Origin: Candidatus Limnocylindrales bacterium
Lineage (GTDB): Bacteria; Chloroflexota; Limnocylindria; Limnocylindrales; CSP1-4
Length of the DNA stretch: 35,675 nt
NCBI GenBank assembly: GCA_046712485.1
Contig: JBKKCW010000035.1
Coordinates: 1-35,675 of the forward strand
Direction: 5' to 3'
How positions within the stretch are numbered: position 1 is the first letter of the stretch; each line of letters starts with the position of its first letter. A program made the position numbers and the translations under genes. Below, in pieces: positions 1-35,675 of the stretch. Under the pieces are notes generated by a model. It saw only the letters and a list, made by a program, of their open reading frames with translations. It did no database searches and was not told the DNA's origin.

Positions 1-530
1 AGGATGGGTTCGTTGTTCTTGTCGCGGACGGCGTAGGCCGGGTGGTACATCGCGAATGCCAGGGCGTCCTCGCGGCCACTCGCTGGTCGGCTCGTCCCGT
101 GGGCCATCCCGATCCGCTCACCGGGTCGGAAGGCACCCAGCGAGAACCGGCCGAGGGTCACGATCAACGCGGGATCGAGGGCCTCGAGCTGGCGTTGCAG
201 GTATGGCGCACATGCCGCCATTTCATCCGGTTGCGGATCGCGATTGCCGGGAGGTCGGCACTTGACGACATTCGTGATGTACACCTCGTCGCGCCCCCAA
301 CCGAGCGAGGCGATGAGACGCGTCAGGAGCCGTCCCGATTCCCCGACGAATGGTCGTCCCTGGGCATCCTCCTCGCGGCCGGGCCCTTCCCCGACGAAAA
401 CGACCTCGGTGTCCGGATCGCCCTCACCGGGGACGGCGTTGGTCCGCGTCTGGTGCAACCGGCACTTGGTGCACGCCCGGACCTCTGTCGCGATGGCGTC
501 GAGCGCCTGCCGGCGCTCGGGGTCCGTCAC
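1..530 (-). CDS. Uracil-DNA glycosylase, family 4 (Fe-S type); its 3' end runs off the left edge of the window
   Basis: My own minus-strand translation; the ORF track omits it because there is no stop codon in the window. It reads VTDPERRQALDAIATEVRACTKCRLHQTRTNAVPGEGDPDTEVVFVGEGPGREEDAQGRPFVGESGRLLTRLIASLGWGRDEVYITNVVKCRPPGNRDPQPDEMAACAPYLQRQLEA... The GEGPG-x2-ED-x2-G-x-PFVG motif and the Cys ligands (CxxC, VKCRPP, C-x2-YL) are typical of family-4 UDG. The putative GTG start at 530-528 overlaps the asd stop (GTGA). Confidence 0.8.
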   Translation of the reverse strand, partial: MTDPERRQALDAIATEVRACTKCRLHQTRTNAVPGEGDPDTEVVFVGEGPGREEDAQGRPFVGESGRLLTRLIASLGWGRDEVYITNVVKCRPPGNRDPQPDEMAACAPYLQRQLEALDPALIVTLGRFSLGAFRPGERIGMAHGTSRPASGREDALAFAMYHPAYAVRDKNNEPI

Positions 531-1624
531 GCCGTGGCCTCTACGACGCTCGCGGCGCGGTACGGGCGGGCACCTCTCGCCGAAGCCGGCGCGACCCAGT
601 CACGCTCTCGAAGCAGCTCGGCCAGCTCGACGGCGTTCGTCGCAGCTCCTTTGCGGAGGTTGTCCGACACGACCCAGAACGCCAGGCCCCGGTCGTGCTC
701 GACCGAGACATCCTGGCGAACCCGGCCGACGAAGATCTCGTCACGCCCGGCCGCCTCGCTGGCGAGCGGATAGTCGTGGGCCGCGGGATCGTCCTGGACC
801 AGCACGCCTGCGACGGCCGCGAACAACTCGCGCGCCTGTTCAGGTGTGATCGGGTCGCGCGTCTCCACGTGCACCGCCTCTGAGTGGCTCACGAAGACCG
901 GGATGCGCACGGCCGTGCACGAAATCCGTAGATCGGGGAGACCGAGAATCTTGCGGTTCTCGCAGACGACCTTCCACTCCTCCTTGGTGTACCCGTTGGG
1001 CAGGAAGACGTCGATCTCCGGGAGGGCGTTGAATGCGATCGGATGGGGGTAGACGCTGGCCGTCTTCGGTTCGCCCGAGACGTGGGCGCGGATCTGGCCT
1101 TCCAGCTCCGCGAGCGCGTCGGCGCCGGTGCCCGACACGGACTGGTACGTGTCGACGATGACCCGCTCGAGCCCGACGGCGTCGCGCAGCGCCATCAGGA
1201 CGGGGGCGAGCTGCATGGTCGAGCAGTTCGGGTTGGCCACGATCCCCGGATGTCCCTCCAGGTCGTCCGGGTTGACCTGCGAGACGACGAGCGGGACATT
1301 CGGGTCCATCCGCCAGGCGGACGAGTTGTCGATGACCGTGGCACCTCGGGAGACTGCGGCTGGCGCGAGATCCCGGGAGACGTCGGCCCCCGCCGAGAAG
1401 AGGGCGATATCCACGCCGTCAAACGCATCGGGGACGGCTTCCGCGATCTCGAGCGTCCGTCCATCGACAGTGACGCTCCGGCCGGCCGACCGCCCCGAGG
1501 CAAGCAGGCGCAGCTCATCGACCGGGAATTCCCGTTCGTTGAGGATGTGGATCATCGTCCGTCCGACGACGCCGGTGGCGCCCACGACGGCGACGATGAG
1601 CGGTTGGCGGTTCATCCGGGACAT
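527..1624 (-). CDS. asd: Aspartate-semialdehyde dehydrogenase
   Basis: A 365-aa ORF with an ATG start. It has the N-terminal Rossmann motif VAVVGATGVVGR, the active-site context ANPNCSTMQL, and QSVSGTG. It is full length for Asd. Confidence 0.95.
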   Translation of the reverse strand: MSRMNRQPLIVAVVGATGVVGRTMIHILNEREFPVDELRLLASGRSAGRSVTVDGRTLEIAEAVPDAFDGVDIALFSAGADVSRDLAPAAVSRGATVIDNSSAWRMDPNVPLVVSQVNPDDLEGHPGIVANPNCSTMQLAPVLMALRDAVGLERVIVDTYQSVSGTGADALAELEGQIRAHVSGEPKTASVYPHPIAFNALPEIDVFLPNGYTKEEWKVVCENRKILGLPDLRISCTAVRIPVFVSHSEAVHVETRDPITPEQARELFAAVAGVLVQDDPAAHDYPLASEAAGRDEIFVGRVRQDVSVEHDRGLAFWVVSDNLRKGAATNAVELAELLRERDWVAPASARGARPYRAASVVEATA

Positions 1625-1662
1625 GGCTCCACTCGCTCAGTCGCTGGGGCGGGCACGACACG

Positions 1663-1671
1663 AGTATAGCA
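1663..1671 (-). promoter_or_regulatory. Candidate extended -10 promoter element (TGCTATACT) upstream of asd
   Basis: The minus strand reads GCTGCTATACTCGTG about 40 nt upstream of the asd ATG, in the 95-nt pnp-asd spacer. The same TGCTAnnnT core recurs upstream of rpsO, rpsB and rplS. No good -35 element is present. Confidence 0.35.
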
Positions 1672-1719
1672 GCGGGTCTCCGAGGATCGGCCGCGCCCCC
1701 TGCCGAATGCAGCTCCGAG

Positions 1720-4305
1720 CTACACCGGATCCTTGGCCAAGTGGCGCTGCATCGCCGCCTTGCGTGACAGGTTCACCCGGCCCTGGCGGTCCACCTCGGT
1801 GACGACGACCATCACCTCGTCGCCGACGGATACGACGTCCTCGACGCTCGGCACGTGGTAGTCGGCGAGCTCGCCGATCCGGACGAGGCCCTCCTTGCCG
1901 GGCAGGATCTCGACGAACGCGCCGAAGCCCATGATCCGGGTGACCTTGCCCAGGTAGAGGGCGCCGATCTCCACATCGCGGGTCAGACTCTCGATCCACT
2001 GGATCGCCTTGCGCGAGTTCTCGGCAGACACGGCCGCGATTTCGACCGTGCCGTCGTCCTCGACGTTGATCTCCGTCTGCGTCTCCTCCTGGATCTTGCG
2101 GATCATCGATCCACCCTTGCCGATGATCTCGCGGATCTTCTCGGGGTTGATCTTGATCGTGATGATCCGGGGAGCGAAGTCGCTCATCGACTCGCGAGTT
2201 TCCGGAATGACCTCGGCCATCTTGTCGAGGATCTGGAGGCGAGCTGTCAGGGCCTGCTTGAGGCCATCGCGGATGATCGCCTCGCTGATGCCCTGGACCT
2301 TGATGTCCATCTGCAGGGCGGTGACGCCGTCGCGGGTCCCGGTGACCTTGAAGTCCATGTCGCCGATCGCATCCTCCTTGCCGAGAATGTCGGTCAGGAC
2401 CACGAACCGGCCGTCGGATTCGCTGATCAGGCCCATGGCCGCTCCGGCGACCGGTGCCTTGATCGGCACACCGGCGTCCATGAGCGCGAGCGTCGAGCCG
2501 CAGGTCGAGGCCATCGAGGTGGACCCGTTTGACGTCACGCACTCCGACACCAGCCGGATCACGTACGGGAATTCCTCCTGCGTCGGCAGGACGGGCACGA
2601 GCGCACGCTCGGCAAGGTGGCCGTGGCCGATGTCGCGCCGGCTTGGGCCGCGCATCATCTTGTTCTCGCCCGTCGAGTACGGCGGGAAGTTGTAGTGGTG
2701 GAGGTAGCGCTTCTCGGTCTCGGGGCTGATCGTGTCGATCCGCTGGACATCCGAGGACGCACCCAGCGTCGCAACCGTCAGTGCCTGGGTCTCACCGCGG
2801 GTGAAGAGACCCGAGCCGTGGGCGCGTGGGACGAGACCGACCTCGACCGAGATCGGTCGAATGTCCGTCAGGCCGCGGCCGTCGATCCGGATCCCCTCGT
2901 CGAGCACGATCCGGCGAACCGTCTTCTTCTGGATCAGATTGAACAGGGCCTTGCTGACCCGCGCCTGGCGTCGCGCGGCTTCGAGAAGCTTGGCGGTGTC
3001 TCCCCCGGTCCTGTTCGCTCGCACGGCCCCGGCGATCGACTCACGCAGGGTCGCGATTCGACCCGGGAGGTCGTTCGCGAACCAGAGCAGGAGGTTGGCG
3101 GTCGCCTCGGCGTCGGCGAGGGCACGATGGCCCTGGGCGAGCTCGACGCCGAAGAACCTGGCCAGGTCGCCGAGCTTGTACGACTCGGCACCGGGATACC
3201 CATCACGGGCGATGATCAGCGTGTCGATGTAGGAGCCGGGCCGGACACGGAACCCGTCGCCCATGGCCTCTTCGATGAAGCCGATGTCGAAGCCCACGTT
3301 GTGCCCGACGACAAGGGCATCTGGACCGATGAAGGCGAGCAGCTTCTCGGCCGCTTCCTTGGGGCTCGGGGCGCCCTTGACGTCCTTGTCGGTGATGCCG
3401 TGCATCTGGTTGCCGACGATCGGTCGCCCGGGGTTGACGAAGGTGGACCAGCGATCCACGACCTTGGTGCCCTTGACCTTGACGGCCGCAACTTCGAGCA
3501 GGTCCGCCATCTTGGGATCGGTCCCGGTCGTCTCCACGTCGATGACGACGAGCTCGCGCTTCGCGTCGGTGGCGTCGGCGAACTCGAGCACCGAATTTGT
3601 CGAAGGCTCGAGGTACGGGATCCGCTTGGCCTTGCCCATCGCCTGCTGAAGCTCCACCTGGAGATCAACGATCGGCTGGAGTGCGCGATGACCGAACAGG
3701 ATGGCCTCGGCCATGACCGCTTCGGGCAGGAGGTTGGCGCCCGCCTCGACCATCATGATCGCGTCCTTGGTGCCGGCGACGATCAGGTCGAGCTCCGAGT
3801 CAGCGAGCTGTGTGTGCGTGGGATTGACGACGAACTCGCCGCCGATCCGCCCAATCCGCACCGAGCCGATCGGGCCGTTGAACGGGATCTCGCTGATCGT
3901 CAACGCGGCGGACGCAGCGATCGTGCCGATGACGTCCGGGTTGTTCTCCTGGTCCGTCGAGAGGACGGTGATGACAAGCTGGACGTCGTCCTTGTAGCCC
4001 TCGGGGAACAGCGGCCGGATCGGCCGGTCGGTCTGGCGGGCGGCAAGGATCGCGTTCTCGGACGGTCGCGCCTCGCGTTTGATGAAGCCGCCCGGGATCT
4101 TTCCCGCGGCGTACATTCGCTCCTCGAAATCGACCGTGAGCGGGAAGAAGTCGAGGCCGGGGCGCGGTTCGGCTCGGTTGGCGGTGCCGAGCACCATGGT
4201 GTCGCCGTAGCGAACCGTGACCGAGCCGCCGGCGAGGCGGGCGAGCTTGCCGGTCTCGATGGTCAGCGTGCGACCACCAAGCTGCGTTTCGAACGTCTGG
4301 GACAA
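1720..4305 (-). CDS. pnp: Polyribonucleotide nucleotidyltransferase (PNPase) with an inserted DEDDh exonuclease domain
   Basis: The ORF track gives 1720..4401. I place the start at TTG 4305, which sits 9 nt downstream of AGGAGG; this gives MSQTFETQLGGRTLTIETGKLA, the normal PNPase N-terminus. E. coli pnp also uses a UUG start. Recognisable parts are RNase PH domain 1, RNase PH domain 2 (SNGSTSMASTCGSTLALMDAGVPIKAPVAGAAMGL, GDMDFKVTGT), a KH domain (GKGGSMIRKIQEET) and an S1 domain (YLGKVTRIMGFGAFVEILPGKEGLVRI). The protein is about 861 aa against about 700-740 aa for typical PNPases. The excess is the insert listed next. Confidence 0.95.
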   Translation of the reverse strand: MSQTFETQLGGRTLTIETGKLARLAGGSVTVRYGDTMVLGTANRAEPRPGLDFFPLTVDFEERMYAAGKIPGGFIKREARPSENAILAARQTDRPIRPLFPEGYKDDVQLVITVLSTDQENNPDVIGTIAASAALTISEIPFNGPIGSVRIGRIGGEFVVNPTHTQLADSELDLIVAGTKDAIMMVEAGANLLPEAVMAEAILFGHRALQPIVDLQVELQQAMGKAKRIPYLEPSTNSVLEFADATDAKRELVVIDVETTGTDPKMADLLEVAAVKVKGTKVVDRWSTFVNPGRPIVGNQMHGITDKDVKGAPSPKEAAEKLLAFIGPDALVVGHNVGFDIGFIEEAMGDGFRVRPGSYIDTLIIARDGYPGAESYKLGDLARFFGVELAQGHRALADAEATANLLLWFANDLPGRIATLRESIAGAVRANRTGGDTAKLLEAARRQARVSKALFNLIQKKTVRRIVLDEGIRIDGRGLTDIRPISVEVGLVPRAHGSGLFTRGETQALTVATLGASSDVQRIDTISPETEKRYLHHYNFPPYSTGENKMMRGPSRRDIGHGHLAERALVPVLPTQEEFPYVIRLVSECVTSNGSTSMASTCGSTLALMDAGVPIKAPVAGAAMGLISESDGRFVVLTDILGKEDAIGDMDFKVTGTRDGVTALQMDIKVQGISEAIIRDGLKQALTARLQILDKMAEVIPETRESMSDFAPRIITIKINPEKIREIIGKGGSMIRKIQEETQTEINVEDDGTVEIAAVSAENSRKAIQWIESLTRDVEIGALYLGKVTRIMGFGAFVEILPGKEGLVRIGELADYHVPSVEDVVSVGDEVMVVVTEVDRQGRVNLSRKAAMQRHLAKDPV
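3067..3558 (-). other. DnaQ/RNase T-like DEDDh 3'-5' exonuclease domain inserted in-frame inside pnp
   Basis: Exo I is LVVIDVETTG. Exo II is LVVGHNVGFDIGFI. Exo III is GHRALADAEATANLL. The surrounding sequence also fits the epsilon-like pattern (FVNPGRPIVGNQMHGITDKDVKGAP, KLLAFIG). It is flanked N-terminally by the first helices of the PNPase alpha domain (LFGHRALQPIVDLQVELQQAMGKAKR). It is flanked C-terminally by the remainder of that domain leading into PH2 (LFNLIQKKTVRRIVLDEGIRIDGRG). Confidence 0.85.
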
Positions 4306-4388
4306 AGTAACTGCTCCTCCTGATCGTGCGGAGGAGGCGACGACCCGCGAGCAGGTCGGCCGGCTGGGCCTGGCGTCACACGCGACGA

Positions 4389-4409
4389 GACCCCGGCACA
4401 TCCGGGGTC
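4389..4409 (-). promoter_or_regulatory. 8-bp GC-rich hairpin in the rpsO-pnp intergenic region (candidate rpsO attenuator or pnp leader processing structure)
   Basis: The sequence is GACCCCGG-nnnnn-CCGGGGTC, a perfect inverted repeat 15 nt downstream of the rpsO stop and about 85 nt upstream of the pnp TTG. It is followed by TCGTCGCGTGTG, which is only a weak U-tract. Confidence 0.4.
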
Positions 4410-4423
4410 CGGTTGCGGATCGC

Positions 4424-4693
4424 CTAGCGGCGGAGCCCGAGCCGTCCGATGACGACTCGATAGCGCGCGCTGTCCTTCTTCATCAGGTAGGCGAGAAGGC
4501 GGCGGCGTTGGCCGACGAGCTTGAGGAGGCCGCGGCGCGAATGATTGTCCTTGGGGAAGCTCCGGAGATGTCCGGTCAGCTCCTTGATCCGCTCCGTCAG
4601 GAGCGCGACCTGGACCTCCGGGGAACCGGTGTCACCTTCCTTGGTGGCATACCCGGTGATGATCTCCTGCTTCTCTTCCCGCGCCAGCGGCAC
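4424..4693 (-). CDS. rpsO: 30S ribosomal protein S15
   Basis: An 89-aa [73 protein letters not shown]. It has a GTG start 5 nt after GGAGG. Confidence 0.97.
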
Positions 4694-4745
4694 TCGTTCC
4701 TCCGAACACGAACTTCTTTGTTTGTCGTTCTTCTATGACCGGCGG

Positions 4746-4774
4746 ATGGTAGCAGGCAATGCGCGAGGCGGCAA
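4746..4774 (-). promoter_or_regulatory. Candidate sigma-70-type promoter for rpsO-pnp
   Basis: The minus strand reads TTGCCG, then a 17-nt spacer ending in TGC, then TACCAT (an extended -10). This lies about 50 nt upstream of the rpsO start. The A/T-rich leader between them (GAAGAACGACAAACAAAGAAGTTCGTGTTCGGAGG) could fold. Confidence 0.4.
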
Positions 4775-4909
4775 ACTGGTGTATTGGTCCGCTACGTCCG
4801 TTACACCTCGACGCCGATCGAGGCGAGGTACTCGGCGGGGGTGGCCACATACGTCTGCCGCCGAGATTGCGGACAATGCTCCCGACCCGGAGCACGACGG
4901 AGAGCGGTG

Positions 4910-5473
4910 ATGCCACGCTTGACGAAGATCTACACCAAGACCGGTGATACCGGCCTGACCGGTCTCGGTGGTGGGCAGCGCGTTCCCAAGGACGCGCAGC
5001 GGGTCGAGACGTACGGCACGGTCGATGAGCTCAACTCGCACCTCGGCGTGGCGATTGCGATCGGGTTGTGCGAGCGTCTCGCCAGCGAGCTGCTGCTGAT
5101 CCAGAACGAGCTGTTCGACCTCGGGTCGGACCTGGCTACGCCGGCCACGAGCCAGGCTCGTCATCCAGTCCCGACGGTCGAGCCGCGGCACGTCGAGAAG
5201 CTCGAGCGACTGATCGACGAGCTCAATGACGTGGTCGGGCCGCTTGCCAATTTCCTCTTGCCGGGTGGGTCGCCGGGCGCTGCCCAGCTGCATGTCGCCC
5301 GGACCGTTTGTCGCCGGGCTGAACGGGCGGCCACCACCCTCGCCCGGGACGAGGAGATTGGCGCCACCGTGCTCCCCTACCTCAATCGCCTGTCCGATGC
5401 GCTGTTCGTGATGGCGCGGTTCGAGAACCACGAACGAGCAGTGCCCGAGCCGCTCTGGCAACCAGGTCGCTGA
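4910..5473 (+). CDS. ATP:cob(I)alamin adenosyltransferase, PduO/MMAB type
   Basis: From the internal ATG at 4910 the sequence is [49 protein letters not shown]...[24 protein letters not shown]. This is the characteristic PduO-type N-terminus and core. The 42 codons upstream in the track ORF carry no homology signal. Confidence 0.9.
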
Positions 5474-5482
5474 GGAGTCAGC

Positions 5483-6286
5483 TCACCGAAGCGTCGTTGG
5501 CACCTCGCCCGTGAGCTCCACCGTGACGCGCGTTCCCAGCGTCACGTCGGCGCGCAGGAACGCGACGCCACGATCGATGCGCAGACGACCCGGTCGCCCA
5601 TCGACCTGGCAGGTGTACTCGCCGGCCGGCGGAAGCGCCATCGGCAGCTCGAATGCCAGTCCGACGCCGTCGGGACCCTCATCGGCCACCATCCCTGCGA
5701 GTGTGACGCTCCGGCCGAGCAGCGCTGCGGCACCCGCCAGGTTTCCAGCGGCGATCTCGAACCGGATGTCGGAGCTCCGCACGGCGCGGCCGTCCAGCGT
5801 GAACGGTGGGACGACCACCACGTCAAACCGGAGTTGTCGGCCGAGCTCGGTCAGTGCGTCCGGGGTGCCGCGGCGTTCTCACCCGAACGCCGCGTCTGGT
5901 GTCATGAGAAACCCGCGGAGATCGACCCGATCGCGGATACGCCCGACGAAGACGTCGTACGGCGTCTCGCGCAGCGCGGCATCAAAATGCTGGACGACCG
6001 TCACCGCCACGCCGGTGTCCGCAAGGCGCTCGAGCCGTTCGCCCGGATCCAGGAGCAACGGCGGCGCCTGCCCGGCCAGCACCTCGTCGGGATGGTGGTC
6101 GAAGGTGATCACCATGGGTCGCGCGTCGCGCACTTCCGCTTCGCTCACGAGGTAACGGAGCAGGTAGAGATGGCCCAGGTGCAGGCCGTCGAACACCCCG
6201 ACGACGACGAATGCTGGGCCGTCGACCGGGGAGAGGCCGTCAACACCGTGGACCACCTGCATCGTGGAGCCGACTCGATCGGTCAT
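5483..6286 (-). pseudogene. ribF: RibF (FMN adenylyltransferase / riboflavin kinase-like), a single reading frame interrupted by an in-frame TGA at 5879-5881
   Basis: The ATG at 6286 overlaps the truB stop (ATGA). The N-terminal FMNAT motifs are GVFDGLHLGHLYLL and ITFDHHP. The sequence then reads ...MTPDAAFG-TGA-ERRGTPDALTELGRQLRFDVVVVPPFTLDGRAVRSSDIR...LLGR..., so track ORFs 5879..6706 and 5483..5821 are the same frame and the same gene. The C-terminal kinase-like part is short and lacks the PTAN motif. Confidence 0.75.
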
Positions 6287-7236
6287 TCGCCAATCGAAGG
6301 AGCGGCGGCGGGCGCCAGGAATACCTTGTCGGGCGCCAAACGACCACTCGTCGCGGTGGCGATGGCCACGAGGTTGCCCTCCCTGTCGCGGAGCCGGTAG
6401 TGGTCGGCCGGTGCCGGGATCCCCGCCTCGGGCCGTACGAACTGGCCCTTGGCGACCGCCACCACTTCGGCCGGCGTCAAGGCGATCTCGGGGAGGGCGT
6501 GGAGACCGGCGTCGATGGGTCGCAGGTACGGCATCAGCCCGGCGGGACCGTCTGCGGCGGCGCTGCGGATCACGTCGAGCTCGGTTGCGTCCTCCAGCTC
6601 GAACGGTCCGGACGCCGTCCGGGTCAACGCGCCAAGGTAGGCCGCATTGCCAACAGCTTCGCCGAGGTCCCGCGCGAGGGCGCGGACGTACGTGCCCGCC
6701 GAGCACCGAACATCGATCAGGGCGACGGGTCTGGCGGGCTCGGTGTCATCCCAGGACGACAGGGTCAGGGCATCGATCGTCACCTCGCGCGGCGCCAGGG
6801 TCACGGTCTCGCCCGCGCGTGCCATCGCGTATGCTCGTCGACCGGCCACCTTGATCGCGCTGTACGCGGGTGGGCGCTGCGAGATCGTGCCGAGGAACCC
6901 GCGCAACGCCGTCTCGACCGCCGCCCGGTCCGGTGCCGGCCCTTCGGAGGGCGTGAGCTCGCCCTCGAGATCGTCCGTTGTCGAAGCGGCGCCGAAGCAG
7001 ACCGTAGCTCGATATGCCTTTCGATCGGCCAGGTGATATTCGACGACGCGGGTCGCGTGCCCGAGGAAGAGAGGCAGGACGCCGGACGCGAAGGGATCGA
7101 GAGTACCGCCGTGCCCGACCCGCTTGGTGGCCGCCAAGCGGCGGACGAGCGCGACGATATCGTGCGAAGTGGGACCGGTGGGTTTGGCGGCGACAACGAT
7201 GCCGTCCAGCCCATGCCCGAGTGACGAGCGAGCCAC
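6283..7236 (-). CDS. truB: tRNA pseudouridine(55) synthase TruB
   Basis: A 317-aa ORF with a GTG start. Motifs: GIVVAAKPTGPTSHDIV and KRVGHGGTLDPFASGVLPLFLG, which contains the catalytic Asp. Confidence 0.95.
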   Translation of the reverse strand: MARSSLGHGLDGIVVAAKPTGPTSHDIVALVRRLAATKRVGHGGTLDPFASGVLPLFLGHATRVVEYHLADRKAYRATVCFGAASTTDDLEGELTPSEGPAPDRAAVETALRGFLGTISQRPPAYSAIKVAGRRAYAMARAGETVTLAPREVTIDALTLSSWDDTEPARPVALIDVRCSAGTYVRALARDLGEAVGNAAYLGALTRTASGPFELEDATELDVIRSAAADGPAGLMPYLRPIDAGLHALPEIALTPAEVVAVAKGQFVRPEAGIPAPADHYRLRDREGNLVAIATATSGRLAPDKVFLAPAAAPSIGE

Positions 7237-7238
7237 GA

Positions 7239-8255
7239 TCAGCGACTGACGGTAGCCACGAGCCGCGTAGCCTCGGCGAGCACGGACGGCCGGGCATCTG
7301 CCAGGGGCGCGGCGACCGTCGCCCCGGCGGCTCTCGCATGGCCACCACCCCCAAAACGTCCGGTCAGCACCGTGGCGTCCACGCCTCCCGGCCGGGTGCG
7401 GACGCTGATCCGGGTCTCCTTGGACCCGGTTTCCTTGAACAGGATGGCCACCTCGGCCGCCTCCGCTTGTGAGAGGAGGTCGATCAGACCCTCCGAGTGA
7501 GCGCGTTCGGCACCCGTCTCGGCGTAGTCCGCATCGAACACGCTCGACCAGACGATCCGGCCGTTGTCGGCACTCTCGAGCCGAGCGAGAATCCGCCCAA
7601 AGAGCTTGAGCTGGGCCTCGGGCTTCGACCGATAGAGACGGCGCGAGATGTCCGAGAGCGGTGCGCCGCCCTCGATCAGCCAGGCGGACACGGTCAACGT
7701 CCGGGGGGTCGAGTTGGGGTGCGCAAAGGTGGCGGTGTCCATCACGATCCCGGCCATCAGGTTCGTGGCGAGGTCAGCCGCGCAAGGGTCGACCCCGAGA
7801 CGGGCGGCGAGCAGGGCGACCATCTCGCACGTAGCCGCTGCGTGTGGCTCGATCCAGTCGGCTTCGCCCGCCGCATCGTTCGAGGCGTGGTGATCGATGA
7901 TGACCCGCGGGATCCGCTCGAACAGCTCGGCATGCCGAACACCGAGTGACCCGATCCGGTCGAGCGAACCGCAATCGACGATCACCGCGAGGTCATACGT
8001 CGCCCCTTGATCGGGATCGGGGCGGACACGCTCGACGCCGGGCATGAACGCGTAGACTGTTGGTACGGGGTCGGCGCACACCGGATCGGCCATGCCCCCC
8101 AGCGCTTCCACGAGCTGGACCACGCCGAGCGCCGCCCCCAGCGTGTCGGCGTCGGGGTTCTCATGGCTGACGGCAAGCACGCGACGAGCGCCGCGCAGAC
8201 GGGCGATGACCACCTCGGGCACCGCCGACAGATACGGCTCCAGATTGACTGTCAT
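7239..8255 (-). CDS. nrnA: DHH/DHHA1 phosphoesterase, NrnA-type nanoRNase/pAp phosphatase
   Basis: A 338-aa ORF. The DHH motifs are SHENPDADTLGAALG, VIVDCGS and IIDHHASN. The DHHA1 motif GGGGHARAAG lies near the C-terminus. Its position between rbfA and truB matches actinobacteria. Confidence 0.85.
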   Translation of the reverse strand: MTVNLEPYLSAVPEVVIARLRGARRVLAVSHENPDADTLGAALGVVQLVEALGGMADPVCADPVPTVYAFMPGVERVRPDPDQGATYDLAVIVDCGSLDRIGSLGVRHAELFERIPRVIIDHHASNDAAGEADWIEPHAAATCEMVALLAARLGVDPCAADLATNLMAGIVMDTATFAHPNSTPRTLTVSAWLIEGGAPLSDISRRLYRSKPEAQLKLFGRILARLESADNGRIVWSSVFDADYAETGAERAHSEGLIDLLSQAEAAEVAILFKETGSKETRISVRTRPGGVDATVLTGRFGGGGHARAAGATVAAPLADARPSVLAEATRLVATVSR

Positions 8256-8776
8256 CGGCCGGGGCGCTGACCGCCTCGGCCAGTCGCCGCCTCGGGACCC
8301 CTGCGACGGCGCCGCGGGCCAGGTTCGGGAACCCTCACCGCAGATGGCGGCTCGTCCGGAAGGTCTCCAGCGTGCGGGAGCCGGGCCACGGGCGTCGGGA
8401 GCGATTCGCCAGGTGGGGTGCTCGATTCGGGGATGACGCCGGCCTCCAGCTCGCTGAGCAGTTGGAGGACACGCGTGCCCCGTTCGGCGGTGTCGTCGAG
8501 ATGGACATGAAGATCCGGGATGCGCTTGATCCGCAGGCGCGTGCCGAGCTCGTGACGGACAAAGGGCATCGCCCGGCGCAACGCTGTCAAGGTGGCGTCA
8601 CGTTCTGCCGGCTGGCCGATGACGCTCACCCACACCTTGGCATGACGCAGATCCGGTGTCGTCTCCACGGACGTGATCGTGGCAAACCCGACCCGCGGAT
8701 CGCGCACGTCACGCGTAACGATCGACCCGATCTCCTGCCGCAGAAGCTCGTCCACACGCTCGGTACGTTGGGACAC
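8252..8776 (-). CDS. rbfA: Ribosome-binding factor A with a Pro/Arg-rich C-terminal extension
   Basis: The core is RTERVDELLRQEIGSIVTRDVRDPRVGFATITSVETTPDLRHAKVWVSV...MPFVRHELGTRLRIKRIPDLHVHLD. I prefer the GTG at 8776, 2 nt after the infB stop. The track start at 8821 (also GTG) would overlap infB by 43 nt. The stop overlaps the nrnA ATG (ATGA). Confidence 0.88.
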   Translation of the reverse strand: MSQRTERVDELLRQEIGSIVTRDVRDPRVGFATITSVETTPDLRHAKVWVSVIGQPAERDATLTALRRAMPFVRHELGTRLRIKRIPDLHVHLDDTAERGTRVLQLLSELEAGVIPESSTPPGESLPTPVARLPHAGDLPDEPPSAVRVPEPGPRRRRRGPEAATGRGGQRPGR

Positions 8777-8778
8777 GG

Positions 8779-10683
8779 TCAGCCGGCCGCTACCCTGCTG
8801 ACGGTCTGCGACGTGAAGCACTCGATGACGTCGCCCTCCTCCAGGTCATGGAAGTTGGCCAATCCAATGCCGCACTCGTAGTTCGTCGCGACCTCGCGAA
8901 CGTCATCACGAAACCGTCGGAGTGATTCGATGCGGTCCGTGGCGACGACCTTTCCGCCGCGCCAGACACGGGCATTCCCGCGGACGATGCGACCGTCGGT
9001 CACGAACGAACCGGCGATGACCGTGCTCTTGCCGACCCGGAAGATCTGGCGGACCTCCGCGCGACCTTCCACGACTTCCACGACCTCCGGCTCGAGCAGA
9101 CCCTTGAGGGCCGCCCCGATGTCATCGGTCAGCTTGTAGATGATGTCGTAGAGGCGGACGTCCCCTCCTTCCGCCTCGGCGGCTCGACGGGCGGTCTCGG
9201 TGATCTTCGTGTTGAACCCGACCACGATCGCGTTCGATGCCGTCGCCAGCATGATGTCGTTGTCGGTGATGTCGCCAGCGCCCTCATGGAGGACGTTGAG
9301 GCGGATCTCCTCCTGGTCGAGCTGCTCGAGGGCGTGGGTGATCGCGCCGAGCGAGCCGGACACGTCCGACTTGAGGATGACCCGCAGCTCCTTTGCCTGG
9401 CCGGCCTGGATCTGCGAGTAGAGATCCTCGAGCGTCGCGCGGCCACTGCCCTCCCCGCCCTTGGCGGCCGTGGCAGCCTTGCGGCCTTCGACCATCGCGC
9501 GGGCTTCCTTGTCGTCGCCCACGACGCGCAGGATGTCGCCGGCGGCAGGGACCTCGGCGAGACCGAGCACGACGACCGCGCTCGACGGGCCCGCCTTGGC
9601 GACCCGCTTGCCCTTGTCGTTCTCGAGCGCCCGGACGCGGCCGAACGTCTCGCCGACGACGATGATGTCGCCCACCTTGAGCGTGCCCGTCTGGACGAGC
9701 GCAGTCGCGACCGGGCCCCGCCCCTTGTCGAGCTCGGCCTCCACGATGGTGCCGACAGCCGGCCGCTTCGGGTTTGCCTTCAGCTCCTGGAGGTCGGCGA
9801 CAAGCAGGATCATCTCGAGCAGCTCATCGAGACCAAGTCGGGTCTTGGCGGACACCGGCACGAGCGGCACCTCACCGCCGAATTCCTCGACAACGATGCC
9901 GGCTTCCGTGAGTTCGGTCTTGACGCGATCCGGGTTGGCATCGGGCTTGTCGATCTTGTTGAGAGCGATCACGATCGGTACCTTGGCCGCCTTTGCGTGG
10001 CTGATCGCCTCGAGCGTCTGGGGCATGACGCCGTCGTCTGCCGCGACAACGACGACGGCGATGTCCGTGACGCGCGCACCGCGGGCACGCATCGCCGTGA
10101 AGGCCTCGTGACCCGGCGTATCGAGGAACACGACGCGCTTGCCGTCCTTGGTCACCTCGCTCGCGCCGATGTGCTGGGTGATCCCACCACGCTCGGCGGC
10201 CGCGACTTCCGTCGTCCGGATCGCGTCGAGAAGGCTCGTCTTGCCGTGGTCGACGTGGCCCATGACGGTCACGATCGGGGCTCGCGGCTGGAGATCGGCC
10301 GCGTCGTCCTCCTCGAACAGGACCTCCTTCGTCGCCTCGGCGACGGGACTCTCGGCTTCACCGTCCGTGCCGTTCGCGGACGCCACGTCCGCCTCCGCGA
10401 CCTCATAGCCGAGCTCGCCGGCGACAAGGGACGCCGTGTCGCGATCGACGAGCTGGTTGATCGTCGCGAAGATCCCGCTCTTGATGAGCTCTCGGATGAT
10501 GTCCGCGGGGTTCACGCCCAGGAGCTCGGCCAGCTCCTTGACGGTGATGGTGCCGGGCAGCTCGATCGCGCCGCGCTCGCGCGGGTCGGCTACCTGGACG
10601 CTGCCGCTGGCAAACGCGCCGTCTCGACGCGGTGGCTTGCGGGGCCCGCGCCGGCCGCGCGTGCCGCTCCTACTCCTGGCCAC
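8779..10683 (-). CDS. infB: Translation initiation factor IF-2 (short N-terminal form)
   Basis: A 634-aa ORF. It has the G-domain motifs [23 protein letters not shown] and NKID. The GTG start is preceded by GAAGGAGGAGCCC. Confidence 0.97.
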
Positions 10684-10864
10684 GGGCTCCTCCTTCGGTC
10701 GTTGTGATCAATGGTTCCGCGATCCCGGCGACGAGCGTCTCGCGCAGGCCCTCCGGCAGCGAGGTCTTCAGCGCTCGGCCGAGACCGCCCTTCTTGATGG
10801 CGATGTCGACACATTCTGCGGTCCGGCACACGTAGGCGCCGCGACCGGCGGCACGACCGCTCAA
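10670..10864 (-). CDS. ylxR: YlxR/DUF448 family protein (RnpM-like). This is the minimal ORF from the first canonical start; homology continues upstream
   Basis: The ORF contains GRGAYVC...CVDIAIKKGGLGRALK. The same frame upstream (10865..~10960) encodes PSRSCVACRTVRPKRELVRVVRDPAGAVAID, the conserved YlxR N-terminus. There is no in-frame ATG, GTG or TTG between the stop at 11387-11389 and the TTG at 10864. Confidence 0.7.
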   Translation of the reverse strand: MSGRAAGRGAYVCRTAECVDIAIKKGGLGRALKTSLPEGLRETLVAGIAEPLITTTEGGARGQE

Positions 10865-10992
10865 GTCGATCGCAACCGCGCCCGCGGGGTCGCGAACGAC
10901 GCGGACGAGCTCTCGTTTCGGACGAACCGTTCGGCAGGCGACGCACGAGCGGCTGGGGACGCGCCGCGGGGCGACGGGCCGGACCGCCCGGG

Positions 10993-12408
10993 CTACGACG
11001 CCACCTCCTCGGCGGCTGCCTTGGTCGCGACCTTGCGGGTGCGCTTTGCCTTGGCCGGTTCGGCCGCCTCGGCTGGCGGCTTCGCCTCCGAGGCGGTCTT
11101 CGATCTCTTGCTGGCGGCGCGTTTCGGCTTCGCCGTCTCGACGGGCACGGCTTCGGCGGCTGCATCGATCGCGTCGGGTCTCTCGACGTCGACAGCGGCC
11201 GGGTTCTTCCTGGTGCGTTTGGGCTTGGCCTCCTCGATGGCGTTCCCGAGCGCGCCGGCAGGCGTTTCGGCGACCGTCGCGAGGTCGGCGGGCGCGGTCG
11301 ATGCCGGTACGAGCGCCGCATCGGGCGCTGGGGCAACAGCAGTGGATTCGGCATCGGCGGCGGCCCTGGCCTCGGCCACGGAGACGTCACTTCGGATGTC
11401 GATCCGCCAGCCGGTCAGGCGAGCGGCCAGCCGGGCGTTCTGGCCCTCGCGACCGATGGCAAGCGACAACATCCGCTCGGGGACGGTCACGCTGGCGATC
11501 CGGTGCTCCTCGTCGATGTCGACCGAGATGACCTGCGCTGGGCTCAACGCATTGGCCACAAAGACCGCGGGATCGTCGCTCCAGGGGATGACGTCGATCT
11601 TCTCCCCCGACAGCTCGGCCACCACCGCCTGGACCCGCGCCCCACGCTGTCCGACGGTCGCGCCGACAGGGTCGAGTCCGTCCTGCCGCGACGCAACCGC
11701 GATCTTGGAGCGGCTGCCGGCTTCACGCGCGATCGCCTTGATCTCGACCGTGCCGCTATGGATCTCGGGGACCTCGAGCTCGAACAGGCGCTTGAGAAAA
11801 CCCTTGTGGGTGCGGCTGACGAAGATCTGCGGTCCCCTGGTCGAGCGCCGGACCTCGAGCACGAACGCCTTGACGTTCTGCCCGATGCGATAGTGCTCGA
11901 GGGCGGACTGTTCGGTCGTGGCGAGGATCGCTTCGACGTTCTTGCCGACGTCGAGGATGATGGCTCGCGGCTCCACCCGATTGACGGTGCCGTTCATCAG
12001 CTCGCCCTCGCGGCTTGCGAACTGGTCAAAGACCTGGTCGCGTTCGACCTCGCGAATGCGCTGGAGGACGATCTGCTTTGCCGTCTGTGCGCCGATCCGA
12101 CCGAACACGTCGCCGTCGAGCTGCTCGGTCTCGACAAGGTCGCCGACGCCCGCCCCCGGGTCGATGGCCTTGGCCTGGTCGACGGTCATCTCCGTGAATT
12201 CGTCCTCGATCTCGCCGACGACGCGGCGTGCGCGAAAGACGCGGATCTTGCCGGTCTCGGCATCGATCCGGACATGGATGTCCTCATCACCGGCCACGCG
12301 CCGATACGCCGACTGGATGCCGTCCTCGACCGCCCCGATCAGCTGCTCGCGCGAGATCTGCTTTTCAGCGTTGAGTTGCAGGAGGGCACCGACGAAGTCA
12401 CGACTCAC
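10993..12408 (-). CDS. nusA: Transcription termination/antitermination factor NusA with an Ala/Pro/Lys-rich tail
   Basis: A 471-aa ORF with a GTG start 5 nt after GGAGG. It contains the N-terminal domain, an S1 domain (GELMNGTVNRVEPRAIILDVG) and two KH domains (RSKIAVAS..GLDPVGATVGQRGARVQ; AIGREGQNARLAARLTGWRIDI). A 128-aa low-complexity tail follows. Confidence 0.97.
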   Translation of the reverse strand: MSRDFVGALLQLNAEKQISREQLIGAVEDGIQSAYRRVAGDEDIHVRIDAETGKIRVFRARRVVGEIEDEFTEMTVDQAKAIDPGAGVGDLVETEQLDGDVFGRIGAQTAKQIVLQRIREVERDQVFDQFASREGELMNGTVNRVEPRAIILDVGKNVEAILATTEQSALEHYRIGQNVKAFVLEVRRSTRGPQIFVSRTHKGFLKRLFELEVPEIHSGTVEIKAIAREAGSRSKIAVASRQDGLDPVGATVGQRGARVQAVVAELSGEKIDVIPWSDDPAVFVANALSPAQVISVDIDEEHRIASVTVPERMLSLAIGREGQNARLAARLTGWRIDIRSDVSVAEARAAADAESTAVAPAPDAALVPASTAPADLATVAETPAGALGNAIEEAKPKRTRKNPAAVDVERPDAIDAAAEAVPVETAKPKRAASKRSKTASEAKPPAEAAEPAKAKRTRKVATKAAAEEVAS

Positions 12409-12451
12409 GATGGCCTCCGTTCCGTGAGTGCAGTTCGTATTTAGGGCCGCT

Positions 12452-12480
12452 CAAAAAAGAAACGTGGGGGTCACCCACGT
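12452..12480 (-). terminator. Intrinsic terminator in the nusA leader
   Basis: The minus strand reads ACGTGGG-TGACC-CCCACGT (7-bp stem, 5-nt loop) followed directly by TTCTTTTTTG. Its U-tract ends 44 nt upstream of the nusA GTG and it begins 266 nt downstream of the ispG stop. Confidence 0.6.
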
Positions 12481-12506
12481 AGCGGAGCGGCCGTTCAGTT
12501 GGGCGA

Positions 12507-12535
12507 AGTATACACCCGGACGCGTGGACGCTCAA
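12507..12535 (-). promoter_or_regulatory. Candidate sigma-70-type promoter upstream of the nusA leader terminator
   Basis: The minus strand reads TTGAGC, then exactly 17 nt, then TATACT. The predicted transcription start is about 20 nt upstream of the terminator hairpin. Confidence 0.4.
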
Positions 12536-12745
12536 CGGGTGACGCTGGCTGGCCCGCCCGGACGTCGCGCCGGGCGACCTCCATTCACGCGGGTCGTCCC
12601 AATCCTGAAATTTGTCGCTCTGGTGACCGTTGGGCTGTTTTCTGGCTGTCAACGCACCCATCGGACAACCCGCCGACCTCAGGGGCGAGCGTGCAAGCGG
12701 AACACGATCATCGCGCTCGGCGTGGTGGCCCTGCTGGTTGCGGCA

Positions 12746-14011
12746 TCACGTTACTGGTGCAGCTGCTTCGCTAGCGGCACTGGCAGCGGGGTACTTGCGC
12801 GCGACGTAGTCCTCCAGCAGCTCAATGAACTCGGCGACGAGGCCGTCGCCGCGCAGGGTCCGATCGAGGCGGCCGTCGATGAACACCGGGGCGACCGGCT
12901 CCTCGAACGTGCCGGGCAGGCTGATCCCGATGTCCGCGTGTTTCGACTCACCCGGGCCGTTTACCACGCAGCCCATGACCGCAACGCGCAGCTCCTCAGC
13001 GCCCGGATGTGCTTCGCGCCACTCGGGCATGCGCTCCTTGAGATACGCCTGGATCTGTTGGGCCATCTCCTGGAAGAACGTGGACGTCGTGCGGCCACAG
13101 CCGGGGCAGGCGCTGACCTGTGGCAGGAACGAGCGCAGACCCATCGACTGGAGCACCTGCTGGGCGACCTCGACCTCGCGTTCGCGCGGTGCGCCAGGAT
13201 CTGGTGTCAGCGACACGCGGATGGTGTCGCCGATCCCCTCGTTGAGCAGGATCGCGAGACCCGCCGTGGAGGCAACGATCCCCTTGTCGCCCATGCCTGC
13301 CTCGGTCAGACCGAGGTGGAGCGGGTAGTCACTCCGCGCGGCGAGCAGCCGGTAGACGTCAACGAGGTCGCGCACGCCCGACACCTTGGCCGACAGGATG
13401 ATCCGATCGTGCCCGAGCCCGGTCTCCTCGGCCAGCTCGGCCGAGCGCATCGCCGACTCGAGCATCGCGTCGATCATCACGTCCCGCGCGTCGCGAGGCT
13501 CCGGGGACCGGGCGTTGGCATCCATCAGCTCGGTCAGGATGGCCTCGTCGAGCGAGCCCCAGTTCACGCCGATCCGCACCGGCACGTCGTTGGCGATCGC
13601 GATCCGGACGATCGTCGCGAAGTGCTCGTCGTGTCGCTTCGCGCCGACATTTCCCGGATTGATCCGGTACTTCGCCAGAGCCGCGGCGGTTTCCGGGTAG
13701 TCCACGAGAAGCTTGTGCCCGTTGTAGTGGAAATCGCCGATGATCGGGACGTCCACGCCCAGGCCACGCACCTTGCGGACCATCTCGGGCACCGCGGCCG
13801 CCGCCGCCTCCGTGTTGACGGTCACGCGCACAAGCTGTGAGCCCGCGTGGGCGAGCCGCGCGACCTGGATCGCGGTCGCGTCCGCGTCCGCGGTGTCCGT
13901 GTTGGTCATCGACTGGACGACGATCGGGTGGGCGCTCCCGACAAGGACACCCCCGACATCGACGCTGACCGTGGGACGCCGCCGCGGACGGAGGGCCTCC
14001 TGCCCGCTCAC
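12746..14011 (-). CDS. ispG: 4-hydroxy-3-methylbut-2-en-1-yl diphosphate synthase (IspG/GcpE)
   Basis: A 421-aa ORF. Motifs: [30 protein letters not shown], and the C-terminal Cys cluster ACPGCGRT...GCVVNGPGE. The GTG start overlaps the rseP stop (GTGA). Confidence 0.97.
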
Positions 14012-15123
14012 GACCCGGCGCCACCGAGGCTGCGGATGATGTCGAAGCCGGTGACCCAGATGAGGAACACGAACAGGAAGACGAAACCGACCAGGTAGGT
14101 CAGCCGCTCGGCCCGCAGGCTGATCCGGGCTCCGAACAGGCGCTTGAGCGTGATGACAAGCATCCGTCCGCCATCGAGCGGCGGGAACGGCAGGATGTTG
14201 ACGAGGGCGAGGTTGGCCGACAGGATGCCCGCGACGTAGAGCGTCAGGATCGGGCCCGCGTTCCAGAAGATGTCGCCGATCTGGGTGGCGATGCCGACCG
14301 GTCCCGCGACGGGCGGCGCGGCGGTCGGATCGGCGGCGAACGAGCCAACGAGCGCCCCGAGGCCATTGAGGATGAGCCCGAGGGCGCGCCCGGTCTCGCC
14401 AACGCCGATCGCGACGGCCGCTGGCAGGTCGCGCCCCGTGTACTCACCGGAGAAATAGGCCTCGAATGGGGCCGCCTCGGACGAGACGATCCCGAGCGCG
14501 CCTTGTCGTTCGTTGATCTGCTCGGGTGGCCGGAGGGTGACGGGGACGTCGGCGCGCGATCCGTCGGCGCGATCGATTGTCAGGACGACCCGGTCCCCTG
14601 CCCGGCCGCGCAATCCGTCGAGCACGTTCTCGTTGCCGTAGAACTCGTAGCGCGCCCCGTCCACGGCGACGATCGCGTCCCCGCCGACAAGCCCGGCAAC
14701 CTCGGCCGGTGATCCGGCCTGCACCTCGTGGAACCGAACACCGACATACGGGGTTGCCAGCCACGCGATGCTCGTGAAGATCGCGAAGGCCAGGACCACG
14801 TTCATCACGACCCCCGCGACGAGGATCACGAGCTTGGTGAGGAGACCCTGCGAGGCGAACGATCGCGGGTCGTCCGTGCCATTGCCGTCCTCGCCCTCGA
14901 GCTTGACGAACCCACCGATCGGCAGCCAGTTGAGCGTGTAGAGCGTCTCGCCCTTCGCGCGCAGGACCTTGGCCCGGGGCGGGAACCCGATACCGAACTC
15001 GAGCACACGAACCCTTGCCAGCCTCGCAGTCACGAAGTGGCCGAGCTCGTGGATCACCACGAGCGCGCCCAGGATCAGGACGAACAGGACGATCGTGATC
15101 GCCGACTGGATCAGCGCAGTCAT
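14008..15123 (-). CDS. rseP: Site-2 (M50) zinc metalloprotease, RseP/Rip1-like, with a PDZ domain
   Basis: A 371-aa ORF. It has the HExxH motif in a transmembrane segment ([12 protein letters not shown]), a central PDZ-like segment ([20 protein letters not shown]), and the C-terminal [11 protein letters not shown]-type motif ([13 protein letters not shown]). Confidence 0.9.
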
Positions 15124-16340
15124 GCCGTACCCGGCAGCGGTCCGCTCGAATAGACAGCGCGGATCTCTCGATCGAGCTCCACGAGCTCGTCCACGCCGGG
15201 GGCGTCGGAGCCCGCGCCAAAGCGCGCCACGGCATCCTCGAGCAGACGCGGAATGCCCAAGAAGTCGAGGCTCCTGCCCAGGAACCGTGCCACTGCGACC
15301 TCGTCGGCAACGATCAGCGCGGCCGACGCCCGCGGACCCATGCGCCCTGCCTCCCGCGCGATGCGCAACGCGGGAAAGCGCGTCTCGTCGGGCGCGCGGA
15401 ACTCGAACCGCCCGGTCCCGATCAGATCGGGCGCGGTGGCGGGCGACGGACGACGTTCTGGGTAGGTCAACGCGTACTGGATCGGGAGTCGCATGTCCGG
15501 GGTGCCCAGCTGGGCCTTGAGGGAGCCGTCGATGAAGCGGACGGCGGAGTGGACGACGCTCTGCGGATGGATCATCACCTCGATCGCGTCGTAGTCGACA
15601 TCGTACAGCCAGTGCGCCTCGATCACCTCCAGGCCCTTGTTTGCAAGGGTCGCCGAGTCGACCGTGATCTTGACACCCATCGTCCAGGTTGGGTGGCGCA
15701 GCGCCTGTTGGGGGGTGACCTCCGCGAGATCCACAGGTTCATCGAGGAACGGACCGCCCGATGCGGTCAGGATCAGGGCCTCGACCGAGGCCATCTTCTC
15801 CCCGACGAGACACTGCCAGATCGCCGAGTGCTCGGAATCGATCGGGCGGAGCCACGCCAGCGGGCTGGCGTACGGGTCACGCGGGTCGTCCGCCCCTCGC
15901 ACGGCCGCGAGCGAACGCGCGAGGGGCATGACAAGGTGTCCGCCAGCGACGAGCGTCTCCTTGTTGGCTGTCGCCACCACCTTGCCTGCCGCCAGGGCAG
16001 CGATGACGGGGCGGAGGCTGACCAGCCCGCCGGTGGCCACGACGACCAGGTCCACGTCGTCCCGCGTGGCGAGCGTCTCGAGCGCATCGATGCCCGCTAC
16101 CCGCACCGTCCCAGCCGGAAGTTCGAGCTCGGCCGATGCTGTCTCGTCGCCGACGGCGACCGCCGCGGGCCGCAGCAACGCTGCCTGTTCGGCGAGGAGG
16201 CGCGCGTTCGAACCTGTCGCCAGGGCGGTGACCCGGAACAGGTCGGCATGCGAGACGAGCACGTCCACGGCCTGCCGCCCGATGGACCCGGTCGACCCGA
16301 GCAGCGCGACGCGGCGCGGGCCATCGCGGTAATCGCGCAC
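15120..16340 (-). CDS. dxr: 1-deoxy-D-xylulose 5-phosphate reductoisomerase
   Basis: A 406-aa ORF. Motifs: LLGSTGSIGRQAVDV, ANKETLV, PIDSEHSAIWQC and HPTWTMG. Confidence 0.97.
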   Translation of the reverse strand: MRDYRDGPRRVALLGSTGSIGRQAVDVLVSHADLFRVTALATGSNARLLAEQAALLRPAAVAVGDETASAELELPAGTVRVAGIDALETLATRDDVDLVVVATGGLVSLRPVIAALAAGKVVATANKETLVAGGHLVMPLARSLAAVRGADDPRDPYASPLAWLRPIDSEHSAIWQCLVGEKMASVEALILTASGGPFLDEPVDLAEVTPQQALRHPTWTMGVKITVDSATLANKGLEVIEAHWLYDVDYDAIEVMIHPQSVVHSAVRFIDGSLKAQLGTPDMRLPIQYALTYPERRPSPATAPDLIGTGRFEFRAPDETRFPALRIAREAGRMGPRASAALIVADEVAVARFLGRSLDFLGIPRLLEDAVARFGAGSDAPGVDELVELDREIRAVYSSGPLPGTA

Positions 16341-16341
16341 G

Positions 16342-17169
16342 TCAGCCGATCACGGCGACGACATACAGCGTCACGACGGGCGCCGCAAACAGGAACGAAT
16401 CCACGCGGTCGAGCATGCCCCCGTGTCCCGGGATCAGCGTTCCCGAATCGCTCACCCCGGCCGCCCGCTTGAGCATCGACTCGGCAAGATCGCCGACCTG
16501 GGCCGCGAGCGCCGCGAGGGGTCCGAGCGCGAGGGCGTGGACCGGCTGCTGCCCAAGCGCCCAGAGCACGAGCCCCACGACGACGGTCGTAACCGCTACG
16601 CCGCCGATGAGGCCTTCGATCGTCTTCGAGGGCGAGATGTGGGTCAGGAAGCGCGTCCGCCCCAAGTTCTTGCCGACAAGGTAGGCACCGGTGTCGTAGG
16701 ACCAGACCGCGAGGATCAGCAGCAGTATCCACCCACGCTCGGCACCGAGCCAGACCGCGGGCGCGGTATCGGGGATCGCGGGGGCGACATGACCCAGCCG
16801 AAGGACGAATGACAGCAGCGAGACGTACAGGGCGCCGAACATCGTCGAGATCCAGGTCGCCAGTCCGTCGTGTGGGTCATGACGCGTAAATGACGCCACC
16901 GCCACGACGACGAACCCAATGGACCCGAGGAGCAGGCCGCTACCCTCGAGCACCTCCGGGAATGCCGCATCGAGAACGATCGCGAGCGCGAGCGCGGTAC
17001 CGAGGGCGGGCAGCGGCGGATACCCCGACGCCCCCAACAGCCGGAAGACCTCGACAGCCGCGAGGATGGTGGCCAGCGTCACCGCGACAACCAGGACCGG
17101 GCCGCCGGTGGCCAGCACGACGAGCAGGACGGGCACGAGCACCGCCGCGCCGATCGCGCGTTGTCGCAT
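16342..17169 (-). CDS. cdsA: Phosphatidate cytidylyltransferase
   Basis: A 275-aa polytopic membrane ORF. The C-terminal CTP-transferase signature is [12 protein letters not shown]...[35 protein letters not shown]. Confidence 0.92.
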
Positions 17170-17186
17170 GGGCTGGTCCGAACCGC

Positions 17187-17987
17187 TCAGCGACCGAATC
17201 GGCGCTGTCGGCGAGCGAACTCGAGCAGGGCGGCGTCAAAGGCGTCGGGCCCGAAATCGGGCCAGAGCGACTCGCATGTATAGAACTCTGCGTACGCGGA
17301 TTGCCAGATCAGGAAGTTGGACAGCCGCTGCTCGCCGCCGGTCCGGATCACGAGATCAGGATCGGGCAAGCCCGCGGTGTAGAGGGATGCGCTGATGGCT
17401 TCCTCGTCGATCGCCTCGGGTGGCGTGCCGCTGGAAGCCAACCGGCGGAACGCGTCGACGAGCTCGGTCCGCCCGGCGTAGTTGAAGGCGATGTTAAGGA
17501 GCAATCGGTCTCCGCCCGCCGTCGCGTCCAGCGCCTCGCCGATCGAGGCTCGCGTGGCATCGGGGAGCTCGTCGAGCCGCCCGAGCAACCGGATCCGTAC
17601 ACCCTGCGCCCGCAGCTCGGCGGTCTCGCTCCGGATCGCGGCTTCGAGCAGCTCGAAGAGCCCGGTGACCTCGTCGTCGGATCGGGCCCAATTCTCCCGG
17701 CTGAAGGCATACAGCGTCATGACCGGGACGCCGCGCCGGACAGCGTGACGCAGCAGCTCGCGGATCGCCTCGACGCCTGCCGCGTGCCCGTCGAGCTCGG
17801 ACAGGTTGCGCTGCCGAGCCCAGCGCCGATTGCCGTCCATGATGATCGCCACGTGGCGCGGGAGATCGTCAAGGGTCAGCAGCGGCGCCTGGCCGGCCAG
17901 CGCTGGAAGCCCCTCGATGGCCTCGTGGACCGGCACATGCGCCTTGGGCGGCGCATCGGTGGGCCTGGCCAGGGGTGCGCGCGCCAC
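17187..17987 (-). CDS. uppS: Isoprenyl (undecaprenyl) diphosphate synthase
   Basis: Motifs: [47 protein letters not shown]. The start is set at GTG 17987, overlapping the last base of the frr TAG. The rest of track ORF 17187..18554 overlaps frr in another frame and is Arg/Pro/Gly noise. Confidence 0.88.
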
Positions 17988-18544
17988 TAGACCTCGAGGA
18001 CCTCCTGTTCCTTGACCAAGCCGAGGCGATCGACCTCGGCGACGTGGCGATCCGTGGTGCGTTGCAGCGCGTCGAGCTCCCGATGCGCTTCGTCGGTGCC
18101 GACGTTGCCGTCCTTCTCCTCGCGTTTGAGGTGATCGGCCGCCTCGCGGCGGAGATTGCGGATCTCGACCCTGGCTTCCTCCATCCGCTTGTGGACGCTT
18201 CTGACGATGTCCTTGCGACGTTCCTCGGTGAGCGGCGGGATGTTGAGCCGCACGACCGTCCCGTCCACGTTGGGCATCAGCCCGATGTCGCTCTTCTGGA
18301 TGGCCTTCTCGATGGCCCCGAGCACGCCCCGGTCCCACGGCTGGATCACGATCTGGTGCGGCTCGGGGACGCTGATGCCGGCCAGCTGGTTGAGCGGTGT
18401 CGAGGTGCCGTAGTACTCGACGTGGATCCGTTCGACGAGGGCCGTCGATGCTCGCCCCGTCCGCAGGCCCTGGAAGTCGCGCTCCATGGCCTCGACGGCA
18501 CGGGCCATCTTGTGATCGGCGTCGCTGAGGACTTCGATGCTCAT
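17987..18544 (-). CDS. frr: Ribosome recycling factor
   Basis: A 185-aa ORF. Motifs: [35 protein letters not shown] and [23 protein letters not shown]. The ATG overlaps the pyrH stop (ATGA). Confidence 0.97.
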
Positions 18545-19332
18545 GATCGCGCACCTCCGGCCGCGCTGCGGGAGCCCGAGATGAGGGTGCCGACCGGCTC
18601 GCCGGCGGCCACTCGCGTGATGTTATCGGGCTGGTTGAGGTCGAACACCACGATGGGGAGATCGTTCTCCATGCACAGGCTCACCGCGGTCGCGTCGAGG
18701 ACCCGCAGCTGGTCGCGCAGCAGGTCCGCGTATTCGAGTTGAGCGTACCGCCGCGCATCCGGGTGCGCCATGGGGTCTCGGTCGTAGACGCCGTCGACCT
18801 TGGTCGCCTTGAGCAGGACCTGAGCATTGATCTCAACCGCACGCAGGGCTGCAGCCGTATCCGTCGTGAAGTACGGATTGCCGGTCCCGGCCACGAAGAG
18901 TGTGACGCGGCCCTTCTCGAGATGCCGGATCGCCCGCCGCCGGATGTACGGCTCGGCGACCTCGTTCATGGCGATTGCGGTCATGACCCGGGTCGGGACG
19001 TTCGCCCGTTCCAGGGCGTCCTGGAGCGCCAGCCCATTCATCACCGTTGCGAGCATCCCGATGTAGTCCCCGGTCGCCCGGTCCATCCCCCGTGCCGAGG
19101 CGGCGAGCCCGCGGAAGATGTTGCCACCGCCAACGACGATCCCGACCTGTACGCCGAGCCCATGGATCTCCGCGACCTGCTTGGCGATGAAAGCGCAGAC
19201 GGCTGGATCCACCCCGTACTGGCGATCGCCCAGGAGGGCCTCACCCGACAACTTGAGCAGGATCCGCCGGTAGCGCAGGGTCTTCGGCGGCAAGGCGGTT
19301 GCCTGGGGCGCACTGGTCGTGGACTCGGTCAC
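18541..19332 (-). CDS. pyrH: UMP kinase
   Basis: A 263-aa ORF. Motifs: [35 protein letters not shown] and [17 protein letters not shown]. The GTG start overlaps the tsf stop (GTGA). Confidence 0.97.
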
Positions 19333-19928
19333 AGCTCCTCCGCGAGCGCGTAGCGGGTGAACCGGCGAACCCGGATGTTCTCGCCGATCGTGGCGATGCG
19401 CTCATTGATCAGGTCGCGAACCGTCCGCTCCTCATCCCTGAAGGGCTGGTCGTAGAGGCACACCTGGGCGAACCACTTCCTGAGCTGGCCCTCCACGATC
19501 TGGCCGCGGATGTTCTCCGGCTTCTTCCGGGTAGCTTCATCGGCCAGCAGCTCGGACTTCCTGGCCTCCAGATCGGCGGCCGGGATGTGCTCCTCGTCCA
19601 CGTACAGGGGCGCAAGCCCCGCGACCTGGATGGCCAGATCGCGTACGAGCCGCTGGAACTCGTCTGTTCGGGCGACGAAGTCCGTCTCGCAGTTGACCTC
19701 GATCAGGACGCCCACCCGGCCGCCCGTGTGGATGTAGCTCGACACCAGGCCTTCCAAGGCTTCGCGGTTCGCCTTCTTCGCAGCGGCGGCGAGACCTTGG
19801 TCGCGCAAGAGCGCGGCGGCCCTGTCCAGGTCCCCGTCAGCCTCGACCAAGGCCCGCTTGCAATCCATGAAACCGGCGCCGGTCCGCTCGCGAAGCTCTT
19901 TGACAAGTCCTGCCGAGATATCCGCCAT
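19329..19928 (-). CDS. tsf: Elongation factor Ts (short ~200-aa form)
   Basis: A 199-aa ORF. Motifs: [20 protein letters not shown] and [19 protein letters not shown]. Confidence 0.95.
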
Positions 19929-20004
19929 GCGTTCGTCTTCTCCTGTGTTTTTTCGTGCCCCAATGAGGCGGTGCGTTGGTGTCTGGGCGTCGCGACGGTC
20001 CGTG

Positions 20005-20033
20005 ATGATAGGGCCGGCGACGAGCTCGGTCAG
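20005..20033 (-). promoter_or_regulatory. Possible internal promoter for tsf in the rpsB-tsf spacer
   Basis: The minus strand reads CTGACC (overlapping the rpsB stop), then 17 nt, then TATCAT. This is about 75 nt upstream of the tsf ATG. The call rests on the motif alone. Confidence 0.25.
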
Positions 20034-21001
20034 CCGACCGAGCTCGTCTCTTCGGCCTTCTCTGCAGCCTCGCGGGCAAGCTCGGCGGCGATCTCCTCCG
20101 GGCTCGCCTCAGCGGACGCCTCGGCGACGGCGGCCTCGGCCCGAGCGACGCGATCGCCCGGGAGCAGGTCATCCTCGTCGACGTCCGGCTCGAACGAAAG
20201 TGCGGCTCCACCGGCGAGGGCGGCCACCAGCTCGTCGGTCGCGCCCGGCTCTTCTTCTTCGGTCTCGGGCATGGCCATCGCCTCGACCTGCTCGGGCTCC
20301 GCGGAGCTGCGCGCGGACCGCTGCTGGGCGCCTTCGATCGCCGCGTCGGCGACGAGCGTGCACAGGAGGCGGATCGCGCGGATGGCGTCGTCGTTGGCCG
20401 GAATGATGAAGTCGAGCTCGTCGGGGTCGACGTTGGTGTCGCCCGTGCCGACGACCGGGATCTCGAGCTTGTTGGCCTCGGTGACGCCGATCCGCTCGCG
20501 GTGCGGGTCGACGATGAAGATCGCCCCGGGCAACCGCTTCATCTTGCGCATCCCGCCCAGCGTGCCCTGGAGCTTGACCATCTCCTCGGTCAGCTTGGCG
20601 GCTTCCTTCTTGGTCATCCGCTCGAAGTCGCCGTTCTGTTGGCGCGCCTCGAGCTGCTCGAGCAGGCCGATCCGCTTCTTGATCGTGGTGAAGTTGGTCA
20701 GCATGCCGCCGAGCCAACGCTTGTTGACGTACGGCTGGTTGGCGCGGGTCGCCTCCTGGGCGACCGGCTCCTGGGCTTGCTTCTTGGTCCCAACGAAGAG
20801 GACCTGATCGCCCCGGGCCACAGTCTCACGGACGAACTCGAGGGCGACGTCGAGCCGCTGCACGGTTTGGGCGAGATCGATGATGTGGATCCCGTTGCGC
20901 TCGGCAAAGATGAACGGGCGCATCTTGGGGTTCCAGCGTCGGGTCTGATGGCCGAAGTGGACTCCGGCTTCCAGCAGTTGCCGCATCGAGACGGACGGCA
21001 T
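20030..21001 (-). CDS. rpsB: 30S ribosomal protein S2 with a long acidic C-terminal extension
   Basis: The ATG at 21001 lies 9 nt after GGAGG and gives [32 protein letters not shown]. The track ORF start at 21358 adds 119 non-homologous codons. About 96 C-terminal residues are Glu/Asp/Ala-rich. Confidence 0.96.
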
Positions 21002-21166
21002 GGCGAGCGACCTCCTGTTCGGTTCATTCCTCCGCGGTCCTCGTCGCCGGGGGCCGGACCCTGGGCGGGGTACCGGCACCGTCCCGGTCGGAACGGTTCG
21101 CGTGTGAGCTCCGCGCCGGTTGGCGCGGGCGGTTGGTAGGCGGTCGGACGATCCGGACCGGGCGGG

Positions 21167-21175
21167 AGTGTAGCA
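21167..21175 (-). promoter_or_regulatory. Candidate extended -10 promoter element (TGCTACACT) for rpsB-tsf
   Basis: The minus strand reads CCTGTGCTCGTGCTACACTCC. This matches the element upstream of rplS at 19 of 21 positions. It implies a 5' UTR of about 160 nt for rpsB. Confidence 0.4.
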
Positions 21176-21190
21176 CGAGCACAGGCGATG

Positions 21191-21229
21191 GCCGTTGAGG
21201 GCCGGAACGCCGTTGAGGCCCGGAACGCC
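21191..21229. repeat. Tandem direct repeat: two 18-nt units plus a partial third
   Basis: The plus strand reads GCCGTTGAGGGCCGGAAC GCCGTTGAGGCCCGGAAC GCC, with one mismatch between the two full units. It sits immediately upstream of the rpsB -10 element and about 40 nt downstream of the NUDIX stop. Confidence 0.8.
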
Positions 21230-21267
21230 GGGGCGCGACGGCCTTGTCGCGTTGTCGAGCGCGGAGA

Positions 21268-21750
21268 TCAGCTCATCCGCAGCGTAGCTTCCAGCCGGTC
21301 CAGGAGCGGGATCTGGGCCTCCTTGATCCGCCGCCGCGCCTCGGCGAGGTCGAACCACCCGACCCGGTCGATCTCAGGGAACGTCTGCGTCCGTCCGGAC
21401 TTTGGCGGCCATTCCTGCTCGAAGGTCTCCGATCGGGCAACGGCGGGATCCAGGTCGCCTTCCACACCCCAGGCGTGGACGACCTTGCCACCTTTCTGGA
21501 CGATCGACCCGAGGCCCAGCCATGTACCGCCGGGCAGTGTCACGCCCGTCTCTTCCAGGAGCTCCCGGCGCGCGGCGTCGGCCAGGGGTTCGTCCTCTTC
21601 GGGCTCGCCCTTGGGAATGGACCAATGGCCCTTGTCGCGCTTCTCGAAGAACGGGCCGCCCGGGTGCGCGAGCAGCACCTCGAGGCGCGACCCCTGCCGT
21701 CGAAACAGGACGATGCCGGCACTCACCCGCATGACCGTGATGGTACGCAC
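21268..21750 (-). CDS. NUDIX hydrolase (COG4119-like predicted NTP pyrophosphohydrolase)
   Basis: A 160-aa ORF. The Nudix box is [23 protein letters not shown], in the context [20 protein letters not shown]. The alternative ATG at 21732 is also possible. Confidence 0.85.
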
Positions 21751-21804
21751 CGGGCACCTTTCGGTCCGCTAACGCGGCCGACCCGCGATGTCGCGGGACC
21801 ATGC

Positions 21805-22179
21805 CTACATCGCGTGGCGGTGATGCCGGATCCGCTCGCCCGGCTCGACGACGATCAGGTCGAGCCGCAGCGGAAGGTGCGGCAAGGACGAACCGTCGGG
21901 CAACACGCCGCGATCGAGGAGCCCGTAGGCTGCGGCTCGGACACGGGTGCGCTTGTGCGCGCCAACGGTCTCCTCGGGGAGGCCAAAGGCCCGATCCGCA
22001 CGCCAGCGCACCTCCACCGCCACCAGAGCTCTCGGGGGCCCCGGGTCGATCGCGATCAGGTCCAGCTCGTGCCGGCCGATGTGGACGTTGCGACCCAGGA
22101 TGGACCAGCCGGCAGCCACGAGGCGATCGGCAACGAGCTGCTCGGCGGCATCCCCCAACTGCTGGGCATCCGTGCGCAT
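21805..22179 (-). CDS. yraN: YraN family (UPF0102) predicted endonuclease
   Basis: From the ATG at 22179 the sequence is MRTDAQQLGDAAEQLVADRLVAAGWSILGRNVHIGRHELDLIAID...LVAVEVRWR. This is the typical YraN PD-(D/E)xK-like core. The upstream part of the track ORF overlaps rnhB and shows no homology. Confidence 0.85.
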   Translation of the reverse strand: MRTDAQQLGDAAEQLVADRLVAAGWSILGRNVHIGRHELDLIAIDPGPPRALVAVEVRWRADRAFGLPEETVGAHKRTRVRAAAYGLLDRGVLPDGSSLPHLPLRLDLIVVEPGERIRHHRHAM

Positions 22180-22213
22180 CCAGCGACAGTAGCCCCCCTG
22201 GATCGACCGCGGC

Positions 22214-22999
22214 TTATCGGGCGCCGGCCTCGGCGAGCGCCACGTCGACGACCGAAGAATCGGCAAGGAGCGCTGCGTCCACGCCCGCCTCGGGGAGCTC
22301 CAGCGTGGCCATCTCATCCTCGGGGCGACCCGAGTCCAGACGTTCGCCGACCAGGTCGAGCGACAGCTGGTCGCCGGCGAGTGTGCGCTGGAGCGCGAGG
22401 AACGAGCGCCGATGGAACGGCGTGAGGCCCAGACGGCGGATCGCGCGACGGTGCTCCAGCGTTGCGTAACCCTGGTTGTGCTCCCAGCCGTAGCCCGGGT
22501 ACCGCGCGGCCAGCCGGGTCATCATCCGGTCGCGAACGACCTTGGCGATGACGGATGCGCAGGCGATCGAGTAGACCTTCGCGTCGCCATCGACCACGTT
22601 CGAATAGGGACCGACGAGCGCCTCGAACCCGCTGATCCGGTTGCCATCGACAAGGACATGTTCGTGACCACCAACCCTGGCAATTGCCCGCCGCATCGCC
22701 AGGTGCGTGGCGTGATAGATGTTGAGCTTGTCGATCTCGCGGACGGACGCCGCACCGATGCCGATCGCGACGGCCCTGGCCCGGATCCGCGGCGCGAGAC
22801 GTTCGCGCTGTGCCGCCGACAGCGTCTTTGAATCGCGAACACCCGGGATCCGGTGGCAGTTCGGCCGCATGATCACCGCAGCCGCCAGCACCGCCCCACA
22901 GGTTGGCGCCACGCCGACCTCGTCCACGCCGACAACCCGGGTCAGGCCCTCTCGCCACAGGCGGCGCTCGTACTTCAGCGTGGGGACCATCGGCGCCAT
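22214..22999 (-). CDS. rnhB: Ribonuclease HII (variant GRG motif)
   Basis: A 261-aa ORF. It aligns with E. coli RnhB at GVDEVG..P..GAV, DSKTLS, IDKLNIYHATHLAMRRA, VLVDGN, DGDAKVYSIACASVIAKVVRD and NQGYATLEHRRAI...HRRSF. The GRG following DEV is GVA here. Confidence 0.92.
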   Translation of the reverse strand: MAPMVPTLKYERRLWREGLTRVVGVDEVGVAPTCGAVLAAAVIMRPNCHRIPGVRDSKTLSAAQRERLAPRIRARAVAIGIGAASVREIDKLNIYHATHLAMRRAIARVGGHEHVLVDGNRISGFEALVGPYSNVVDGDAKVYSIACASVIAKVVRDRMMTRLAARYPGYGWEHNQGYATLEHRRAIRRLGLTPFHRRSFLALQRTLAGDQLSLDLVGERLDSGRPEDEMATLELPEAGVDAALLADSSVVDVALAEAGAR

Positions 23000-23354
23000 C
23001 GGCGTTCAGGGTACCCGTCCGGAATGAAGGCTGTCCCGCGGCCAGGGCCCGGGAGCGGATCAGACGAGCGATCGAGTCCCGCGTGTCCTGACACCGGATC
23101 CCGTGCGAGCTGACACCGGACTTCGCGATTACCCGTGGGCAGACTCCACGACAAGAAGTGGACGGTTCCCGGGCGGGATTCGTGGGTCGCGGCCCGGCTC
23201 GTCGAGCGTGGCCCTGCCCGGACGGGGTGTCACGCGGACGCGATTCGGCGACCGCACTTCACACCGAGTCAGCCGGCGGGTATGTGAGAGGGAACCAACC
23301 GATCAACGTCGTTGGCACCCGCGGGGCGGGTATTCGAGAGTGACGGAGGCGCCG

Positions 23355-23705
23355 TCAGCTCCGCGTTCGGCGCTCCCGCAGCGTGGCGGCCTTGCCGACG
23401 CGATCGCGCAGGAAGTACAGCTGCGCGCGCCGGGCGACGCCGTGGCGGACGACCTCGATCTTCTCGATCCGTGGGCTGTTGATCTTGAACGTCCGCTCGA
23501 CCCCAACGCCCGATGCGATCCGTCGCACGGTGATCGATCGGGTGATGCCGCCACCGCGGAGGCGCATCACGGTGCCCTCGAAGACCTGGATCCGCTCACG
23601 GGTGCCTTCGATGACCTTTGCCGACACCTTCACGGTGTCACCGGTCGCGAGCTCCGGCAGATCGGTGCGAAGCTGATCCTGGACGATCTCGTCGAGCACG
23701 TTCAC
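23355..23705 (-). CDS. rplS: 50S ribosomal protein L19
   Basis: A 116-aa ORF with a GTG start. Sequence: [59 protein letters not shown]. Confidence 0.97.
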
Positions 23706-23787
23706 GCGGGGCTATTCCTGACTCGGCTGGGCAGCCATCAGCTGCGGGATGGACGGTTGGGGGAGCGCGCCTGGGCGCCGGCCGCGG

Positions 23788-23796
23788 AGTATAGCA
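23788..23796 (-). promoter_or_regulatory. Candidate extended -10 promoter element (TGCTATACT) for rplS
   Basis: The minus strand reads CCTGAGCTCGTGCTATACTCC in the 106-nt trmD-rplS spacer, about 80 nt upstream of the rplS GTG. It is near-identical to the rpsB element. Confidence 0.4.
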
Positions 23797-23811
23797 CGAG
23801 CTCAGGCTCGA

Positions 23812-24558
23812 TCAGGTCGACGGAGGCTTCCGGCGCTCCGGACGGACGAGTCGCTCAGGTTGTGCGATCGGTGTCGAGGATGTCGGCGTCTCACGAAGCA
23901 GATCCGGCCGGCGAAGCAGGGTGCGCTCCAGTGCCTGCTCGCGGCGCCAGCGTGACACGGCCCCATGATCGCCAGACGCCAGGACGGGGGGAACATCCAT
24001 GCCACGGAACGTCGGCGGCCGCGTGTATTGCGGATACTCGAGCAGGCCCGCAGAGAACGACTCCTCGGCAGTGGACGACGCCTCGATCGCGCCCGGTAGC
24101 AGCCGGATGACGGCATCGATCACGACAAGTGCGGGAAGTTCGCCGCCCGTCAACACGTAGTCCCCGATCGAGAGCTCGAGATCGACGAGCGATCGGATGC
24201 GCTCGTCGACGCCTTCGTACCGCGGACAGACGAACACGAGATGCGACCGGGACGACAGCTCCGCCGCCCACGCCTGCGTGAAGACCTCGCCCACCGGGTC
24301 GAGCAGGATGACGGTGGAGTCAGGGCGCCGCAGGTCGTCGAGCGCCGCGGCCACGGGTTCGGGCCGCAGGATCATGCCGGCCCCACCGCCGTACGGAGCG
24401 TCGTCGACTGAGCGGTGCTTCCCGAGGCCCCAGTCGCGCAGGTCTCGAATACGGATGGCAGCCAGGCCCGCCTCCTGGATTCGTCCGGGGATGCTCTGAC
24501 GGAGCGGCGCCTCGACCATCGCCGGGAACAGGGTCAGGAGGTCGATCTCGAGCGTCAC
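23812..24558 (-). CDS. trmD: tRNA (guanine37-N1)-methyltransferase
   Basis: A 248-aa ORF. Motifs: [73 protein letters not shown]. The GTG overlaps the rimM stop (GTGA). Confidence 0.97.
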
Positions 24559-25139
24559 GGCTCACGACGCTCGGCTGCCCCGCGCCGGCTGCGGCGGCGG
24601 GGCGCCTTCGGCCGGTCGCCTTGTGCGCCACGCGCACGCGGCGGCCGGAGATCCAGTGCCTCGGCGTCCACGACGATCTCGCCGCGTCGTGGCGCGAAGA
24701 TCCGGATGAATGCGCGGACGGCCGGCAGGTCAAAGCTGCCGAGCGGACCGCCGCTCACCACGAACACCTCTGTCTCCCCCACCCGGTAGATGTCCTGCAC
24801 CGTGCCGAGCTCAGCCCCATCGACGCCGCGGACGGCGGTCCCGATCACCTCGTGCCAGTAGTACGAACCGCGGGTCAGGTCATCGTCCGGGCGGACCGCG
24901 GCTTCCAGATAGGCACCGCGCAGCGTGTCCGCGGCGTCACGGGTCGTGGCCTCGCGGAAGCGGATCCGCCAGCCGGGACCGTCAACGATCTCCTCCGCCC
25001 CGGCGATTGTCAGACCGTCGTTGGTGCCCTCGCGATACAAGACGGCGCCCGCGACGAACCGGTCCGCCGGTCGATCGGTCAGGACCTCCACCCGGACGGC
25101 GCCGCGCAGCCCATGGACGCCCCGCACGAGGGCGACCAC
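24555..25139 (-). CDS. rimM: 16S rRNA processing protein RimM with a basic C-terminal tail
   Basis: A 194-aa ORF with a GTG start. It has [20 protein letters not shown] and a PRC-barrel part ([36 protein letters not shown]). The Arg/Pro-rich tail is [30 protein letters not shown]. Confidence 0.9.
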
Positions 25140-25153
25140 GAGCCGTTCGTCGC

Positions 25154-25387
25154 TCAGAGGATCTCGAGCTGGACCGGCTCGCCGTCCCGGGCGGCGGTCA
25201 CCTTGAGGAGCGTTCGAAGGGCCTTGGCGACGCTGCCGTTCCGGCCGATCACCTTGCCCATGTCGTCTTCCGCGACGTGCAGCTCGATGACGGTTGCGCC
25301 GTCCTCCTCGACCACCTCCACGGTGACGGCGGACGGGTCATCGACGAGCGCCTTGGCGACGTATTCGACGAGGTCCTTGGCTGCCAT
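25154..25387 (-). CDS. khpA: KH-domain RNA-binding protein (UPF0109, YlqC/KhpA-like)
   Basis: A 77-aa ORF. Motifs: LVEYVAKALVDDPSAVTVEVVEED and GKVIGRNGSVAKALRTLL (GxxG loop). It occupies the conserved position between rpsP and rimM. Confidence 0.85.
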   Translation of the reverse strand: MAAKDLVEYVAKALVDDPSAVTVEVVEEDGATVIELHVAEDDMGKVIGRNGSVAKALRTLLKVTAARDGEPVQLEIL

Positions 25388-25396
25388 CGCCCGCTC

Positions 25397-25651
25397 CTAC
25401 TTTGCTGCGGGCACGATGCCCGCCTGGCGGAAGAGCCGGAGCACGGTGTCGGACGGTTGCGCGCCCTTGTCCAGCCAAGCCTTGGCCTTGTCGGCGTCGA
25501 CCTCGAACTCGACTGGATCCGTGCGCGGGTTGTAGTGACCGAGGGTCTCGATCGAGCGACCGTCGCGGGCGCTTCGCCCGTCGGCCACGACGACGCGGTA
25601 GGTGGGCTGCTTGGTCGCGCCGACGCGCGTCAGCCTGATACGAACTGCCAT
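25397..25651 (-). CDS. rpsP: 30S ribosomal protein S16
   Basis: An 84-aa [45 protein letters not shown]. The ATG follows GAGGAGGAAG. Confidence 0.97.
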
Positions 25652-25686
25652 GGGCTGGTGCTTCCTCCTCTGGCGGCCTGGCGGCC

Positions 25687-27519
25687 CTACTTGACGGTGA
25701 CGATGACGGTCGAGCGACTCACGTCGCCCGCGACGGCGCTCGAACCGATCAACGCGTCGATGGGGACGAGGAACGGCCTGATGTCCGTCTCGTACTCGGC
25801 GCGCTCCGCCGGATCGGCGTTGGACATGGCGCCTTCGATGAGCTCCCGGACGGCGGTGACGTCGACGAAGCCGCTGCCCGTCCCCTGCCCCACCCGCGAG
25901 ATGAGCGCCTCGTAGCGGTCAGTCCTGGCGAGCGAAGTGTCCGGCGTGGTATCGAGGACGCTCCTCACGAACCCAGGCCCTGAACCCAGAACGACAACCT
26001 GATCCGTCACGGCATAGGCAAGCTCGACACGGCCAGCTGGCACGCCCGTTCCCAACATTTCGGGTGAGACGCCGGCCATGCCAGCCAGCCCGGCAAGGTC
26101 GGACAGCTCCCCGAGGTCGACGATCGTGATGGTTGTGCCCGCGTACGCCTCGTCGCGCACGGTGACACCCATCCCGGTGCCGCCCAGCGAGACGAGCGTT
26201 CGCAGGCTGGTGAACAGACGCTGGGCGGCAGCACTGTCCGTCGGTGTGATCACGAGACCACCCTCCACGCCGTTCCCCGTCCGGGTCACGGCCATCCCCA
26301 GGTCGCCGATCCAGCCGATCGCCGCGTCGGTCCCGCCGAGGACTCCGATCGCCTGATCGAAACCGTCGACGAACTCCTTGAGGCTCGGCTCCGCCCGGTA
26401 CGTATCGATGGTCTCGAGGATGCCCGCGCCATAGTCGTGGCTCACCGAGAGCGCGATGGCGCTGCTCGGCACGTGCTCGGCGACCGCCGAAGTGCGGGAG
26501 GCGGCCGCTTCGCCCTCCGGCGTTGGTGCGAGCGACTCCATGCGAAGCGCGTCGCCCTCGACCCGGAGCGCGAAGGCCATCCAATCGGGGACGAGACCTG
26601 TCAGGACGTCGCTGCCCAGACCGGGCATGCCTTCGCCACTCAGCTTGCTGGACCACTCCATGAGTGGTCGCAGGGCGAGATACACGAACCCGATGTGGTC
26701 ACCGGCGGTGGCATCGAGGGCTGCCTTGAACACGGGCGTCGTCGCGAACGTTCCCGTGCCCTTCGTGTCGACGGCCGCCTTGACGGAGACCGGGTCGCCG
26801 ATGACCGCGACCTTGCCACCGAGCACCGCGTAGGCGCCGGGCGGCTCATTGGCTCCGGCGAAATGGTGGATCGTCGCGTCGCCGTAGCTCTCGGTCGATC
26901 GTTCCGAGCCGCTCTCGCCATCGGCGATGGCCGACTCGAACCAGGCCCGGGCGGCCGCTTCGTCCTTTACCGAGACAAGACCGAGGAACCTGGCTTCCTC
27001 GAGGTTTGGATCAGCTGAGTCGACGGAGCCTGGGTCGGGCAGTGCGCCGACGCTGAAAGCGAGCTGCCCGGCGAACCACGGCTTGATGTCCGCGCTGAAC
27101 GTCTCATTTCCGGCGGTTGCCTCGCCGACGAGCCGGTCGAGGACTTCGTCGATCTTGGTCTCGATCGTCGACTGGTCCGCGAAGCCCGGGAACTTGGAGA
27201 GAAATTCGCCGACCGCCTGACGTTGATCGCCCGGCAGGTCCATCCGGAATTCGCCGTACATGATCGAGTCGCTCGGGACATACCCGAGGACGGTGGCATC
27301 CGCGGCGCGGCCGCTGAACAGGCTGAACGCCAGCGCGGATACGACGACAAGCACGCCGATGATGCCGGCCGCGATCATCCAGCGCTGACGTCCGGCGCTT
27401 GGATCGACCTGTGTGGTTGGCACCTGGGACGCGAGGACGTTGGCTTCCGTGAAGCTGCCGGCGGTGGTGTCGGCCCCATGCGGCGGCGTGATCGTGGTTC
27501 TGTCGAGATCGTCGGTCAT
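25687..27519 (-). CDS. Uncharacterised membrane-anchored protein with a large extracytoplasmic domain (possibly DUF3352-like)
   Basis: A 610-aa ORF. The ATG lies 23 nt after the ffh stop, with GAGGGGAG upstream. It has a ~45-aa N-terminal region, one predicted transmembrane helix ([22 protein letters not shown]), and then ~540 aa with no catalytic motif I recognise. Third-position G/C bias is like its neighbours. The DUF3352 assignment is from memory of the N-terminal pattern and is not verified. Confidence 0.8.
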
Positions 27520-27542
27520 GTTGGTTGCTCCCCTCTACCGGT

Positions 27543-28874
27543 TCAGCGCCGGCCCGTCAGCGCGCCGAGGGCGGCCCGTTTGCCACCGCCGGAGAGCTGC
27601 TTCATCAGCTTTTGCATCTCGCCGAATTGCTTCACCAGACGGTTCACGTCGGGCAGGTTGGTGCCGGATCCGGCGGCGATCCGCCGGCGTCGCGACGCGT
27701 TGAGAATGGCCGGATCGCGCCGTTCGGTCGTCGTCATGGCCCGGATGATCGCTTCGGTCCGCTTGAGGTCGCCGCGATCGACCGCGGCCTGGGCCTCCCC
27801 GGCAAGGTTGCCCATCCCGGGGATCATCGACATGACCTGCCCGAGCGGGCCCATCTTCTGCATCTGCTGCATCGATTCGAGCATGTCGTCCAGCGTGAAC
27901 GATGCCTTGCGCAGCTTTTCCTCGAGCTTGGCGGCCTGGTTCTGGTCCACGACCTCCTGCGCCCGCTCGACGAGCGTGAGGATGTCGCCCATCCCGAGGA
28001 TCCGGCCGGCAAGACGGTCTGGGTGAAAAAGCTCCAGCGCATCGGTCTTCTCGCCGGTCCCTAGGAACTTGACCGGGACGCCGGTCACGGCCGAGATCGA
28101 GAGCGCCGCGCCGCCTCTTGCGTCGCCATCGATCTTGGTCAGGATCAGACCGGTCACTGGCACGGCCGCAGCGAACGCCCCCGCCACGGAGACGGCCTCC
28201 TGGCCGGTCATGGCGTCGACCACGAGCAGGGTCTCGACTGGTTTGACGGCGGCGTTGACGGCGGCAATCTCGGCCATGAGCTCGTCGTCAATCGATAGGC
28301 GGCCGGCCGTGTCCAGGATGACGACGTCCCGCACCTGGCGCTTCGCGGCGTCAACGCCGCCACGGGCGATGTCGACAACCGAGGTTCCCACCGGCGCGCG
28401 ATAGACCGGGATGTTCAGCTGCTTGCCGAGGATCTCGAGCTGGTCCGCAGCCGCCGGTCGATACGGGTCCGCCGCCACGAGCAACGGTCGCCGGCCGAGC
28501 TTGACCACATGGCGGGCAAGCTTGGCGGTGGATGTCGTCTTGCCCGATCCCTGGAGGCCGACCATCGCCACGACCGCGGGGTTGCCGCTCAGGTGGAAGG
28601 TCCGGTCGCCCGCCGACAGCAGCTCGACGAGCTCGTCGTTGACGATCTTGACCACCTGCTGGCCGGCCGACAGGCTGCCCAGCACCTCGTGTCCGATCGC
28701 TCGCTCACGGACCCGCGCGACGAAATCCTTGACCACGCGGAAGTTGACGTCGGCCTCGAGGAGCGCCAGCCGCACGTCGCGCATCGCGGCATCGACGTCG
28801 GCTTCACTGATCCGGCCGCGGCCAGTCAGGGTGCCAAGCGTCTTTCGCAGGCGCTCGCTCAGCGTGTCGAACAT
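27543..28874 (-). CDS. ffh: Signal recognition particle protein Ffh
   Basis: From the ATG at 28874 the sequence is MFDTLSERLRKTLGTLTGRGRISEADVDAAMRDVRLALLEADVN. The G-domain motifs are GLQGSGKTTSTAKLA, DTAGR and TKIDGDARGGAALS. The Met-rich M-domain reads MGPLGQVMSMIPGMG. The 41 upstream codons in the track ORF are non-homologous. Confidence 0.97.
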   Translation of the reverse strand: MFDTLSERLRKTLGTLTGRGRISEADVDAAMRDVRLALLEADVNFRVVKDFVARVRERAIGHEVLGSLSAGQQVVKIVNDELVELLSAGDRTFHLSGNPAVVAMVGLQGSGKTTSTAKLARHVVKLGRRPLLVAADPYRPAAADQLEILGKQLNIPVYRAPVGTSVVDIARGGVDAAKRQVRDVVILDTAGRLSIDDELMAEIAAVNAAVKPVETLLVVDAMTGQEAVSVAGAFAAAVPVTGLILTKIDGDARGGAALSISAVTGVPVKFLGTGEKTDALELFHPDRLAGRILGMGDILTLVERAQEVVDQNQAAKLEEKLRKASFTLDDMLESMQQMQKMGPLGQVMSMIPGMGNLAGEAQAAVDRGDLKRTEAIIRAMTTTERRDPAILNASRRRRIAAGSGTNLPDVNRLVKQFGEMQKLMKQLSGGGKRAALGALTGRR

Positions 28875-28892
28875 GGTGCGGGTGAGGGACTC

Positions 28893-28918
28893 CGTCAGGT
28901 GGTGGAACCAACCTGACG
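28893..28918 (-). promoter_or_regulatory. 8-bp hairpin in the ffh 5' leader / ffh-MFS divergent region
   Basis: A perfect inverted repeat CGTCAGGT-10 nt-ACCTGACG, 19 nt upstream of the ffh ATG. A second 6-bp stem (GGTGCG...CGCACC) lies at about 28937-28958. Confidence 0.35.
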
Positions 28919-28968
28919 TACCGCCAGGCCGGTTTGGTGCGCGGGTTCTGACGCACCGAGGCCAACGG

Positions 28969-28974
28969 AGTCTA
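28969..28974 (-). promoter_or_regulatory. Candidate -10 element (TAGACT) for ffh
   Basis: The minus strand reads CCTGCGCTAGACTCC. It shares the GCTAnACTCC core with the rpsB and rplS elements. It lies about 95 nt upstream of the ffh ATG. Confidence 0.3.
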
Positions 28975-28981
28975 GCGCAGG

Positions 28982-30358
28982 GTGCCACGAGCGTCATTCC
29001 GGGCGATATGCTCCGGCCCCGTGCGCAACCCCTTCAGCTCCCCACTGTGGCGGAACACCGCCTTCGTCCGCGTCTGGGGCGCGGCCACGATCTCGATCTT
29101 CGGTTCACTTGTCACCCGGATCGCCCTGCCGCTTGCGGCAATCCTGATCCTCGGCGCCGGCGCCTTCGAAGTCGCGGTCCTGCGTGGCCTGGAGCTGGGC
29201 GCCGCGCTGCTTGTGGGCCTGGTCGCTGGCGCCTGGGTGGACCGGCTCCGACGGCGACCCGTGCTGATCTGGGCCGATCTTGGTCGGGCGGCGCTGCTTG
29301 CCTCGATCCCCGTCGCGTTCGCCCTCGGCGCCCTGACGTTGTGGCAGCTGTTCGCGGTCTCCGGCCTCGCCGCGATTCTGACGGCATTCTTCGATGCCGC
29401 CGACAACGCGTACCTGCCGTCGATCGTCGAACGCGAGCGACTTGTCGACGCGAATGGAGCGCTGGCCGCCAGCGGCTCGGCCGCCGAGTTCATGGCCTTC
29501 GGGATCAGCGGCTTCCTGGTCCAGCTGTTGACCGCGCCACTGGCGATCCTGGTCGATGCCCTGTCGTTTCTGGGATCCGCCCTGCTGCTCGGGTCAATCA
29601 AGCACGCGGAGGAACCGCCGCCATCCAAGGCCGATCGCGAACCCGTCCTCGACGAGATCCGGGACGGGCTGCGACTTGTCATTCACGATCCCGTGCTGCG
29701 GGCATTCGCCGGCGCCCAGATGGCGCTCTCGGCGCTGTGGGGCATCTTCGGCGCCACGTGGTTCCTGTTCGTGCTCGAGGAGCTCGAGCTGGGACCTGCC
29801 GTTCTCGGGGTCGTGGCCGGTGTCGGCGGCTTCTCATCATTCATCGGGGCGGTCGTGGCCTCGCGCGCGACGCGGCGCTGGGGAATCGGGCCGGTCGCGA
29901 TCTGGGCGATGGTCCTGTCCGCGATCGGGAACGCGTTCATCCCGCTGGCGCCAGCGGGTCTGCCCCTGCTTGCTATCGGCTGTCTCGTGATGCAGCAGCT
30001 CGTCGCGGACTCGGCCGTCACGGTCTACGACATCACGGAGGTCTCGGTCCGCCAGACGCTTGTGCGCGACCGGGCGCTCGGACGGGTGGCCTCCACCTTC
30101 CAGGTCGCCTCGGGCCTCGCACAACTCGTTGCCACGCTCGGCGCCGGGATCCTCGCCGAGGCGATCGGGCTTCGTGCGACGTCGTGGCTTGCCCCGTTGG
30201 GCGGGTTGCTGGCGGCGGGCATCCTGTGGGCGTCGCCGGTACGTGCGCTCCTCGTCCTGCCCGAGCGGCCAGCCGAGGAAACGGGCATGTCGGGGGCACC
30301 GGCCGACCCGGCGGTGGCCGCGATGAAAGCGGAGCGCGATCAGCCCGTTGGCGGATGA
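28982..30358 (+). CDS. MFS transporter (MFS_3 / EntS-like family pattern)
   Basis: A 458-aa ORF with about 12 hydrophobic segments. The N-terminus is WRNTAFVRVWGAATISIFGSLVTRIALPL, and the loop 2-3 motif is GAWVDRLRRRP. The start is uncertain: GTG at 28982 (track) or the in-frame GTG at 29021. Confidence 0.85.
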   Translation: MPRASFRAICSGPVRNPFSSPLWRNTAFVRVWGAATISIFGSLVTRIALPLAAILILGAGAFEVAVLRGLELGAALLVGLVAGAWVDRLRRRPVLIWADLGRAALLASIPVAFALGALTLWQLFAVSGLAAILTAFFDAADNAYLPSIVERERLVDANGALAASGSAAEFMAFGISGFLVQLLTAPLAILVDALSFLGSALLLGSIKHAEEPPPSKADREPVLDEIRDGLRLVIHDPVLRAFAGAQMALSALWGIFGATWFLFVLEELELGPAVLGVVAGVGGFSSFIGAVVASRATRRWGIGPVAIWAMVLSAIGNAFIPLAPAGLPLLAIGCLVMQQLVADSAVTVYDITEVSVRQTLVRDRALGRVASTFQVASGLAQLVATLGAGILAEAIGLRATSWLAPLGGLLAAGILWASPVRALLVLPERPAEETGMSGAPADPAVAAMKAERDQPVGG

Positions 30359-30367
30359 CGACCCGAG

Positions 30368-31468
30368 TCAGGCGAACAGCGCCGCGACGAAGGCGTCGGG
30401 GTCGAACGGGACCAGGTCCGCGACGCCCTCGCCGACTCCGACGAACCGGACCGGCACCTCGAGCGCGTTCTCGATCGCAAAGACGATGCCGCCCTTGGCG
30501 GTCGAGTCGAGCTTGGTCAGCACGATCCCGGTCAGCCCGACAGCTTCATGGAACGCCTTCGCCTGGGCAAGGCCGTTCTGCCCGGTCGTGGCATCGAGCA
30601 CGAACAGGATCTCCGGTGTCGCGCCGGGCAGCCGTTTGTCCACGATCCGCCGGATCTTGGCCAGCTCGTCCATCAGGTTCGTCCGCGTATGGAGCCGGCC
30701 GGCCGTGTCGGCGATGACCAGGTCGGCGCCACGGGCGACGGCGGCGTCGAGCGCGTCGTAGACGACAGCGCCGGGATCGGCTCCCGGCGCGTGCGCAACC
30801 ACAGGGACATGGGCGCGGTCCGCCCATATCCGCAGCTGCTCGATGGCCGCGGCCCGGAATGTATCGGCGGCGGCGAGGATGATCGATCGACCATCGGCCG
30901 CGTACCGGCTGGCGAGCTTGCCGATCGTCGTCGTCTTGCCCGTGCCGTTGACCCCCACCACGAGCACGACCGCAGGCCCGTCACCGGTCGCCGGTCGCGG
31001 GGTCCAGTCGATATCGCGCGCCACGAGGAGGGCGGCGAGCTCCGCTCGAATGGCCGCCTCCGGGCCACCCGGGTCGCGCCTTGATCGGGCCCGCTCCACG
31101 AGCTCGATCGCCAGGCCCGCGCCGACGTCGCCCGCGATGAGCGCCTCTTCGACGTCGTCCCAGGACGGGCCGCCGATCTCTGCGGCGCCGAGGAAGCCTC
31201 GTAACCTGGACATGAACCCACCCCGCGTCCGCTCGAGACCGGCGTCGAGCGCTTCACCGGGCTGGCGGAGGGTTGGCGCGCCGTCCGGGAGGGGGCCGGC
31301 CGCGGGCGCCGCGGCGGCGTCTACCGCGGCGGGCGCGAGGGGGGCGTCGAGATCGGCCGGGTCGGGTTCCCACGGCTGGGCCTCGGGCCCGAGCGCCTCG
31401 GGCTCGGGCGCCTCAACTTCCTCGGTCGCGGTGGTGGCCTCGTCGTCGCGGCGTCGCCAGAAACGCAT
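30368..31468 (-). CDS. ftsY: Signal recognition particle receptor FtsY
   Basis: A 366-aa ORF with an ATG start. It has an acidic N-terminal region followed by the NG domain: VVGVNGTGKTTTIGKLA, AADTFRAAAIEQL, DTAGRLH and TKLDSTAKGG. Confidence 0.95.
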   Translation of the reverse strand: MRFWRRRDDEATTATEEVEAPEPEALGPEAQPWEPDPADLDAPLAPAAVDAAAAPAAGPLPDGAPTLRQPGEALDAGLERTRGGFMSRLRGFLGAAEIGGPSWDDVEEALIAGDVGAGLAIELVERARSRRDPGGPEAAIRAELAALLVARDIDWTPRPATGDGPAVVLVVGVNGTGKTTTIGKLASRYAADGRSIILAAADTFRAAAIEQLRIWADRAHVPVVAHAPGADPGAVVYDALDAAVARGADLVIADTAGRLHTRTNLMDELAKIRRIVDKRLPGATPEILFVLDATTGQNGLAQAKAFHEAVGLTGIVLTKLDSTAKGGIVFAIENALEVPVRFVGVGEGVADLVPFDPDAFVAALFA

Positions 31469-31479
31469 GCTCGATCAGC

Positions 31480-34400
31480 CTACCCGGCTGGCGCGAGTTC
31501 GGTCCGATCCCGAACGGCCAGAGCCTGCGCCTCGTCGAGCCGGAGGCTGATCACCCGGCTCACCGAATCATCCCCCGCCGTCACCCCGTAGAGCGCGTCC
31601 GCGGCCTCGATCGTGCCGCGGTTGTGGGTGATGACGATGAACTGCGTCTGGTGGGCGAGGCTCCGCAATGCGTCCGCGAACCGGCCGATGTTCGCCTCGT
31701 CGAGTGCGGCGTCCACCTCGTCGAGCACGCAGAACGGGACAGGCCGGACCTCGAGCATGGCGAACAGCAGGGCGACCGCGGTCAACGCCCGCTCGCCTCC
31801 TGACAACATCGCGAGCGCCTGTGGCTTCTTGCCCGGAGGACGGGCGACGATCTCGACGCCGCTGGCCCCGATGTCGGTCGGGTCGGTCAGCGACAACCTG
31901 GCAAACCCACCGCCGAACAGCTGCTCGAAACGTCGGGCAAAGGCGGTCTCGAGCGCTTGGAAGGTTGCTCCGAATCGGTCGCCGATCATGGTGTCGAGCT
32001 CGGCAATCAGGTCCCGGGTACGGGCGATCGCGGTCTGGAGGTCGGCGGCCTGGCCCTCGAGCGTCTCGAGGCGCCCCCGCACCTCGGCATATTCGTCGAC
32101 GGCGAATGGGTTCACGGCGCCCAGGTCGTGGAACCGGCGGCGCAGCTGCCCGAGCCGGACGGCGCTCGGTGGTGGACCGGTGGGCGGTTGAGCGGCCCAG
32201 ACCGCGGCGACATCGGACAGTGCCGCTTCGAGCGCGGCGACGTCGTCCGAAATGCCGGCCTCATCGTCCGCTTTTCGTTCCGAACCTGCGTCCATCGCGT
32301 TCGCGGCGCCGGGCCCTGTCGATTCCCCGGCCACGGCGCGCAGGTGACGGACGGCAACCTCGCCGAGCCCTGCCAGCTCGACGATGACGCCCTCGCGGAG
32401 CGATTCGATCCCGAGCCGTGCCTCCAGATCCGCGTGATCGGCCGCTCGCAGACGCTCGTCGGCGACGCGCAGTCGGTCCCGGGTCGTCCCGGCATCACGC
32501 TCCGCCTGCGCGAGCCGTTCCCGCTCGGTCGATTCGGCGTGGCGGGCCGCGCTGAGCGCCTCGCGCGCCGCCGTCTCACGGGCGGTCGCCGCGGCGATCT
32601 CATCTCCAAGCGCGTCCCGTTCCTCGCTCATGGCACGCTCCCGGTCCACCAGGCTCGCGAGATCGCGCTCGATCCGCGTGACCCGCTCCTCGGCGAGGCT
32701 GAGCGCGGCTTCGGCACGCGTGCGGCGGTGTTCCGCGTCCCGTCGCTCGGCGTCTCGCTCGGCGCGCTGCTCGGCCAGTCGATCGCGCCGCGCTCGAAGC
32801 TCGATCGTGCGGGCTTCCCAGGCAGCCAGTCCCCCGCCAACCGGGTCGGTCGCGGGCTGGGCAGTTGTGTTGGCCGCCGGCGGTTCCCCGCTCGCCGCGT
32901 GGCCCGGGCCAGGCTCGAGGGCGTCGACCGCCGCGCGCTCGTTCTCGAGATCGATGACCAGGCGGCGTCTCTGCGCCTCGTGCCAGGCGACTTCCCGCGC
33001 CACCGTCTCGAGCTGGCGCGCCGCGAGGCGTTCGGCCTCCTCTGCCGCGCGCCGCGCGGCCCTCGATCGGCTGTCATCGGCGCGCGCCCGTTCGACCTCG
33101 TCGACCGCGGCGGTCGCCTCGATTGCCGCCGCGGACGCGGACGCGGTCGCGGTCGCAAGGTCAGCCTCCAGACCATCGACCCGCGCCGCCAGCCGGGCGA
33201 CCTCGGCCCGGCGCTCAAGGACGGACTCGGCGGCGCCGAGGGTGACGGCAACATCGGTCAGGACCGCGCCGCCGTCGCGCGGTACGGCGATCCATCCCGG
33301 CGGCATGGATGACTGGATGGCCAGACAGGTCACCAGATCCGGGAGCCACGCGGCCCGCGCCAGGAGCCGGCGAGCTGCGCCGCCTGGATCGCGCCGAACC
33401 GCGGCATCGAGCGACCCGCCACCCTCGGTCACGAGACGGTCGCGGAACCGGCGCTCGCGCGAGTCATCCGCGGAGGGGGCGTCGGACGCGCGTTCCGAAA
33501 CCACGACGGTCCCTCGTTCGCCCGACACGGCCGCAACCGAATCGAGACCGATGATGTATGCGCGGGTGGCGTCGGCCAGGGCCGCCTCGACCGCGGTCCG
33601 GAAGGCCGGATCGACATCGAGGTCCTCATCCACGCGCCGACCACCGACGCGCCTCGCGGCCCGGGCGATTCCCCGTGCCTCCTCATCAGCGAGACGCGCC
33701 GTCAGCGAATCCAGCTGGGCATGCAACGCCGACAGCGCCGCGCCGATCCCGACTACCTGCTCATCCGCCGCGGCCTTAGCCGCTTCCGCCACGGTCGCAC
33801 GCTCGCGAGCGACCTCGCGTCTTCGAGCAGCGGCCTGTTCGTCGCCCTGGCGAGCCGCCAGTGCCGCGGTCGCTCGTTCGAGGACCCCCTCCAGCTCGGC
33901 ACGACGAAGCGCTGCGGCGCGAAGCTGGGCCGTTTCCTCGGCGAGACGTCGATCGGCCTCGGTGAGACGTCGGCGAGCGGTCGCCATCTCGGCCTCCCGG
34001 GCCGCCGCCGCGCGCCGGATTGCGGCCAGCTCCTGGCCCTGCGCCTGTTGCGCACCGCGCAGCGCCGCGAGCTCCTCGAGCGCGCCCGTGAGCGCATGTT
34101 CGGCGTCGGTCAGCGACGCCTCCAGCTCGACGTCGCGAGGCGGGAGCGGCGCGGCGAGGATTCGTCGTGCGCTGGCCAGCTCGGACTCCGCGGACGAACG
34201 CTCGGCGAGGAGGCGGTCGCGGTCCCGACCTATCCCGTCCATCTCCGACGTCAGCCGCGCGCTGCGAAGCTGCGCCTCGGTGACGAGTGCCTGCGCCCGT
34301 TCCAGGGTCTCGCTCCGCGCCCGCTCGTCGTCCGCCCGAGCCGTCCGCTCCTGCGCCAACCGCGCCGCAGTCGCCTCGGCCACCGCCAGTTCAGCCAGCG

Positions 34401-35226
34401 CTCGCTCGACGTCCCTCTGGGCGCGTGCCCTCGTCTCGCCCGCAGCAGCGACCCGACCAGCGGCCTCGAACCAGCGGGCATGCATGGATGCGATCAACGC
34501 GGTCGCCAGCTCGTCCGCGGTCGTCTGGCGGGATGCCTGCTGCTCGGCCTGGACAGCAAGCCGTCGCGCCTGCGGGCGCAGCTCACCAAGGATGTCTTCG
34601 ACTCGCGCCAGGTTGGCCTCGGACTCGACGAGCTGCTCCTCGGCCCGGCGCCGGCGGCGCTCATGACGGCGCACCCCGGCAACCTCGTCGAACAGCGGCC
34701 GTCGCTCCTCCGGTCGAAGGGCGAGCGCCTGGTCGACCATGCCCTGGCCGATGAACAGGAACGCGTTGTCCGCCAGGTGCGCCGAGTCGAGCAGATCCAC
34801 GAGCTCGCGCAAGCGAATCCGGGTCTTGTTGAGGAGGTAGTCGTTCTCGCCCGATCTGTACAGGCGGCGCCCAAGCTCCAGAACCTGGTAATCGACGGGC
34901 AGGAGACCGTCGGCGTTGTCGATGACCAGGGTCACATCGGCCATTCCCTGGGCGGGACGCTTCTCCGAACCGGCCCAGATGACGTCCTCCGACTTACGCG
35001 ACCGGAGCGCTCGGCCCTGTTCCCCGAGCGCCCAGCGCAGGGCATCGGCCAGGTTGCTCTTGCCCGATCCGTTCGGCCCGACGACCGCGCTGATGCCCGG
35101 GCCGAATTCGACGTTGGTCCGTTCGGCAAAGGACTTGAACCCGTGAACGCGGAGGGCGAGCAGCCGCGGCTCGGCTCGATGGTCCGCGTGCGGGACGGAT
35201 GGCGCGTCGGTCCGCTCGATCGTCAT
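31480..35226 (-). CDS. smc: Chromosome segregation protein SMC
   Basis: A 1248-aa ORF. It has a Walker A motif (VVGPNGSGKSNLADALRWALGEQ) and long Ala/Arg/Glu coiled coils. The hinge region is not inspected in detail. The C-terminal signature and Walker B read LSGGERALTAVALLFAMLEVRPVPFCVLDEVDAALD. The ATG overlaps the rnc stop (ATGA). Confidence 0.97.
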   Translation of the reverse strand: MTIERTDAPSVPHADHRAEPRLLALRVHGFKSFAERTNVEFGPGISAVVGPNGSGKSNLADALRWALGEQGRALRSRKSEDVIWAGSEKRPAQGMADVTLVIDNADGLLPVDYQVLELGRRLYRSGENDYLLNKTRIRLRELVDLLDSAHLADNAFLFIGQGMVDQALALRPEERRPLFDEVAGVRRHERRRRRAEEQLVESEANLARVEDILGELRPQARRLAVQAEQQASRQTTADELATALIASMHARWFEAAGRVAAAGETRARAQRDVERALAELAVAEATAARLAQERTARADDERARSETLERAQALVTEAQLRSARLTSEMDGIGRDRDRLLAERSSAESELASARRILAAPLPPRDVELEASLTDAEHALTGALEELAALRGAQQAQGQELAAIRRAAAAREAEMATARRRLTEADRRLAEETAQLRAAALRRAELEGVLERATAALAARQGDEQAAARRREVARERATVAEAAKAAADEQVVGIGAALSALHAQLDSLTARLADEEARGIARAARRVGGRRVDEDLDVDPAFRTAVEAALADATRAYIIGLDSVAAVSGERGTVVVSERASDAPSADDSRERRFRDRLVTEGGGSLDAAVRRDPGGAARRLLARAAWLPDLVTCLAIQSSMPPGWIAVPRDGGAVLTDVAVTLGAAESVLERRAEVARLAARVDGLEADLATATASASAAAIEATAAVDEVERARADDSRSRAARRAAEEAERLAARQLETVAREVAWHEAQRRRLVIDLENERAAVDALEPGPGHAASGEPPAANTTAQPATDPVGGGLAAWEARTIELRARRDRLAEQRAERDAERRDAEHRRTRAEAALSLAEERVTRIERDLASLVDRERAMSEERDALGDEIAAATARETAAREALSAARHAESTERERLAQAERDAGTTRDRLRVADERLRAADHADLEARLGIESLREGVIVELAGLGEVAVRHLRAVAGESTGPGAANAMDAGSERKADDEAGISDDVAALEAALSDVAAVWAAQPPTGPPPSAVRLGQLRRRFHDLGAVNPFAVDEYAEVRGRLETLEGQAADLQTAIARTRDLIAELDTMIGDRFGATFQALETAFARRFEQLFGGGFARLSLTDPTDIGASGVEIVARPPGKKPQALAMLSGGERALTAVALLFAMLEVRPVPFCVLDEVDAALDEANIGRFADALRSLAHQTQFIVITHNRGTIEAADALYGVTAGDDSVSRVISLRLDEAQALAVRDRTELAPAG

Positions 35227-35675
35227 GCGCCGGCCGCGCGCGCGGGATCCGTGGCGTCCTGCGACTCCAGCTCCGCCATGCTGCGCAGATGCTCCATGGC
35301 CTGCGACGCGGCGGCCGTCTCCGCGGTCCGGCGGGAAGGACCCTCGCCGATGCCGAGGAGGGTGCCGTCCACCCAGACCTCGATGCGGAAGGACTTCTCG
35401 TGGTCGGGTCCCGTCGCGTCCAGCAACCTGTACGTCGGGCGGTCTCCGGTCCGCCGTTGCGTGAACTCCTGGAGCCGGCTCTTGGGGCTCTTGAGCGTTC
35501 CGATCGGGGCTTCCGCACGCAACTCCGGCTCGGCGAGCGCCACGACCCAGTCGCGAACCGCGGCCAGCCCCAGGTCCAGGTAGAGCGCGCCGGCCACCGC
35601 CTCGAACGTGGAGGCGAGGAGCGACGGACGGCGTCGCCCGCTGCGCTGCGCCTCACCTTCGCCCAAGAGGAGATG
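35223..35675 (-). CDS. rnc: Ribonuclease III, C-terminal part (5' end is outside the window)
   Basis: The frame is open to the right edge. It encodes LLLGEGEAQRSGRRRPSLLASTFEAVAGALYLDLG (the end of the RNase III domain) and a dsRBD (KSRLQEFTQRRTGDRPTYRLLDATGPDHEKSFRIEVWVDGTLLGIGEGPSRRTAETAAA). Confidence 0.9.
   Translation of the reverse strand, partial: HLLLGEGEAQRSGRRRPSLLASTFEAVAGALYLDLGLAAVRDWVVALAEPELRAEAPIGTLKSPKSRLQEFTQRRTGDRPTYRLLDATGPDHEKSFRIEVWVDGTLLGIGEGPSRRTAETAAASQAMEHLRSMAELESQDATDPARAAGA

Follow-up and report, generated by a model that had tools for sequence, protein, structure and literature searches.

The window analysed here is the whole stretch of 35,675 nucleotides from a Candidatus Limnocylindrales bacterium, and rpsO, pnp, and the parts of pnp described below lie on its minus strand. 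It contains rpsO (4424..4693), encoding ribosomal protein S15 (89 aa, GTG start), the canonical upstream partner of pnp, and pnp itself (1720..4305), encoding a PNPase with an embedded DEDDh domain. The pnp coding sequence runs for 861 aa from a TTG start at 4305 to a TAG stop at 1720-1722, with both codons checked. It lies in a single open reading frame (1720..4401) without a break, as described in the earlier note. There is a Shine-Dalgarno sequence, AGGAGGAG, 8 nt upstream of the TTG and the orthologues begin at the same residue, therefore this is taken to be the true start. The surroundings of pnp form a translation and RNA-processing gene cluster. The rpsO product in the window is 64 % identical to the S15 (PF00312) preceding an insert-less pnp in L081. 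Four genes upstream of pnp, an NrnA-type DHH/DHHA1 protein is encoded (7239..8255), therefore a dedicated nanoRNase may already exist in the host.

Judged from its sequence, the product of 1720..4305 is a genuine PNPase. It scores 949.1 bits against the NCBIfam PNPase model TIGR03591 (cut-off 525.05) and 947.3 bits against NF008805 (cut-off 471), and in both cases the insert divides the match into two parts. Pfam identifies two RNase_PH, two RNase_PH_C, KH_1, and S1 domains, all above gathering scores, plus RNase_T; this is the set of domains expected from such a scan, with the all-alpha domain (PF03726) just below its cut-off. In the first RNase PH core (RNase_PH and RNase_PH_C, aa 1-225, 3631..4305; dN/dS 0.13), the FFRR-type channel loop is GGFIKRE and the AF2 model has the usual disordered loop at 64-79. 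The second, catalytic core (aa 481-700, 2206..2865; dN/dS 0.10) contains the motifs RRxIGHG, GS(S/T)SM, and DxxGxEDxxGDMDFK, which align to 5yjj and 8zaw, and its phosphate- and metal-binding residues R556, R557, H561, S595, S597, D645, D651, and K653 are invariant in 239 out of 239 sequences. The RNA-binding domains are KH (aa 713-772) and S1 (aa 778-849), together at 1759..2169 (dN/dS 0.12). Based on the Pfam matches and the conserved phosphorolytic residues, PH1, PH2, KH, and S1 are intact, as had been proposed.

Between the two cores is a DEDDh (DnaQ-like) 3′-5′ exonuclease domain at aa 250-413 (3067..3558), identified by Pfam, PDB sequence matches, and Foldseek (pLDDT 87-97). On the full protein, RNase_T (PF00929) is matched with E=1.8e-32 (113.6 bits, cut-off 24) across model positions 1-164 of 164 (aa 253-406, 3088..3549), and the insert scanned by itself gives E=4.1e-33. 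The earlier note had allowed that no exonuclease model might match over this block; the strong, full-model match to RNase_T instead supports its claim of a complete DEDDh domain between PH1 and PH2. The insert translation holds VVIDVETT, GHNVGFDIGFIE, and GHRALADAEA. The Exo I acidic pair (3532..3540) is D256 (3538-3540) and E258 (3532-3534), within VIDVETTG, the Exo II aspartate is D340 (3286..3288), within HNVGFDIGF, and Exo III-epsilon provides H393 (3127-3129) and D398 (3112-3114), within GHRALADAEA (3112..3129). These codons were checked and the domain boundaries and motifs are as first reported; in the PDB sequence matches, the catalytic residues align with those of PolC and DinG.

Compared with the PNPase of the sister lineage, the net added length is approximately 155 aa (234-239 versus 76-87 residues between anchors K227 and R464). 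GC3 is 0.886 in the insert, 0.884 in PH1, and 0.886 in PH2, in keeping with the suggestion that the insert is neither recent nor compositionally foreign.

The linker around the insert is remodelled. Only model positions 50-80 of 81 of the all-alpha domain PF03726 are matched (aa 447-477, 24.5 bits, cut-off 24.6), therefore the DEDDh domain took the place of the front of this domain or remodelled it. A complete all-alpha linker domain was not found in the protein: its N-terminal half is unrecognisable, and the N-terminal linker helices of the sister lineage have no counterpart. Conversely, the N-terminal connector (aa 226-249, AKRIPYLEPSTNSVLEFADATDAK, 3559..3630; dN/dS 0.31), with a predicted helix at 237-247 leading into the DEDDh domain, has no counterpart in the alpha domain of the sister lineage. 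The proposal of a domain insertion, not an end-to-end fusion, is thus upheld as far as the internal position is concerned, but a clean insertion would have left the all-alpha helices on both sides intact, which is not the case here. The residual all-alpha domain (aa 414-470, 2896..3066) consists, in the model, of three helices that connect the last DEDDh helix, from which a kink at DLPG sets them off, to PH2. In the full AF2 model the helices are at 395-433, 437-448, and 452-470. The model of the module alone breaks the first of these at 411-412, at DLPG, which weakens a reading of it as one rigid 39-residue helix.

The full AF2 model has a pLDDT of 83.5, with 87-95 in the insert region, and the module alone (DEDDh domain and linker helices) has a pLDDT of 91.5 and a pTM of 0.88. 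In these predictions the DEDDh domain packs together with the three linker helices that remain, as a single compact module. For this module, Foldseek matched the DinG and PolC exonucleases, DnaQ/epsilon, RNase T, ExoX, and Orn, with a probability of 1.00 for 8zef, 9qrn, 8h18, 2gui, RNase T, and ExoX, indicating an RNase H-like alpha/beta fold of the DnaQ type. The closest structural neighbour of the insert is the DinG exonuclease 8zef (E=1.3e-12), and the best sequence match among PDB entries is the PolC proofreading exonuclease (9qpc, 2p1j; E=6e-24, approximately 36 % identity), with further matches to 8zef (DinG), 8h18 (DnaQ), and Cas2-DEDDh. With the full model, the best matches are PNPases (TMt 0.73-0.91), and no solved PNPase covers the insert (TMq ≤0.67, targets ≤730 aa).

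Assignment of the insert to any one of these families is not supported. The best NCBIfam scores are to PRK07883 DEDD exonuclease (142-146 bits), DinG (128-132), and PolC (126). The DinG and PolC scores fall short of the cut-offs for the fusions (NF005981, 789; NF001688, 873) and cover the exonuclease portion only. Likewise, the DnaQ epsilon models score 76-80 bits (TIGR01406, cut-off 222.7) and 65-69 bits (NF004316, cut-off 196); the C-terminal alpha-binding segment of epsilon is absent from the pnp product, in which the exonuclease domain is embedded in a PNPase. RNase T (2f96) is matched only at E=5.4e-4 over part of the domain, rnt and orn models are absent among the best 25 NCBIfam matches, and structurally RNase T ranks 12 or lower and Orn approximately 48. 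The annotations in use divide the protein: the JGI name is 'DNA polymerase III epsilon subunit family exonuclease' and the NCBI name is plain PNPase, each of which hides half of it.

This architecture was found in at least 238 independent clusters at 90 % identity (120 plus 118), each with PF00929 and PNPase domains and with proteins of 859-878 aa, from JGI, ENA, NCBI, and Logan assemblies. It is present in at least 80 species genomes (80 out of 80 loci), in every case downstream of rpsO. Nothing was found to suggest that the block arose by chimeric assembly or misjoining, or that it is a recent mobile insertion on this contig alone; the only ground for such a view is general caution over metagenome assemblies. 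Recurrence on hundreds of independent contigs, including long-read contigs of 1-3 Mb, shows that the insert is not the chimeric misjoin that had been raised as a concern. The 58 full-length species genes all share the same junctions, GC3 equals that of the flanks, and insert and core trees co-vary. Six species copies are interrupted, but by single +/-1 frameshifts outside the insert and all from one long-read MAG series. An artefact is therefore extremely improbable, and it is virtually certain that a PNPase with an embedded DEDDh domain is a real architecture. One sequence at 59 % identity (P0244) was considered as a deeper or degenerate member and was rejected as an artefact, being a singleton riddled with frameshifts.

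As far as could be seen at the search depth reached, the architecture appears confined to Limnocylindrales (Chloroflexota). In an exhaustive homologue search against 50 % representatives, the best 150 matches, down to approximately 522 bits, contained a single full-length representative that has the insert, along with fragments; the other long PNPases among the matches listed are extended by additional S1 or KH domains or by unstructured linkers and have no DEDDh domain. A PNPase less than approximately 45 % identical with an independent DEDDh insert would rank below these 150, and restriction to the order is thus not proven. The closest insert-less relatives, labelled class Limnocylindria, have a normal PNPase of approximately 740 aa in the same rpsO-pnp slot, therefore the insert-bearing PNPase is an orthologous replacement. 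The insert-less form as a second copy in the same genomes was rejected, because it also directly follows rpsO, on evidence from the loci only. Distances in the insert and the core correlate (r=0.84), supporting a single origin and vertical descent. Limnocylindrales are abundant, uncultured soil and freshwater bacteria; according to the source data of PMC13212565, the families of the order attain a relative abundance of roughly 10-30 % in certain datasets from soil, sediment, and fresh water, and the main text of that paper makes no mention of RNases.

Despite divergence of up to 52 % elsewhere in the insert, the five residues D256, E258, D340, H393, and D398 are the same in 239 out of 239 sequences, as are T259, G261, F339, and other motif positions; orthologues with degenerate DEDDh residues, which had been considered previously, were not among them. 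The dN/dS of the insert is 0.21, compared with 0.12 for the rest of the gene. By these measures the phosphorolytic PH2 site and the predicted hydrolytic two-metal D-E-D-D-h site are both intact and under purifying selection, and the insert is very probably catalytically active. It could instead be a non-catalytic structural or regulatory module, such as an enlarged lid on the Pi/NDP portal or a protein-docking platform, with exonuclease chemistry irrelevant. The all-alpha domain that it replaces lies next to the site of phosphorolysis and is reported to regulate the access of Pi/NDP to it (PMC6181284), non-enzymatic expansions are tolerated in the linker of other PNPases (e.g. P0145 and P0239), and the insert evolves approximately 1.5 times faster than the PNPase core. 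However, in a purely structural module some of the invariant residues would be expected to be lost, and the dN/dS also speaks against it, making a structural role very unlikely.

The substrate of the putative nuclease is less readily assigned. Roles for PNPase at DNA ends have been reported in Bacillus and mycobacteria. The insert may act on DNA or RNA:DNA hybrids, with PNPase co-opted for 3′-end resection or repair or for R-loop or primer removal; it would then trim 3′ ends of DNA or the RNA strand in a hybrid, with KH and S1 binding single strands. The nearest relatives of the insert, by sequence and fold, are DNA 3′-5′ exonucleases (PRK07883, DinG, PolC, DnaQ/epsilon, and Cas2-DEDDh; 9qpc, 2p1j, 8zef, 8h18), which stands against an RNA role and keeps DNA a plausible substrate. 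DinG of Bacillus subtilis attacks ssDNA, and RNA when this is paired with DNA in a hybrid, but leaves linear ssRNA uncut (PMC12525004). The DEDDh subfamily is however a poor predictor of sugar specificity: the related DEDDh domain of SaDinG breaks down both RNA and ssDNA (PMC12345164), and DNA is cleaved by RNase T and by REXO2. Furthermore, the insert resides in an RNA-decay enzyme that is conserved in full and encoded in an rpsO-pnp operon within a translation and RNA-processing cluster, and no repair genes are linked to pnp in the window. Action on DNA or hybrids is thus considered rather unlikely, and RNA is somewhat favoured as the physiological substrate.

A bifunctional enzyme, both a phosphorolytic and a hydrolytic 3′ exonuclease, is held with modest confidence to be the best explanation as a whole. 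An ancestor of the order would have acquired a DnaQ-like DEDDh 3′-5′ exonuclease domain in the helical linker between the RNase PH cores, and the insert-bearing protein would be the single, orthologous PNPase of the organism. The trimeric ring is presumably still formed, and if so it would carry three hydrolytic exonuclease modules at the usual position of the all-alpha domain, which in human PNPase can touch the RNA substrate (PMC12685370). RNA would be captured by KH, S1, and the ring, and 3′ ends that are difficult for the phosphorolytic channel would be hydrolysed at the DEDDh site, in a reaction that depends on Mg/Mn and not on phosphate. Candidate substrates are the 2-5 nt limit products, elsewhere the task of Orn/REXO2, or alternatively short 3′ tails adjoining structure, elsewhere the task of RNase T. 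The roles put forward in the earlier note, on structured 3′ ends, limit oligonucleotides, or DNA ends, are likewise speculative. The NrnA-type protein encoded upstream of pnp counts against this reading, since it may already serve as a dedicated nanoRNase. The outcome would be a covalent phosphorolytic-plus-hydrolytic decay machine. It is suggested only tentatively that such a machine would be exosome-like, with the 3′ end or limit product passed directly from the phosphorolytic site to the DEDDh site on the remodelled alpha domain, for phosphate-independent processive decay to mononucleotides within one homotrimer.

The canonical bacterial PNPases (Escherichia coli, Caulobacter crescentus, and Streptomyces antibioticus GPSI; 7ogk, 4aim, 1e3p) share the family, rpsO-pnp slot, PH1/PH2/KH/S1 domains, and phosphorolytic and metal residues with the protein described here, which differs in the additional residues that make up a second catalytic domain and in the unrecognisable N-terminal half of its all-alpha domain. 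In PolC (9qpc, 2p1j) a DEDDh domain is likewise inserted internally in a larger nucleotidyl-transfer enzyme, but the host is a templated DNA polymerase acting on DNA primer ends, and its polymerase, PHP, and clamp-binding elements are absent here. Gram-positive DinG (Staphylococcus aureus 8zef, B. subtilis) has the same Exo I/II/III-epsilon motifs in a DEDDh domain fused to a nucleic-acid motor or enzyme; there the fusion is N-terminal, to an SF2 helicase, whereas here the insert is internal, and the DinG substrates vary between the two species. The closest functional analogue of the proposed mechanism is the PNPase plus Orn/REXO2 pathway, in which a phosphorolytic PH ring is followed by a separate DEDDh hydrolase that clears the short products (PMC7261184, PMC9779919), although Orn and REXO2 are separate polypeptides, obligate dimers, and of another DEDDh subfamily. 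In the Caulobacter degradosome, PNPase and RNase D bring an RNase PH-type ring and a DEDD hydrolase into one assembly (PMC4245959). The eukaryotic exosome with Rrp6 likewise joins a ring of the RNase PH type to a hydrolytic 3′-5′ exonuclease of the DEDD superfamily. In both assemblies the exonuclease, RNase D or Rrp6, is of the DEDDy type, has an HRDC domain, and is bound by protein-protein contacts and not encoded inside the ring subunit.

A full-text literature search and targeted reading yielded no account of a DEDD/DnaQ domain in a PNPase, in line with the earlier note, which knew of no characterised PNPase of this architecture. From bacteria to human mitochondria, PNPases keep to the plan PH-alpha-PH-KH-S1, and the variants otherwise seen add just RNA-binding domains or unstructured extensions. 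Here a predicted second nuclease active site is inside the ring subunit and has been kept under selection across a whole order. If the insert is active on RNA, the protein would be the counterpart, in one bacterial polypeptide, of the exosome with Rrp6 and of PNPase with Orn/REXO2, and a simple recombinant system for the hand-off between phosphorolysis and hydrolysis; if the insert is active on DNA, there would be a direct link between PNPase and the processing of DNA ends. The dual-mode machine, if true, would couple the two chemistries in a way not known before in bacteria, and would have arisen in lineages of oligotrophic soils and fresh waters.

A candidate hairpin was also identified in the pnp leader (4314..4337) by RNA folding, in which the Shine-Dalgarno of pnp, GGAGGAG (4314-4320), would be held in a stem by an anti-Shine-Dalgarno sequence, CCUCCUCC (4330-4337). 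Rfam has no match within the window, and RNAalifold found no consensus structure for the leader from an alignment with register shifts. When sequences were folded one by one, the Shine-Dalgarno was paired in 52 out of 61 MFE folds, compared with approximately 46 % of shuffles, which is moderate support only. The hairpin motif occurs in 71 out of 74 species, L038 and L051 having variants that are compensatory, and is absent from the leader of the sister lineage.

The pnp gene of the window lies on the minus strand in a single open reading frame without interruption (1720..4401). A Shine-Dalgarno (SD) sequence, AGGAGGAG, is located 8 nt upstream of the TTG at 4305, and the first residue is common to all orthologues compared with it. 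This TTG is the functional start of pnp, therefore the encoded protein (1720..4305) is 861 aa. Pfam models identify two RNase_PH and two RNase_PH_C domains, KH_1, and S1, and between the PH cores a full-length match to RNase_T (PF00929; aa 253-406, 113.6 bits, E=1.8e-32, model positions 1-164 of 164). The earlier note had read a complete exonuclease domain between the two PH domains, and this is confirmed, as are its extent (3067..3558, aa 250-413), all three Exo motifs, and the codon positions for D256, E258, D340, H393, and D398. The insert belongs to the DEDDh superfamily; at the family level, DnaQ/epsilon, PolC, DinG, RNase T, and Orn are all rejected, because scores are far under the curated cut-offs. 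PNPase equivalogs (NCBIfam) match at approximately 949 bits, far exceeding the cut-offs, in two stretches parted by the insert. PH1, PH2, KH, and S1 had been judged intact from the sequence, in agreement with the Pfam domains found and the retention of the PNPase phosphate and metal residues. The protein belongs to the PNPase family and has every defining feature except a complete alpha domain, for which only the last third of the Pfam model matches.

A search of 5.8 billion proteins identified at least 120 clusters at 90 % identity, with lengths of 859-878 aa. Every one contains PF00929 and the PNPase domains; they come from JGI, ENA, and NCBI assemblies, with contigs of more than 1 Mb among them. 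Among GTDB species representatives, 338 relatives were identified. The best 80 of these are all from Chloroflexota/Limnocylindria-type MAGs, some on contigs reaching 3.1 Mb, with the same gene in every locus. The possibility of a chimeric misjoin, raised in the earlier note, is dismissed by the same architecture in these clusters and in the best 80 of 338 loci. Six copies are interrupted (L007, L008, L026, L033, L045, and L062), each by a single +/-1 frameshift outside the insert, and all are from one long-read MAG series (MFD). Both halves are still 88-95 % identical to the query, therefore these interruptions are sequencing indels; the frameshifts resemble homopolymer or indel errors, and the copies do not look like pseudogenes. 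Many frameshifts are likewise present in a fragment with 59 % identity (P0244). In a UBA5189 MAG (L057, ~5749-5933), approximately 61 extra aa are present in frame within S1, between query residues 793 and 797; either a misassembly or a genuine insertion could account for this segment.

All five DEDDh residues are conserved without exception, both among 58 full-length species genes and in 239/239 sequences, including the freshwater Limnocylindrus clade, which has 69 % identity overall and ~55 % in the insert. The insert is thus not degenerate in the orthologues, and a purely structural role, which fits poorly with this conservation of catalytic residues, is very improbable. The residues of PNPase that bind phosphate and metal (R556, R557, H561, S595, S597, D645, D651, and K653) are likewise invariant in 239/239. 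Divergence across these sequences is up to 52 % in the insert and up to 27 % in the core. Median pairwise dN/dS is higher in the insert (0.21) than in PH1 (0.13), PH2 (0.10), or KH+S1 (0.12), with dS alike across the regions. The polypeptide therefore has two intact catalytic centres, both under purifying selection. GC3 of the insert (0.886) equals that of the PH cores (0.884 and 0.886), bearing out the suggestion that it was not recently acquired, and insert and core distances are correlated (r=0.84). Together, conservation, dN/dS, GC3, and this correlation indicate one ancient acquisition, inherited vertically, with selection to keep the catalytic apparatus. A candidate donor group for the insert is the PRK07883-type DEDD exonuclease family.

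Query residues 1-221/254 and 422/453-852 align to solved PNPases, and the intervening region has no counterpart in them. Two invariant anchors, K227 (GKPK) and R464 (KKxxRR), are separated by 234-239 residues in the insert-bearing family and by 76-87 in the sister lineage, whose N-terminal linker helices have no recognisable match in insert-bearing PNPases. In the full-length AlphaFold2 model (pLDDT 83.5, pTM 0.76), residues 237-247 form a helix that precedes a canonical DEDDh alpha/beta fold (pLDDT 87-95), and helices at 395-433, 437-448, and 452-470 then lead into PH2; low confidence is confined to loops with known flexibility in PNPase. When aa 225-472 are modelled alone (pLDDT 91.5, pTM 0.88), the long helix is broken at 411-412, at a DLPG motif, so that the last DEDDh helix is joined to the first linker helix via a kink. 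The DEDDh domain and linker helices are predicted to form a compact unit, and in the models this module substitutes for the canonical alpha domain. Foldseek comparisons of the full model against the PDB match only PNPases, none covering the insert. The module matches SaDinG-exo, PolC-exo, DnaQ, epsilon, RNase T, ExoX, ExoI, Orn, and TREX2, in agreement with the sequence searches.

Taxonomic spread was assessed from the best 150 matches of an exhaustive HMMER scan covering 1.84 billion representatives (50 % identity). Among these, P0121 (864 aa, 69 % identity) is the only full-length, single-stretch match across the insert; the rest are fragments of the insert-bearing family or ordinary PNPases split at approximately aa 221-254 and 422-453. 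Relatives of P0121, labelled by their submitters, as are all homologues here, are 'Candidatus Limnocylindrus sp.' or 'Candidatus Limnocylindrales', and all have PF00929. None of the other long PNPases in the best 150 has a DEDDh domain; their additional length comes from further S1 or KH copies, or from linkers expanded by unstructured or helical sequence. Over-long examples are P0132, P0134, P0190, P0145, and P0239, some with three S1 or three KH domains. In P0145 (marine sediment) and P0239 (eukaryotic transcriptome) the inter-PH linker is expanded by ~150 aa of helical or low-complexity sequence; this linker tolerates length variation in PNPases.

The nearest insert-less PNPases (the P0126 group, labelled 'Candidatus Limnocylindria bacterium') are ~740 aa, with 54-57 % identity and PF03726 intact. 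One of these, P0427, is directly downstream of rpsO, as is the window pnp. Due to this shared place they are sister-lineage orthologues, and their candidacy as paralogues is rejected. From the distribution of these sequences, the insertion is placed within the class Limnocylindria, no later than the base of the order Limnocylindrales; outside the best 150 representatives, an independent DEDDh insertion may exist in a distant PNPase. Three loci with pnp ~90 % identical to that of the window are on contigs labelled Anaerolineaceae (L015), Candidatus Eisenbacteria (L035), and Candidatus Dormiibacterota (L053), probably Limnocylindrales contigs that have been mis-binned or mislabelled.

The genes of the window form a core housekeeping segment: smc, ftsY, ffh, DUF3352, rnhB, rpsB, a pyrH-like kinase gene, uppS, cdsA, dxr, rseP, ispG, nusA, infB, rbfA, a DHH/DHHA1 gene, truB, ribF, rpsO, pnp, and asd. 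Within it there are no signs of a mobile element or defence island and no Rfam families. The DUF3352 protein (25687-27519, minus strand; 610 aa), between ffh and the rnhB/rpsB region, has no assigned function. Downstream of pnp, synteny differs between the window, where asd follows, and the insert-less sister loci L081 and L082, in which an RNase J gene (11093-12766) is ~3 kb downstream. Within the rpsO-pnp spacer (4306-4423), a leader hairpin (4314-4337, minus strand) pairs the anti-SD CCUCCUCC with the pnp SD GGAGGAG. In 71/74 Limnocylindrales species the motif precedes pnp, two loci (L038 and L051) having the compensatory variants CCUCUG/CAGAGG. MFE folding pairs the SD in 52/61 cases, compared with ~46 % of shuffles. 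The hairpin has no Rfam match, and the leader of the insert-less sister (L081) lacks it. It is a candidate translational (auto)regulatory element.

From its conserved residues, the insert is predicted, with high likelihood, to be catalytically active. The protein would trimerise like all PNPases, therefore three DEDDh modules would be at the position of the alpha domain, which in PNPase is beside the phosphorolytic site and regulates Pi/NDP access (PMC6181284) and can contact the RNA substrate (PMC12685370). RNA is on balance the probable physiological substrate. The most economical function would be phosphate-independent hydrolysis of RNA 3′ ends poorly handled by the channel, with limit oligonucleotides or short tails beside structure as candidate substrates. 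The former would resemble the PNPase-to-Orn/REXO2 pathway, in which PNPase acts with a separate DEDDh enzyme (PMC7261184). A dedicated nanoRNase role is weakened by the DHH/DHHA1 gene (NrnA-type nanoRNase/pAp phosphatase-like; 7239-8255, minus strand), which is flanked by rbfA and truB and lies four genes upstream of pnp. Processing of 3′ ends of DNA or RNA:DNA hybrids, the main alternative, is considered rather unlikely. In its favour, the insert is most closely related to DNA exonucleases of the proofreading and DinG types, and B. subtilis DinG leaves linear ssRNA uncut (PMC12525004), although SaDinG cuts both ssDNA and RNA (PMC12345164), therefore subfamily resemblance does not settle specificity.

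In function, this PNPase would be similar to PH-ring machines with a non-covalently recruited DEDD exonuclease, such as the exosome with Rrp6. PNPase with RNase D in the Caulobacter degradosome is another such machine (PMC4245959). No account of a PNPase with an embedded DEDDh domain came to light in full-text literature searches or targeted reading, and the earlier note likewise knew of none characterised. The DEDDh-bearing PNPase is real, ancient, and clade-defining, and apparently undescribed. Its sequences are already public, labelled 'polyribonucleotide nucleotidyltransferase' at NCBI and, for most of the two sets of insert-bearing homologues (P0001-P0120 and P0271-P0388), 'DNA polymerase III epsilon subunit family exonuclease' at JGI/IMG. 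Under either name half of the protein is concealed, and the one used at JGI could skew dnaQ and pnp counts in metagenome surveys.
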